Assembly: GCA_016712475.1 (NCBI GenBank)
Contig: JADJRA010000001.1
Location: 1,477,414 to 1,541,413 of the forward strand
Direction: 5' to 3'
DNA length: 64,000 nucleotides
From: Deltaproteobacteria bacterium
GTDB taxonomy: Bacteria; Myxococcota_A; Polyangia; Nannocystales; Nannocystaceae
Shown here: positions 1 to 64,000 of the stretch, in pieces
Position numbering within the stretch: the first letter of the stretch is position 1
Layout: each line of letters begins with the position of its first letter
Notes under the pieces: model-generated
The model's database searches: none
Told to the model about the DNA's origin: nothing
What the model saw: the letters and a program-made list of their open reading frames with translations, nothing else
Made by a program: the position numbers and the translations under genes

Positions 1-999
1 CAGGCCGGTGACGCCGACGTACGAGGTGAGCACCGCGCCGGACAGCACCAGCACCGCGTCGACGCTGACCCACGTGCGCAGCACAGGACCCATGGCCACG
101 TCGCCCATCTGCGCGAGCATGTCGGGTGGCACCGTGGTGATGACGACCAGCGGCAACAAGCCCAGACTCAACAGCGAGATCAGCGGGTTGAAGGTCGCGA
201 CCGCGAGCCACATGTTGCGCAGGGTCTTGGGAAAGACCCCGGGCTTCTGCTCCTCGATGAAGTTGGCCGAGCTCTCGAAGCCGGAGATCCCGAGCATCGC
301 CGCGGCGAAGCCGTAGAACAGCGCGTGTGAGAGCCCTCCCGGCGGCGGCTCGCCCCAGTTCGCCGACAGCAGCGAAGGGTCGCGGATGATGGTGATGATG
401 CCGGCGATGCACAGCACCGTCAGCGTCACGATGTGGAAGAAGAAGATCGCGACGGCGACGACCGCCGACTCGCTGATGCCGACGACGTTCAGGAACGCGA
501 ACAGCCCCAGCAACCCGATCGTGGCCCAGAACACGTCGAGTCCGGCCACGAGGTTGTGGGCGTAGTGCATCGCCTCGCCGGCGCTGATGACCGCAGTCGC
601 GACGTACGACAGCAGCGTGAGCACGGCCGCACCCGCGGCGAGCTTCTTGTTGGTGGTGTTGAGCAACACGGTGTACGTGCCACCGTTGAGGGGCAGCGCG
701 CTGCCGACCTCGGCGTAGACCGTGCGGAACAGGTACAACACCGCCGCGACCACCGCGAGCACGATCGGCGCGTAGCGCCCGGCCTGGGCCGCGCACAGTG
801 CCGAGACGTAGAGGCAGCTCGAGGTGATGTCGTTGCCGCAGATCGCAGTCGACGCCCACGTGCCCAGGTAGTTCTTGTGGGGCTGGTCGAGGTGCTTGAC
901 CGCGACCTTGGAGGTGTCCAGCCCCGTCAGTCGCGTGGCGGTGCCCCAGCCCGCGAAATCCCACGACTCGGAGGTGGATGCAGCGGGATCGTCGGCCAT
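1..999 (-). CDS. APC-family amino acid/polyamine permease (3' end runs off the window)
   Basis: Reverse-strand ATG at 999 (forward cat 997-999). Translation MADDPAASTSESWDFAGWGTATRL... continues without stops to position 1 and contains many hydrophobic helices (e.g. AVAIFFFHIVTLTVLCIAGIITII). High GC3. Not in the ORF track because the stop lies outside the window. Confidence 0.7.
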   Translation of the reverse strand, partial: MADDPAASTSESWDFAGWGTATRLTGLDTSKVAVKHLDQPHKNYLGTWASTAICGNDITSSCLYVSALCAAQAGRYAPIVLAVVAAVLYLFRTVYAEVGSALPLNGGTYTVLLNTTNKKLAAGAAVLTLLSYVATAVISAGEAMHYAHNLVAGLDVFWATIGLLGLFAFLNVVGISESAVVAVAIFFFHIVTLTVLCIAGIITIIRDPSLLSANWGEPPPGGLSHALFYGFAAAMLGISGFESSANFIEEQKPGVFPKTLRNMWLAVATFNPLISLLSLGLLPLVVITTVPPDMLAQMGDVAMGPVLRTWVSVDAVLVLSGAVLTSYVGVTGL

Positions 1000-1065
1000 G
1001 GGCAGGCCGGCACTGTATCGCATCGCGTTCGCACGCGCGATCGCGCCCGCCCACGTGCGAACACG

Positions 1066-2424
1066 CTACAGCGTCAGCGGCCCCGACGTGAACTCCGGCG
1101 CGCCGAAGCTCGCGTCGCCCAGCCCGAGCAACCCGATGAACGTGCTGTAGAGATCGCCGGTGGTGCGGCCGGGTTGCGGTGAGTGGCGACCGGTCTGCAG
1201 CGCGCCACCGACCCGGCCCGCGAGCACGATCGGCAGATCGTAAGGGCTGTGCGTGGCGCCGCTGCCCATCTCGGCGGTGGAGTAGAGCAACATGTTGTCG
1301 AGCAACGTGCCGTCTTGATCGGGCATCGCCGCCAGCTGATCGATGAGGTACGCCAGCTCGCCCATGTACCAGGTGTAGACCGCGCGCGGCACCGAGACGT
1401 CGCCCATGTTGGGGATGTCGTGCACCATCGCGTGCCAACCGGTGTAGGCCCCGGGCACGCCGACGCCGAGCCACGGGAACGTCGGGCCGTCGTAGTTGGT
1501 GTACTGCAGGGTGCCGACGCGGGTGAGGTCGCAGGCCAGCGCCATCACCATCAGATCGATGAGCACGCGCGACGAGACATCGTCGCGGTTGGCATCCCAC
1601 GCGCTGCCGTAGGGGTTGGTGTCGTAGTCGCCGGGCAGGTTCAGCATCGGCGTGGTGCAGCCGGCACCCGCCTGGCCCTCGTTGCCGAGCTGCATCTCGA
1701 GCGCACGGATCTTGTCGGCGTGGTTCTCGAGCGTCATGCGATCGGCCGCGCTGACCTTGGGCGAAAGCCCGTCGAGCGAGCCGATCACGGTGTCGAGCAC
1801 GCTCTGCCGCCGCGCATGCAGCCGCGCGATGGTGGTCGCCGGCAACATCGGGTCGACCTCGAGGTCCGAGAACAGCTGGTTGAAGATCGCGGTGGGCTCG
1901 GTGTCCGACGGCACTGGATCCGCCGCACCGGCGTAGATCGCCTGGTACTCGCCGAGGTTGCCCCCGCCGATCGCGAACTGCAACGAGCGGTAAGGCGTGG
2001 GCGCGGCCATGCGATTGGCGATCTCCTGATCGATCGACGGCCCGTCGGGCATGGCGTTGTTGAAGGTGTTGTGCGCGCTGGTGAAGATGCTGTGGCCGTT
2101 GCTGATGTGGCCGTTCTCGCCGTAGGCCGCGCCGGCTTCGTTCGCCACCTGCGACACCACCACGATGTCGGACTTGCGGCTCTCGAGCGGCGAGAGGATC
2201 GACGACAGCACCATCGCGTTGTTGGGGCCGCTGGGCGACCACTCGTCGTTGAGCGTGCCCTCGACGTGCATGAACTGCAGGTAGCGCAGCGTCGGTTCGC
2301 CCGCGGCGCGCGCCTGCTGCATGCTCTCGAGGAACGGCAATGCCACCGCGATGCCACCGGCGCCACGGAGGAAGTTGCGCCGCGTGGTGCGGCCGCGCGA
2401 GACGGGACCTGGACGTCGGAGCAT
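1066..2424 (-). CDS. DUF1552-family protein with twin-arginine (Tat) signal
   Basis: ATG at 2424 (cat 2422-2424), in frame with ORF 1066..2799. N-terminus MLRRPGPVSRGRTTRRNFLRGAGGIAVALPFLESM is a Tat signal. Body resembles DUF1552 proteins that pair with DUF1592 in Planctomycetes and Myxococcota. Start lies 3 nt before the upstream gene's stop. Confidence 0.75.
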   Translation of the reverse strand: MLRRPGPVSRGRTTRRNFLRGAGGIAVALPFLESMQQARAAGEPTLRYLQFMHVEGTLNDEWSPSGPNNAMVLSSILSPLESRKSDIVVVSQVANEAGAAYGENGHISNGHSIFTSAHNTFNNAMPDGPSIDQEIANRMAAPTPYRSLQFAIGGGNLGEYQAIYAGAADPVPSDTEPTAIFNQLFSDLEVDPMLPATTIARLHARRQSVLDTVIGSLDGLSPKVSAADRMTLENHADKIRALEMQLGNEGQAGAGCTTPMLNLPGDYDTNPYGSAWDANRDDVSSRVLIDLMVMALACDLTRVGTLQYTNYDGPTFPWLGVGVPGAYTGWHAMVHDIPNMGDVSVPRAVYTWYMGELAYLIDQLAAMPDQDGTLLDNMLLYSTAEMGSGATHSPYDLPIVLAGRVGGALQTGRHSPQPGRTTGDLYSTFIGLLGLGDASFGAPEFTSGPLTL

Positions 2425-2426
2425 GG

Positions 2427-4151
2427 TCAGCCCTCCACCTTGCGGGTGCGGAACGCCTCGCTGCGCGCGAGCGCGACCAACAGCGTGGGGATGTCGCCGC
2501 CGGCGGCGACGAACTCGGGTGCGAACGAATCGACCACGCAGTCGTCGACCGCACCGGGCTCGAGGCCGAAGCCGAACTGATACAGCTGGCTGGCGAAGCA
2601 GGTCGTGACCTCGTCGCTGGCCGCGAGCTTGGCTTGGAGCTCGACCACCCCGTGGAAGCTGCCGGTCACCGCCGCCGGGCCGCCTTGCACGTCGCCGCTG
2701 TTGTCGATTGCGCTGCCGTCGACATCGACGGTGCGCAGGCCACCGATCGCATCGTAGTCCTCGAAGCCGAGGCCGATCGGGTTCATGAGGCTGTGGCAAC
2801 CGCCACAGTTCATGTGGTTGATGAGGATCTCGGTGCGCTCGCGCTCGGTCGAACCCTCGGGGTACTCGGGCACGTTCGCCATCGCATCGGCGGGTGGCGG
2901 CGGAATCGGCTCACACAGCAGCTGCGTGCGCACGACCTCGCCGCGGAAGATGGACCCGGTGTCGTTGCGGTGCGAGTGTTCCGCCAGCAGGGCGGGCCGC
3001 GTGAGCAGACCGCCGCGTTCCTCCGGCAGCGTGACGCTGGCCCAGGTGCCGGGCGCCGGCGCGTCGACGCCGAACAGGCCCGCGACCTCGGCATCGACCT
3101 CGCTGCGGTTCGAGGTCAACAGCTGCGCGAGCGTGGGCTCGTCGCTCGCGAGCACGCCTTGCACGAAGCGCGAGAGTTCTTGATCGATCGACGCCGAGAG
3201 CTCGGCGGTGAACTGGGGGTAGACCGCGGTGTCCTTGTCGTAGGTGGGCACGCCGTCGTAGTGGTTCCACTCGCGGACGAAGCGCTCGATCGCGGGGCCG
3301 CTGCGCGAGGTGTCGGCGAGCATGCGCTCGGCCTGCGCGGCGATCTCGTCGGGGTCCTGCAGGCTGCCCGCGGCCGCGGCCGCGAACAGCTGGTCGTCCG
3401 GCATCGAGTCCCACAGCAGGAACGACAGCCGCGTGGCGATCTCGTAGTCGCCGAGCGCGATCACGCCCGGCGCGATCTCGTCGCCGCCACGCTCGACCAA
3501 GTAGAGGAACTGCGGGGACTGCAGCGCCGCCGCGACCACCGCTCCGATGCCGTCGGCGAACCCGTCGGTGGCGGCCGCGTCGACGTACAGCGCCAGCAGT
3601 GCGGCGCGCTCGTCGTCCTCGAGCGGGCGCCGGAACGCCCGCGCGCCGAACTCGTCGATGAAGGCCTCGGCGCAGCTCTGATCCTGTGCACCGTCGCAGG
3701 TGACGACCGCGTCGACGTCGTCGATGATCTGCACGGCGACGTCTTCGGCGGCGGTGAGCAGGTCCATCGCGGTCGGCAGCGACACCACGTTGAGGCTGGG
3801 GTTGTTGCTGTAGTTCTTGTGGGTCTGGGTCTCGGGGAACGCGGCGCTGGGCGTGATCGCGCCGTCGAACAGCGCGGTGACGGTGTTGCGGTACTGCACC
3901 GCGGTCAGGCGTCGCATCGGAGCCGGACCCGCCACGGGCCCGTCGCCGCACGCCGCACTCGCGCCACCGCTGTCCGAGCCCGAGCCATCGTCGGCCGAGC
4001 CCGCCGAGCCCCCCTCGGCGCCGGCGGTGCCATCCGCCGCGCCGGCGGAGCCAGCATCACCGACCCCGTGGTAGCAGCCGGGGGCCGTGAGCCCGAGCCA
4101 ACCACAGATGGACGCGAGCGTGACGAGCGGGGCGTTGCTTCGACGTGTCAT
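2427..4151 (-). CDS. DUF1592/DUF1588/DUF1585-family protein with CxxCH heme-c-like motif
   Basis: ATG at 4151 (cat 4149-4151) inside ORF 2427..5039. MTRRSNAPLVTLASICGWLGLTAPGCYHG is signal-peptide-like and is followed by a Gly/Ser/Asp low-complexity linker. Contains NCGGCHSLMNP (CxxCH). ORF N-terminal extension upstream of 4151 is Arg-rich junk. Confidence 0.7.
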   Translation of the reverse strand: MTRRSNAPLVTLASICGWLGLTAPGCYHGVGDAGSAGAADGTAGAEGGSAGSADDGSGSDSGGASAACGDGPVAGPAPMRRLTAVQYRNTVTALFDGAITPSAAFPETQTHKNYSNNPSLNVVSLPTAMDLLTAAEDVAVQIIDDVDAVVTCDGAQDQSCAEAFIDEFGARAFRRPLEDDERAALLALYVDAAATDGFADGIGAVVAAALQSPQFLYLVERGGDEIAPGVIALGDYEIATRLSFLLWDSMPDDQLFAAAAAGSLQDPDEIAAQAERMLADTSRSGPAIERFVREWNHYDGVPTYDKDTAVYPQFTAELSASIDQELSRFVQGVLASDEPTLAQLLTSNRSEVDAEVAGLFGVDAPAPGTWASVTLPEERGGLLTRPALLAEHSHRNDTGSIFRGEVVRTQLLCEPIPPPPADAMANVPEYPEGSTERERTEILINHMNCGGCHSLMNPIGLGFEDYDAIGGLRTVDVDGSAIDNSGDVQGGPAAVTGSFHGVVELQAKLAASDEVTTCFASQLYQFGFGLEPGAVDDCVVDSFAPEFVAAGGDIPTLLVALARSEAFRTRKVEG

Positions 4152-4295
4152 GCGCGTGCGCGAGAGGAGAGACGCACCTCGCCGGAAGCGGGTGAACGTT
4201 TCTCGGCCGCGCGCGGGCGATTCCCTGGCCCTCGCCGACATGGCATCGTGGCGCACGAACGCTGCAGTCGCGCGCGCTAGCGCCCGGCGACTCGC

Positions 4296-5396
4296 ATGCG
4301 GCGTGCAGCCTTTGCGATGATCGTCCTGGCCTTCGCCCTTGCGACCCTGCTGTCTGCGACGCCGGCCGAGCCCGCAGCGCAGCCGCGACGCGTGGTCGTG
4401 CAGGTCGCCGAGACCGATGGCGTTGCGGCCGCGGAGCTGGCCGCGTTGGTCGAGCGGCATGGCCTCGCCGAGCCGCCACCGATGCAGGTCGCGCCCGACG
4501 ACGGCACGCGCGCACGCCTGACGACCGCACGGGCGCAGTGCGACGCTGCGCCCACCGTGGCGGTCTTCTGGCTCGATGCGCGGCGCAATGACGAGTGGCG
4601 AGTGTACGCCCTGCCCTGCGACACCGGCGCACCGTTGGTGCGGGAGATCGTGGTCACGCGCGGCGAGGAAGAGGCCTCGATCGAGGCCGCGTGGGTCATC
4701 ATGCGATCCTCTTCGGTGGCGATCGCCGAGGGTCACGAGGTCGCGATGCAGGGCGCCGATCCGGCGGCGATCGATCCCCCGACGGCGCCACCACCCGCGG
4801 CCGCGAAGCCGAGCCCGGTGGCACCGCCACCACCCCGCGACGCGCCGAAGCGGCCACTGCGATGGCAGCTCACCGCGGGCTACGGCGGCGAGGCCATGTC
4901 GACGCGCCCGCGGTGGCGCAACGGCGTGCTCGCGCGGCTGTCGTTCGCACCGCGGCCACGCCTGCGGCTTGCGCTGGGCTACGCACTGCTGCTGCCCGCC
5001 ACCCGCGACGAGCCCGCAGGCTTCACGTGGTGGCAGCACCAGATCGGGCTGTGGATCGCCGCGGCGCTACCGGTGCATCCCCAGCTGGCGCTCGAGCTGC
5101 GCGCGGGGCCGGAGCTCGAGCTGGTCCGGTGGCGCTCGCAGGCGGATGTCCGCGGGCGCGTGCGCGCCGTGCCGAGGGTCGGCGCCGATGTGGGTCTGCA
5201 GCCGGTGCTGGCGCGCGGGCGTCGGACCGTGCTCGCCCTCGATGTCGGGGTCGGGCTCGCGATCGCGCTCGTCGACGTCGACTTCGTGACCTGCGCGACG
5301 GCGGCGGCGGCGTGCGCCGGGGCCGACCGGCGGGTGGTGCTCGACGCCTGGCGCGTGCGTCCCAGGGCACGCGCGGGCCTTTCCGTGCAATTCTAG
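4296..5396 (+). CDS. hypothetical secreted/outer-membrane-like protein
   Basis: ATG start, N-terminal signal peptide MRRAAFAMIVLAFALATLLSA, Pro-rich linker (PPTAPPPAAAKPSPVAPPPP), C-terminal half rich in alternating hydrophobic residues. High GC3 throughout. No family recognised. Confidence 0.45.
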   Translation: MRRAAFAMIVLAFALATLLSATPAEPAAQPRRVVVQVAETDGVAAAELAALVERHGLAEPPPMQVAPDDGTRARLTTARAQCDAAPTVAVFWLDARRNDEWRVYALPCDTGAPLVREIVVTRGEEEASIEAAWVIMRSSSVAIAEGHEVAMQGADPAAIDPPTAPPPAAAKPSPVAPPPPRDAPKRPLRWQLTAGYGGEAMSTRPRWRNGVLARLSFAPRPRLRLALGYALLLPATRDEPAGFTWWQHQIGLWIAAALPVHPQLALELRAGPELELVRWRSQADVRGRVRAVPRVGADVGLQPVLARGRRTVLALDVGVGLAIALVDVDFVTCATAAAACAGADRRVVLDAWRVRPRARAGLSVQF

Positions 5397-5441
5397 GCGG
5401 GTGGCGAGGTTCATTCACCCGGATCGGGGGCCCGGTGCCTC

Positions 5442-6074
5442 TTGGTCGATGTGGGCCACGCCCTCGCACTGCCCTGGACCTTCGCCGCACCGGAGGACCA
5501 GACCTTGAGCCACGAGGCCGACGTGGCCCTGTTGCGCGCGGCGCTGCGTGCCGATGCGCGCGCGCAGCTCGAGCTCGTGCGTCGACTGACGCCGACGTTG
5601 CGCGCCGTCGCGACCGCGATCCTCGGGCGGGGTGGTGATGCCGACGACGGCGTGCAAGTGTCGCTCATGCGAGTGCTCGAGCGTGCATCGACCTACCGCG
5701 GCGATGCATCACTCGAACGCTGGGCGCGCACGGTAGCCGTGCGCGCGTGCCTGCGGCTCGCGGAGTCGGCTCGCCGCCACGACCGCACCGACGACGCGAT
5801 CGAAGATCACGCCGAGCCCGAGGACGGCGACGACGCGCTGATCGAGACCCTGCCGGGGCCGCTCGAGAACTACCTCGAACAGCTGCCGGCGGCGCAGCGA
5901 CAGGCGCTGTTGTTGCGCCACGCGCTGGGCTACTCGGTGGTCGAGATCGCCGAGCTCACCAGCGTGCCGGTCGACACCATCAAGTCGCGGCTGCTGTTCG
6001 GCCTTCGTGCGCTGCGCAAGTCGATCCGACGCGACTCGTTCGTGGCCCGCGCGATCGGGGGCCACCGTGGCTGA
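5442..6074 (+). CDS. RNA polymerase sigma-70 factor, ECF subfamily
   Basis: Sigma region 2 and region 4 features (GDADDGVQVSLMRVLER..., QRQALLLRHALGYSVVEIAELTSVPVDTIKSRLLFGLRALRK). Stop TGA at 6072-6074 overlaps the GTG of the next gene. Confidence 0.75.
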   Translation: MVDVGHALALPWTFAAPEDQTLSHEADVALLRAALRADARAQLELVRRLTPTLRAVATAILGRGGDADDGVQVSLMRVLERASTYRGDASLERWARTVAVRACLRLAESARRHDRTDDAIEDHAEPEDGDDALIETLPGPLENYLEQLPAAQRQALLLRHALGYSVVEIAELTSVPVDTIKSRLLFGLRALRKSIRRDSFVARAIGGHRG

Positions 6075-7197
6075 GTCGTTCGAGCACGAGCGCGACGCGG
6101 TGACCGACGGCCTCGCGGCGTTCGGCCGGCTCGAGCCCGCCCGCGACGACGACCTCGCGCGCGGACTCGCGACCGTGCAGGCGTTCGCGCTGACGCAGCG
6201 ACGTGGTGCACGCATGCGTGCGATCGCCATCGGCGGACTCGCAGCGGCTGCAGCCCTGGTGCTGGCCGTCGCAGTGGCGCCACGGCTGCGCGCGTCGGGC
6301 TACGCGGTCGAGCAGGGCGAGTTCCTCGTGCAACAGGACCGCGTGCTCGACGGCAGCAGCGTCGCGCGCGGCGAGTGGGTCGAGGTCGGCGCGAACACGG
6401 CCTGCCTGCGGGTCGCGCGGGCACGGGTGTGCGGCGAGCCCGGCACGCGCCTACGCGTGCTCGACGATCGGCGCATCGAGCTCGACCACGGTCGCGTGCA
6501 GATCGACGCAGCGATCGCGGTCGAGACCACCCGCGGGGTCGTCGAGGGCCGCGACGACGGCCTCGTCATCGCGCTCGACGGTGGCGCGCTGGTGCTCGGC
6601 GAGTTTGCGGCGACGCTCTCGCAGGGCTCGCAGCGCATCGAGCTGGCCCCCGGCACCACGTTGGCGGCCGAGCCCGAGCCGGGCGCGACGACGCTCGCAC
6701 GACGCCCTGCGACGGACACCAGCGCCGACGAGCCGGCGATCACGTTGCTCGACGACACCGCGAGCAGCGAGACCCGACCCACGCCGCGCAAGCCCAGCTC
6801 GCGGGACTCCGCGCGCGCACCGGCGATTCCGTCGGCGGGCGACATGCTGGCGGCCGCGCGCGAGCTGGCCGCCAAGGGCGAGCTGGCAGCGGCTGCGAGC
6901 GCCTATCAGAAGCTCGTGACGACGTACCCCAGCGCGGGTGAGTCCCGCGCCGCGCTGGTCTCGCTCGGTCGCGTGCAGGCCTCGCGCGGGCGCCACAGCG
7001 CCGCGCTCGCAGCCTTCGAGCGCTACCTCGCCGACGGCGGTGGGGCGCTGGCCGAGGAGGCGCAGTACGGTCGCATCCAGGCGCTGCACGCCCTCGGACG
7101 GGTGGCCGCCCGCGATCGTGCGATCGACGAGCTCGCGCGCGAGCACCCCCGCAGCGTGTATCTCACCAAGGCCCGCGCCCTCGCGACGCCGAGGTGA
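6067..7197 (+). CDS. anti-sigma factor (single TM, FecR-like periplasmic domain, TPR-like C-terminus)
   Basis: GTG at 6067 inside ORF 6007..7197 gives VAESFEHERDAVTDGLAAF. It overlaps the sigma stop as GTGGCTGA. TM segment AIAIGGLAAAAALVLAVAVA. FecR-like stretch GEWVEVGANTACLRVARARVCGEPGTRLRV. C-terminal TPR-like AAASAYQKLVTTYPSAGES. Confidence 0.7.
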   Translation: MAESFEHERDAVTDGLAAFGRLEPARDDDLARGLATVQAFALTQRRGARMRAIAIGGLAAAAALVLAVAVAPRLRASGYAVEQGEFLVQQDRVLDGSSVARGEWVEVGANTACLRVARARVCGEPGTRLRVLDDRRIELDHGRVQIDAAIAVETTRGVVEGRDDGLVIALDGGALVLGEFAATLSQGSQRIELAPGTTLAAEPEPGATTLARRPATDTSADEPAITLLDDTASSETRPTPRKPSSRDSARAPAIPSAGDMLAAARELAAKGELAAAASAYQKLVTTYPSAGESRAALVSLGRVQASRGRHSAALAAFERYLADGGGALAEEAQYGRIQALHALGRVAARDRAIDELAREHPRSVYLTKARALATPR

Positions 7198-7248
7198 GGC
7201 GAACGCGGGCCCCAGCCCGTGCGGCCCGTCACAATCCCTGTCGAGGGA

Positions 7249-8049
7249 CTAGTTGGCGCAGACCTCGAGCTCGTCGACCATCATGGTCGTCGGCGTCGGG
7301 TTGTCGGCGTAGGTCTGCGCCATCACCAACGCCGCGGCATCTACGAGATCGCCGAGCATGTCCGCCTGCGTGATGCTGGTGTACGTCACGCCGTCGTCGG
7401 AGGTCTCGAAGTGCACGACGGTGCCGTCGGCGCGCAGCCCGATGAACGCGGGGTACGGCGCCACCGGGAACGCCTCGTGATAGATCGAGACCTCGGCCTC
7501 GCTGGCGTCGGTGATGACCTCGCCGCCGCTCAGCTCGATCGAGATCGACCGCACGTCGTTGAGCACGGTGAGGAACTGCAGCTCGGGCCGCGTGGGATCC
7601 GGCGGCGTCACCACGCGCATTCGCACGGTCGCGTTGCTGAACGGGAACACGTGATCGAACGCGCTGACGATGCCGGTGTCGAACACGCCGGTGGTCGGCG
7701 GCCGCAGCTTGAGCACGCCTGCGGCTTCGAGCAGCTCGGCATCCGGCTCCTGCCACGTGTTCCACATCGCGTCGATCACGTCGTTCTCGAAATCGTCGCG
7801 GTAGCAACCCGGCGGCATGAAGCCACCGCCATCGAGCGCGGTGGTGCTGCCGTCCGCGCTCCCGGTGCCGGTGCCGTTGCTGCCCTCGCTGCTGCTACCG
7901 CCGTCGCTGCTCCCGCCGCTCGTCGGTGAGAAGGTCGCGACGCTGGTCGGGCCCATCGAGGTCCCGCTCTCGAACGCACCCACGACCTCGTCGCCGCACC
8001 CGCAGGTCAGCGCAGCGACGACGAGCAACGCGATCCGGGTGCGAGGCAC
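7249..8049 (-). CDS. hypothetical lipoprotein
   Basis: GTG at 8049 (forward cac 8047-8049) gives (M)PRTRIALLVVAALTCGCGDE, a lipoprotein-type signal. A Ser/Gly/Asp linker follows, then a protein-like C-terminal domain. Upstream part of ORF 7249..8445 is Arg-rich junk. Confidence 0.5.
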   Translation of the reverse strand: MPRTRIALLVVAALTCGCGDEVVGAFESGTSMGPTSVATFSPTSGGSSDGGSSSEGSNGTGTGSADGSTTALDGGGFMPPGCYRDDFENDVIDAMWNTWQEPDAELLEAAGVLKLRPPTTGVFDTGIVSAFDHVFPFSNATVRMRVVTPPDPTRPELQFLTVLNDVRSISIELSGGEVITDASEAEVSIYHEAFPVAPYPAFIGLRADGTVVHFETSDDGVTYTSITQADMLGDLVDAAALVMAQTYADNPTPTTMMVDELEVCAN

Positions 8050-8171
8050 GGGAGCCCACAGCGTAGACGCATCGGCCGGTGGAGCCAATCCGCGATCACC
8101 AAAACCCTCGCCCGGCCGTGGAACCAAACCCGCCGCACCGTGTCCTTGACCGCCACCGGAGCGACGACGTG

Positions 8172-10208
8172 ATGCGCAGACCCGAAGATTTCGCCGACGA
8201 CGACACGGTGCACGGCCAGCCCCAACGCACGATGGGGCGCGCCAGGACGTGGGGGGTCGCAGCCATGGCCAGCACCGCCGTGCTCGCCGCTGGGGTCTTG
8301 GGTTGGATTGCCGTGCATGATGCGTCGCCGAGCGCGAGCGAGGGCACCGCGAGCGCGCAGGCCGACGTGGTCGTCGAAGCGAGCGATGCATCGCACGCCC
8401 CGCAGGGCGCGAGTCCGCCCACCGCCGAGCCTGCGATCCCGGCACTGCGCGATGCGCCCTCGGGCATCCTCGGCGTCACGACGCAGGAGTCCGGCCACTT
8501 CCTCGCGAGCCCCCACGGCGGCGCGTTCGCGACCGGCAACGACGACGAGGACGTGTGGGGCGGGCTGAGCGGTACCGAGATCGGTGAGGCCGCAGGCGTC
8601 GGTGGGCTCGGGCTGCGCGGCAACGGGCGCGGTGGTGGTGGCAGCGGCGAGGGCACGATCGGACTCGGCACCACCGGTCTCATCGGCCATGGCGGCGGCG
8701 GCGGTACCGGGCAGGGCTTCGGGGGTCGCGGGGGGCATCGTGTCAGCCGCGACTCGTGGCGCGAGGCCGCCATCGCGCAGCGACCCGAGTCCGACAGCGG
8801 CGACGACTACGCCACGATCACCGAGCAGCAGTTCGTCCGCGTCGGCGACGACGCACAGTCGACCTTCGGCATCGACGTCGACACCGCGTCGTACAGCAAC
8901 GTGCGGCGCTTCCTCGAGCACGGTCAGCTGCCACCGGCCGATGCCGTGCGCGTCGAGGAGCTGATCAACTACTTCCACTACGATCTCGAGCCACCCACCG
9001 ACGGCCGACCGTTCGCGCTGGAGAGCGAAGTCGCCGACTGTCCTTGGGATCGAACCCACAAGCTGGTACGGGTCGCGCTCGCTGGCGAGGGCTTCAACCA
9101 CGAAGATCTGCCGGCGCGCAACTTCGTGTTCCTCCTCGACGTGTCGGGCTCGATGCAGGCACCCGATCGTCTGCCGTTGCTGCGCGAGTCGCTGTCACTG
9201 CTGGCCGACCGCATGCGCCCGCAGGACCGCATCGCGATCGTGGTCTACGCCGGCGCATCGGGGATCGTGCTCGACTCGACGCCGGGCTCCCAGAAGGGTC
9301 GCGTCCGCGCAGCGCTGCAGGAGCTCGAGGCCGGCGGCAGCACCAACGGCGGTGCTGGCATCGAGCTGGCGTACCGCCTCGCGCAGCGGCACTTCATCGA
9401 GGGCGGCAGCAACCGCGTCATCCTCGCCACCGATGGCGACTTCAACGTCGGCATCTCCAACCGCGGCAAGCTCACGCGGCTGATCGAGAAGAAGCGCGAG
9501 TCGGGCGTGTTCCTGTCGGTGCTCGGGGTCGGCCGCGGCAACCTCAAGGATGCGACCATGGAGTCGCTCGCCGACAAGGGCAACGGCAACTACGCCTATC
9601 TCGACTCGCTGTCCGAGGCCCGCAAGGTGCTCGTCGAGGGTGGCGCGGCCAACCTCGTCACCATCGCCAAGGACGTGAAGATCCAGGTCGAGTTCGATGC
9701 CACCGAGGTCGAGAGCTGGCGCCTCATCGGCTACGAGAACCGCAAGCTCGCCCATGCCGACTTCGCCGACGACCGCAAGGACGCCGGCGAGATCGGAGCC
9801 GGTCACAGCGTCACCGCGCTGTACGAGATCGTGCCCAAGACCGGTGAGTCGGTCGGCAGTGGATCGGTCATGAAGGTGTCCGTGCGCTACAAGCGACCCA
9901 ACGAGGAGACCAGCGCGCTGTTCAGCCGCGAGGTCACCGCCGACGCGCGCTCGATGGCCGCCGCCTCGCCGGACTTCCGCTTCGCGGCCGCGGTGGCGCA
10001 GTTCGGCATGCTCCTGCGCGACTCGGACCTTCGCGGCGAGGCGACCTGGGAGAGCACACTGACGCTCGCGCGCGGCGCTACGGACGACGGCGACGGCTGT
10101 CTGCGCGAGGAGTTCATGCAGCTCGTCGCCCGTGCCGCCGAGCTCTCGAGCGCGCCGCTGCGCAAGCCGCCGGCGCGCTCGCGCTGCGAGCTCACCGCGC
10201 GCGGATGA
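8172..10208 (+). CDS. von Willebrand factor type A (VWA) domain protein, YfbK-like
   Basis: ATG at 8172 inside ORF 8079..10208. TM/signal (WGVAAMASTAVLAAGVLGWIAV), Gly-rich linker. VWA MIDAS motif (FLLDVSGSM ... ATDGDFNVG). C-terminal region typical of YfbK/DUF3520 proteins. Confidence 0.8.
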   Translation: MRRPEDFADDDTVHGQPQRTMGRARTWGVAAMASTAVLAAGVLGWIAVHDASPSASEGTASAQADVVVEASDASHAPQGASPPTAEPAIPALRDAPSGILGVTTQESGHFLASPHGGAFATGNDDEDVWGGLSGTEIGEAAGVGGLGLRGNGRGGGGSGEGTIGLGTTGLIGHGGGGGTGQGFGGRGGHRVSRDSWREAAIAQRPESDSGDDYATITEQQFVRVGDDAQSTFGIDVDTASYSNVRRFLEHGQLPPADAVRVEELINYFHYDLEPPTDGRPFALESEVADCPWDRTHKLVRVALAGEGFNHEDLPARNFVFLLDVSGSMQAPDRLPLLRESLSLLADRMRPQDRIAIVVYAGASGIVLDSTPGSQKGRVRAALQELEAGGSTNGGAGIELAYRLAQRHFIEGGSNRVILATDGDFNVGISNRGKLTRLIEKKRESGVFLSVLGVGRGNLKDATMESLADKGNGNYAYLDSLSEARKVLVEGGAANLVTIAKDVKIQVEFDATEVESWRLIGYENRKLAHADFADDRKDAGEIGAGHSVTALYEIVPKTGESVGSGSVMKVSVRYKRPNEETSALFSREVTADARSMAAASPDFRFAAAVAQFGMLLRDSDLRGEATWESTLTLARGATDDGDGCLREEFMQLVARAAELSSAPLRKPPARSRCELTARG

Positions 10209-10266
10209 GCCCGCCGCGCTCGTCCGTCGAGCGCGAGCCCGCGCGACATGTGCTCGCTGGGGCGCG

Positions 10267-12855
<2,589 letters not shown>

Positions 12856-13076
12856 CGTAGCAGCGGCCTCGCGCGCCCGGGCGCGAGTGGGCCACGACGA
12901 CGCAACCGTCCGCCACATTGGGCAAGTTGCCCAGCGATACCGAAGGCGAACGTAACCGCGACCGCAGTCGTCTCCGTTTGCCTGCCGTGCCCACGCACGC
13001 ACCTGCCACCGCCCGCGCAGCGGCGGCGGCGAGCACTGCTGCTAGCCTCCAGGCCGCACCCCGGATCCCCAAGACG

Positions 13077-14393
13077 ATGAGTGACGATCGCGAAGTACCC
13101 ACCGGCCGCCTGGCCCGCCTCGGCCGGCTGGTGAGCGTCGGCGCCCGTACCGGCGCCAGCCTGCTGCTGTCGAGCGACGGCAAGGGTGCCGCCGAGCACG
13201 CCGCCGCAGTGCTGGGATCGCTGCGTGGCCTCGCGGCCAAGGTCGGACAGATGGCGAGCTACGTCGATGGCTTCGTGCCCGACGACCACCGCGCGTCCTA
13301 CGAGCGCGCGATGGGTACGTTGTTGGCCGCCGCGCCACACTCGTCACCGGCGGCGATCCGCGCGGTGGTGGAGCGCGAGCTCGGCGCGCCGATCGATCAG
13401 CTCTTCACGACCTGGGAGGACGAACCCATGGCGAGTGCGTCGATCGGCCAGGTCCATCGCGCGACGCTGAAGGGCGGCGAAGAGGTGGCCGTCAAGGTGC
13501 AGCATCCCGGCATCGACCGCGCAATCGAGTCGGACTTGCGCAACGCCGGCATCATCGAGGGCCTGGTCGGCACGCTCGGCCCCAAGACGCTCAACACCAA
13601 GGAGGTCTTCGCGATCATCGCGGAGCGCTTCCGCGAAGAGCTCGACTACACGCTCGAGGCCGAGCGGCAGGAGCAGTTCGCCCGCATGCACGCCGGCGAC
13701 CCCGACGTGCGCATCCCCAAGGTCTACCGCGAGCGCAGCACCCGACGCGTCTTGACCACCGCGCTCGCGCGGGGCTTCGCCATCGACGAGGCCGCCGCAC
13801 GCAGCGAGGACGACCGCCGCCACTTCGCCGAGGTGCTGTGGCGGTTCGTGTTCCGCGGCAACCTCGTGGGGCAGATGTTCAATGCCGATCCTCACCCCGG
13901 CAACTACATCTTCCACGACGACGGCACGATCACCTTCCTCGACTTCGGCTGCGTACAGCCGCTGTTCGACCCCGAGCTGAGCCTCGCACGCTCGGCCCAC
14001 CGCGCCGCGCTCGCGCGCGACGAGGCCAGCTTCCGCCGCTGCATCGCGGCGATGCTCGCGACCAAGGGCGGCGCCTTCGAGGCGGCCGTGCTCGAGTACG
14101 TGCGGCGCTGCTTCGCACCGCTGTTCGAGGCGCCGTTTCGCATCGATCGCGCGTACGCGGCAGAGGTCGTGCGCGGCATCCAAGACCTCAAGCGCTTCGT
14201 GCTCAAGCGCGACAAGAGCTTCACCTCGCTGCCGCCCGGCCTGGTGTTCATGAATCGGCTGCAGTTCGGGTTCTACTCGGTGCTGGCGCGGTTCGACGTC
14301 GCGGTCGACTACGCCGAGATCGAGCGCGGCGTGCTGGGGGCCGCGGACCTCCTCGACGGCCCCCGCGTGCCGCCGACGCACGCGACCCCGTGA
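13077..14393 (+). CDS. ABC1/UbiB-family atypical kinase
   Basis: ATG at 13077 inside ORF 12918..14393. ABC1 motifs (ASIGQVHRATLKGGEEVAVKVQHPG, FNADPHPGNYIF, FLDFG). Confidence 0.75.
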   Translation: MSDDREVPTGRLARLGRLVSVGARTGASLLLSSDGKGAAEHAAAVLGSLRGLAAKVGQMASYVDGFVPDDHRASYERAMGTLLAAAPHSSPAAIRAVVERELGAPIDQLFTTWEDEPMASASIGQVHRATLKGGEEVAVKVQHPGIDRAIESDLRNAGIIEGLVGTLGPKTLNTKEVFAIIAERFREELDYTLEAERQEQFARMHAGDPDVRIPKVYRERSTRRVLTTALARGFAIDEAAARSEDDRRHFAEVLWRFVFRGNLVGQMFNADPHPGNYIFHDDGTITFLDFGCVQPLFDPELSLARSAHRAALARDEASFRRCIAAMLATKGGAFEAAVLEYVRRCFAPLFEAPFRIDRAYAAEVVRGIQDLKRFVLKRDKSFTSLPPGLVFMNRLQFGFYSVLARFDVAVDYAEIERGVLGAADLLDGPRVPPTHATP

Positions 14394-14470
14394 GCTAGCG
14401 CGCGCTCGCCCCCCATCGATTTTGCCGCACCGCAGGTGATCGCGCCGCGGTCCCCCGGCACTCTCGGGGC

Positions 14471-15019
14471 ATGGTGATGCGCGGTTGGGTTGCATGGGTG
14501 GTGGTGGTGGCGAGCGGCGCGGGGCTGGCCGGCGGTTGCACGTTCCAGGACGACAGCTGCGCGGATGGCTTCCGCTGCGCGAGGATTCCCGATGGTTCGA
14601 GCTCGTCCAGCGACGGCGACTCGCAGGCCTCGGACTCGGGTGCTTCGTCCGGGGCCGACGCGGCCTCCGGCTCGAGCTCGAGTGGCGACTCGGCGGCCGA
14701 CAGCGGCACCGATACCGCGCCCGACTGCGACGCGACCGATCCCAAGCCGGTGCTGAAGTTCGAGAATCGCACCGGCAACACCGTCGAGACCTTCGCCTTC
14801 GTGGCCTGCGACGGCACCATGCCCAGCGAGTTTCCACTACAGCCACCGGGCCTGCCGACGGATCAGGACGTCGAGGTGCCGCTGCCGGGCCCGGGTTGCT
14901 GGCTGATGAGCTACTCCGGCGACGGCTGCACCTCGGAGATGCCGTTCGAGGCCACGGTGTGCGCGGGCGAGACCGTCGTGTGGACCGCCGACGACGTGAA
15001 CCACCTGTGCATCGGATAG
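14471..15019 (+). CDS. small secreted lipoprotein, Ser/Asp-rich then Cys-containing domain
   Basis: MVMRGWVAWVVVVASGAGLAGGC lipoprotein signal, SSSSDGDSQASDSGASSGADAASGSSSSGDS linker, C-terminal domain with 6 Cys. Confidence 0.6.
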   Translation: MVMRGWVAWVVVVASGAGLAGGCTFQDDSCADGFRCARIPDGSSSSSDGDSQASDSGASSGADAASGSSSSGDSAADSGTDTAPDCDATDPKPVLKFENRTGNTVETFAFVACDGTMPSEFPLQPPGLPTDQDVEVPLPGPGCWLMSYSGDGCTSEMPFEATVCAGETVVWTADDVNHLCIG

Positions 15020-15059
15020 TCCCGGGGCTCGCCCTCGCGGGCGGCCGCGCGCGAAGGCG

Positions 15060-15644
15060 GTGATTCCCTTCCGGACCGCAAGGCGCGATGCTCCGGCGGA
15101 ACGTCCCTTGTCGACGCGCACCATCGGTCTGGTCGCCCTCACCTGCCTCGCCCTCGGCGGCGCGGTGGCGTGGTACGCGGCCCGCACCGACGGCGCGCAC
15201 GCGCCGGTGTCGGTCGTCGCGCCCGACGACGACGACGCCGACGACACCGACGCGGACGACGACGGGGAGAAGGCCGCCATGCAAGCCAAGGCGAAGATCT
15301 GCAAGAAGCTCGCGTGCACCGACTCGCAGCGCGGCGAGCTCGGTACCCTCATCCGAGTCTTTCGCGATGACACGCGCGAGCGCCGGGTCGAGCTGAAGAA
15401 CCTGCGCGCCAGCGCAGCGCAGGCGTGGGCCTCGGCGACCCCCGACGCCGCCCGCATCGCAGAGATCGAAACCCGCGTGCTCGAGCTCGAGGGCGAGATC
15501 GAGGGCGCCGCCCGCGGCGCGCTGCTCGGCTTCCATCGCGTGCTCGACGACGAACAGCGGCGCAAGCTCTCGCGCTGGCTGCGACGCAAGAGCGCGCGCG
15601 ACCTGCTGCAGGACAAGCGCGTGCGCAGCTCCGAGAGCGAGTGA
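15060..15644 (+). CDS. hypothetical periplasmic coiled-coil protein (possibly Spy/CpxP-like)
   Basis: Signal anchor LVALTCLALGGAVAWYAA, acidic tract DDDDADDTDADDDGE, charged helical C-terminus. Alternative in-frame TTG start at 15108. Stop TGA 15642-15644 lies 2 nt before the next ATG. Confidence 0.5.
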   Translation: MIPFRTARRDAPAERPLSTRTIGLVALTCLALGGAVAWYAARTDGAHAPVSVVAPDDDDADDTDADDDGEKAAMQAKAKICKKLACTDSQRGELGTLIRVFRDDTRERRVELKNLRASAAQAWASATPDAARIAEIETRVLELEGEIEGAARGALLGFHRVLDDEQRRKLSRWLRRKSARDLLQDKRVRSSESE

Positions 15645-15646
15645 CC

Positions 15647-17410
15647 ATGGCAGCGATCTGTGGCTACGTCGGTCGCGGCGACGAGGCGCTGCTGCTGCGC
15701 CAGCTGGGACTGCTGCGCCATCGCGGCGCGCACGCGCACGCGACCCGCATCGGTCCCGCCGGTGGTCTCGCCGTCGCTTCGCCGCCGGGGCGCGTCGCCG
15801 CGGTGGGCAGCAGCCGCGACGCCAAGGTGCACTGCGTGCTCGACGGCGCGTTGTTCGAGCACGCCGCGCTCGCCAGCCAGCTGGGCCTACCGGCCACCGC
15901 CAGCGCGGCCGAGCTGGTCGCGGAGCTGCTGGCGACCAAGGGCCCCGCGGCGCTCGGACAGCTCGACGGTGCCTACGCCGTCGCCGCGCTGTTCGAGGAC
16001 CACGTGCTGCTCGCCCGCGATCCGCTGGGTGAGAAGCCCATCTACTACGCGACCCTACCCGATGGCCGCTTCGCGTTCGCCTCCGAGATCAAGGCGTTCC
16101 TCGCCGATCCGGCGTTCGTGGTGAAGCCCCACGAGCCTTCGCTGGTGTCGCTGTTGGTGTTCTCGTTCATCCCGGGCGAACGCAGCATGTTCGACGACGT
16201 GTTCGAGCTGCAGCCGGGCTGCCACATCGAGCTCGGCGCTCGCGGGGCCTCGCCGCTGGTCTCGCACTGGCAGCTGCACGAGCAGGTCGAAGACCACGAG
16301 CTGCCCTACTTCACCGCCGAGATCGAGCGGCTGTGCATCGATGCGGTCGATCGCCGCATTCCCGCCGACGGCCGCGTGACCGCGACGCTCTCCGGTGGGG
16401 TCGACTCGTCGGCGGTGGTCGCCCTGCTGGCGCGCCGGGGCTGCAAGCCGGTATGTTTCTCGGCTGCCTTCGGCGACGGACAGCCCAACGAGCTCGGCTA
16501 CGCGCGACTGGTCGCGGAGCACTGCAAGGTCGAGCACCGCGTCATCGACGTCGAGCCGGAGGGCTTCCTCGACCTGCTGCCGCGGGTGATGTGGAACCTC
16601 GACGATCCGCTGTGCGATTGCATCACCGTGCCCAACTACTTGCTGGCACAGGCGGCCGCCCAGGAGGCGCCGGTGGTGTTCAACGGCGAGGGCGGCGATC
16701 CGCTCTTCGGCGGGCCGAAGAACAAGTTCCTCATCCTCGGCGAGTGGTACCGCGCCTACGGCGGCTATGACCGCGCGCGGGCCTACCTGGCCTCGTACCA
16801 CAAGTTCTTCGAGCACGCCCACGAGCTGTGCACGCCCGAGCTCATGGCGCGCAGCGGCGGCACCGAGGCGCTGTGCGACTACGTGCGGCCACTGCTCGAG
16901 GACGAGCGCATGGGCAACTTCCTCAACCGCCTGATGCACCTCAACATCAAGCTCAAGGGCGGCCAGAACATCCTCGTGAAGGTCGACAAGATGCTGTCGG
17001 CCAACGGCGTCGAGCCGGCCTCGCCGCTGTTCGATCGCAGGTTGGCGGAGTTCTCGTTCAAGATCCCACCGGTGCTCAAGCGCCGCGGCGATGTCGAGAA
17101 GTTCGCCTTCAAGAAGGCCATCGAGCACCTGCTGCCGCACCCCGTCGTCTATCGCAAGAAGTCCGGCATGGGTGTGCCGCTCAACCACTGGTTCCGTCGC
17201 GAGCCGCTGCGCAGCTACACCCGCGACGTGCTGCTGTCGTCGCACGCGCGTGGGCGCGGCTACTTCGACATGCGCTTCGTCGAGCGCCTGGTCGCCGGCA
17301 AGGCCCCGCACACCATGGTCGGCCGCGATCGCACCGGCGAGCTGCTGTGGATGCTGCTGGCGATCGAGCTGTGGCACCGGGTCTTCGTCGACGGTGAGGG
17401 ACGACCATGA
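15647..17410 (+). CDS. asparagine synthetase B-like amidoligase with degenerate glutaminase domain
   Basis: ATG at 15647 inside ORF 15425..17410. N-terminus MAAICGY rather than MCGI. NGEIYN motif not conserved. C-terminal synthetase domain is intact (SGGVDSS PP-loop, RDPLGEKPIYYA). Confidence 0.75.
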   Translation: MAAICGYVGRGDEALLLRQLGLLRHRGAHAHATRIGPAGGLAVASPPGRVAAVGSSRDAKVHCVLDGALFEHAALASQLGLPATASAAELVAELLATKGPAALGQLDGAYAVAALFEDHVLLARDPLGEKPIYYATLPDGRFAFASEIKAFLADPAFVVKPHEPSLVSLLVFSFIPGERSMFDDVFELQPGCHIELGARGASPLVSHWQLHEQVEDHELPYFTAEIERLCIDAVDRRIPADGRVTATLSGGVDSSAVVALLARRGCKPVCFSAAFGDGQPNELGYARLVAEHCKVEHRVIDVEPEGFLDLLPRVMWNLDDPLCDCITVPNYLLAQAAAQEAPVVFNGEGGDPLFGGPKNKFLILGEWYRAYGGYDRARAYLASYHKFFEHAHELCTPELMARSGGTEALCDYVRPLLEDERMGNFLNRLMHLNIKLKGGQNILVKVDKMLSANGVEPASPLFDRRLAEFSFKIPPVLKRRGDVEKFAFKKAIEHLLPHPVVYRKKSGMGVPLNHWFRREPLRSYTRDVLLSSHARGRGYFDMRFVERLVAGKAPHTMVGRDRTGELLWMLLAIELWHRVFVDGEGRP

Positions 17411-18189
17411 GCGCAGGCTTGCCCAGGGGCGTGGTCGAGTCGGCCGCATCGGCGATGGCGACCACCGCCGGCTGCGTGTTCACGCACAGCCAGCGGTTCT
17501 TCGAGCTGGTGCGCCGCGGCGCGCTCGCCGATCCAGGCGCCGATCTGGACGGCGCGATGCAGGCGTTCGAGTCGCGTCTGGCCGCCTTCGAGCACGACCA
17601 CGGCGAGCTCGAAGGGCTCATCCGACCCGAGCGCCTGGTCGATCTCCCGCCGCCGCCCGAGCTGCCACCCGACGTGCTCGACTACACGGTGCGCCGCGTG
17701 TTGGTGTTCGACCGCCTCGACACGTGCCTGTTCTTCGTCTGCAACGGCTTCCACCGGCGCATCGAGGTCGGGCTGGTGGTCTGGCCCGACGGCGCCGCAG
17801 AACCCGGGGCCGCGGGCTTCCCCTCCCATGTGTGCGACCGCTTGCGCGCCCAGCTCGACGAGGGCCTGCCAACCGACTTCTTCCTCATCGGGGACTGCGG
17901 CACGGCGGCGCGATCCTGGCGGCAACGCATGCACGCGACCCTCAAGCGGCCCCACGTGCGCGTGCGCGACGCGAGCCTGACATTCCCCTGGGCCTTCCGC
18001 CTGCGCCTGCCGGTGCGCGCCACCGGGCGCGCGCCCGACCCCCACGTCGTCATCCCCGAGGACCACGAATGGCGCGGCCTCTTGATGGTCGGCAGCTACG
18101 CGTCGCTGCAAGAGATGCCGCCGATGCGACTCATGCGATGGGTCTACCGCCGCGTGGCGCGGGGCGCCGAGGACGTCGGCTTCGGCTGA
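17407..18189 (+). CDS. hypothetical protein coupled to AsnB-like gene
   Basis: ATGA overlap with upstream stop. 260 aa, no family recognised. Contains LIGDCGTAARSW, which fits a GxCxxA transglutaminase-core-like motif. Confidence 0.55.
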   Translation: MSAGLPRGVVESAASAMATTAGCVFTHSQRFFELVRRGALADPGADLDGAMQAFESRLAAFEHDHGELEGLIRPERLVDLPPPPELPPDVLDYTVRRVLVFDRLDTCLFFVCNGFHRRIEVGLVVWPDGAAEPGAAGFPSHVCDRLRAQLDEGLPTDFFLIGDCGTAARSWRQRMHATLKRPHVRVRDASLTFPWAFRLRLPVRATGRAPDPHVVIPEDHEWRGLLMVGSYASLQEMPPMRLMRWVYRRVARGAEDVGFG

Positions 18190-18282
18190 CGATCGGCATG
18201 AAACCGCGCCGTCGCGAGCGGCAGCACACGCGCGCGGGCTTGCCACCGACGCCGTCGCTTTGATAACCAACGACGAACGATC

Positions 18283-18987
18283 ATGCAGCTCCTGCTGGAA
18301 CCACGCGACGGGGACGTCATCGATGCGACCTCGACCATGTACCCCAGCAGGCTCGTGGTCGTGCGCGGACGGCGGGAGCTGGGGCCTTCGACCTCGACCT
18401 TCTTCGGCTACGTGGTCGGCGGCAGCGGGCGCATGAAGGCCGGCAGCTTCGAGCTCGCGCTCGCGCCCGGCACGTTCTTCTGCGCGCCCGGACCGGTGCA
18501 GGTCGAGATCGACGGCATGGCGGTCGCGATCGAGCGGCTCGGCTATCGCGGCCTGCCGACCGCCGGCGTCATCGAGGACACCGGCCGGCTGACGTACATC
18601 GACGGCTGCTCCGACACCATCCTGGTGTCACCGCCCCGCCAGGGCGATCCGGTGTTCAACTTCCTGCACTTTCCGCCGGGCATCCAACAGACCGTGCACT
18701 CGCATCCGTCGATCCGCCTGGGGGTCGTTGCCCGCGGCGAGGGCCATGCGTTCGGTCCCGCGCGGGCCGACGGTCGCCACGGCGCGCAGTGGCAGCAGCC
18801 GCTGCGGCCCGGGGCGGTGTTCCTGCTGCATCCCCACGAGCTGCACGCGTTTCGCACCACCGGTGACGGCGGCGAGCACGACGGCAACGAGCACGGCATG
18901 GACGTCATCGCCTACCACCCCGACTCCGACTGGGGCCCGACCGATGGTGTCCACCCGATGTTGAACCGCACCTATCGCGGCACGTGA
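18283..18987 (+). CDS. cupin domain protein
   Basis: Cupin-like His-rich motifs (FLHFPPGIQQTVHSHPSIRLGVV..., LHPHELHAF). High GC3. Confidence 0.6.
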   Translation: MQLLLEPRDGDVIDATSTMYPSRLVVVRGRRELGPSTSTFFGYVVGGSGRMKAGSFELALAPGTFFCAPGPVQVEIDGMAVAIERLGYRGLPTAGVIEDTGRLTYIDGCSDTILVSPPRQGDPVFNFLHFPPGIQQTVHSHPSIRLGVVARGEGHAFGPARADGRHGAQWQQPLRPGAVFLLHPHELHAFRTTGDGGEHDGNEHGMDVIAYHPDSDWGPTDGVHPMLNRTYRGT

Positions 18988-19038
18988 CTCGGGCGCCCGC
19001 TGCGGGCAACCGTGATAGGCTGAACGGCTGGAGGCCCC

Positions 19039-21012
19039 ATGCGCCGACTGGCTCTGTTGTTCCGCGGCACCTCGCTGTCCCCCGCCCTGCTCGCGTTGAT
19101 CTCCGCCTGTGCGGGCTCCGATGCCGGCGACAACCCGGCGAGCTTCGGGCCCGGCACCGCGAGCGACTCGTCGAGCGACGACTCGTCCGTCGACGGCGAT
19201 TCGAGCTCCGATGGCTCGGCATCGATGACCGGCGATCCGACCACGTCGACCACGATGACGACCACCACCGCCGACGACACCAGCAGCGGCGAGTGCATGG
19301 ATGGCGAGACCCGCGATTGCTACTCCGGCCCCGCGGGCACGCAGAACGTCGGCATCTGTGCCGCCGGCACCGAGTCGTGCGTCGGCGGCATGTGGTCGGG
19401 GCAATGCATGGGTGAAGAGACGCCCGGCATCGAGATGTGCAACGGCGTCGACGAGAACTGCAACGGCATGACCGACGAGGGTCTGAACGCCGGCGCCTGC
19501 AACACCGGCTTGGCCGGCCCCTGTGCCACCGGCGTCAGCATGTGCACCGAGGGCGCGATGATGTGCGTGCCCGATGTCGAGCCCGTGGCAGAGGTCTGCG
19601 GCGACGGCATCGACCAGAACTGCAACGGCACGCCCGACGACGGCTGCATGATGTCGTGCCCGTTCGTGTACGGACACGACGGCCGACGCTGGCACTACGA
19701 GGGCGCGGTCGGTGGCGCGAGCCTGATCGGTCGCCCCGAGCAGGTCGAGCGTGGCCGCGGCAAGCGCGTCGAGTTCGCGCCGCTCGCGGTGCCGCTCGCG
19801 AGCGCGGCGGTACAGCGCGACCACGACGGACGCGGTCGCGCGCGCGCGCTGCTGCTGGTCGGCGAGGACGAGATCGCCTACGTCGATCGGCTCGCGCTGG
19901 CAGTGGTCGAGCACGCTCGAGGCACCGAGGTCGTCGCGAGCTCGGCGCTGCAGTGGTCGGCCTCGCAGCGGGCCGAGCGAGCGCCGTTCATCGCGCTACC
20001 CACCGCCGGCATGCGCACCCCCGATCACGCGAGCTGGCGCGGTCGTGTGGACGTCACCGAGGCGATTGCACGCCGCGACGATCATGCGGTCGCCTTCGAC
20101 TGCGCACACGAGAACTTCTACGAACTCGACTTCGGCGAGGTCGAGCACACCGACGCCGCCATCCACCTCGTGGTCGACGGCTGGAAGCTCAAGCACGAGC
20201 GCGCGCTCGGGCCCGATGTGCGCCGCCGCCGGCCGTTCGTGCAGGTGCAGCGGGCCGACGGTGCGTGGCACACGGTGATGCAGGTGCCTTCGCCGCGTGG
20301 CGATCGCAAGACCGTCGCGATCGATCTGTCCGCGGTGCGCTTCGACGGACCGCGGTACCGCGTGCGCCTGTGGACGGGTACCCACGAGGGTGGGCTGGCG
20401 ATGTGGTACGTCGATCGCGTGCGCCTGTGCGTCGGAGCCCCGAGCCCGGTGCAGGTGGCCTCGCTGTCGCCCGCGAGCGCGCGCCTTCACTTCGCGGGCG
20501 CGCCCTCGGGCCTCGACGACGGCGACCGCGCGCAGCCGCGGTGGAACGTGCCCGACGGTCGCGGCGAGCTCACCGACGCGCAGTGCACCTACGGCGACTT
20601 CACGGCCTACGGCGAGGTCGCGCCGCTGCTGCACCGCGCCGACGACTGCGTGGTCGTGATGCGCAGGGGCGACGCCATCGAGCTGGAGTTCGAGGGCATC
20701 GCAGCGCCGGACGAGGGCCGGGTGCAGACGTTGTGGCTCGACAGCGAGCTGCTCTACAAGCCACGGGTCGTGCCGGGCACCACCGGCGACTCGTCGCTGA
20801 CGCGCAACGTCGGGCCACTGCCGCACCGTGGCATGGGGCACTACCGCGGCGACGCACCGCCGCGCCGCGATCTCGCCTATCTCGCCTATCAACGGCGCTG
20901 GAACACGCGGCGGTACGAGCCCGGCTCGACCCACTGGGGCGAGTCGCGCCACAGCCAAGGCGCACGGCGACGTGCGGTGGTCACCGCCCTGGCGGTGCCG
21001 CTCGCGGCCTGA
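19039..21012 (+). CDS. lipoprotein with MopE-like Cys-rich (putative metal-binding) repeats
   Basis: Signal MRRLALLFRGTSLSPALLALISAC with lipobox. Ser/Asp linker. Repeats CNGVDENCNGMTDEG and CGDGIDQNCNGTPDDGC typical of the myxobacterial putative metal-binding motif. Large C-terminal domain. Confidence 0.65.
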   Translation: MRRLALLFRGTSLSPALLALISACAGSDAGDNPASFGPGTASDSSSDDSSVDGDSSSDGSASMTGDPTTSTTMTTTTADDTSSGECMDGETRDCYSGPAGTQNVGICAAGTESCVGGMWSGQCMGEETPGIEMCNGVDENCNGMTDEGLNAGACNTGLAGPCATGVSMCTEGAMMCVPDVEPVAEVCGDGIDQNCNGTPDDGCMMSCPFVYGHDGRRWHYEGAVGGASLIGRPEQVERGRGKRVEFAPLAVPLASAAVQRDHDGRGRARALLLVGEDEIAYVDRLALAVVEHARGTEVVASSALQWSASQRAERAPFIALPTAGMRTPDHASWRGRVDVTEAIARRDDHAVAFDCAHENFYELDFGEVEHTDAAIHLVVDGWKLKHERALGPDVRRRRPFVQVQRADGAWHTVMQVPSPRGDRKTVAIDLSAVRFDGPRYRVRLWTGTHEGGLAMWYVDRVRLCVGAPSPVQVASLSPASARLHFAGAPSGLDDGDRAQPRWNVPDGRGELTDAQCTYGDFTAYGEVAPLLHRADDCVVVMRRGDAIELEFEGIAAPDEGRVQTLWLDSELLYKPRVVPGTTGDSSLTRNVGPLPHRGMGHYRGDAPPRRDLAYLAYQRRWNTRRYEPGSTHWGESRHSQGARRRAVVTALAVPLAA

Positions 21013-21036
21013 CACCGCACGCCCGCGCGCCACGGC

Positions 21037-21426
21037 CTAGCGATAGTCGGTGAGGTGCTTGCGAGCTCCCGCGCGGCCGTGCTCCCGCTCGTCGGCCTGC
21101 TGACACTCGATGCACAGGCGCGCCCACGGCATCAGCTCGAGTCGACGACGCCCGATGGGCTCCTCGCAGGTCTCGCAGGCGCCGAACGACTCCGGGTCAT
21201 CGTGCATGCGCTCGAGCGCGGCCTCGATCTCCCGCAGCTGCTCGGCGCGCGTGCGGTTGCGGTTCGACGCGATGACCTGGGCCATCTCCGCCAGGGGTTG
21301 CGCGTCCTCGTCGATCTTGCGCGCCGGATCGATCTCTTGCCCGAGCTCGAGGTCGCCGCCGGCTCGTAGCGAGTCGCGCATGCCGCGGAGCCGCGCTTCG
21401 ATGGTCTGACGCAGCGCGTCGTCCAT
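21037..21426 (-). CDS. DksA/TraR-family C4 zinc-finger protein
   Basis: ATG at 21426 inside ORF 21037..21684. MDDALRQTIEARLRGMRDSL. Zinc-finger CETCEEPIGRRRLELMPWARLCIEC. Confidence 0.75.
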   Translation of the reverse strand: MDDALRQTIEARLRGMRDSLRAGGDLELGQEIDPARKIDEDAQPLAEMAQVIASNRNRTRAEQLREIEAALERMHDDPESFGACETCEEPIGRRRLELMPWARLCIECQQADEREHGRAGARKHLTDYR

Positions 21427-21680
21427 GATCGGGCGCGTAGCATACCGTGTAGGTGCACCCCACGCACGGGCCCGGCGGCGTCGGTGGCCCGTCGACTTCG
21501 CGGGTCCAGGCGTTCGCTGCGAAAATCTGCCGCAGTCAGGGCGCCACGCAGCGCGCCGAACCGGTGGCCACGACGGGCCGACGCGGTTCGTCGATGAGGG
21601 TGGTGCGGCGAGCCGCTGGCCGGCGCGGCGGGATCCATGACGACGACCCCTCATCACGCCGGCACCTGCGCCGGCTCGCC

Positions 21681-21926
21681 TCACGCCGGCGCATTGCGGC
21701 GGACGCGGGCGGCGGCTTCGCCGATCTCTCCTGGTTCCGGAAAGCGATGCTGCTCGTGCTTGCTGAACACGCGTTCGTTCGCGACGAACACATCGAAGAT
21801 GCCGCGCGCGCCCTCGACGAGCTCGATCCGCAGATCGTCACCCAACGCTGCCTTCAACTCGGCGACCACACGGGTCGCCTGCGGCAGGTAGTTTCACTTC
21901 ACGCAGTAGATGATGCGGACGTCCAT
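21681..21926 (-). CDS. SelW-like selenoprotein (Rdx family) with in-frame UGA selenocysteine codon
   Basis: Minus-strand reading atg gac gtc cgc atc atc tac tgc gtg aag TGA aac tac ctg ccg cag gcg acc cgt gtg gtc gcc gag... gives MDVRIIYCVKUNYLPQATRVVAELKAALGDDLRIELVEGARGIFDVFVANERVFSKHEQHRFPEPGEI. The CxxU redox motif and the FDVFV...FSK...RFP C-terminus match SelW. TGA is at forward 21894-21896. The ORF track only lists the downstream 62-aa segment starting at the post-UGA GTG. Confidence 0.6.
21862..21880 (-). ncRNA. putative bacterial SECIS hairpin downstream of the SelW UGA
   Basis: GGCGACC-CGUGU-GGUCGCC, a 7-bp perfect stem with 5-nt loop, begins 14 nt after the UGA on the mRNA. This is the usual position for a bacterial SECIS. 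Confidence 0.45.
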
Positions 21927-22193
21927 GACGGCAATGTTAGCCCAGCCGCCGCCGCGACGATGAATCCCACCGATCGGGCCGCGCAGCCGACAATCTGAAG
22001 CAGACCTTTCGCGCCGTGACGGTTGCATCGCACGTCGATGTTACGCCCGTGCTGCGATCATCGTCGTGCGTTGGCTCGGGCGCGCGGCACGACTGCGCGA
22101 CGATGCGTGCCAAAGTGCCACGCCGCCGCCTTCAGTCCCAGCGCGCTTCCGCACTCGCGCATGCACGTGCGCTCGGGGCGAACGGGGTCACGT

Positions 22194-22220
22194 TGACCGG
22201 CCAGTTGCATCGCATAAGCT
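22194..22220 (+). promoter_or_regulatory. possible sigma-70-like promoter upstream of the FIST gene
   Basis: TTGACC at 22194-22199, TAAGCT at 22215-22220 with a 15-nt spacer, in a locally lower-GC 300-bp intergenic region. Spacing is suboptimal. Confidence 0.2.
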
Positions 22221-22239
22221 GTGAACACTTCGAGGTGCC

Positions 22240-23400
22240 ATGGACATCGTGAGCGTCGGACCTGTGAGTGGAGGACCTGATGCGCTGCGACGCGAGTTCG
22301 CAGCCGTGGGCTCGCGCGTGGACGGGCCCAAGCTCGCCATCGTGTACCTTCCCTTCGATGTGGATCACGCGGCGTACCTCGCGGCCGCGAGCGAGGGCAT
22401 CGGCGGGCCCGTCGTGGGCGCGACGACGGCCGGCGCCGCGTTCACCGAGCGTGGGTTCAGCACCACCGATCCGGTCGGCGCAGTGCTGTCCGGCCGCGGC
22501 TTCTCGTACTCGATCAGCGTCGCCTCCGATCTCTCGCGTGATCCCGCGACCGCCGTCCGCACCGCCGCGCGACGGCTGGTCGACGCCGCCCATCGCACCA
22601 GCGCGCGCAGCCAGGTGCTGCTGACCTTGGCCGACGGGTTCGCCTGCGATGGCGAGGTGCTCTACGGCGCGTTGCAGCAGAGCGTCCCGCCGCACTGGCG
22701 AATGCTCGGCACCAACGCCGGCGGCGGGCAGCACCTGCGACAGGCCTGCGTCTTCGCCGGCCGCGAGATCCTCCGCGACGCCGCGATCCTCATCGGCCTG
22801 TTCTCCGACGCGGCGCCTTCGCTGGTCGCCCACCACGGCTGGCGCGGCGTCGACGGCAGCGCCGAGATGACGGTCACCGAGGTCGAGGGCAACATCCTGC
22901 GTCGGCTCGACGATCGCCCGGCGCTGGAGGCCTACCGCGCCGAGCTCATCCGGCTCGGCTGCATGCGCGACGGCGACGACTTCATGAGTGTCACGGCGAC
23001 CCACGAGCTCGGCATGCGCACGATGTTCGGCGACCAGCTCAAAATCCGGGCGGCGATGGCCGTGGGTGAAGACGGCGCGATCAAGCTCGCGAGTGCGATC
23101 CCCGTCGGCGCGAAGGTGTGCATCGCAACCGCCAGCGCCGACGAGCTCATCGAGGCCGCGCGCACGTTGTCGAGTCGCGCGCTCGAGCCCTTCGAGCGCC
23201 AGGCGCTACACGGCGCGCTGGTGTTCGACTGCGGCGCGCGGCTGCAACGCCTCGGTGCGCGCTACGGCGAGGAGGTCACCGCGTTCTCGGGTGGTCGCCA
23301 CTTCCCGCTCGTCGGCGTCGCCGGCTACGGCGAGATCGCCAAGTTCGCGGGCAGCATCGACGGCTTCCACAACGCGACCGCCGTGATGGCGGTGTGGTGA
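22240..23400 (+). CDS. FIST-domain sensory protein
   Basis: FIST_N/FIST_C-like organisation (LAIVYLPFDVDHAAYLAAASEG..., GGRHFPLVGVAGYGEIAKF). Confidence 0.6.
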   Translation: MDIVSVGPVSGGPDALRREFAAVGSRVDGPKLAIVYLPFDVDHAAYLAAASEGIGGPVVGATTAGAAFTERGFSTTDPVGAVLSGRGFSYSISVASDLSRDPATAVRTAARRLVDAAHRTSARSQVLLTLADGFACDGEVLYGALQQSVPPHWRMLGTNAGGGQHLRQACVFAGREILRDAAILIGLFSDAAPSLVAHHGWRGVDGSAEMTVTEVEGNILRRLDDRPALEAYRAELIRLGCMRDGDDFMSVTATHELGMRTMFGDQLKIRAAMAVGEDGAIKLASAIPVGAKVCIATASADELIEAARTLSSRALEPFERQALHGALVFDCGARLQRLGARYGEEVTAFSGGRHFPLVGVAGYGEIAKFAGSIDGFHNATAVMAVW

Positions 23401-23461
23401 GCGGGGCCGCGGGCGCCGACACGACCGACCACCGCTGCCGATCTGCTCGGGCTCCAGCGCG

Positions 23462-24364
23462 TCATGCCGGCGGGCGGGCGGCGAACAGCCGCGAGAGGCT
23501 GAGGTCGAGCTCGGAGTCGAGCAGCTCGACGATGCTGTCGATGCGATGCCGTTCGGCTCCGATCGCGACGCCGAGATCTCGACGCATCGACGCCAACAGC
23601 GCCTCGCGCACGCGGGCGACGCGTCGGGCGACCGTGGCGCGATGGGTGCCGTAGAGTCGGCCGAGCTCGTCCAGCGTGAGACCATCGAGGAACTTGAAGC
23701 GCAGCAGCGCGCGGTCGTCATCGTCGAGCGCGGCGACGGCATCGTCGAAGGCCTGCTTGAACTGCGCGTGGTAGCGCTGCCGCAGCCACGACAGCTCGGG
23801 CTCCGAGGTCGCCCCCGACCGCGACGGTAGCGACGCCACGGCGCGGTCCAACGGCGCGCGACCGCGACGACTGGAGATCGCGACACGCACAGCCGTCGTC
23901 CGCACCCAGTTTGCGAGCGCGCCGCGGCCCGAGTACGCCGCGATCCTCGGGCTCGGCCCGACGAACAGCCGCGCGCGCACCAGCTGGGCGCTGTCGTCGA
24001 CCGCCGCGGGCGCGACACCGGCGCGGGTGAGTGCGAGCGCGATGTCCTTGCCGTGCTCGAGCTCGAACGCCCGCAACGCCGCCGCATCACCACGCGCACA
24101 CGCAAGCGCGAGCGTCAGCTCGGCGGCGTGCATGCCCGCGAGCTCGGCGGGCTCTCGCGCGTGCGTCGCGAGCGCCTGCAACAACGCCGGCGCGTCGAAC
24201 AGCTCCGGCCAGCGCGCGCGTGCTGCCTCGCACAATGCACGCAGCCGCTCGCCGAGCGCAGGGTCCCCGGTCCAGCGTTCGCGCTGTTCGACCGCGATCC
24301 CACCCACGAAGCTCTCGATCAGCGGATCCAAGGCTTGCCCGGCTCTCTGGCCGCAGTGTCGCAC
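23462..24364 (-). CDS. sigma-70-family (ECF-like) RNA polymerase sigma factor
   Basis: C-terminal region-4 helix-turn-helix (LLRFKFLDGLTLDELGRLYGTHRATVARRVARVREAL). Probable GTG start at 24364 (cac 24362-24364). The ORF N-terminal extension to 24616 is Ser/Arg-rich junk. Confidence 0.55.
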   Translation of the reverse strand: MRHCGQRAGQALDPLIESFVGGIAVEQRERWTGDPALGERLRALCEAARARWPELFDAPALLQALATHAREPAELAGMHAAELTLALACARGDAAALRAFELEHGKDIALALTRAGVAPAAVDDSAQLVRARLFVGPSPRIAAYSGRGALANWVRTTAVRVAISSRRGRAPLDRAVASLPSRSGATSEPELSWLRQRYHAQFKQAFDDAVAALDDDDRALLRFKFLDGLTLDELGRLYGTHRATVARRVARVREALLASMRRDLGVAIGAERHRIDSIVELLDSELDLSLSRLFAARPPA

Positions 24365-24428
24365 TCCCGCCGCGCAACGTGTAGACGCTGCCGCCGCCAC
24401 GGGCCAAGCTCCCTGGCGGAGCGAGGGG

Positions 24429-26906
24429 TTGTCGCAAGCGACGTGCATCGACGACGAAGGCGCGCTGGCACTGCTGGAGCAGCGCGTCGACGACACCACG
24501 CGCCGTGCGTGCCTGGCCCACGCCGCAACGTGCCCCGAGTGCCGCGAGCTGCTGGCCGAGCTCGCACGAGTGATCGCGACCGCGGGCCCCGACTTGCCGG
24601 CGGCGGAGGACCGCATCGGCCCCTACGCCCTGCGCCACCGGCTCGGGCGCGGTGGCATGGGCGAGGTCTGGCTCGCGCGCGACGATCGGCTCGCCCGCGA
24701 CGTCGCGATCAAGCTGCTGCGACACGTCGATGGCGGCAACGAGCGCGTCATCCGCGAGGCGCGGATCCTCGCGCGCATGGTCCACCCCAACATCGTGGCC
24801 ATCCACAACGTCGGCAGCTCGCCGCTCGGGGTGTGGATCGCGATGGAGCTGGTCGATGGCGAGACGCTCGCGACGTGGGTGCGCGGCCGTGGGGCGCACG
24901 AGATCCTCGCCGCGTATCGACAGGCTGGGCTCGGGCTCGCGCACGCCCACCGCAGCGGCGTGGTGCACCGCGACTTCAAGCCGCACAATGTGATGATCGG
25001 CCGCGACGGTCGCGTGCGCGTGCTCGACTTCGGGTTGGCCGCCATGGTCGGCGCGCCGGCCTCGGCCGCGAGTGCCTCGGGCCCCGGCGAGACCACGCTG
25101 AGCGCCCGCGGCGGGACGCTGGGATACATGTCGCCAGAGCAGCTGCTCGAGCAGCCGAGCACACCCAAGAGCGATCAGTTCGCGTTCTGCGTGGCGTTGT
25201 GGGAGGCGCTCACGGGCTCACGACCCTTCGTCGGCGACTCGCCGGCCGCGATCGCGATGGCCACCCTCGAGGGCCGGCCGCAGCGGCGGGGTCGGCTGGA
25301 TCTGGCCATCGAACGCGCGCTTCGACGCGGCCTCGCGCGCGAGCCGAGCGAGCGCCACGCCGACATCGACGCGTTGCTGGTCGCGCTCGCGCCCCCGCGT
25401 CGTCGATGGCGGCGCGGCGCGATCGCGACCATGGGCGTCGCGTGTTGTGCATGGTGGGCGTGGCCCAGCGCGCCCGCGTGTGAGCGCACCGCGATGGCCT
25501 TCGACGCGCGCACGCGGGCCCTCGCAGCCCGCGCCCCCGATCACCCGCTGCTGGCCCACGCCCGCGCGTGGGCCGACACCGCGCGGGCGAGCTGCGCGGC
25601 ACCACCGGCGCTCGCGCAGTGCGTCGAGGAGCGTCGCGCCGAGATCGAGGTTGCGCTGGCACGGGCCGAGGACGGCGAGCCCGCACCGGTCGTCCTGGCC
25701 GCGGTGCTGCCGATGCAGCGCTGCGACGAGCCCTCGAGCGTCGCACCGTCGGCGAGCCTCGATCCCGCCCTGACGGAGGAGATCGCAGCGTGCAGCCGAC
25801 GCGTGGCGACGTTGCGGGCGACCATCGCGAGCGACCCCCATGGCGACCACGAGATCGCCGCGCTGGCGCTGGTCGAGCGCGCCGATGCGCTGGCGTGGCC
25901 ACCGCTACAGGCGCGCGCACGCGCCTTGCTCGGACAGCACGCGTCGAAGCGCGAGGACTGGCATCGAGCCGCGGAGGCCTTCGAAGCCGCGTACCACCTC
26001 GCGCGCGAGGCCGACGACACCGACACCGAGTTCGACGCGGCCTTCGGCATGATGCCGGTCTACCAGCACCTCGCCGAGCCCGAGCTCGGGCTGGTGTGGG
26101 CGCGTCACGCCGAGGCTGCGCTCGCACGGTTGTCCGACCCGCTTCGACGCACCCGCTGGCTCAAGCTGCGCGGCGAGCTGCGTCAGACCGTAGGGCGGCT
26201 GGACGAGGCCGAGCTCGACCTGCGTGAAGCGGTCGCGACCATGCCCGCCGACGCCCCCGACGAGGACCGCGGCACCGCGACGGCGCTGCTGGCCAACCTG
26301 TTCGCCGCACAGTGGCGCTGCGAAGAGGCGGTGCCGCTCTACGACGCCGCGCTCGCCCAGGAGCTGCCCGCCTATGCGCGCACGCTGGTGATGAACGGGC
26401 TGGCGGTGTGTGCCGTCCAGCGTAAGGACTTCGAGACCGCCGAGCAGATGTTCGCCGGCATCATCGACGAGGCCGAACGCGGGGGGCTCGGTGCCCACGT
26501 GCAGCTGACCGCGAAGTCGAACCTCGCGATCGCCTACGGCGAGCAGAAGCAATACGGCCGCGCGCTGGCGCTGCTGCACGACATCTGGCAGATGCCGCTG
26601 CTCACCTCCCTCGATCGCAACGAGGTCGAGGTCAATCTCGCGCTGTACTACCTGCGCAGTGGCGACCATGGGCGTGCGGCATCCTGGGCCCTGCGGGTGC
26701 TCGAAGACCCCGCCGCATCGCCGCGCATGTCGGGGAAGGCGGCCTGGACGGCGAAGGAAGCCCTCGTCGCGATGCATCAACGCGGGCGTGCGTACGCGGT
26801 GTGGCAGCGCAGGGTCGCGCTCGACCTGGCGCAGGGCGACCTCGAGGATCTGCCCGACGACCTACTCGCGTGGCTCGAGCTCGCCGACGCTGCGAGTGCG
26901 TCGTAG
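24429..26906 (+). CDS. Ser/Thr protein kinase fused to TPR repeats (N-terminal zinc-finger/anti-sigma-like segment)
   Basis: CLAHAATCPECRELLAEL precedes kinase motifs GRGGMGEVW, HRDFKPHN, DFGLA, SPEQ, then a TM segment and TPRs. Start uncertain (in-frame TTG at 24429; no ATG upstream of the kinase domain). Confidence 0.75.
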   Translation: MSQATCIDDEGALALLEQRVDDTTRRACLAHAATCPECRELLAELARVIATAGPDLPAAEDRIGPYALRHRLGRGGMGEVWLARDDRLARDVAIKLLRHVDGGNERVIREARILARMVHPNIVAIHNVGSSPLGVWIAMELVDGETLATWVRGRGAHEILAAYRQAGLGLAHAHRSGVVHRDFKPHNVMIGRDGRVRVLDFGLAAMVGAPASAASASGPGETTLSARGGTLGYMSPEQLLEQPSTPKSDQFAFCVALWEALTGSRPFVGDSPAAIAMATLEGRPQRRGRLDLAIERALRRGLAREPSERHADIDALLVALAPPRRRWRRGAIATMGVACCAWWAWPSAPACERTAMAFDARTRALAARAPDHPLLAHARAWADTARASCAAPPALAQCVEERRAEIEVALARAEDGEPAPVVLAAVLPMQRCDEPSSVAPSASLDPALTEEIAACSRRVATLRATIASDPHGDHEIAALALVERADALAWPPLQARARALLGQHASKREDWHRAAEAFEAAYHLAREADDTDTEFDAAFGMMPVYQHLAEPELGLVWARHAEAALARLSDPLRRTRWLKLRGELRQTVGRLDEAELDLREAVATMPADAPDEDRGTATALLANLFAAQWRCEEAVPLYDAALAQELPAYARTLVMNGLAVCAVQRKDFETAEQMFAGIIDEAERGGLGAHVQLTAKSNLAIAYGEQKQYGRALALLHDIWQMPLLTSLDRNEVEVNLALYYLRSGDHGRAASWALRVLEDPAASPRMSGKAAWTAKEALVAMHQRGRAYAVWQRRVALDLAQGDLEDLPDDLLAWLELADAASAS

Positions 26907-26913
26907 AAAAGGC

Positions 26914-26955
26914 GAAGCCCCCGAGACCTTCGATCTCGGGGGCTTCTCTTTCCCT
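26914..26955. terminator. rho-independent terminator, probably bidirectional
   Basis: GAAGCCCCCGAGA (26914-26926), loop, TCTCGGGGGCTTC (26934-26946). This is a perfect 13-bp stem followed by TCTCTTTCCCTT. It lies between the kinase gene end and the 3' end of tRNA-Asp. Confidence 0.7.
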
Positions 26956-26957
26956 TG

Positions 26958-27031
<74 letters not shown>

Positions 27032-27120
27032 ATGCGTGGGGTCGGGAGAATCCGCGAATCAGGCCGACGCTGTCAAGGGGGATTTTGAGCGCGTGCTCGC
27101 GGGCGGTGACTTCGGCCCGA

Positions 27121-28089
27121 TCACGCCCGCTGCGCGATGGCGACCAGGTTGGCGCCCCAGCGCGCGTCGGGCCCGGCGACCCGGTCGAGCATCGGGTCCA
27201 GCGCGTCCAAGCCCCGCAGCACGCTGGCGCGCAGGCCCCCTGGCGCCCGCTGCTCGCGATCGCAGCGGGCCGCAGTGGCACCGACCGAGGCGGTGCGGCG
27301 GCGAGGGGCGAGCGCCCTCACCGCGTCCACCGCGGTCAGCAGCGACGCCATGACCGTCGTGGCCCCCTGGGGCTGACTCCACAGCGTCCGCACGCGCAGG
27401 CCGCCCTGCTCGAGCACCGCGCGCAGGCTGTCGCGATCGAAGAAGCACACGTGATCGCCGAGCTCGAGTGGGCGGTAGCGCTTGCCCCACAGGCCCCGCG
27501 CGGCGTCGTCCCAGTTGGGCACCTCGATCACCGCCAGGCCGTCGGCCGTCAAGTGCCGCGCGATGAAGCGCGCGACCGTGACGGGTCGCTTCATGTGCTC
27601 GAGCACGTGGGTGATGGTCACGAGATCGAAGCCGTCGGCGCGGGCGTGCACGCGTGCGTCGTCGTCCTCGAGATCGAGATCGTGGATGACGTGCTTGGCG
27701 GCCGCGAACTCGCGCGCGCCCGGGGCCCGCTCGACCCCCTCGGTGCGCCACCCGAGCGCCTGCAGCTCGTCGAGCAGCAGCCCGGTGTTGCAGCCCAGAT
27801 CGAGTGCACGCGCGCCGGCGGGCGGCTCCGCGATCACGCCCTCGGTGAGCCGGTCGTACAGCGCAATCGAGCGCTGCTTCCGGCGACGATCGACGCCGTC
27901 GTGGGTCGCCGCGCGCAGGCCGTAGCCGGCGTCGAGCAACATCGGCGGATGGTGTCCGAGCGAGTGCACCAGCCCGCAGCGATCACATCGCGCGAGGTCG
28001 AAGCACCCGCTGCCGTCGCCCAGCACCGGCGTCCGCGCGGCGCTGCCACAGGCCGGACACTCGTGGACCAACACCGCCTGCGCCGTCAT
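27121..28089 (-). CDS. class I SAM-dependent methyltransferase
   Basis: ATG at 28089 inside ORF 27121..28665. N-terminal Cys4 cluster (CPACG...CDRCG). SAM-binding motif LDLGCNTG. Confidence 0.7.
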   Translation of the reverse strand: MTAQAVLVHECPACGSAARTPVLGDGSGCFDLARCDRCGLVHSLGHHPPMLLDAGYGLRAATHDGVDRRRKQRSIALYDRLTEGVIAEPPAGARALDLGCNTGLLLDELQALGWRTEGVERAPGAREFAAAKHVIHDLDLEDDDARVHARADGFDLVTITHVLEHMKRPVTVARFIARHLTADGLAVIEVPNWDDAARGLWGKRYRPLELGDHVCFFDRDSLRAVLEQGGLRVRTLWSQPQGATTVMASLLTAVDAVRALAPRRRTASVGATAARCDREQRAPGGLRASVLRGLDALDPMLDRVAGPDARWGANLVAIAQRA

Positions 28090-29060
28090 GTGCCCTCGTG
28101 CTCCTCGCGCTCGAGCTTGCGACGCCAGCGCTCCTCGTAGATGAAGAGGTCGATCATCAGCGGGTACCACAGCGACTGCATGCCGGCGTACATGAGGCCG
28201 GGCAGACCGTCGAGCCAGGCGTGCTGCGCCACCACCGTGCGACCGAAGTGCACGAACGGCCGCAGGAACAGCGGCAACTTGTTGTACGCCCAGCGCACGC
28301 CGACCGTGCGGCCGGCCTTGGTGCGCAACGAGAAGCCGTCGAGCCCGCGCCGGTGATCGTCGCCGTCGACGAAGTGTCGCGCCTCGCGCTGGGCGTAGCG
28401 CACGTGCTTGCGGAACCACTCCGCCAGCGGCTTGTGATCGTCGTGGCGTAGCTTGGCACCCAGACGGGTGACCCGCATGTGGCGGTCGTCGACGCGCTCG
28501 TTGGTGCCGCGGGAGAATCGCGCGACGTCGGGCCGCATCAGCCGCAGGATCGAGGCCCCACCGAAGCCACCGTGCTCGAGCTCGCGGCCCAGCACCACGA
28601 ACGTGAGCCCGACGTAGCCGCCGTCGAGATCGTCGCGGGCACAGGCCTGGTCGATCGCCCGCCACAGCGCGGGCGTGATCTCTTCGTCGGCGTCGAGGAA
28701 GAACACCCAGCGGTAGCGCGACTGCGCCTGCTCGAGCGCCCAGTTGCGCTGGCTGGCGTAGTCGACGAATGCGTGCTCGTGCAGCTCGGCACCGGCCGCC
28801 CGCGCGAGCGCGACGGTGCGATCGCGCGAGCCCGAGTCGACCACCATCACCGGCGCACGCCCCTGCACCGAGGCGATGGCCTTCTGGATGTTGGCCTCTT
28901 CGTCGAGCGTGAGGATGATGATCACCAGGGGCTCGCGGGCACCCGCGTCGGACGCAGGCCCGCGCTCACCGACGTGGGCCGAGCCGTCGTTGGCCGAGGC
29001 CTCGGACGGGCGCGCGGCCGTCGAGCCGTGGTGCGGAGGGAGCAGTGTCGAGATCGTCAT
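28086..29060 (-). CDS. family 2 glycosyltransferase
   Basis: ATG at 29060 (cat 29058-29060). GT2 features (LVIIILTLDEEANI, VVDSGSRDRT, FFLDADEE). Stop overlaps the methyltransferase start (ATGA). Confidence 0.7.
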   Translation of the reverse strand: MTISTLLPPHHGSTAARPSEASANDGSAHVGERGPASDAGAREPLVIIILTLDEEANIQKAIASVQGRAPVMVVDSGSRDRTVALARAAGAELHEHAFVDYASQRNWALEQAQSRYRWVFFLDADEEITPALWRAIDQACARDDLDGGYVGLTFVVLGRELEHGGFGGASILRLMRPDVARFSRGTNERVDDRHMRVTRLGAKLRHDDHKPLAEWFRKHVRYAQREARHFVDGDDHRRGLDGFSLRTKAGRTVGVRWAYNKLPLFLRPFVHFGRTVVAQHAWLDGLPGLMYAGMQSLWYPLMIDLFIYEERWRRKLEREEHEGT

Positions 29061-29215
29061 GGGATCGCGAGCCGGCGCAACTTCGATCGAACTACGTGCG
29101 CAGCATAGCACGACGTGCGGGTGCCGCGTCGGGCCGTGCGCGCGCGTGGTCCCGCCGGCGCCGTCGACACTCGCACCGCCACCGGAGTGCCGAGGTGCTA
29201 TGTTGCGTTCTGACG

Positions 29216-30604
29216 ATGGCGTTGGACCTCGCGGACGTGTACCGCCGATCGCCGGTATGGGCGCAACATGTGATGTGCTCGGTCGAGGGCTTCCGCCTGC
29301 GTCGGCTGCGGTTTTCGGCCGATTTCGAAGAACGCCTCGCGCAGGCAAGGATTCGCAGCGGCTGGACCATGGCGCAGCTACAGGCCCACCGTCTGGTGCG
29401 CCTGCGGGCGATGCTCGTCCATGCGCAGCGTCACGTTCCGTACTGGCGCGACGTGTTCGCGAGCTGTGGACTGCAGCCGGCCCGCATGCAACACGCCGAC
29501 GAGCTGACGGTGTTGCCGCTGCTCACCAAGGACATCGTCGTACGCGAGAGTCCGCGACTACGCGCAGGCGAGCTGCCCCACGCGGTCTTGCGCACGCCGG
29601 TCGAGCTACACACCAGCGGCACCACCGGCTCCGGACTCGAGCTGGTGGCCTCGGTCGAGGCGCTGCGCGAGCAGTGGGCGACCTGCTGGCGCTACCGCGA
29701 GTGGCACGGTCTGCGTCGCGGCACCTGGTGCGCCACGCTCGGCGGACGCGTCATCGTGCCCGCCGACGAGCGGCGTCCGCCGTACTGGCGCTTCAACGTG
29801 CCCGGTCGACAGCTGCTCATGTCGGGCCACCACTTCGGGCCCGCGACCGCGCCGGCGTACCTCGAGGTGCTGCGTCGCCATGAGATCCCGTGGATCCACG
29901 GCTATCCGTCGATGGTCGCGGCACTCGCCGACGCGGCGCTCACCACCGGCGCGCAGCTGCCCGCACTGCGCTGGGTGACGCTGGCCTCGGAGTCGGTGAG
30001 CGCTGGCCAGCGCCGACGCATCGTCGACGGACTCGGCGTGCAACCACGCGAGCACTACGCCCAGACCGAGTCGGTCGCGAACTTCAGCGAGTGCCCGCTC
30101 GGTCGCCTGCACGTCGACGAGGACCACGCGATGGTGGAGTTCATCCCGCACAGCCACGACGGCGGGCAGGCGTTGCACCGCGTGATCGGCACGTCGCTCG
30201 ACAGCTGGCACCAACCCTTCGTGCGCTACGACCTCGGCGACCTCGTGGTGCTCGACCACGCGCCCTGCCCCTGCGGCCGTCCGGGCCGCATCGTGCTCGA
30301 CGTCGATGGCCGCCGCGAAGACCTGGTCGAGCTCGCCGACGGGCGCCAGGTCGGGCGCGCCGGCGAGATCTTCAAGAAGCTCGAGTTCATCCGCGAGGCG
30401 CAGATCCGCCAGCGCACCGCCGGCGAGATCACCGTCGCGTTGGTCCCCCGCGGTGCTTGGACCGCCGCACACGAGGCCAAGCTGCGGGCCTCGGTCGACG
30501 CACGGCTGGGCAGCGACACCCGCATGCACGTCGAGCTGTGCGAGCAGCTGCCGCGCACGGCCTCGGGTAAGCTCCGCCATGTCGTTCGCGAGGGGAACGA
30601 CTAG
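29216..30604 (+). CDS. phenylacetate-CoA ligase / coenzyme F390 synthetase-like adenylating enzyme
   Basis: ATG at 29216 inside ORF 29045..30604. PaaK/CapK-like motifs (TSGTTGSG, YAQTES, ASGKLRHV). Confidence 0.7.
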   Translation: MALDLADVYRRSPVWAQHVMCSVEGFRLRRLRFSADFEERLAQARIRSGWTMAQLQAHRLVRLRAMLVHAQRHVPYWRDVFASCGLQPARMQHADELTVLPLLTKDIVVRESPRLRAGELPHAVLRTPVELHTSGTTGSGLELVASVEALREQWATCWRYREWHGLRRGTWCATLGGRVIVPADERRPPYWRFNVPGRQLLMSGHHFGPATAPAYLEVLRRHEIPWIHGYPSMVAALADAALTTGAQLPALRWVTLASESVSAGQRRRIVDGLGVQPREHYAQTESVANFSECPLGRLHVDEDHAMVEFIPHSHDGGQALHRVIGTSLDSWHQPFVRYDLGDLVVLDHAPCPCGRPGRIVLDVDGRREDLVELADGRQVGRAGEIFKKLEFIREAQIRQRTAGEITVALVPRGAWTAAHEAKLRASVDARLGSDTRMHVELCEQLPRTASGKLRHVVREGND

Positions 30605-30613
30605 GCCACCGTC

Positions 30614-32512
30614 ATGTGCGGCATCACCGGGATGATTCGGACCGGCGGCAGCGTCGACGCAGCGCTGCTCGATCGCATGACCGACAGTCTCGCCCACCGT
30701 GGCCCCGACGGTCGCGGCGTGCACATCGGCGACGGCTTCGGCTTCGGACATCGGCGGCTCGCGATCATCGATCTCTCGACGGGCGCGCAGCCGATGCACA
30801 GCGCCGACGGGATGCTGTGCATCACCTTCAACGGCGAGATCTACAACTACATCGAGCTGCGTGCGCAGCTGATCCGTGCCGGCCACCGCTTCGAGACCCA
30901 CAGCGACACCGAGGTGCTGCTCGCGGCCTACCGCGAGTGGGGCGACGAGATGTTCGGGCACCTCGATGGCATGTTTGCGTTCGGGCTGTGGGACGCGGGA
31001 CGACGGCGGCTGCTTTGTGCCCGCGATCATCTCGGCGTCAAGCCGCTGTACTACGCCGAGCAGCGCTCGCCGCTCGAGGGCGACACACCGCTGTCGTTCG
31101 CATCGGAGCCCAAGGCACTGCTGCAGTGCCCGTGGGTCTCGCGCGAGCTCGACCCGGTCGCGCTCGACGCCTACATGGATCTCTTCTACGTGCCGCCGCC
31201 GTTGTCGATGTTCCGCGGCGTGCGACAGCTGCCGCCCGGCTCGGCGCTGTCGTGGTGCGATGGCAAGCTCGCGATCTGGCGCTACTGGGACGCGCCACCG
31301 ACCATCGACGAGCGCCACGACCTCGAGACCTGGGCCGAGATCGTGGAGCCGGTGCTCCGCGACGCGATCGTCATCCAGACCCGCAGCGACGTGCCTCTGG
31401 GCGCGTTCCTCTCGGGTGGGCTCGACTCCTCGACCATCACCGCGGTGCTGGCCGAACACGGCAGCGCGCCGGTCTCGACCTTCTGTGTCGGCTACGGCGA
31501 CGAGGGCAAGAGCTACGACGAGCGGGAAATGGCGCGGGTGGTCGCTCGGCACTTCGGCACCGATCACCACGAGGTCGTGCTCGACATCGACGTGCTGCAG
31601 GGTCTCGAGGCGATGGTGCGCGGCTTCGACGAGCCGTTCGGCAGCCCGACTGCGCTGCTGTCGTCGGCGCTATCGAAGTTCACCCGTGGCAGCGTGACCG
31701 TCGCGCTCGCCGGCGACGGTGGCGACGAGCTGTTCGGCGGCTACCCCCGCTACCGCGGCATGATGCTGTCGGAGCGCGTGTCGGGCCTGCCCGAGGGCGT
31801 CTACAACGCCGGCGAGCGGCTCGCCCAGGGCCGCGAGGCCGCGGTCGCACGCAGCTATCGACGGTGGGCTCGCCAGTTCTTCGCCGGCGCGGCATTGCCC
31901 CCCGCCGAGCGCTACGCCCGCTGGGTCGGTTACACCAGCGTGGCCGAGCGCGACGGCATGTACACCCCGGCCTTCCGTGAGCGCATCGTCTCGGCCGGCC
32001 GCGTCGATCCGGTCGCAGCGTGCTTCGCCGGGCCTGCCCACGGCGATGCGGTCGAGCGCGCCGCCTATGCCGATCTGCACGGCTTCCTGCCCGAGAACGT
32101 GCTGCGCGGCTCCGATCGCATGAGCATGGCCTGGGGTCTCGAGCTGCGGGTGCCGCTTTGTGACGTGCGGCTGGTCGAGCTCGCGATGCAGATCCCCTCG
32201 CGGCACCGCGTCGGCGCGCTCGCGAGCAAGCGCGTGCTGCGACGCATCGCCGAGAACCTGCTGCCCAAGCAGATCCTCGAGCGCAAGAAGCTCGGCTTCA
32301 ACGCCCCGCTGGGCGTGTGGCTGCGCCGAGATCTCGATCGACTGGTCTCGCAGTGGCTCGCACCGGAGCTCGTGCGCGCGCGGGGGTGGTTCGACGCCGA
32401 CGCCGTCACCCGGATCGTGCACGAGCATCGCGAGGGGCTGCGAGACCACGGGCTGCGGCTGTGGTCGCTCATCGCGATCGAGCAGTGGCACCGCTGCTAC
32501 GGCGAGGCCTAG
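30614..32512 (+). CDS. asnB: asparagine synthase (glutamine-hydrolysing), canonical
   Basis: N-terminal MCGITG nucleophile, HRGPDG, NGEIYNY, SGGLDSS PP-loop. Starts 10 nt after the ligase stop. Confidence 0.85.
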   Translation: MCGITGMIRTGGSVDAALLDRMTDSLAHRGPDGRGVHIGDGFGFGHRRLAIIDLSTGAQPMHSADGMLCITFNGEIYNYIELRAQLIRAGHRFETHSDTEVLLAAYREWGDEMFGHLDGMFAFGLWDAGRRRLLCARDHLGVKPLYYAEQRSPLEGDTPLSFASEPKALLQCPWVSRELDPVALDAYMDLFYVPPPLSMFRGVRQLPPGSALSWCDGKLAIWRYWDAPPTIDERHDLETWAEIVEPVLRDAIVIQTRSDVPLGAFLSGGLDSSTITAVLAEHGSAPVSTFCVGYGDEGKSYDEREMARVVARHFGTDHHEVVLDIDVLQGLEAMVRGFDEPFGSPTALLSSALSKFTRGSVTVALAGDGGDELFGGYPRYRGMMLSERVSGLPEGVYNAGERLAQGREAAVARSYRRWARQFFAGAALPPAERYARWVGYTSVAERDGMYTPAFRERIVSAGRVDPVAACFAGPAHGDAVERAAYADLHGFLPENVLRGSDRMSMAWGLELRVPLCDVRLVELAMQIPSRHRVGALASKRVLRRIAENLLPKQILERKKLGFNAPLGVWLRRDLDRLVSQWLAPELVRARGWFDADAVTRIVHEHREGLRDHGLRLWSLIAIEQWHRCYGEA

Positions 32513-33764
32513 TCGCTCGTGGTGGCCTGCTGGCAGGCTCGAGCACTTCGAGCTGCACGAGCGCATCGACCAGCACGCTCACGCGCTCGACGTGGGCAGG
32601 ATCGACGCGCAACGGCGCCTCTACGGTAGCGTGCAGGAGCTCCGCGATCGAGAACGGCACGCCCTCGGTCGCCAGCATCCATCGACTCGGATCGACGAGC
32701 GTCGGACCGAGCTCGACCTCGATGTCGTCGCAACACAGGGAGCATCCGCCCCCCTCGGCGACCTCGATCCTGGCGTTCGCCGCGTGGCGAAGTCGGAACT
32801 GCGTCGAGCTCGCGGGAAGGTGGGCGAGTCGGGAGCTCGTTGCGCGTTCGATGACCTCGCGCACGTCCAACGACTCGACCAGCGCGTGCAAGCGATCCAC
32901 GGCGGCGGCGAGCTCCCGATGCGCGTCCGACCGTGCTCGCCCCGGCAAGCCGAGACCGACCGCCGGGCGACGCAGCCGCGGATCTGCCGTCAGCAAGGAG
33001 GTCATCGCGCGAGCCAGCAGCCGCGCCCACGAGTCGGGCTGGAACATGAACGACACCGAACACGAGACGGTGTCACCGATCGCTCCCGTGCGATGCCACA
33101 TGCCACTCGGGACGAACATCGCGGTGCCTGCCACGAGACGAACGCTTCGCGGTGTGTCGAAGGCCGAGCAATCGAAACGTCGCGGCCCATACTCGGGCGG
33201 CGACAGCCCAGGCAAACCATCGAGCGGACCACGGACTGGTTCGTCGGGGTGTCCTGCACGATGGGGGTGTCGGACATCCGGGTTGTCCGCGAGCTGCCAC
33301 TGCTTGGAGCCCACCACCTGCGCGACGATCACGTCGGCACCATCGAAGTGCCAGCCATAGGCGTCGCTGGCACCGGGCGGCGAGTAGACGATACGGGTCG
33401 TGACGATCGACGCGGGGAAGCCGAGCTCGCGCGCCAGATCAGCACCCACGTTGGCGAGCGGCGGGTGGATCTCGGCGTGGGCGATCTGGATGCTCTGGCC
33501 GTCCTCGAAGCGCCGCAGCGCGTCGTCCCGCTCGAGCTCGTGTCGCGTGACGAGCCGCCCCTGGGCATCCGCCGCGAATGACGAGAGGGTGCAGCGGCGG
33601 TCCAAGCAGGGCAGCAGCTGGGCCGGGTCATGCGGGAGCGCTGCGAGTGGTCCGAGCCGCAGGGGGTCGCCTCGAACCACCAACGACCTCGCGTCGAGCC
33701 AGGCGTGGAGCAGTGCATCGACGCTGATGCCGGGCAGTACGTCGCCGATTCGCAAGTGCCGCAT
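32469..33764 (-). CDS. JmjC / cupin-4 family hydroxylase (ribosomal-oxygenase-like)
   Basis: Cupin-4/JmjC-like core (WHFDGADVIVAQVVGSKQW..., MFVPSGMWHRTGAIGDTVSCSVSF). Last gene of the minus-strand operon. Its 3' end overlaps the asnB 3' end by 44 bp. Confidence 0.65.
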   Translation of the reverse strand: MRHLRIGDVLPGISVDALLHAWLDARSLVVRGDPLRLGPLAALPHDPAQLLPCLDRRCTLSSFAADAQGRLVTRHELERDDALRRFEDGQSIQIAHAEIHPPLANVGADLARELGFPASIVTTRIVYSPPGASDAYGWHFDGADVIVAQVVGSKQWQLADNPDVRHPHRAGHPDEPVRGPLDGLPGLSPPEYGPRRFDCSAFDTPRSVRLVAGTAMFVPSGMWHRTGAIGDTVSCSVSFMFQPDSWARLLARAMTSLLTADPRLRRPAVGLGLPGRARSDAHRELAAAVDRLHALVESLDVREVIERATSSRLAHLPASSTQFRLRHAANARIEVAEGGGCSLCCDDIEVELGPTLVDPSRWMLATEGVPFSIAELLHATVEAPLRVDPAHVERVSVLVDALVQLEVLEPASRPPRATRPRRSSGATARSR

Positions 33765-33772
33765 GGGGGACC

Positions 33773-35965
33773 CTAGTACACGGTGCCCGCGTGGTCGCGC
33801 GGAGCGAACATGGCGAAGCCGAAGATCGAGGTGCTCGCGGACGGCTGCGGCTCGCGCCAGTGCTCGACTGCCGTCCCTCGGTAGAGCACGGCCTCGCCGG
33901 GCTCGAGCCCGATGGCGACATCACCGGCGGCGCCGCGAAGCCACAACGGCCACAGCGGAGCATCGGGTGGCGACGTGACGTCGTAGGCGATCGAGACGTT
34001 CCAGGTGCAGCCTGGCCGATCGGTGTGTCGGAGTAGCTCGGCACGCTCGCCGTAGATCCGCACGTAGCACAACGTGGGTCGAACCTCTTCGTCGACGATC
34101 GACGAGATGATCGGGACCAGCTGGTGCTGCCAGAAGCGGGTCGCGACCTCGAAGTGAATGCCCAGGTGACCGAGATACCGGTGCTCGCGGTGGAATGCCC
34201 CCGCGCGAGCCAGGCCTTCGAGATGGCGGCCGAGTCCCTGCAGCTGCGGGCGGTTCAGCCACCGCGGGAGGCGTGCGTAGCCGAAGCTGCGGTAGTGCTC
34301 GCGCGCAACCTCGACCTCGCGGCGCCACTGCTCGCTTCGCCGCTCGCGATCTCCGGGCGCGAGCAAGATGCCCGCCTCGCGCAACATCGCGATCTCCGAG
34401 GCGTCGAAGTCCCACGCCCGCGGTCCCGAGGCCCACAGCGAGTCGAACCGCGCGGCCTCGCGCGGGGCCGCGCGGTAGGGCGCCCACATGCCGCTGCCCG
34501 GATCCCTGACCCACGCCGTCGGTCCGTGGGGAGCGAGCCGCAACGCAAACCCGAGCGTGGTCGCGATCTGTGGCGGCACGTCGGAGGTCGTCTGCACCAC
34601 GTGCTCGGGATTGACGGCGAACTCCGTCGACTCCGGCAACGCGGTGGCCCCTGACGGCCGTGCGCCGATCTCGGCCACCCAATCCTGCGAGACCTCGGTA
34701 CCCAGCGTCGGCGCGTCGCCGAGGACGCGCCGAAGTGCCGGTCGAGTGCGGATCCGTCGGGCGATCGCGAGGATGTCGGCCCTGCCTCGCTCGACGTCCT
34801 CGGCGTCGAAGACTGCGGCGACACGGGCAAGCAGCGCGTCCTCGTCGCAGCCGTCGAACAGGCCTCGCAGCAAGATCTCCGAGACGGGGTCTTCGGAGAG
34901 AGCGAGTGGGTCACGCAGTTGACCGAGCCACCCCCACAGGATCTCGTCGATCGCGTGCTCGGGGTAGAGCTGCCCGAGCAGCGCGCGCATGCATGCGCGG
35001 TCGGGAACCAGCATCAGCAGGAACAATGCGAGCCGCTGCTCGGGGTTCACGTCGGTGCGTACGCCGAGCAGCGAGTGCCGCTCGTGGACCCGAGTGATCG
35101 CCGCTTCGATGCGCAGCATGACGTCGCCGTGCACGGTGCGACCGCTCTCACAGAGGTCGGCGAGCATCGCCGACGGCACACCGAGCGCTGCAGCCCTCGC
35201 GAGCAGCTCGATGGATGCGGCGAGCGGCGACTCGCGGATCGCGACATCGAGGCAAGTCTCGATCGCGAAGGGCGCGAATCGTCGCGGCACCTCGGCCAGC
35301 GCCCGGTATCGGAGCCGTTCGCGGGGCGTCGGCGGCCGACGCACGTACGCGACGCCCGGCGGAAGGATGGTCCACTCGGGTTGGCGCGCCGTCGTGCGCA
35401 CGAGCACCGTCGCCGCGGCCGCGTCGAGCGTCATGCACTGACACGCGAGCGGTGCGGTTCGCACGATGCTTCGCAGGTCCCCCGGCGTCAGGACCTCGGC
35501 GCCGGCCCAGCTCAGCTCACCGAGGCGGACGTCGGCGTGCTCGCGCGCGACCTCGGCGAAGCGCCAGTGGGCGCGAGCGATACGTCCCTCGACGACCGCG
35601 AGCACTCCCGTATCGTGGCGCTCCACCAGCTCGGTGGTCTGCTCGAACCACAGCTCCGCCTCGATCTGGAGGCCATCTGCCGCGTAGAGCTCCACCACGA
35701 TCCCATCGCCTTCGGCGGCGGACGAGCTCCCGTCGGAGAACACGAGGTGGGCGAGACCGCGACAGAACCCGATCCCGGTCGTGGGTGTCCGCACGAGCAC
35801 GTCGTGGGCGATGTCATCGAACGCCGCCTCGGCCCGACCCGCACGGGTCCAGCGGCCGTCGATCCTCGCCGCGACGAGCTGGGCCCATGCGCGTACCGCC
35901 GCGGCATCGTGCGCGGGACCGAAGGCGTGCGCGCGCGCGGCCGTGAGATCCCAGGGAGCGCTCAC
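33773..35965 (-). CDS. large hypothetical protein with C-terminal 2OG-Fe(II) oxygenase-like domain
   Basis: GTG at 35965 overlaps the TPR gene stop as GTGA. 730 aa. C-terminus LLRHTDRPGCTWNVSIAYDV...VLYRGTAVEHWREP carries an H-x-D...H facial-triad-like pattern. N-terminal ~500 aa unassigned. Confidence 0.6.
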   Translation of the reverse strand: MSAPWDLTAARAHAFGPAHDAAAVRAWAQLVAARIDGRWTRAGRAEAAFDDIAHDVLVRTPTTGIGFCRGLAHLVFSDGSSSAAEGDGIVVELYAADGLQIEAELWFEQTTELVERHDTGVLAVVEGRIARAHWRFAEVAREHADVRLGELSWAGAEVLTPGDLRSIVRTAPLACQCMTLDAAAATVLVRTTARQPEWTILPPGVAYVRRPPTPRERLRYRALAEVPRRFAPFAIETCLDVAIRESPLAASIELLARAAALGVPSAMLADLCESGRTVHGDVMLRIEAAITRVHERHSLLGVRTDVNPEQRLALFLLMLVPDRACMRALLGQLYPEHAIDEILWGWLGQLRDPLALSEDPVSEILLRGLFDGCDEDALLARVAAVFDAEDVERGRADILAIARRIRTRPALRRVLGDAPTLGTEVSQDWVAEIGARPSGATALPESTEFAVNPEHVVQTTSDVPPQIATTLGFALRLAPHGPTAWVRDPGSGMWAPYRAAPREAARFDSLWASGPRAWDFDASEIAMLREAGILLAPGDRERRSEQWRREVEVAREHYRSFGYARLPRWLNRPQLQGLGRHLEGLARAGAFHREHRYLGHLGIHFEVATRFWQHQLVPIISSIVDEEVRPTLCYVRIYGERAELLRHTDRPGCTWNVSIAYDVTSPPDAPLWPLWLRGAAGDVAIGLEPGEAVLYRGTAVEHWREPQPSASTSIFGFAMFAPRDHAGTVY

Positions 35966-37509
35966 GGTGCCTCCGCGATCGAGCGAAACAACGCGAGGTT
36001 CTGCTCCAGGCGCGGCGAGTCTGGCCGGAGACGGGCACACGACTCGAGCAGCGCGAGCGACGTGTCCAGATGACCGTCGGTGACGGCGATCGCCTGAGCC
36101 AGCAGCGCGACCCCGCATTCGTGGTGATCCTCGTCCCATGAGGTCAGGTCGTGGCGCGACAGCAACGCACGCGTGCGTTCGTACTTCCCTGTGCGGTTCC
36201 AGAGCGAAGCGAGGTTGCAGATGTGATAGGGGCTGACCGGCTCGAGCTCGGCGGCGCGCGCGAGCGATGTTTCACCACGCACGTCGTCGCCCGCGGCGAC
36301 GAACGCACGACCCATCAGCGAGTGCGCGGTCGCGAGGTACGGGTCGATCTCCCGGGCCCGCTGGGCAGCGAGCAAGGCTGTCTCCGGACGGCCAGCCGCC
36401 AGCTCCCAACGGGCCCAATCCATCGGGTAGTACGGATACGTGGGATCGAGATCGAGCAATCGCCGATAGCTCGCCTCCGCACGTGCGGCGTCCCCCAGCG
36501 CCCGCAGGCAGAGGATGCGGTTGTACTCGAGCACCGAGTGGTGCAGATCGACCTCGGCGCCCGCGAGTTCACGCAGACGCGCGATCCCCAGATCGAGCGA
36601 TGCGAGCGCCTCGCGAACTCGCCCACGCTTGAACCATACTAGCGCGAGGCCGTTGCGGTTGAACACGCGACGAAACGCGAGCTCCGGGTCGCGATCGGAG
36701 GGGTCGAGGCCGACGATGATCTCGTACGCCTCCTGTAGATACGCCTCGCCGCGATCGAGGTCGCGAAAGCTCGAGGCATGGTGGCGAATCGCGAGCATCG
36801 CGAGCGAGTAGCAGGCCCGCGCGCGGTCGAGCGGCTCGGCGTGGGCGTAGACCCGCCCGAAGTGGTACTCGGCCTCGAACGGCCGCAGCGTGGCGTTGGC
36901 CGCGACGCCGAGCAGCATCTCGACCTCGACGTGGAACCGCTCGCGGGCAAGTCGACGCGCGAGACGCTCGCTCGTGTGGTAGTCGCCGACGTACGTGCAC
37001 GTTCGCGCGGCATCGAGGACTCGCACGAACTCGTCGTCGGTCAGCGGCCGCTCGCGCAAGCATGCGCTGGCGACCTCCGCCTCGCGCCGCCCGGCGGGGT
37101 CGTCCGACGCCGCCTCGACCTCGGCAGTTCGCGAGAACGTCATCTCGATGCGACAGCTGGGGAGGTGGTGACCAAGCGCATGGAAGAACAGCGCGGTGCC
37201 CTCGTGGATGTGCTCGCAGCCCTCGATCTCGATGCGATCGAGCCCACGGCAGGCGTGCTTGCTCGCTGCCGCGAGTGTGAACAGACGCTGCCGCACCAGC
37301 GGCTCGGTGAAGTAGCGCAGCTGGGTGTCGACGGTCGTCGCATCGGTGAGGTGGGACTCGGCGCGAACGTCCTCGACGCCGCCATCGGTCCCGCGGACCA
37401 GCAGGTGCGCAACCTGTTCGGGCACGCTGCTCGGGCGGTACCCGACGCGATCGAGGAATTCGCGGACCGGGGCGAACTCGAAGGGGGTTCGACGACAACG
37501 GACATGCAT
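35962..37509 (-). CDS. TPR-repeat protein with novel N-terminal domain
   Basis: ATG at 37509 (cat 37507-37509), located after the hairpin. ~170-aa unassigned N-terminal domain, then multiple TPRs. The ORF's extension to 37617 is Arg-rich and would run through the hairpin. Confidence 0.6.
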   Translation of the reverse strand: MHVRCRRTPFEFAPVREFLDRVGYRPSSVPEQVAHLLVRGTDGGVEDVRAESHLTDATTVDTQLRYFTEPLVRQRLFTLAAASKHACRGLDRIEIEGCEHIHEGTALFFHALGHHLPSCRIEMTFSRTAEVEAASDDPAGRREAEVASACLRERPLTDDEFVRVLDAARTCTYVGDYHTSERLARRLARERFHVEVEMLLGVAANATLRPFEAEYHFGRVYAHAEPLDRARACYSLAMLAIRHHASSFRDLDRGEAYLQEAYEIIVGLDPSDRDPELAFRRVFNRNGLALVWFKRGRVREALASLDLGIARLRELAGAEVDLHHSVLEYNRILCLRALGDAARAEASYRRLLDLDPTYPYYPMDWARWELAAGRPETALLAAQRAREIDPYLATAHSLMGRAFVAAGDDVRGETSLARAAELEPVSPYHICNLASLWNRTGKYERTRALLSRHDLTSWDEDHHECGVALLAQAIAVTDGHLDTSLALLESCARLRPDSPRLEQNLALFRSIAEAP

Positions 37510-37591
37510 GGAGACCTCGACGACGCGGCACCCACACCACGGTGCGGCCACGTTGGGGTCGCGCCGTGGATCGCGGCGTGCGATGTGAAGT

Positions 37592-37617
37592 GTGCGGACG
37601 GACAAGCCCGTCCGCAC
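37592..37617 (-). promoter_or_regulatory. stem-loop (putative attenuator / partial terminator) immediately after precursor-peptide gene
   Basis: GTGCGGACGG-ACAAGC-CCGTCCGCAC is a perfect 10-bp stem with 6-nt loop. It lies 13 nt downstream of the peptide stop and ~80 nt upstream of the TPR start. No U-tract follows. Confidence 0.5.
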
Positions 37618-37629
37618 GAGGTTGGCGAG

Positions 37630-37791
37630 CTACCGCCGACTCGGCGGGACCGTGTACATCAGCGGGCCGCCAGGCTCGAGCGGCGTCGACTGTCCGACGC
37701 CACCCTTGATCTGGGTGAGCTGCTCCAACGTCAACGATCGCTTCGTCGTAGGCGCCGGCTCCGGTGCCGGCTTCTTGTCTTGCTTCGTCAT
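37630..37791 (-). CDS. 53-aa putative RiPP precursor peptide with double-glycine leader
   Basis: MTKQDKKPAPEPAPTTKRSLTLEQLTQIKGG|VGQSTPLEPGGPLMYTVPPSRR. Leader matches the L(S/T)xxELxxIxGG consensus. Strong SD GGAGAAG 4-5 nt before the ATG (cat 37789-37791). High GC3. First gene of the operon. Confidence 0.6.
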   Translation of the reverse strand: MTKQDKKPAPEPAPTTKRSLTLEQLTQIKGGVGQSTPLEPGGPLMYTVPPSRR

Positions 37792-37939
37792 TGCTTCTCC
37801 TCGAGGCCGCCGAAGCGTCCGAGAATTCGGAACGCACCATGATGAGTAGGGCCGACCTCGCGCGCGGTAGACCTGCGGATCCGCGCTTCGATCACCCGCG
37901 GGGACCTCGCACCGTCGCAAGACGACGACGACACCACCC

Positions 37940-38980
37940 TTGGAAGGGAGCGTCGGTGCACGCAGCGCACGGCCCTGGCCTTGCGGCTCGCACGCACCCT
38001 CCGCACGCGCGGGCCAGTCGCGGCGGCGCTCGTCGTGCTGGCGCTGCTCGGGTGCCCGCTGCGGTACCCTCGAGGTGGTGGCCGATCCCCACGACGACGA
38101 CGATGACGACGACGTTCCCCTGCGTGCCCGCGCGGTGCCGGAGGTCGAGGTCGACGTCGACGCACTCGCGGCCGACCTGCAGACAGCGGCGTCACGGACG
38201 CCGGCGTACGACGACATCGACCTCGGCGGCGCCCGCGACGACGAACTCGACGGCGGCGATGACCTCGAGGACCTCGAGGCAGAGTTCGAGGAGCTCGATG
38301 AGCTGCTCGAGGCCGTCGAGCCCTCCGAGCCCTCCGAGCCGCCCGAGGAGGCCACGCAGCCACGTCGGCTCTACCTCGCCGTCGACGGTCGCCTGCACGT
38401 GGTGTCGACCGAGCGCTTCGTGATCGGCCGGGTCTCGAGCCAGTGCGACCTGACCATCGTCGACGCCAACATCTCGCGCCAGCACTGCGCGATCGAGCGC
38501 CGTGACGGCCTGTTCTTCGTGGTCGATCTGGGCAGCACCAACGGCATCATCGTGGACGGCATGCGCGTCGACGATCACCCGATCGCCGACGGTGAGGTGC
38601 TGGTGCTGTCGGGGCACCGAATCGTGTGCAGCTTCGAGCCGCCCGAGCTCGAGGCCGTCGCAGCGCCGCAGCCGATGGCAACGCCGGTTGCCGTGCGTCC
38701 GGCAGTGACCGCCCGCCTGTCACCGGTGTCGCCGGCGACCCCCGAGGCCTTCGTGGCGACGCCCACCGCCGCCCGCGCGCCGACGCCCGTGTCGATCCCC
38801 GCGGCCACACCCATGGGCTTCGAGCAACGCGTGGAGCAGCAACTCGCCGCGATGGCCGCCCAGCTCGCCGCGCTCACCTTCGCGGTGCAGCGCCTCGTCG
38901 AGCAGGGTGAGTCGCTCAAGGGCGTCGAGGCGCTCGCGCAGGTGATCCAGCGCCGCTTCGAGCAGAGCAAGCGCGGCTAG
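37940..38980 (+). CDS. FHA-domain protein with poly-Asp/acidic N-terminal region
   Basis: FHA core (RFVIGRVSSQCDLTIVDANISRQHCAIERRDGLFFVVDLGSTNGIIVDG). ORF track start is TTG 37940. Alternative in-frame GTG at 38075. Confidence 0.65.
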   Translation: MEGSVGARSARPWPCGSHAPSARAGQSRRRSSCWRCSGARCGTLEVVADPHDDDDDDDVPLRARAVPEVEVDVDALAADLQTAASRTPAYDDIDLGGARDDELDGGDDLEDLEAEFEELDELLEAVEPSEPSEPPEEATQPRRLYLAVDGRLHVVSTERFVIGRVSSQCDLTIVDANISRQHCAIERRDGLFFVVDLGSTNGIIVDGMRVDDHPIADGEVLVLSGHRIVCSFEPPELEAVAAPQPMATPVAVRPAVTARLSPVSPATPEAFVATPTAARAPTPVSIPAATPMGFEQRVEQQLAAMAAQLAALTFAVQRLVEQGESLKGVEALAQVIQRRFEQSKRG

Positions 38981-38981
38981 G

Positions 38982-39509
38982 ATGATCGAGGTTCGCGCGA
39001 TCGATCGTTCCCAGGAGCACGCCGGCGTCGCGGCGATCGACACCGCATTCGAGACCTCGACCATCTACGAGCTCGCGATCGAGTCGACGCGGCTGGTCCT
39101 GCGCGAGATTGCGCTGGCGACACCGCACGTCAAACGCTACCCCATCGCAGAGGTGTTCGAGCCGTGGTCGTCGTGGGAGCACGGCTTCGTGGCGTGCGAC
39201 GGCGAGACCATCTGTGGCTTTGCGGCGGTCGAGTACGTACCGTGGCACCGACGACTCGTGCTCTGGCACCTGTATGTCGATCGTGCGCGCCGACGCGAGG
39301 GCATCGGCCGCGCGCTGCTCGAGCACGTCGAAGCCCATGGCCGCGCCTGCGGCGCGACACGGGTGTGGCTCGAGACCAGCACCGTCAACGTGCCTGGCAT
39401 CGTCGCCTACGCGCGCCTGGGCTACACGCTGTGCGGCGTCGATGCCCACTACTACGAGAACACCCCCGTCGCCCACGAAGCAGCGGTCTACCTCAGCAAG
39501 CCGCTGTAG
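38982..39509 (+). CDS. GNAT-family N-acetyltransferase
   Basis: GNAT motif A region (RRREGIGRALLEHVEAHGRACGATRVWLET). Starts 2 nt after the FHA gene stop. Confidence 0.7.
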   Translation: MIEVRAIDRSQEHAGVAAIDTAFETSTIYELAIESTRLVLREIALATPHVKRYPIAEVFEPWSSWEHGFVACDGETICGFAAVEYVPWHRRLVLWHLYVDRARRREGIGRALLEHVEAHGRACGATRVWLETSTVNVPGIVAYARLGYTLCGVDAHYYENTPVAHEAAVYLSKPL

Positions 39510-39616
39510 CGCGCAGCGAGCAGCTCGAGGTCTTCTGCCCTGCCGGCCTCCTGCGGAAGGTGTCCCTGCCCGCGCCATCGGGAATGCCGAGGGCGCGCGA
39601 CGGGTGGTGATGCAGG

Positions 39617-40030
39617 ATGTCATCGCCTCCGCATGCCGCCCTGGATTCGAAGCGACGTGCACTGGAGGAGCTGAGGAGCGCGGACCTCATCCTCCTCGGG
39701 GTCGGCACCGGGTCTGCAGGTGTGCCACTGTCGGGGATGATCGGTCGGTGGTCGCTGCTCGACTGGTTCACGGGCGACTCGGTGAGCAATGAGATCGCGG
39801 CGGCGCAGACCCACGTCGACGGCGCGGTACTCGAGGCCCAAGCCCACCTCCGCCGCGCGCTGAGCCTGGTGAACGGTGAGGGCTGGACGAACGGTGTCGC
39901 CAATGACGGCAACCAGCTGCTGCTGCACACCGCGGTCGGCCTGCGACGGGCGACCCGCGAGTTCTTCGATCGGATCCTCGCCAACGATCCGCAGCTGCAG
40001 GCACAGATCGCCCCGCTCGGCGAGTGGTAG
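39617..40030 (+). CDS. hypothetical protein
   Basis: 137-aa ORF with ATG start and consistently high GC3. No family recognised. Confidence 0.4.
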   Translation: MSSPPHAALDSKRRALEELRSADLILLGVGTGSAGVPLSGMIGRWSLLDWFTGDSVSNEIAAAQTHVDGAVLEAQAHLRRALSLVNGEGWTNGVANDGNQLLLHTAVGLRRATREFFDRILANDPQLQAQIAPLGEW

Positions 40031-40084
40031 CCACGGTCGACGCCGCGACGTCGACCGTGCTGATGACCTTCGCGACAGCGGCCG

Positions 40085-40567
40085 CTACTGGTGCTTCTCG
40101 CCCGCGACCTCGATGAGCGCATGGAAGCCGTCATGCACCTTGGTGAACGCGGCATCGAAGCTCGCACGATCACCGGCGCACACCGTCTCGAGCTCCTTCA
40201 CGGACGCCGTGAGCGCGGCGGCCTTGGTCTTCCACGCGTCATCCTGGCCGTTCGCGGCGGCCGGCACCGGCTCGGCCTCGATCGCCGCGGCCTTGCCCGC
40301 GAGATCGGCCGACGCCGCGCAGGTGTCCGCGACGCGCTTCTCACCGGCGTCGGCGTGCCACAGCGGCGACAGCACGTCGTGGAAGTTCTTCACACCGCCC
40401 TCGAAGGCGTGCTGATGGGCGGGCTCGCCCTGATGTTCACCCTGGTGCTCGCCCTCGGCACCGGCCGACGCGGTCGCGGCGGTGTCGTTGGGCGTGGTGG
40501 TGTCCTTCTTCGAGCAGCCCGCGAGGGCCACGGCGACGACGAGCAAAGTGGAGAGGCGGTGCGTCAT
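40085..40567 (-). CDS. hypothetical lipoprotein
   Basis: MTHRLSTLLVVAVALAGCS lipoprotein signal, His-rich stretch EGEHQGEHQGEPAHQHAFEGG, helical C-terminus. Confidence 0.55.
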   Translation of the reverse strand: MTHRLSTLLVVAVALAGCSKKDTTTPNDTAATASAGAEGEHQGEHQGEPAHQHAFEGGVKNFHDVLSPLWHADAGEKRVADTCAASADLAGKAAAIEAEPVPAAANGQDDAWKTKAAALTASVKELETVCAGDRASFDAAFTKVHDGFHALIEVAGEKHQ

Positions 40568-40638
40568 GCGGCACCCAGTACCCGCCGCGGGCGGCGAGCG
40601 TCAAGCCGCCACGGCGCGCAAAAACACCACCGTGGCGG

Positions 40639-41661
40639 TCAGAGCTTCCAGAACCGCTGCTGTCGCTGTTGGGCCGCACGCAGATCCTGCTCGGCGCGAC
40701 CGCTGGTACGGCGGTCGTTGGTCGGTGCCACGGCGCCGGCAAGCACGTCGATGCAGGCGTGCACGCTCTTGGCCAGGCCCGCGAGGTCGTAGCCGCCCTC
40801 GAGCGTGAGCACCATGCCGATCTCGCGGCGCTTGGCGAAGCTCTGCAGCTTGCCACAGAGGTTGGCGAAGCCGTCCTCGGTGAGTGCCATGCCACCCAGG
40901 GGGTCGTCGCGGTGGGCGTCGAAGCCGGCCGACACCAACACGAAGTCGGGGTCGTACTGCTCGGCGATGGGCAGTACCAGCTCGTCGAACACGCGCGCGT
41001 AGTCGCCATCGGCGGCGCCGGCCTGCAGCGGCACGTTCACGGTGTGGCCCAGGCCCGCGCCGATGCCGACCGCCGAGGTGTCGCCGGTGCCGGGGTAGAG
41101 CGGGAACTGATGCAGGCTGCAGAACAGCACCGAGTCGGTGTCGTAGAAGATCGACTCGGTACCGTTGCCGTGGTGGACGTCCCAGTCGACGATGAGGATG
41201 CGCCGCTTGAGATGTACCGCGCGCGCGTGGGCGGCCGCGACCGCGACGTTGTTGAACAGGCAGAAGCCCATCGGTCGGCCCGCGACCGCGTGGTGACCGG
41301 GCGGGCGCACCAGCGCGAACGCGTTGCCGACGTTGCCGGCACACACCTCGTCGACCGCCTGCACCGCAGCGCCGGCCGCCAACGCAGCTGCGCGCACGCT
41401 GCTCGGTGACACGTGCGTGTCGGGATCGAGGCTGCCGTACTGTCCCGCGAACGCGCCGACGCGAGCGATGTGCTCGAACGTGTGGACCCGCGCGATCTGT
41501 TCTTCGGTCGCGGGCTTGGGCGCATCGATGCGCAGGTGGGTGGTGGTTCGCAGGCTCAGCATCGCCTCGATCGCGCGCAGGCGATCGGGTCGCTCCGGAT
41601 GACCGGGACCAGGATCGTGTTCGATCATCCGGTCGTCGTAGAGCAGGAGCGTCTCGAGCAT
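40639..41661 (-). CDS. histone deacetylase / acetoin-utilisation (AcuC-like) family deacetylase
   Basis: ATG at 41661 inside ORF 40639..43173 gives [10 protein letters not shown]. Conserved RPPGHHA and [10 protein letters not shown] motifs. Long upstream ORF extension is antisense junk. Confidence 0.75.
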
Positions 41662-41862
41662 GCGCAACTCCGGCGAGCCGACCGGGCTCGCACGACGCGA
41701 GCCCAGACACCGCCGCCGAGCATAGCGGCACAGCGTGGGAGATCGCAGCCCCGTCGTGGCGACGTTGACGAACGCGGCCAAGCCCCGGAAACTCCGGCCG
41801 TCGTCGCCTGGCCCCCGCGGTCGCGAGAGGGCACCGCGCGCAAACGACCGGAGCAAGCATCC

Positions 41863-43194
<1,332 letters not shown>

Positions 43195-43219
43195 CGCAGC
43201 CCGGCTGGCACGGCGAGGG

Positions 43220-44128
43220 CTACTTGGTGGCCTTCGCGTCGGCCTTGCCGTCCTTCGCGTCGGCCTTCGCCTCGACCTTGCCGTCCTTCGCGTCGGCCTT
43301 CGCCTCCGCCTTGCCGTCCTTCGCCTCGGCCTTCGCCTCGACCTTGGCGTCGGCCTTGGCGTCGGCCGGGCAGGCCTCCTTGTGGCCGAGTCCGCAGGCC
43401 TTCTCCTTCATCGCCACGGCGCCCTTCTTGTCCTTCTTGCCGCCGAGGCCCTTCTCCATCGCGAGGCCGAGGTTGAAGCAGCCGACCGCATCGCTCGCGT
43501 CGCAGGCGGTCTGGAACGCCGCGCGGGCCTTCTTCGCGTCCTTGGGCCCGCCCTCGCCGAGCATCATGAGGCGCGCCTCGGACACGCATGCCGGCATCTG
43601 GCCCGACTGGCACACCTGCGCGTAGAGCTCGCGCGCCTGGGTCTTGTCCTCGGGCGTGCCCGTGGTCTCGAACGAGCTCGCCGCGGCGTGGCACTCGTTC
43701 ATGTCACCGGTCTCGCACGCCGTCAGGTGCAGCTCGCGGGCGGCCTTCGGATCGGCCGGCCCACCGACGCCCGCGTCGAGCATCGCGGCGTAGTAGGTGC
43801 AGCCGATCTTGTGCCCGAGCGCGCAGCCCTTCTCGTAGAACTCGCGCGCCTTCGCGGCGTCGGCCGGACCCTCCTTGCCCTGCTCCCACATCACACCGAC
43901 CGACGTGCAGATGTCACCCTTGCCACCCTCGCAGGCCTCGGTCTGGAGCGTGCGCTGGTCCTTGGGCTTCTCGTCCTCTTGCTTGTCGTACATCCCGGGG
44001 GCATCGGGATCCGTGGTGGGCGAGATGGTCGTGGCGGTCGCATCGGGGTCGACGGTGCTGGTGTCCTTGTTCTTCGAACACGCGATGCCGACCAGGCCGA
44101 TGCACAACGAGAGCGCGAGACGCTGCAT
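43220..44128 (-). CDS. Sel1/TPR-like repeat lipoprotein with Lys/Ala-rich histone-H1-like tail
   Basis: [17 protein letters not shown] lipobox. Several Sel1-like repeats ([27 protein letters not shown]...). C-terminal AKADAKDGK(V/A)EAK repeats. Confidence 0.65.
43229..43366. repeat. imperfect ~27-nt tandem DNA repeats encoding the Lys/Ala tail
   Basis: gccttcgc(g/c)tcggccttgccgtccttcgc units repeated ~5 times. Confidence 0.6.
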
Positions 44129-44349
44129 GTCCTGCGGTCTACCGCCGTGCCGCCGCGCGAAGCAACCGCGAAGCGCGATGCGGCGCGAAACCCCGCGCGG
44201 CCGACCGTCCGGCCACGCGCACCGGTACGGGCGCCCGGGCCGGCACGATCCCCAGACACCCGAGCGGAACCGCCACGGGGCAGACGTGTACGTACGCTTG
44301 GCGTAACCTCGGTGTGCCGCGCCGCATCGTCGGACGCGATGGAGACCGG

Positions 44350-46341
44350 ATGCGCACCGTCATCGATCGCGCCCTGCTGCACCTCGAGCCCGGGCAGCAC
44401 CAACCCGCACGCGACATCGGTGGCGTCGAGGCGGCGACGTGCGAGTGGCTCGAAGCCGACGGCCTCGGTGGCTTCGCCTCTGGCACGGTGCTCGGCGTCC
44501 GCACGCGCCGCTACCACGCCGCGCTGTTGGTCGCTGCGCAGCCACCCACCGATCGTTTCGTGCTCGTGCAGGGCCTCGAGGCCTGGCTCGAGACCGACAC
44601 CGGCGTGTACGCGCTGAGCTCGAACCTCTACGACGGCGAGGTCGTGCACCCCGATGGCGTCGCGCATCTGCGCGAGTTCCGACACGACCCGTGGCCGCAG
44701 TGGCGCTACGACCTGCCCGACGGCACGCGCATCGTCGCCGAGCTGTTCGTGCCGCGCGGGCTCGCGATGGTGGCGTGCAGCTGGACCCGCGAGGGCGGTC
44801 GCGGCACCGCGTTCCTGCGCGTGCGGCCGATGCTCGGGCCCCGCGACCCCCACGGCCTGCACGTGATGAACGACGACCTCGTCGAGGGCGTGGCGATGCG
44901 GGACCGTCGCGTGATCTGGCGGCCCTACGAGGGCGTGCCCGCAATCGAGGCGCTCTGCTCGGGCACCTACGAGCACGCACCCGAGTGGTTTCGTCGGGTG
45001 CTGTACCTCGAGGAACGCGCGCGCGGCCTGCCCGATCGCGAGGACGTGTTCTCGCCCGGCGAGTTCACCTTCGAGCTGGGCAACGAGCGCGCGGAGCTAT
45101 TGCTCGGCACGACCGCCGCGATGGACGGACTGGCGGGTGAGCCCTCGGCCAAGGCCGCGGCCGCGCAGCTGCGCACCCGCGAGCTCGAGCGCCGCAAGCA
45201 CGCACTGTTGCGGGCGCGCGACGCCTACGTGGTGCGCCGCGGCGAGGGGGCCTCGATCATCGCAGGCTACCCATGGTTCGGTGAGTGGGGCCGCGACACT
45301 TTCATGGCGATGCGTGGGCTGTGCATCGCCACCGGCGCGCTCGACGAGGCGGCGGGGATGATCGACGCGTGGGTTGCCGAGGTCAGCGAGGGCATGGTGC
45401 CCAACCGCCTCGCAGAGCGGGGCAGCACCCCCGAGTACAACTCGGTGGACGCTTCGCTGTGGTTCGGCATCGTGGTGTGCGAGCTGGTCGCGGCGTTTGC
45501 CAAGGCCGCGCGTCCGCTCGAGGACGCACGCCAGCGCGCGTGGCTGTCGGCGGTCGACGCCATCATCGACGGCTTCACCGCCGGGACCCGCCATGGCATC
45601 CGCGTCGATGACGACGGCCTGGTCGCCGCCGGCGAGCCGGGCCTGCAGGTGACATGGATGGACGCCAAGGTCGACGACTGGGTGGTCACGCCGCGCATCG
45701 GCAAGCCGGTCGAGGTGCAGGCGCTGTGGTGCAATCTGCTCGCGCTCGCGTCGGTGCACCGGCCCGAGCTCGCGGCGCGCTGCGAGCTCGCGCGGGCATC
45801 GTTCGGCAAATTCGTGAACGACGAGCGCGGCATCCTCTTCGACGTCATCGACGTCGACCACCAGGCGGGTCGCACCGACGGCAGCTTCCGGCCCAATCAG
45901 ATCTACGCCGTCGGCGGTCTGCCGCGCGCGGTGGTCGACGGCGCGGTCGCACGCCGCATCGTCGACGCGATCGAGCGCGAGCTGCTGACGCCGATCGGAC
46001 TGCGCTCGCTGGCCCCCGGCGACCACGGTTACGCGCCGCGATACCTCGGTGGCATCCGCGAGCGCGACGGCGCCTATCACCAGGGCACGGTGTGGCCACA
46101 CCTGATGGGCGCGTTCGTCGACGCCTGGCTGCGCGTGCACGGCCGCACCCGCTCGAGCATCTCTGAGGCGCGCGAGCGCTTCTTGGCGCCGCTGCGCGAG
46201 CACCTCGGTCATGCCGGCCTCGGCCACGTGTCCGAGATCGCCGACGCCGAGGCGCCGCACACCCCCCGCGGCGCGCCGTTCCAGGCCTGGGGCCTGGGCG
46301 AGCTGATCCGCATCGAGGCGCTGCTCGCCGACGACGCGTGA
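44350..46341 (+). CDS. glycogen debranching enzyme family (amylo-alpha-1,6-glucosidase, GDE_C)
   Basis: ATG at 44350 with GGAG 5 nt upstream, 663 aa. GDE_C-like region GYPWFGEWGRDTFMAMRGL. Confidence 0.7.
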   Translation: MRTVIDRALLHLEPGQHQPARDIGGVEAATCEWLEADGLGGFASGTVLGVRTRRYHAALLVAAQPPTDRFVLVQGLEAWLETDTGVYALSSNLYDGEVVHPDGVAHLREFRHDPWPQWRYDLPDGTRIVAELFVPRGLAMVACSWTREGGRGTAFLRVRPMLGPRDPHGLHVMNDDLVEGVAMRDRRVIWRPYEGVPAIEALCSGTYEHAPEWFRRVLYLEERARGLPDREDVFSPGEFTFELGNERAELLLGTTAAMDGLAGEPSAKAAAAQLRTRELERRKHALLRARDAYVVRRGEGASIIAGYPWFGEWGRDTFMAMRGLCIATGALDEAAGMIDAWVAEVSEGMVPNRLAERGSTPEYNSVDASLWFGIVVCELVAAFAKAARPLEDARQRAWLSAVDAIIDGFTAGTRHGIRVDDDGLVAAGEPGLQVTWMDAKVDDWVVTPRIGKPVEVQALWCNLLALASVHRPELAARCELARASFGKFVNDERGILFDVIDVDHQAGRTDGSFRPNQIYAVGGLPRAVVDGAVARRIVDAIERELLTPIGLRSLAPGDHGYAPRYLGGIRERDGAYHQGTVWPHLMGAFVDAWLRVHGRTRSSISEARERFLAPLREHLGHAGLGHVSEIADAEAPHTPRGAPFQAWGLGELIRIEALLADDA

Positions 46342-46419
46342 CCACGGCCGTGGGCGACAGCCGGGCGCCGAGCCGATCCGCTCGAGATCGGCGATGATGG
46401 TCGCCGCGACGACGCTGAG

Positions 46420-47036
46420 ATGGCACATCCGTTCACCACCGACACCGCGCGTCGACGCCTGCAGGCGGCCGCCGACGCGATCGAGGCCCGCAGCAGCGCA
46501 GAGGTCGTCATCGCCGTGCGAGTCGCCGCCACCGACGTGCGAGCGGCGGCACTGCTGGGCGGCACCGCGTGCTCGTTCTTCGGTCTGCTGGTCTCGCTGT
46601 TCGCACCGCCGGAGTTCTCGCTCGCGTCGATCGCCGCGCTCGACGTGGCGTGGTTTCTCGTGGGCGTGCTCGCCGTGACGGCGATGCCGGGGCTCGCCCG
46701 TCTGCTGAGCGCCGAGGCCGGTCTCGTGGCGCGGGTGCGCGCCGCGGCCCGGGCGTGCTTCGTCGAGCTGGGCGTGCACACGACCCGCGGTCGTACCGGG
46801 CTGCTGGTGTTCATCGCGCTGCGCGAGCAACAGATCGTCGTCGTCGCCGACACGGCGATCGATCGCGGCCGGGATCCTGAGCTCGCCCGCGCACTCGCGG
46901 CCATCGAGGCCATCGGCCACGAGGTCGGTCTGACCGAGGAGGCCCTCGGCACGCTCGAACGCGGGCTCGAACGGCTGGGCGACGTGCTGCACGAACGCCT
47001 GCCGCGCGCAGCCGACGACGTCGACGAGCTGGGGGC

Positions 47037-47046
<10 letters not shown>
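46420..47046 (+). CDS. hypothetical membrane protein (possibly TPM/YgcG-like)
   Basis: Two predicted TM segments. C-terminal GRTGLLVFIALREQQIVVVADTAID resembles TPM-domain motifs. Confidence 0.45.
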
Positions 47047-48554
<1,508 letters not shown>

Positions 48555-48580
48555 ACGACGCGGGCCCACGCGCCGCGGCT

Positions 48581-50422
48581 TCAGGGCCGCGGACCGTAGG
48601 TCGGCAGCTCGTCGCCGAGCTCGTACGCGCCGAGATCGGGCGCGGCGCCGTCGTGGGCGAAGCCCGGGATGACCGCACCGGCATCGACCGCGACCGAGCC
48701 GGCGGCCAGGCGTAGGTCGGGCGCCGCGGCGGCGGGGAACGCTGCGCTCGGCACCGCGACGGCGGCAGCGAACACCGAGGCGTCGATCTCGATCGCGTGC
48801 ACCTCGCTGGTGTTGGCCTGCAGCTCGGCGAGGCTGCTGAATGCGGTGCCGCCGAGGTCGCCGGTGAACATGCCCGCGGCAGAACCGTAGCCGTCGTAGT
48901 CGAGATCGAACTGGGTGATGGCGGCGAGGTCGATGACGTCGCCCTCGCCGTTGTCGTAGCCGGCGTAGGTCGCCCCCGGGCCGCCGAGGAAGAGGTTGTT
49001 GCGGAAGTGCTGCCGCGCGAACACGTCCTCCGTGAAGGTGCTGAGTGCATCGCCCATCTTGACGACGGTGTTGTGCCAGCCGACGTCGCCGATGCTGCCG
49101 CGCTGCAGCTTGAAGGCCTGGAACGCGGCGTTGTAGATCGCGTTGCGCACGAAGTAGCTCGGCCCCCCGAGCGCGGGCTGCGACGAGATGCCCATGAACA
49201 CGTTGGTCAGACGATTGCCGATGACCCGGCAGTCGTGGAAGCAGAAATCGGCCTCGATGCCGTCGTCGGCCCCCTCGGAGATGTCGTTGTAGAGCACGTC
49301 GATCGACCACTGATCGATCGCACCGTCGTCCTCGATGAACGAGATGCAGTCACGGAAGCCGCGCACGCGGTTGTGCTCGATCACGTGACCGGGGCCGGTG
49401 ACCTCGATGCCCTCGCCGATGTTGTCGCCGTCGACGCCGAGCGAGCCCTCGGCCCAAACCGTCGCGCCCTCGACGAGGTTGTCGGCGATATAGAGGTTCT
49501 CCGAGCGGGTCTTGGTGACGATGCCGTCGCCCTCGGTGATGACGTGGTTGCCGATGAACGCGAGGTCGAGCGCATCGTTGAACTTGATCTGCCCGTGGAC
49601 CTCGAGACCCTGCACGATCACGTGGGCACGACCATCGAGGCGCACCTCGCCGTCGACGACGACCGCGCCTGCGGCACGCACGACGATCGGCGCGTCGGCG
49701 GTGCCGTCGACCGGGAACGTGAAGCTGGCGTAGGTGCCGGCCGCCAGCTCGAGCACGTCGCCGGGCTGGGCCGCGGCGGCCGCGGCCGCGAAGCTGCCGG
49801 GATCGACCGCGATCACCGGTGCACCCGGCATCGCCGCGGGCACCGGCCGCGTCGACGCGGTGAGCGTGCGGATCTCGCAGCCGCCATCGGGATCCGACAG
49901 CGCCAGCTCGACCTCGTAGGCGGTGCCCGGCGACAGCCCGAACACGGTGCCGACGTGGCGATTGGGCCACTCGAAGCCCTCGAGCGCACCGGCCGGCGTG
50001 CGACGCAGCGGCGTGCCCTCGTGCCAGCTGCCGCCGGGCTCGCGCCAGCGCACGGTGACGACGCCGTTCTCGTTGGTGTCGCCGTCGACGAGCCACTGCA
50101 CGGTGAGATGCTCGAGGGTCGGCGACGGCAGCGTCGCCTCACCCGGTGTGGTACCGAGCGCATCGACGGCGTCGCCGATGCCATCGCAATCGGGCGGCGG
50201 TGGCTCGGTGGTGTCGCCGCTACTCGCATCGGCGCTGTCGCTGCTGTCGCCGATGGTGCCGTCGGTGCCCGCGGTCATCGTACCGGCGGTCATCGTGCCC
50301 GCGGTCATCGTGCCCGCAGTCATCGTGCCGGTGCCGCCGCTGTCGGCTGCGTCGCCGTCAGGGTCGCCGCGGTGACACGCGAGCAGGAGCAGCACGCCGA
50401 GGGCGAGATGGCCGTAGGTCAT
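48581..50422 (-). CDS. right-handed parallel beta-helix (pectate-lyase-fold) lipoprotein with FN3-like domain
   Basis: ATG at 50422 gives [19 protein letters not shown] lipobox. TMTAG x4 repeat. Beta-helix repeat signatures (GNHVITEGDGI, NRVRGFRDCISF, GNRLTNVFMGIS). Confidence 0.65.
   Translation of the reverse strand: MTYGHLALGVLLLLACHRGDPDGDAADSGGTGTMTAGTMTAGTMTAGTMTAGTDGTIGDSSDSADASSGDTTEPPPPDCDGIGDAVDALGTTPGEATLPSPTLEHLTVQWLVDGDTNENGVVTVRWREPGGSWHEGTPLRRTPAGALEGFEWPNRHVGTVFGLSPGTAYEVELALSDPDGGCEIRTLTASTRPVPAAMPGAPVIAVDPGSFAAAAAAAQPGDVLELAAGTYASFTFPVDGTADAPIVVRAAGAVVVDGEVRLDGRAHVIVQGLEVHGQIKFNDALDLAFIGNHVITEGDGIVTKTRSENLYIADNLVEGATVWAEGSLGVDGDNIGEGIEVTGPGHVIEHNRVRGFRDCISFIEDDGAIDQWSIDVLYNDISEGADDGIEADFCFHDCRVIGNRLTNVFMGISSQPALGGPSYFVRNAIYNAAFQAFKLQRGSIGDVGWHNTVVKMGDALSTFTEDVFARQHFRNNLFLGGPGATYAGYDNGEGDVIDLAAITQFDLDYDGYGSAAGMFTGDLGGTAFSSLAELQANTSEVHAIEIDASVFAAAVAVPSAAFPAAAAPDLRLAAGSVAVDAGAVIPGFAHDGAAPDLGAYELGDELPTYGPRP
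50271..50332. repeat. 15-nt tandem repeat x4 (encodes TMTAG)
   Basis: ggtcatcgtgcccgc repeated four times with minor variation. Confidence 0.6.
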
Positions 50423-52760
50423 GCCCGCATTGTCGCAGACGCTGGCCGCTGCGCACGTGCGCACGCGCTCGGACGGGCGCGTGCGCCCTGCTCCGGCGCG
50501 ATTGAGCATCGCACCTCGCGGCACCTCACTTGCAGCGGGCGCGCCCGTGCCCGCGCGAACGACCCCGAAGAAAGCCGCCAAGACGTCCACCGCCCCCACG
50601 CGCAAGCGCAGCGCGGGCGAGCCCGCGGCGTCGAACGAGCGCGGTCGAAAGGCACGCGTCGAGAAGGCCACCGAAGGTCGCGACGCCCTCGGTCGTGGCG
50701 GTGAGCTCCACCAGGCCGCACGTCCGGGCGGTGTCGTGCTCACGACCAACCAGGGCGTGGCGATCGCGGACGATCAGAACTCTCTCACCCTCGGCGAGCG
50801 GGGCCCGACGCTTCTCGAGGACTTCGTGCTGCGCGAGAAGATCACGCACTTCGATCACGAGCGCATCCCCGAGCGCATCGTGCACGCGCGCGGCTCGGCC
50901 GCCCACGGCTACTTCCAGCCCACCAAGTCGCTCGCGCACCTGACCCGCGCCGCGTTCCTGCAGGATCCCGAGGTGCGGACCCCGGTGTTCGTGCGCTTCT
51001 CGACGGTCGCCGGCGGCGCGGGCTCGGTCGATCTACCCCGCGACGTGCGGGGCTTCGCGGTGAAGTTCTACACCTCGGAGGGCAACTTCGATCTGGTCGG
51101 CAACAACATCCCGGTGTTCTTCATCCAAGACGCGATGAAGTTCCCCGACCTCGTGCACGCGGTGAAGATGGAGCCCGATCGCGGCTTCCCGCAGGCGGCC
51201 TCGGCCCACGCGACCTTCTGGGACTTCGTGTCGCTGATGCCCGAGAGCATGCACATGCTGATGTGGGCGATGTCCGACCGCGCAATCCCGCGATCGCTGC
51301 GCTTCATGGATGGCTTCGGCATCCACACCTTCCGTTTCATCGACCACGCCGGGCACGCGACCTTCGTGAAGTTCCACTGGCGTCCACGCCAGGGCGTGCA
51401 GTCGGTGCTGTGGCCGGAGGCGGTCGCCATCAACGGCGCCGACCAGGACTACCACCGCCGCGACCTGTGGCAGGCCATCGAGCGCGGTGACTACCCGGAG
51501 TTCGAGCTCGCGATCCAGTCGTTCGACGAGGACTTTGCCGAGCGCTTCGAGTTCGACGTGCTCGACCCGACCAAGCTGATTCCCGAGGAGCTGGTGCCGC
51601 TCGAGGTCATCGGCAAGCTGGTGCTCGATCGCAACCCCGACAACTTCTTCGCCGAGACCGAGCAGGCCGCGTTCCACCCCGGCCACGTGGTGCCGGGCAT
51701 CGACTTCAGCAACGACCCGCTGCTGCAGGGCCGGCTGTTCTCGTACCTCGACACGCAGCTGAGTCGCCTGGGCGGGCCCAACTTCCACGAGCTGCCGATC
51801 AATCGCCCGCGGTGCCCGATGCACAACTTCCAGCGCGACGGCATCGCGCGCATGGAGGTCGCCACCGGTCGCGTGAACTACGAGCCCAATTCGCTGGCGA
51901 CGGATGGCCCGCGGGAGAGCGCGCGCGGCTTCACCAGCCACCCCGCCGAGGACGGCCCCCACAAGCTGCGTGTGCGGCCCGCGAGCTTCGCGGATCACTA
52001 CAGCCAGGCGCGCCTGTTCTGGCGCTCGATGTCGGAGGTCGAGCAGCGCCACATCGCGTCGGCATTCGCGTTCGAGCTCGGCAAGGTCGAGGTCGTCGCG
52101 ATCCGGCGGCGCATGCTCGGCCACCTCGACCTGATCGAGCCCGCGCTCGGCGAGGCCGTCGCGGGCAAGCTCGGCATGCGCGGCGAGGCCGAGGTCATCA
52201 CGCCGGCGCGCGAGCCGATCGATCTCCCGCCCGCGCCGTCGCTGTCGATGCTCGGCCGCGGCGCGCCGACGCTGTCGGGCCGCAACGTCGCGGCGCTCGT
52301 GGGGGATGGCTGCGACGCCGAGCTGCTGGGCGCGCTGCGCGACCGGCTCGAGCAGGCCGGCGCCGTGCTGACGATCATCGCGCCGCAGGTCGCCGGCGTG
52401 CACGACGATGCCGGTGATGCCATCACGGTCGACGAGGCACTGCTCGGCGCACCGTCGTGCCTGTTCGACGCCATCGTCGTGTTGCTGCCCGGCGACGCCG
52501 CGCTCCCGCCCGATCTCCGCGCGGCCGCGACCGCGTGGATCCGCGATGCCCATACCCACTGCAAGGTGATCGGCCTTGTCGAACCGCACTGGCTCACCGC
52601 CGCCGGCGTCGCGAAGGACGACGGCGTGATCGGCCTCGAGGGCAAGCGAGACATCGCGGCCTTCGTCGAGCGTGCGGGGGGCCTGCGAGTCTTCAGCCGC
52701 GAGGGCGCCCGTGACACGAGGCCGGCCAAGCGCGGCGCTCGGCCCCGAAGCAAGGCTTGA
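50421..52760 (+). CDS. katE: catalase HPII (large-subunit, clade 2)
   Basis: Near-identical blocks to E. coli KatE ([60 protein letters not shown]; C-terminal flavodoxin-like domain). Start uncertain. ATG 50421 overlaps the divergent gene's ATG as CATG. Alternative GTG at 50547. Confidence 0.85.
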
Positions 52761-52817
52761 TGCATCGCACCGGGCTCGCGCCGCGCGATCGACAACCGAC
52801 GGGGCGTCTCGTCGGTG

Positions 52818-54686
52818 CTACCGCGGCCCACGGGGGATCTGCGGCGGTTGGATCACCCGCGCTTGGCCCACCGGCGGCAGCTCGAAGCGCCGCAGGCCCT
52901 GCTTGGTGGCCTCGAGGAAGACCAGCTCGTCGCTGTCGAGCCGCTCGCGGAAGCGAAACGAGACCGCCTGCGGACCCTCGTTCTCGGGTGCGCGCAGCAC
53001 CGTGGCACGGAACACGCCGACGTCGATGACCTCGCCCTCGTGCAGCGCGTCCTTGGGGTTGCGGAACAGCGCCTCCTGGAAGTCGACGTGGATGAAGGGC
53101 CCGATCGCCGACAGCTCGATGGTGTGATCGTCGAGTGTCCGCACGAGGTGACGACGGATGTCCATGGCGAGCGCATGCCACGACTCGGGCAGCGGACGGC
53201 CGAGCATGTCCATGGTCGCGAGGCCGTAGATGCCGGTGACGAGATCGGGTGTGGTCAGCACCATCACGTGACGGCCACGCAGGTCGATGGCGTGCACGTC
53301 CGGGCTGTCGAAGAACTCGCGATGGGCCTCGCGTACGTCGGCGAGCGCGGCCAGCTGCATGCGCACGAACAGCGCGTCGCCGACCACGTGCTCCCACAGC
53401 AGCGGCACCACCAGCAAGCTGGTGCCGAGGCGACGCAGCAGGTGCCCCGCGCGACGGCTTCGCCACATGCGGACCAGCGCCACCACGACCGCGGCGAAGA
53501 AGGTCGCACCGCCGAGGCTGGGGATGCCAATCGCCCGCGTCGCTGGCGGGATCGCAGCCAGCGGCAACAACCCCAGCAAGCTGCCCCACACCAGCCACGC
53601 CACGCCACGGCGCTCGCGCGGCGTGAGGTACGAACGACATGCCCGCCACAGGAACGTCACCACCAGCACGGTGACGATTCCGGCCAGCCACGCGTGCCGC
53701 CACGATCGCGCGGGGGGATCGAACTCGATACCGCGGAACACCGCGGGCGGGATCCCCGTCCAGCCGTAGCGCAGCCACAGGCGCTCGGTCTCGCCGGGCA
53801 ACCCGATGAACACCTCCGAGGCCATGCGCAGCAATCGGTTCGCGAGCTCGTAGACGAAGGTGCCGGTGTCGGTCAGCGGATCGACGTAGGTCGTGGCGCC
53901 GTAGACCCCGCAGCCGATCGCGACATACGCGATCGCGAACGCCACCGCGATCACGCCGGCCGGCAGCATCGCAACGATGCGCGCGCGCCAGCCGTCGCGG
54001 GTGTAGAGCAGCTCCCACACCAACAACAACGCCAGCACGCTGATCGCGTACTCACCGGCCGCGAACGCGGCCGCCCACAGCAGCAGCTCGATCGCGACCA
54101 GGCGGCCCGCGCGGCCTCGCAGCCGCCAGCGCGCGTGCACGAGCAGCGCCGCGTAGCCGAACACCGCCGAGATCAACGCGCAGCGGTTGGCAAGCCAACT
54201 CGCCGTCCAGGCCAGCGGCTCGTCGATCGCGACTGCGACCAACGCGACCACGGCGATGCGTCGCCCGACCGAGCCGGCGAGCATGCGCCACGCCCCGTAG
54301 AGCATCGCCGCCATCCACGCGAACGAGTGCACATGGGGCCAGATCGAGTCGCGCGGCAGGTACTTGGCGTCGACGTACACGAACAGGCTCGATAGCGGCC
54401 GCAGGTGCGCGAAGCGGAAGTGCGGCACCGTCCACCACGGCAGGCTGCCCTTGGCGGTGTGGACCGCGGTCGCGGCCGGATCGTCGAGCGCGAAGAAGTA
54501 CAGGCCGAAGGGCGACTTGGGGCCGAACAGGCCGTCGACGTAGGCGAGCTGGAAGAGGTCGTCGGCAAGCGGCCCGAAGCGCAGCGCCGGTGCGTAGAGG
54601 ATCACCGCACCGACGATCACCAGCGCGAGCACGACGCGATCGACGACGCGCCAGCGCGCCAAGCTGACGGGGCGATGCGCACTCAC
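52818..54686 (-). CDS. large polytopic membrane protein with C-terminal soluble domain (possible GT-C-like glycosyltransferase)
   Basis: Probable GTG start at 54686 overlapping the UbiA stop (GTGA). Alternative ATG at 54701 or 54713. About 12 predicted TM helices rich in Trp/Tyr. ~200-aa C-terminal soluble domain. The ORF's upstream 268 aa are Arg/Gly junk. Confidence 0.55.
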   Translation of the reverse strand: MSAHRPVSLARWRVVDRVVLALVIVGAVILYAPALRFGPLADDLFQLAYVDGLFGPKSPFGLYFFALDDPAATAVHTAKGSLPWWTVPHFRFAHLRPLSSLFVYVDAKYLPRDSIWPHVHSFAWMAAMLYGAWRMLAGSVGRRIAVVALVAVAIDEPLAWTASWLANRCALISAVFGYAALLVHARWRLRGRAGRLVAIELLLWAAAFAAGEYAISVLALLLVWELLYTRDGWRARIVAMLPAGVIAVAFAIAYVAIGCGVYGATTYVDPLTDTGTFVYELANRLLRMASEVFIGLPGETERLWLRYGWTGIPPAVFRGIEFDPPARSWRHAWLAGIVTVLVVTFLWRACRSYLTPRERRGVAWLVWGSLLGLLPLAAIPPATRAIGIPSLGGATFFAAVVVALVRMWRSRRAGHLLRRLGTSLLVVPLLWEHVVGDALFVRMQLAALADVREAHREFFDSPDVHAIDLRGRHVMVLTTPDLVTGIYGLATMDMLGRPLPESWHALAMDIRRHLVRTLDDHTIELSAIGPFIHVDFQEALFRNPKDALHEGEVIDVGVFRATVLRAPENEGPQAVSFRFRERLDSDELVFLEATKQGLRRFELPPVGQARVIQPPQIPRGPR

Positions 54687-55492
54687 GGGAGCTCTCGCCA
54701 TACCACGACGCATGCCAGGAGGAACGAGATGCCCGACAGCAGGCGCAGTCGGTTCCACACCCGCGGGATCGGCCGATCGCGCATCGGTGTGACGATCGCC
54801 ACCACCGCCGGCAACGCCACCCACAGGCCGAAGTGCATCAGCGCGTGCAGGGCCGCCAGTGCCGCGAGCACGCGCGCCATCGCCATCGTCGCCGGCACAC
54901 CGAGCGCGACTGCGGTGGTCCGCACGCCGCGATCGCGATCGACCTCGACGTCGCGCAGCACCTGCACGCACTCGAAGACCCCCGAGAAGAGCCCCAGCAG
55001 CAGCACCAACGGCAGCACCTGCGGCAGCCGCTCGCTCGGCACGCCGACCAACGGCATCGCCATGCCCCACGCCATCATCGCCGCGACATCGAGCAGCGGC
55101 TTGCGCTTGAGCACCGCCGAGTAGGCCCAGCAGACCCCACCGCCGAGCAGCAGCGGCAGCCACAGGCCCTCGCCCTGCCACCACGCCCACCCGAGCAGCA
55201 CCGCGAGCAGCCACAGCTGCACCCGCAACGCAGCGGCGCGATGCGACAACAGGTACTCGGTCTTGCCGCGCTCGCGACCATCCGCGTCGAGATCGGCCGC
55301 GCCGTCGCAGAAGTCGTTGTTGAGGTAGACCAGCAGGTTCAGCGCGAAGCCGAACGCCAGCCGCACCGCCACCGCGCCGGTCGACAGGCCCAGCACCAGC
55401 GCCAGCGCCAGCGCGCCCGCGAGGTTGGCCATCTCGAGCCGACGGAGGCGATAGCTCGCGACGTCGAGGAGGATCTGGATCTCGGCGCGCAC
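54683..55492 (-). CDS. UbiA-family prenyltransferase
   Basis: First Asp-rich motif NDFCDGAADLDAD. Multiple TM helices. Start uncertain (GTG 55492 or ATG 55432). The ORF's upstream extension is Arg-rich. Confidence 0.6.
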   Translation of the reverse strand: MRAEIQILLDVASYRLRRLEMANLAGALALALVLGLSTGAVAVRLAFGFALNLLVYLNNDFCDGAADLDADGRERGKTEYLLSHRAAALRVQLWLLAVLLGWAWWQGEGLWLPLLLGGGVCWAYSAVLKRKPLLDVAAMMAWGMAMPLVGVPSERLPQVLPLVLLLGLFSGVFECVQVLRDVEVDRDRGVRTTAVALGVPATMAMARVLAALAALHALMHFGLWVALPAVVAIVTPMRDRPIPRVWNRLRLLSGISFLLACVVVWRELP

Positions 55493-55592
55493 GCGAGCGG
55501 GTGCGGGATGGTCCCACGGAATGCGCGGCCGCGGAAGTTGGCCGCCGGCCTCGCCCGACGCCCGCGCGCCGGGTCGAGCCGGCCCGCGTCCG

Positions 55593-58451
55593 TCAGCGCT
55601 GATGCTCGGCGCGCCACTTGGTGGCCTCGTCGCGCGCGGTGGGGTAGCCCTCCTGCGCCTTGGCGTAGCCGGCGATCGCATCGTCGGCCAGGGTGATCGC
55701 GCGACCGCGATCGCCTCCGCCGTCCCACAGCGCACGGGCCAGCGCAAACTGGGCGTCGGCGCGATCGACCGGATCGATGTCGCTGCCGCGACGCAGCGCC
55801 ACCGCGCGCTCGAGCGGCTCGATCGCGCGGGTCGGCGCATCGAGGGCCAGCTGCGCCAGCCCCACGCCGGTCAGCGGGTACGCGAGATCGGGGTGCTCGC
55901 GACCGAGCGCCTGCTCCGAGATGCGCAGCGCCGTGGTGTAGTTGGCCAGCGCGTCAGCAGCCTCGCCGTTGTCGTACTGCACGCTCGCGAGGTTGTTGTA
56001 GCCGCGCCCGAGCTCGGGGTGGTCGGCGCCGAGCGTGCGCTCGAACAGCCCGATCGCGACGCGGTACTCGGCCTTCGACCGCTCGCGCTGCCCGGCCTGC
56101 TTGGCCAGCTCGGCCATGTTGAACGTGAGGCGCGCGATGTTGGGGTGCTCGTCACCGAGCTTCTCCCGCAGGATCTCGCGCGCGCGGCCGTAGTGGTCGA
56201 GCGCCTCGTCGAGCCGTCGCTCGGTCACCAGCGTGTTGGCGACGTTGTTGAGCGAGAACGCGACCTCGGGGTGGCGAGGCCCGAGCGAGGCCTCCTGGAT
56301 CGCCAGCGCCCGCTCGTAGCGCCCCTTGGCCGCCGCGTACTCGCCGGCCTCGAACTCGATGCTGCCCAGGTGCGTCAGCGTGCGCGCGACGGTGGGGTGC
56401 TGCGGCCCGTAGCGCACCTCGATGATGTCGATCGCCCGCAGCACGTGCTCGCGCGCGCGACCGATCTCCCCGCGGGCCGCGAGCGTGCGCGCGAGGTTGA
56501 CCAGCGTGCTGCCATCGACCGCGGCCGCACCCAGGGACTCGCGCAGTGCCAGCGCGCGCTCGTGCAGCGCCTGGGCGGCCGGGTAGTCGCCTTGGTCGTG
56601 GGCGATCATGCCGCGGGTGCTGGCGAGCTCGGCCTCGAGATCTGCGGGCTCACCGATCCTGTGCAGCGCGACCTCGGCGTGACGGGCGTAGTCGGCCGCG
56701 GGCCCGTGCTGCGCCTTGGTGTGACCGGCCGTGTACAGCAGGCCGATCCACGCCCGCGCCGCCAGCCCATCGTCGCCACCGGCCGCGGCTGCATCGGTCG
56801 CGCGTAGGTACGCCGCGATCGCGGGGTCAGGCTCGCCGCGACGGCTCTCGATCTCCGCCGACAGCAGCTCCGCCTCGGCCAGCAGCGGCAAGTGGCCGAT
56901 CGCGGCGGCCTCGACCACCAGCGGCACGACCGCGGACTTCGCATCGTCGTAGCGACCGGCCCCCAGCAGCGCGGCCACGCGACTCGCCTCGGCGTTACCG
57001 GCCTCGATGCGCTGGAGGATGGCCGGATCGGTCGGCATCGTCGATGTGCCGGCGCCGGTGGTCGCGGCACACCCATCGACCGCGGGCAGCGACAGCATCG
57101 CATCGACCGCGCGCTCACCGACCGCAGCATCGGCCGTCGCCAGCACGTCGACCATCGCCGCCAACCCCTGCCTGCGACGTTGCAGGCAGCTGATCTCGCG
57201 GTCGAGCTCGGGGCCGTCGTCCGGCTGCGCCGCCGCCATGGCCTCGCAGTTCGCTCGCTGTGCAGCGAGCAATGCGTTGGCGTAGTCGTCGAGCCCGGAC
57301 AACACTGAGCTGGTGGTCGCGTCGGCATAGCTCGGCGCGGTGGCGGTGAGCGCCCGCGCGACCTCGTCGCGGCGGGTCGGATCCCAGATGCCGTCGAGCG
57401 CCGCGTCGACCCGCGTGCACGCGCCGTGATCGCTGCGCGAGCGCACCACCGTGGCCGAGAGCGCCGCGGTGCAGGCCAGCACGCCTGCGCCGATCGCCAG
57501 CCGTCGACGCGCAGGCCGAGGGTCGTGGGCGAGCGCGTCGACCAGCGCCGTCATGCTCGCGAAGCGCTGCTCGGGCGCGGCCGCGAGCCCGCGACGCAGG
57601 GTGCGACGCAGGTGGGCCGAGACCCCGCGCCCCGGCGGCATCTCGCGCAGGCGTTGGCCGTGCTTGGCGGCGGCGAGCTCTTCGACCGAGTCGCCCGCGA
57701 ACGGGCGCTGGCCGAACACCGCCTCGTAGAGCGCGACGCACAGCGCGAACTGATCCGAGGCCGGCACCGCCTGCCCACCGTGCTGCTCGGGCGCCATGTA
57801 CAACGGCGTGCCGAGCACCCAACCCGACAACGTGAGCGCGGCGATCTCGTGGCTGGTGCCGGTGGTCGCCGCGGTGCTCATCGCCTCGGGGGTCGAGTCC
57901 TGCGCGTCCGGTGGCCGCGCGAGCCCGAAGTCGAGCACCAGCACACGGCCGGCGTCGGCGCCCGCGCCGATCATGACGTTGTCGGGTTTGAAGTCGCGGT
58001 GCACGAGGCCGGCACCGTGGGCCGCAGCGAGCCCGCGCCCGGCGGCGATGAAGCAGCGCAGGATCTCCTGCTGCGATCGCGGTGCATCGCGCAGCCAGCG
58101 TCGCAGCGTCACGCCCTCGACGAACTCCATCGCCACGTAGACACGACCGCCGATGCTGCCGACATCGTGCACGGTGATGACGTTGGGATGCGACAACAAC
58201 GCCATCGCCTGGGCCTCACGCAGCAGGCGCGCGCGCGCGATCGCGTCGCGGTCGGTGCCGAAGTCCCGGGCACGCAGCAGCTTGATCGCGACCTTGCGAT
58301 CGAGGCGCTCGTCGTGGGCCAGCAGCACCACCCCCATGCCACCTCGACCGAGCGTGCGCTGCACGACGTAGCGACCGATGCGCGCGCCCGGCTCGAGGCT
58401 CGGCGCCTCGCAGGCAGGCTCGTCGAAACGCGGCGTGCGATCGTCGTCCAC
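55593..58451 (-). CDS. Ser/Thr protein kinase fused to TPR repeats
   Basis: GRGGMGVV, AIK, HRDFKPDN, DFGLA, APEQ. TM segment, then a long TPR region (NNLASVQYDNGEAADALANY etc.). Start uncertain (GTG 58451; track TTG at 58547). Confidence 0.8.
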   Translation of the reverse strand: MDDDRTPRFDEPACEAPSLEPGARIGRYVVQRTLGRGGMGVVLLAHDERLDRKVAIKLLRARDFGTDRDAIARARLLREAQAMALLSHPNVITVHDVGSIGGRVYVAMEFVEGVTLRRWLRDAPRSQQEILRCFIAAGRGLAAAHGAGLVHRDFKPDNVMIGAGADAGRVLVLDFGLARPPDAQDSTPEAMSTAATTGTSHEIAALTLSGWVLGTPLYMAPEQHGGQAVPASDQFALCVALYEAVFGQRPFAGDSVEELAAAKHGQRLREMPPGRGVSAHLRRTLRRGLAAAPEQRFASMTALVDALAHDPRPARRRLAIGAGVLACTAALSATVVRSRSDHGACTRVDAALDGIWDPTRRDEVARALTATAPSYADATTSSVLSGLDDYANALLAAQRANCEAMAAAQPDDGPELDREISCLQRRRQGLAAMVDVLATADAAVGERAVDAMLSLPAVDGCAATTGAGTSTMPTDPAILQRIEAGNAEASRVAALLGAGRYDDAKSAVVPLVVEAAAIGHLPLLAEAELLSAEIESRRGEPDPAIAAYLRATDAAAAGGDDGLAARAWIGLLYTAGHTKAQHGPAADYARHAEVALHRIGEPADLEAELASTRGMIAHDQGDYPAAQALHERALALRESLGAAAVDGSTLVNLARTLAARGEIGRAREHVLRAIDIIEVRYGPQHPTVARTLTHLGSIEFEAGEYAAAKGRYERALAIQEASLGPRHPEVAFSLNNVANTLVTERRLDEALDHYGRAREILREKLGDEHPNIARLTFNMAELAKQAGQRERSKAEYRVAIGLFERTLGADHPELGRGYNNLASVQYDNGEAADALANYTTALRISEQALGREHPDLAYPLTGVGLAQLALDAPTRAIEPLERAVALRRGSDIDPVDRADAQFALARALWDGGGDRGRAITLADDAIAGYAKAQEGYPTARDEATKWRAEHQR

Positions 58452-58606
58452 GGCATCGATCGTACGCCGCGTCCGGCATCGACTGTTTCGGGGATTACGT
58501 AGCACCTCGACGGCGGGCGCGGGCGCGCGGTGCGATCGCGTACGCAATGATCGCCCGCACCGCGGGCGCTCGCGCGACCACGCGCGCCGAGCAGGCGCGC
58601 GATCGA

Positions 58607-60541
58607 TCAGTAGCGCTGCACGATCGCGAAGTCGGCCGGGTGCGGCGCCGGTACCCGGAAGAACCCCACCGGGTCACCTTCGACCGCCACCGGCACCATC
58701 TCGCAGCCCGGCTCGCAGTGCAGCGTCGGCGCGGGATGGAACTTCACCAGCACATCGCCCTTGGGGTCGGTGCCGCGCACGACGATGCGGTTGGTGGTGA
58801 CCTCGAGCGTGCCGCGCGGTGGCTCGAGCAGGTGCGTCGCCGCCTTCACCTTGTAGAAGCGAAACGGTGGCAGCTCGGCGACGCGCTGAAGCGCTTCGTT
58901 CTTGTCCCACCACGGCGTCACCTCGCGCGACGACGACACCACCACCCAACGGATGCCGTAGGTCTTCGCGTAGGCCTCGAGCTCGGCGGCCGGGATGATG
59001 CCCTGGGGTCGGCGGCGCAGGATGTTGGCCCAGCTGTGCTCGAGGTTGCGCCAGATGAAGCCGCCCATGATCTGCGCGTCGGTCTTCCACGCCAGCTGCT
59101 CGCCCCAGCTCCAGCCATCGACGAGCCAGCGGCCCTGCCCGTCGTCGTGCGCGCTGACCCACTTCGCGACGTCGTCGCGGTGCCAGTTGGCGTAGCTGTA
59201 GTCGACCGGCGCGACGTGCCCGAGCGCCGAGAACCACACCTTCTCGCCGTGGGGCAGCGGTCGCACGTCCGGCAGCGAGCGCGCGGTGAAGTAGAGCACG
59301 TCCTGGGCGATCCACAGCGTGGTTCCGATGCCGAGCACCGCCGCGGTCCGCCGCGCGGCGATCGGCCAGCTGCGCCACGACTTCGCACGCCACTGCGCGT
59401 GCACCCACGACGCGGCCGGGATCGTCGCGAGCAGACCGAGCGGCGCGACGTGGCGATACGGCTGCACATGCGACAGCGGCGTGCCACCCCCGAAGTAGGC
59501 GATGAGCGCGAGCACGATCATCGTCAGCCCGATCGGCAGCGCCTTGGCGTCGCCGCGACGCCACCACGCGACCACGCCGAGCGTGCCCAGCACGATCCAC
59601 GTGATGCGGATCGTCGCGCGGGTGGCGACGATGCCCGTGACCGCGGGATCGTCGAGCAGGTTGAACAGGTCGTAGAGCACCGCCGCCAGGCTGCGATCGC
59701 CGAACAGCGACGAGTCGAGGATGTAGGACCACCACTGCGCGGCGACTCGCAGCCACCACAGGTTCATCGCGACCGTGAAGATCGCCATGCCCCACACCGC
59801 CAGGTGACCGCGCCGATCGAGCTCCCGTGCCCCCCGCACGTAGACCACTGCGAGCGGCGTGACCAGCAGCAGGAACGAGTACGGGTGCACGAGGTGGCAC
59901 ACACCCATGAGCAGCGCCACGCCCGCGCCGCGCGCGACCCCGCGCCGCTGCCACCAGCGCAGGAACAACGCCAGCGGCAGCAGACACATCCAGCTCGCGG
60001 TCGCGTACGCGAGCATGCCGACGTACCAGCACCAGTGCAGCCACGAGTCGAACGCCCACAGCAGCACCGCGGCGGCGGCGGCCAACAGCGCGGCGTTGCG
60101 CTGGAGGTCGAGCCAACGCGCCGCGAGGTAGATTGCGGGCACCAGTCCGACGTGGGCGAACACCACGAACAGGTTGAACGCCAACGGCTGCGACACGCCG
60201 ACCTCGGTGAGCAACCACGTCCACGTCGCCCAGCCGATGTTGTCGGCCTCGAAAATCGTGCCGGTCGGATAGCCCGCGACCAGCCGCGGGTCCCACACCC
60301 AGTGGCGGCGCCACGTGTGCAGCCCCTCCACCATCCGCCAGGTCTGGTGGATGTGCGTGTCGAAGTCGAGGCCGGCGACCGGTCGCGGCTCGAACAGCTC
60401 GGCGCCGCCGAAGTAGCGCAGCACCCACAGCTGCGCCGCCATCACGGCTGCAAACGCGAGCACGAAGCGCAGCGAGGGTCGACGCCAAGTCGTTGCGGTC
60501 GCAGGCTCGCTCAAGTCCGGGCGGCAGCGTAACACGTCCAC
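58607..60541 (-). CDS. large Trp-rich polytopic membrane protein with C-terminal soluble domain
   Basis: ATG at 60541. About 12 TM helices (e.g. WLLTEVGVSQPLAFNLFVVFAHVGLVPAIYLAARWL). C-terminal ~230-aa beta-rich soluble domain. No family assigned. Confidence 0.6.
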   Translation of the reverse strand: MDVLRCRPDLSEPATATTWRRPSLRFVLAFAAVMAAQLWVLRYFGGAELFEPRPVAGLDFDTHIHQTWRMVEGLHTWRRHWVWDPRLVAGYPTGTIFEADNIGWATWTWLLTEVGVSQPLAFNLFVVFAHVGLVPAIYLAARWLDLQRNAALLAAAAAVLLWAFDSWLHWCWYVGMLAYATASWMCLLPLALFLRWWQRRGVARGAGVALLMGVCHLVHPYSFLLLVTPLAVVYVRGARELDRRGHLAVWGMAIFTVAMNLWWLRVAAQWWSYILDSSLFGDRSLAAVLYDLFNLLDDPAVTGIVATRATIRITWIVLGTLGVVAWWRRGDAKALPIGLTMIVLALIAYFGGGTPLSHVQPYRHVAPLGLLATIPAASWVHAQWRAKSWRSWPIAARRTAAVLGIGTTLWIAQDVLYFTARSLPDVRPLPHGEKVWFSALGHVAPVDYSYANWHRDDVAKWVSAHDDGQGRWLVDGWSWGEQLAWKTDAQIMGGFIWRNLEHSWANILRRRPQGIIPAAELEAYAKTYGIRWVVVSSSREVTPWWDKNEALQRVAELPPFRFYKVKAATHLLEPPRGTLEVTTNRIVVRGTDPKGDVLVKFHPAPTLHCEPGCEMVPVAVEGDPVGFFRVPAPHPADFAIVQRY

Positions 60542-60582
60542 CGCGCCGCCCCCAAGGCCGGGCTCGGGTGACGCCTCCGACG

Positions 60583-60903
60583 TCAGTCGATCGGCAGATC
60601 GCCGTCGTCGCCCCCGCCGCAGGTCGAGTATTCACGACCGGTGCACTCGACGAACTCGTGGGGCCGCCGGATCGGGATGTGCCACCACTGCTGCCCGGTC
60701 TGCAGGTCTTCGCAGATCTCGAGGCTGCAGTTCGAGCACGAGTTCTGGCACACGATGTCGTCCACGATCTCGGCATCGACTTGGTAGCAGTTGTGCGGCG
60801 GCCACCACGGCCCCGGCGGGCCCTCCACGGGCGCGGCGCGGCGTCCGGTCTCCCGTCGCGGTGCGGCAAACCAGAGCATCAAGAGGATTCGTGACTTGGT
60901 CAT
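60583..60903 (-). CDS. small secreted Cys-rich protein
   Basis: Signal peptide MTKSRILLMLWFAAP. 10 Cys in a ~90-aa mature region (CQNSCSNCSLEICEDL...). Locally lower GC. 41 nt downstream of the membrane-protein gene. Confidence 0.5.
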   Translation of the reverse strand: MTKSRILLMLWFAAPRRETGRRAAPVEGPPGPWWPPHNCYQVDAEIVDDIVCQNSCSNCSLEICEDLQTGQQWWHIPIRRPHEFVECTGREYSTCGGGDDGDLPID

Positions 60904-61146
60904 GACCTGCTGACTCGCGAGGCGTCCAGCTGATCACGCGATCGTGCGATGACGTCGGACCCAGCCGCGATCGCGATCGAACGGCCATTGCGCGCGGACG
61001 TTCGTCCCACGGACGAGTCACCGATGACGGATTCGCCCGGTCGTGGGCATTGCTCGCAGGACGAAGGCCGGAACGCGGTCGGGCGGACGCGTGGGCGTCC
61101 GCTGTGGGCGAGCAATTGGACGCGCGGGTGCGCGAAGGAGGCGAGC

Positions 61147-63672
61147 GTGGCGGTGGACAACAAGCTGATGGGTACCTGTCTTGTGTTTGCGATGGTGGCT
61201 GCGTGCGACGACCCGGGCGACGCTGGCGGCGATACCGGCGAGGTCGACGCGCGCGCAGGCCACCATGCACAGGGGCAGGTGTGCGAGCCAATCGACCTCG
61301 ATCCGCGTCGTGCGATCTTCGAGACCAACGTCGCAGTGCTCGAGCCGTTCACGCTGCGGGCGGTGCTCCACCACGCGGCCAAGAACGCCGGCTATCGGGT
61401 CGATGCCGATGACGCCTACCAGCGCCTGATCGACACCTACGCAACCGCGGCGCAGGGTCGCTTCGATGGGCAACACTGCGACGACGAGCAGCCCGATCCA
61501 TCGTTCACCGATCCGAACCTGCCGTGCGGCCTGCTGGGCTGCGATCAGGAGTTCTTCTGCGCCGCCCACGAACCCGCGTGCTTCTCGTGCGCGGCCGACG
61601 GGCATGCGTGTCAGCCCAGCACCGGCCTCGACCCCGGGGTGCACGAGGTGTGCGGGTTCGGACCCGACGGGCTGGAGCTGTGCAGCTTCGACGGACGTCA
61701 GGTGACCGACTGCGTACCAGCGCCCGAGGGTGCGTGCGACGACGCAGGCTGCGACTCGCTGGGCTGCGATGCAGTGACGCTGTGCGACACGAGCTTCGAG
61801 CTGTGCATCACGTGCACGGCCGAGCTCGACCAGTGCCGAGTCGATCAGGGCGTCACGGACGAGCCCGTCGAGACGGTCTGCCGCGACGTCGACGCGTGCC
61901 AGTTCGACGTCGATGCCGGCACGGTCTCGGGCTGCGAGCCCGACCCCGCGTGCGAGCAGGCGCAGTGCGGCGCGCTCGGCTGCGATCAGCAGTTCTTCTG
62001 CACCACCGACTTCAACTTCTGCTTCGCGTGCAGCGAAGACCTCTTGCAGTGCGAGCTCGACGGGCAGGCCGTGCCGTCGCCCTCGCAGGTGTGCAACTTC
62101 TCGACGAACGAGGTGTGCGAGTTCTCGGACGGCACCGTCGGATCGTGCGCCACCGACACCGAGGGCCTGTGCTTCGGTGGCGGCGGTGGCGAGGGCGGGA
62201 CGACCGACGCGAGCGACACGTTCACGAGCTTCGGCTTCATCTCCGATGGCGAGGCCGGGGGCTCGGAGGTCGGCAGCGAGGTCGGCGGCGACTTCACCGG
62301 CACAGGCGGTGTAGAGGGCAGCGCCTCGGCCACCGCGACCGGTCCCGGCGACGGCTCGGCCACCGCGACGAGCGACGGCGGCAGCTTCGGTGACGGCACG
62401 AGCTTCGGCAGCACCACCACCTTCGGCGACGGCGGCAACGACGGCGGCGGCGCGGGATTCGGAGCGATCGACGGCTACCCGCTCGAGTGCCCGCGCGCCG
62501 AGGCCGACCAGATCGACAACATCGACGCGTGGTTTCCGATCTCGATCAGCAACCGCTTCGACCACGCGCCCGAGGACGGCGCCAACTGTGGCCAGCAGCG
62601 CATCGTATTCGCCAACAACGCGCAGAATCGCATGTTCATGATCTTCGAGGCGGTGATCCCCAACCCGAACCCGGGCTGTGGCATCGAGGCGTGTCGCCCC
62701 GTGGTCGAGTTCTGGGCCAAGATGAACGACATCACCGACGTCGATGTGCGACGGCGGCAGCTGAAGAAGGCGTTCCTCACCGGCCACCCGAAGCTCGAGG
62801 CCGCTGGCTTCGGACCGTTCATCGACGCGCGCAACTTCGCGTTCGGCACCGGCCAGGTGCGGACGAACAACTTCGATCAGGGCCCATGGACCCTGCGCGA
62901 GTACAAGCTGGTCGAGCAGCCACGACCAGGCAAGAAGTCGCTGATGCACGCGGCGCAGGTGCCGGTGACGTACAGCCCGATCGGCGATCACTTCAATGAC
63001 GCGCTCGAGACCCCGCTCGGGCCCGAGTGTCGCGAGAGCTTCCTGGTCGCGATGGAGGGCCTGCTCACCGATGAACCCGACGCGATGAGCTTCCCGATCG
63101 ACCCGATGTGTCGCGCCGCCGAGAGCCGTGACGACGGCGTATCGGACTTCGCCCAGCAGCTGGTGCTCGGCACCGGTGCGTTCGAAGCGGCCATCGAGGC
63201 CCGCCTCGACGAGCTCGGGTCGCCACTGACGGCGATCGACATCGCGCAGCGGGCCCACTTCGCGGGCGCCTGCATCGGCTGCCACGAGCAGAGCAACGGC
63301 GCCGATCTCGGCAACGGCGTGGTCGCGCCGTTCTCGGCCGGCTTCACCCACAGCGTCGAGTTCTTCACCGAGGAGTGCTTCGACGGCGAGCAGTGCTTCG
63401 CGATCTCGGACGCACTGACGTCGAGCTTCCTGCCCCATCGCAAGGCGGTGATGGAGTCGTTCCTCGCGCAGACGCCGTGCCAGGGCCAGTGCTCGTACGA
63501 GCTCGAGTACGGGCCCACCAGCGAGCTCGTCGCCGGACCGATCGACGTGCGCCGCGCACTGACGCGCGACGGGCGACTCGACGTGCAGCGAATGCTCGAG
63601 CTCGAACGACGCACGCGTGCGGCCGGGGCCCAGCGCACGCTCGGCGGGCAGTCGACGCGCAGCGGCCACTAG
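61147..63672 (+). CDS. large Cys-rich secreted lipoprotein with Gly/Ser/Thr linker and C-terminal domain containing one CxxCH
   Basis: GTG at 61147 preceded by AAGGAGG (5-nt spacer) gives (M)AVDNKLMGTCLVFAMVAAC lipobox. ATG alternative at 61168. N-terminal ~330 aa contain >40 Cys in CxxC-like arrays. ~110-aa G/S/T/D linker. C-terminal domain has ACIGCHEQ. Confidence 0.65.
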   Translation: MAVDNKLMGTCLVFAMVAACDDPGDAGGDTGEVDARAGHHAQGQVCEPIDLDPRRAIFETNVAVLEPFTLRAVLHHAAKNAGYRVDADDAYQRLIDTYATAAQGRFDGQHCDDEQPDPSFTDPNLPCGLLGCDQEFFCAAHEPACFSCAADGHACQPSTGLDPGVHEVCGFGPDGLELCSFDGRQVTDCVPAPEGACDDAGCDSLGCDAVTLCDTSFELCITCTAELDQCRVDQGVTDEPVETVCRDVDACQFDVDAGTVSGCEPDPACEQAQCGALGCDQQFFCTTDFNFCFACSEDLLQCELDGQAVPSPSQVCNFSTNEVCEFSDGTVGSCATDTEGLCFGGGGGEGGTTDASDTFTSFGFISDGEAGGSEVGSEVGGDFTGTGGVEGSASATATGPGDGSATATSDGGSFGDGTSFGSTTTFGDGGNDGGGAGFGAIDGYPLECPRAEADQIDNIDAWFPISISNRFDHAPEDGANCGQQRIVFANNAQNRMFMIFEAVIPNPNPGCGIEACRPVVEFWAKMNDITDVDVRRRQLKKAFLTGHPKLEAAGFGPFIDARNFAFGTGQVRTNNFDQGPWTLREYKLVEQPRPGKKSLMHAAQVPVTYSPIGDHFNDALETPLGPECRESFLVAMEGLLTDEPDAMSFPIDPMCRAAESRDDGVSDFAQQLVLGTGAFEAAIEARLDELGSPLTAIDIAQRAHFAGACIGCHEQSNGADLGNGVVAPFSAGFTHSVEFFTEECFDGEQCFAISDALTSSFLPHRKAVMESFLAQTPCQGQCSYELEYGPTSELVAGPIDVRRALTRDGRLDVQRMLELERRTRAAGAQRTLGGQSTRSGH

Positions 63673-63805
63673 CAGCCGGCGTGCGGGCCTGGACTCGCCA
63701 GCGCAGCACGCGTGGCACGTCGGGGGGACGGAGGCTCGCAAGGGCCCCGACCTCCGGACGTGCGCCGCCATGGGGCACGCCCACCTGCTAGGCTGCGCAG
63801 CACCG

Positions 63806-64000
63806 ATGTCCGGAGACCCATCGTTGCGATGTCGCTGCGGCTCTGTGCGGGGCCGCGTGATCGAGCTGTCACCCGCGAGTTGCTCGCGCGTGGTGTGCTA
63901 CTGCCGAGACTGTCGCGCGTACCTGCGGTGGCTCGGCGCCGACGCACTGCTCGATGCCTACGGCGGCACCGAGATCATCCAGCTCGCGCCGCGTCAGCTG
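63806..64000 (+). CDS. GFA-family (glutathione-dependent formaldehyde-activating / CENP-V-like) protein, N-terminal part
   Basis: MSGDPSLRCRCGSVRG...CSRVVCYCRDCRAYL is the Cys pattern of the GFA zinc-binding domain. Runs off the window end. Confidence 0.45.
   Translation, partial: MSGDPSLRCRCGSVRGRVIELSPASCSRVVCYCRDCRAYLRWLGADALLDAYGGTEIIQLAPRQL

Follow-up and report, generated by a model that had tools for sequence, protein, structure and literature searches.

The SelW-like gene is carried by the minus strand of the 64,000-nucleotide stretch of DNA analysed here, referred to as the window. Translation of this strand from 21926 to 21681 gives MDVRIIYCVK, an in-frame UGA and then NYLPQATRVVAELKAALGDDLRIELVEGARGIFDVFVANERVFSKHEQHRFPEPGEIGEAAARVRRNAPA up to the terminal stop. 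The interrupted reading frame is exactly the one claimed by an earlier sequence-only reading of the locus, and its coordinates were checked. The frame opens at an ATG (21926-21924), in agreement with the starts found in relatives, and closes at a TGA (21683-21681), while the Cys8 codon is TGC (21905-21903). The mechanical list of open reading frames showed at this locus only a 62-aa fragment and a piece of 44 aa that stops at the UGA; the six-frame track misses the full gene, as had been noticed from the letters. The GTG start of the 62-aa fragment (21869-21867) takes two bases from the end of the loop and one from the beginning of the 3' arm of the putative SECIS hairpin. This ORF is an annotation artefact and no separate gene. 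The features of the locus are collected in Table 1.

Table 1. Features of the SelW-like locus and its neighbours, in window coordinates.
Feature	Position	Strand	Basis
SelW-like (Rdx family) selenoprotein CDS (predicted), 81 residues including Sec11	21681..21926	minus	translation, PF10262, TIGR02174, structure-profile match
CxxU redox motif, Cys8-Val-Lys-Sec11	21894..21905	minus	aligned on CxxC of Cys-form homologs and structures
In-frame UGA, predicted to be read as selenocysteine (Sec11)	21894..21896	minus	same-column TGA in relatives
Bacterial SECIS hairpin (predicted)	21861..21879	minus	bSECIS model constraints and covariation
SECIS 5' arm, GGCGACC	21879-21873	minus	
SECIS apical loop, CGUGU, conserved G at 21871	21872-21868	minus	
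SECIS 3' arm, GGUCGCC	21867-21861	minus	
62-aa fragment, gene-caller product	21681..21869	minus	ORF list
FIST N+C domain gene, divergent from the SelW-like gene	22240-23400	plus	domain match
DksA/TraR zinc-finger gene	21426-21037	minus	254 nt downstream of the SelW-like gene, same strand

No Shine-Dalgarno-like sequence was evident upstream of the SelW-like ATG. The 15 nt immediately 5' of the ATG (21927-21941, minus strand), GCTAACATTGCCGTC, are conserved in three relatives (L001, L003 and L007) and the next ~200 nt are not; this short stretch may be a leader or an unusual initiation signal. A promoter scan of 20900-22400 found no sigma-70-like promoter, and a terminator scan of the same interval gave one terminator-like site, located on the opposite strand inside the SelW-like CDS and likely due to chance. 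After the terminal UGA (21658-21683, minus strand), a 6-bp hairpin, GCCGGC-GCAGGU-GCCGGC, follows 5 nt later with a loop that begins with G. This loop lies only 11 nt downstream, outside the 16-37-nt spacing of a SECIS, and the structure is probably a transcript-end structure or a chance pairing.

The family of the protein was then searched after substituting Cys for Sec. The 81-residue read-through product reached 60.4 bits with the Pfam Rdx model PF10262 (E=2e-16, cut-off 22.6), and the 62-aa fragment alone gave 33.3 bits, still above the cut-off. The ten upstream residues together with the UGA position thus contribute ~27 bits of the Rdx family signal. The NCBIfam model TIGR02174 (CXXU_selWTH) gave 50.4 bits, above its cut-off of 34.2, and the equivalog model NF041051 (SelTWH_Campy, the SelT/SelW/SelH family) 79.7 bits with E=1.4e-22, below its cut-off of 88. 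These two NCBIfam models were the best-scoring named ones, residues 3-70 being matched over the whole ~70-position model. The protein is inside PF10262 and TIGR02174, just outside the narrow NF041051 equivalog, and its attribution to the Rdx/SelW-like proteins, as read earlier from the letters, is borne out by both of the broader models.

A profile built from the SelW-like protein and its relatives matched six solved bacterial Rdx proteins (3DEX, 2FA8, 2OJL, 2OKA, 2OBK and 2P0G), together with human C17orf37 and mouse selenoprotein W (2NPB). In these alignments the C8-V-K-U11 motif falls on CTQC of 3DEX and 2FA8 and on CAPC of the database proteins P0007 and P0008, near the N-terminus and directly after the first beta-strand. 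The redox motif proposed from the sequence is therefore aligned with the CxxC of the solved Rdx proteins and of the Cys-form homologs. The G-x-F-x-V ... F-P-x-P signature is also common to the SelW-like protein and the solved Rdx structures. The profile match to these structures (E=4e-16) points to a thioredoxin-like fold for the SelW-like protein.

In the public gene calls, the SelW-like gene and its close relatives appear as fragments of 48-62 aa or are replaced by a spurious ORF on the antisense strand. The database entries of six close relatives (P0001-P0006) have 48-62 aa, all of them being truncated and beginning at differing, arbitrary downstream starts. The DNA upstream of these fragments exhibited in each case an ATG, the module M-x-[IV]-[RK]-I-I-[YW]-C-x-x, a TGA and then N/S-Y. 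The UGA and the upstream module are retained in the seven loci (six of them distinct) that were obtained from protein-database matches, and TGA occupies the same column in L001-L009, L012 and L018. The metagenome scan found 282 relatives, of which 80 were kept, and TGA is present at the Sec column in 80/80. The more general module M-x-[IV]-x-I-x-[YW]-C-x-x is conserved in the protein-database loci, in the Sec-form metagenome-assembled genomes (MAGs) and in all 80 of these metagenome loci. Altogether, TGA and an intact N-terminal module are found in more than 85 relatives from several phyla, at identities down to ~42%. Every relative keeps the CxxU across the UGA, contrary to the situation, envisaged by the sequence-only reading as fatal to it, in which close relatives would all begin at the downstream GTG and be devoid of this module. 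An internal downstream start is itself not conserved, the gene callers' choice varying between relatives.

The scan of species-representative genomes recovered Sec forms in a 'delta proteobacterium', in a Thermoanaerobaculia MAG (L009) and in a Myxococcales MAG, three MAGs in all. It also recovered Cys forms (CxxC), which belong to a more distant clade of ~90 aa from Actinomycetota and Chloroflexota MAGs. Cys stands at the Sec column in P0007, P0008, L010, L011 and L013-L016, and an alignment proposed earlier as a check of whether Cys replaces Sec in some relatives thus gave a positive answer, in this distant clade. Among L004-L006, third-position synonymous differences were observed 5' of the UGA, which shows that the stretch upstream of the UGA is translated. 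A Sec/Cys pair, together with coding conservation on both sides of the UGA, is how a selenoprotein family is classically recognized.

A 7-bp perfect hairpin, GGCGACC-CGUGU-GGUCGCC, begins 14 nt past the UGA, with the sequence and the spacing originally described. The published bSECIS model asks for an apical loop of 3-9 nt on an upper stem of 4-16 bp, a G at the first or second loop position, as a rule with G or U after it, a distance of 16-37 nt from the UGA to the loop and a minimum free energy of at most -7.5 kcal/mol (PMC13188914). The window hairpin, with 7 bp, a 5-nt loop whose second base is G and whose third is U, a UGA-to-loop distance of 21 nt and -12.1 kcal/mol, lies within all four published constraints. 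Its fold z-score is -1.8. Of the 926 TGA triplets in this window of 71% G+C, 2.6% precede a Watson-Crick hairpin of at least 7 bp that agrees with the bSECIS model. Taken alone, the hairpin is only moderately unusual in this G+C-rich DNA.

The helix was also considered in alignment A5, which comprises 69 distinct gap-free sequences covering the UGA plus 45 nt. In the helix columns (18-24 with 30-36), 87.2% of the cells are paired, compared with 23-61% after shifting the partner by 1-3 columns. Changes on both sides of a pair (compensatory cells) number 54 against 15.3±3.1 in shuffled alignments, none of 500 shuffles reaching the observed value, and the covariation score is 0.322 versus 0.111. 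Pair 21-33 occurs as C-G (n=35), G-C (n=14) and U-A (n=9), and pair 18-36 as G-C (n=30), C-G (n=8) and A-U (n=5). The resemblance to a SECIS proposed from the letters alone is thereby extended to covariation among the relatives. Loop position 26 is an invariant G while the residue encoded there varies between Arg, Ser and Gly, amino acids whose codons have G in the second position; the constraint at this site thus appears to act on the nucleotide rather than on the protein.

The middle helix pair, columns 22/32 of A5 (21875/21865 in the window), is unpaired in 25 of the 69 sequences. By eye, these mismatches are mostly U opposite C and occur in 'IDYCGVU' sequences like that of the Thermoanaerobaculia MAG L009. 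They form a conserved 1x1 internal loop, and the window's own helix is perfect. In the MR[VI][KR]IIWCKPU subgroup (L004-L006), the best hairpin is shifted by 2 nt. The E. coli fdhF SECIS carries a bulged U, to which nothing corresponds in the window hairpin. Hairpin energy was also tried as a discriminator between Sec and Cys forms and was not clean, as two Cys forms also fold well: in the Solirubrobacterales MAGs L010 (10001-10213) and L015 (10001-10207), a hairpin of 8-9 bp lies directly past the Cys codon, with -14.7 and -15.1 kcal/mol. These could be fossil SECIS elements left from a Sec-to-Cys conversion, or chance structures in G+C-rich DNA.

The decisive support is comparative, namely the UGA column kept in 80/80 relatives together with the covarying helix. 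These alignments make it very probable that one gene, on the minus strand from 21926 to 21681, encodes an 81-residue SelW-like (Rdx) protein, in which the UGA is read, under the guidance of the SECIS, as Sec11 within the active site C8-V-K-U11. The UGA at 21896-21894 coincides with the second redox position of the family. Following the standard bacterial Sec pathway, the hairpin at 21879-21861 would be bound by SelB in complex with GTP and Sec-tRNA(Sec), and this complex would deliver Sec at the UGA in place of termination by release factor 2. Readthrough of this kind would leave gene callers with a truncated fragment only. The terminal UGA (21683-21681) would terminate translation since it has no correctly spaced SECIS. 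By analogy with the family, the product is predicted to be a small thiol/selenol oxidoreductase that would cycle through a Cys8-Sec11 selenenylsulfide and be reduced by a cellular thiol system.

We then searched for the selenocysteine machinery. ARAGORN and Rfam models found no tRNA-Sec in the 64-kb window, the only tRNA being a tRNA-Asp, and the Pfam and NCBIfam models found no SelA, SelB or SelD among ~43 high-GC3 ORFs that together span almost all of the window. No tRNA-Sec was found beside the SelW-like genes in 50 related loci. Additionally, further selenoprotein genes were sought in the window as two high-GC3 ORF halves joined by a TGA. The scan yielded only two matches, both artefact-like: the first falls at the stop codon of a catalase ORF and the second is an unconserved ORF opposite an FHA-domain ORF. 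It is an insensitive scan, which missed the SelW-like gene itself because its upstream half is too short. Decoding of the UGA is nonetheless plausible, because the UGA, the CxxU and the covarying SECIS are strictly retained family-wide and the identical gene is present in at least one independent assembly. Gene and hairpin are identical in L098 (GCA_020051655.1), and this locus, L101 (GCA_016709225.1) and L102 share ~99.7% identity with the window over this region, while GCA_009612795.1 matches it at ~97-98%. The near-identical NCBI MAG assemblies were located through the DksA-like neighbour protein; an exact-sequence look-up of the FIST neighbour protein found no entry.

The identity of the inserted residue leaves room for a different, improbable reading, in which the UGA and SECIS are decoded through the SelB route as cysteine by a tRNA of the tRNA(ReC) type, either solely or in a selenium-dependent way, the product being partly or wholly a CxxC Rdx protein. 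Such a tRNA is reported to decode UGA as Cys given a downstream SECIS, in some Desulfobacterota and other genomes (PMC13582414), and nothing in the window shows which tRNA is available. It is, however, a minority trait, encountered in ~17% of the Sec-type genomes surveyed and there alongside canonical SelC (PMC13582414). Moreover, the short clade holds to TGA in 80/80 relatives, though a TGY codon would be sufficient to insert Cys without special machinery.

A still smaller probability is given to the UGA being a true stop, with the real gene being the 62-aa ORF from the GTG at 21869, or no gene at all, and the CxxU stretch the remnant of a pseudogene that arose by a TGY-to-TGA change. This would agree with the ORF reported by the gene callers, with the passing of the Pfam Rdx cut-off by the fragment alone and with the failure to find Sec machinery in the window. 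But a remnant would not preserve the TGA and an intact N-terminal module in so many relatives of several phyla, the downstream start varies between them, the 62-aa product would have neither the first beta-strand nor any of the redox centre, and the helix past the UGA covaries. The hardly credible proposal that UGA is a sense codon genome-wide (Trp or Gly, genetic codes 4 and 25) without special recoding has nothing specific in its favour and was weighed only since an alternative code is one possible meaning of an in-frame UGA. The ORFs of the window effectively refute it: the SelW-like gene itself ends with UGA, and long high-GC3 ORFs with full-length Pfam matches are bounded by ordinary table 11 stops. 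At the UGA column, the homologs have Cys, neither Trp nor Gly.

The SelW-like selenoprotein gene is surrounded by myxobacterial-looking content: three Ser/Thr kinases with TPR repeats, an FHA-domain protein, a DUF1552/DUF1592 pair, a MopE-type Cys-rich protein and ECF-type sigma factors. The FIST neighbour resembles the nitric-oxide sensor NosP only weakly, scoring 49.9 bits where the cut-off is 450. Among the close relatives, L001 and L003 have the FIST gene as a neighbour, and L001, L007, L018 and L098-L102 have it together with the DksA/TraR gene. The divergent FIST/SelW-like pairing is kept only in close relatives, and distant Sec forms have other neighbours, such as GST, glyoxalase and adenine glycosylase in L004-L006. 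BLASTP clustering over 85 loci gave no universal neighbour gene; the only large neighbour cluster consists of antisense ORFs overlapping the SelW-like gene, and the remaining synteny is lineage-specific. It is possible, if unlikely, that the short SelW-like clade (~75-80 aa, 80/80 TGA) is obligately Sec-using and that the FIST/SelW/DksA-TraR arrangement forms a selenium-dependent redox-signalling module feeding RNA-polymerase regulation.

The spacer between the SelW-like and DksA-like genes differs among close relatives. A segment of ~162 nt that separates the SelW-like stop from the start of the DksA-like gene (21478-21651) is also present in L098, L101 and L102 (99.7%), and ~12 nt replace it in L007, L018 and L099 (97-98% identity). 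The segment was examined as a possible repeat element, and no other copy was found in the window. In L001, this gap holds a 462-aa ORF without family match that overlaps the SelW-like stop codon. In the corresponding part of L001 (L001:4616-5808), the DksA-like gene is directly followed by a homolog of window 14242-15019, and ~6 kb of the window (15019-21033) are missing at that place; this part carries an asparagine synthase, two ORFs without Pfam match and a 657-aa MopE-like Cys-rich protein. The window contains two asparagine-synthase paralogs (GATase_7 + Asn_synthase) 13 kb apart on the plus strand, at 15371-17410 and 30605-32512, each adjoining ORFs without family match, and their surroundings may be biosynthetic or exopolysaccharide-type clusters.

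Bacterial SelW-like CXXU selenoproteins with a SECIS inside the coding sequence have been known since 2004-2005. In the Sargasso Sea data, 48 SelW-like genes outnumbered those of any other selenoprotein family (Zhang, Fomenko and Gladyshev 2005, PMC1088965), and members have been listed in several Deltaproteobacteria, Clostridia and Symbiobacterium (Zhang et al. 2006, PMC1794560). The latter survey noted few Cys homologs of SelW-like proteins in Sec-using organisms (PMC1794560), which matches the 80/80 TGA observed here. The window protein shares with these described selenoproteins (PMC1088965, PMC1794560) its small Rdx size, the N-terminal CXXU, the in-frame UGA and the in-CDS SECIS, as well as the routine mis-annotation and the rarity of Cys homologs relative to Sec forms. 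There is no difference of kind, the window copy being found in a myxobacterium-like genome of 71% G+C. In the 2006 survey, no SelW-like selenoprotein was attributed to the myxobacterium listed there, Anaeromyxobacter (PMC1794560). The solved bacterial Rdx proteins (3DEX SAV_2001, 2FA8 Atu0228, 2OBK and 2P0G) and mouse 2NPB align with the profile from end to end, the CxxU falling on CxxC or CxxU; the bacterial ones are CxxC forms of ~105 aa, whereas the window protein appears to be an 81-aa Sec form. Mammalian SelW has its SECIS in the 3'-UTR (PMC1088965), unlike the window gene, whose hairpin is in the CDS.

On the sequence evidence, the gene is a genuine SelW-like (Rdx) CxxU selenoprotein gene with a canonical bSECIS, and its product an ordinary member of a well-known family. 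The result is a correct re-annotation and no discovery, and knowledge of selenoproteins is unchanged by it. The full 81-residue CDS corrects the public annotation of the gene and of its close relatives, and the 69-sequence alignment illustrates cleanly how the structure of an mRNA constrains the protein it encodes. For the organism, the gene indicates that an abundant environmental lineage, myxobacterium-like in character, probably uses selenocysteine, and Anaeromyxobacter, a Myxococcota relative, is itself a Sec user with 11 selenoproteins (PMC1794560). If the lineage of the window does use selenocysteine, as is probable, selA, selB, selC and selD would be predicted elsewhere in its genome, together with further hidden selenoproteins.
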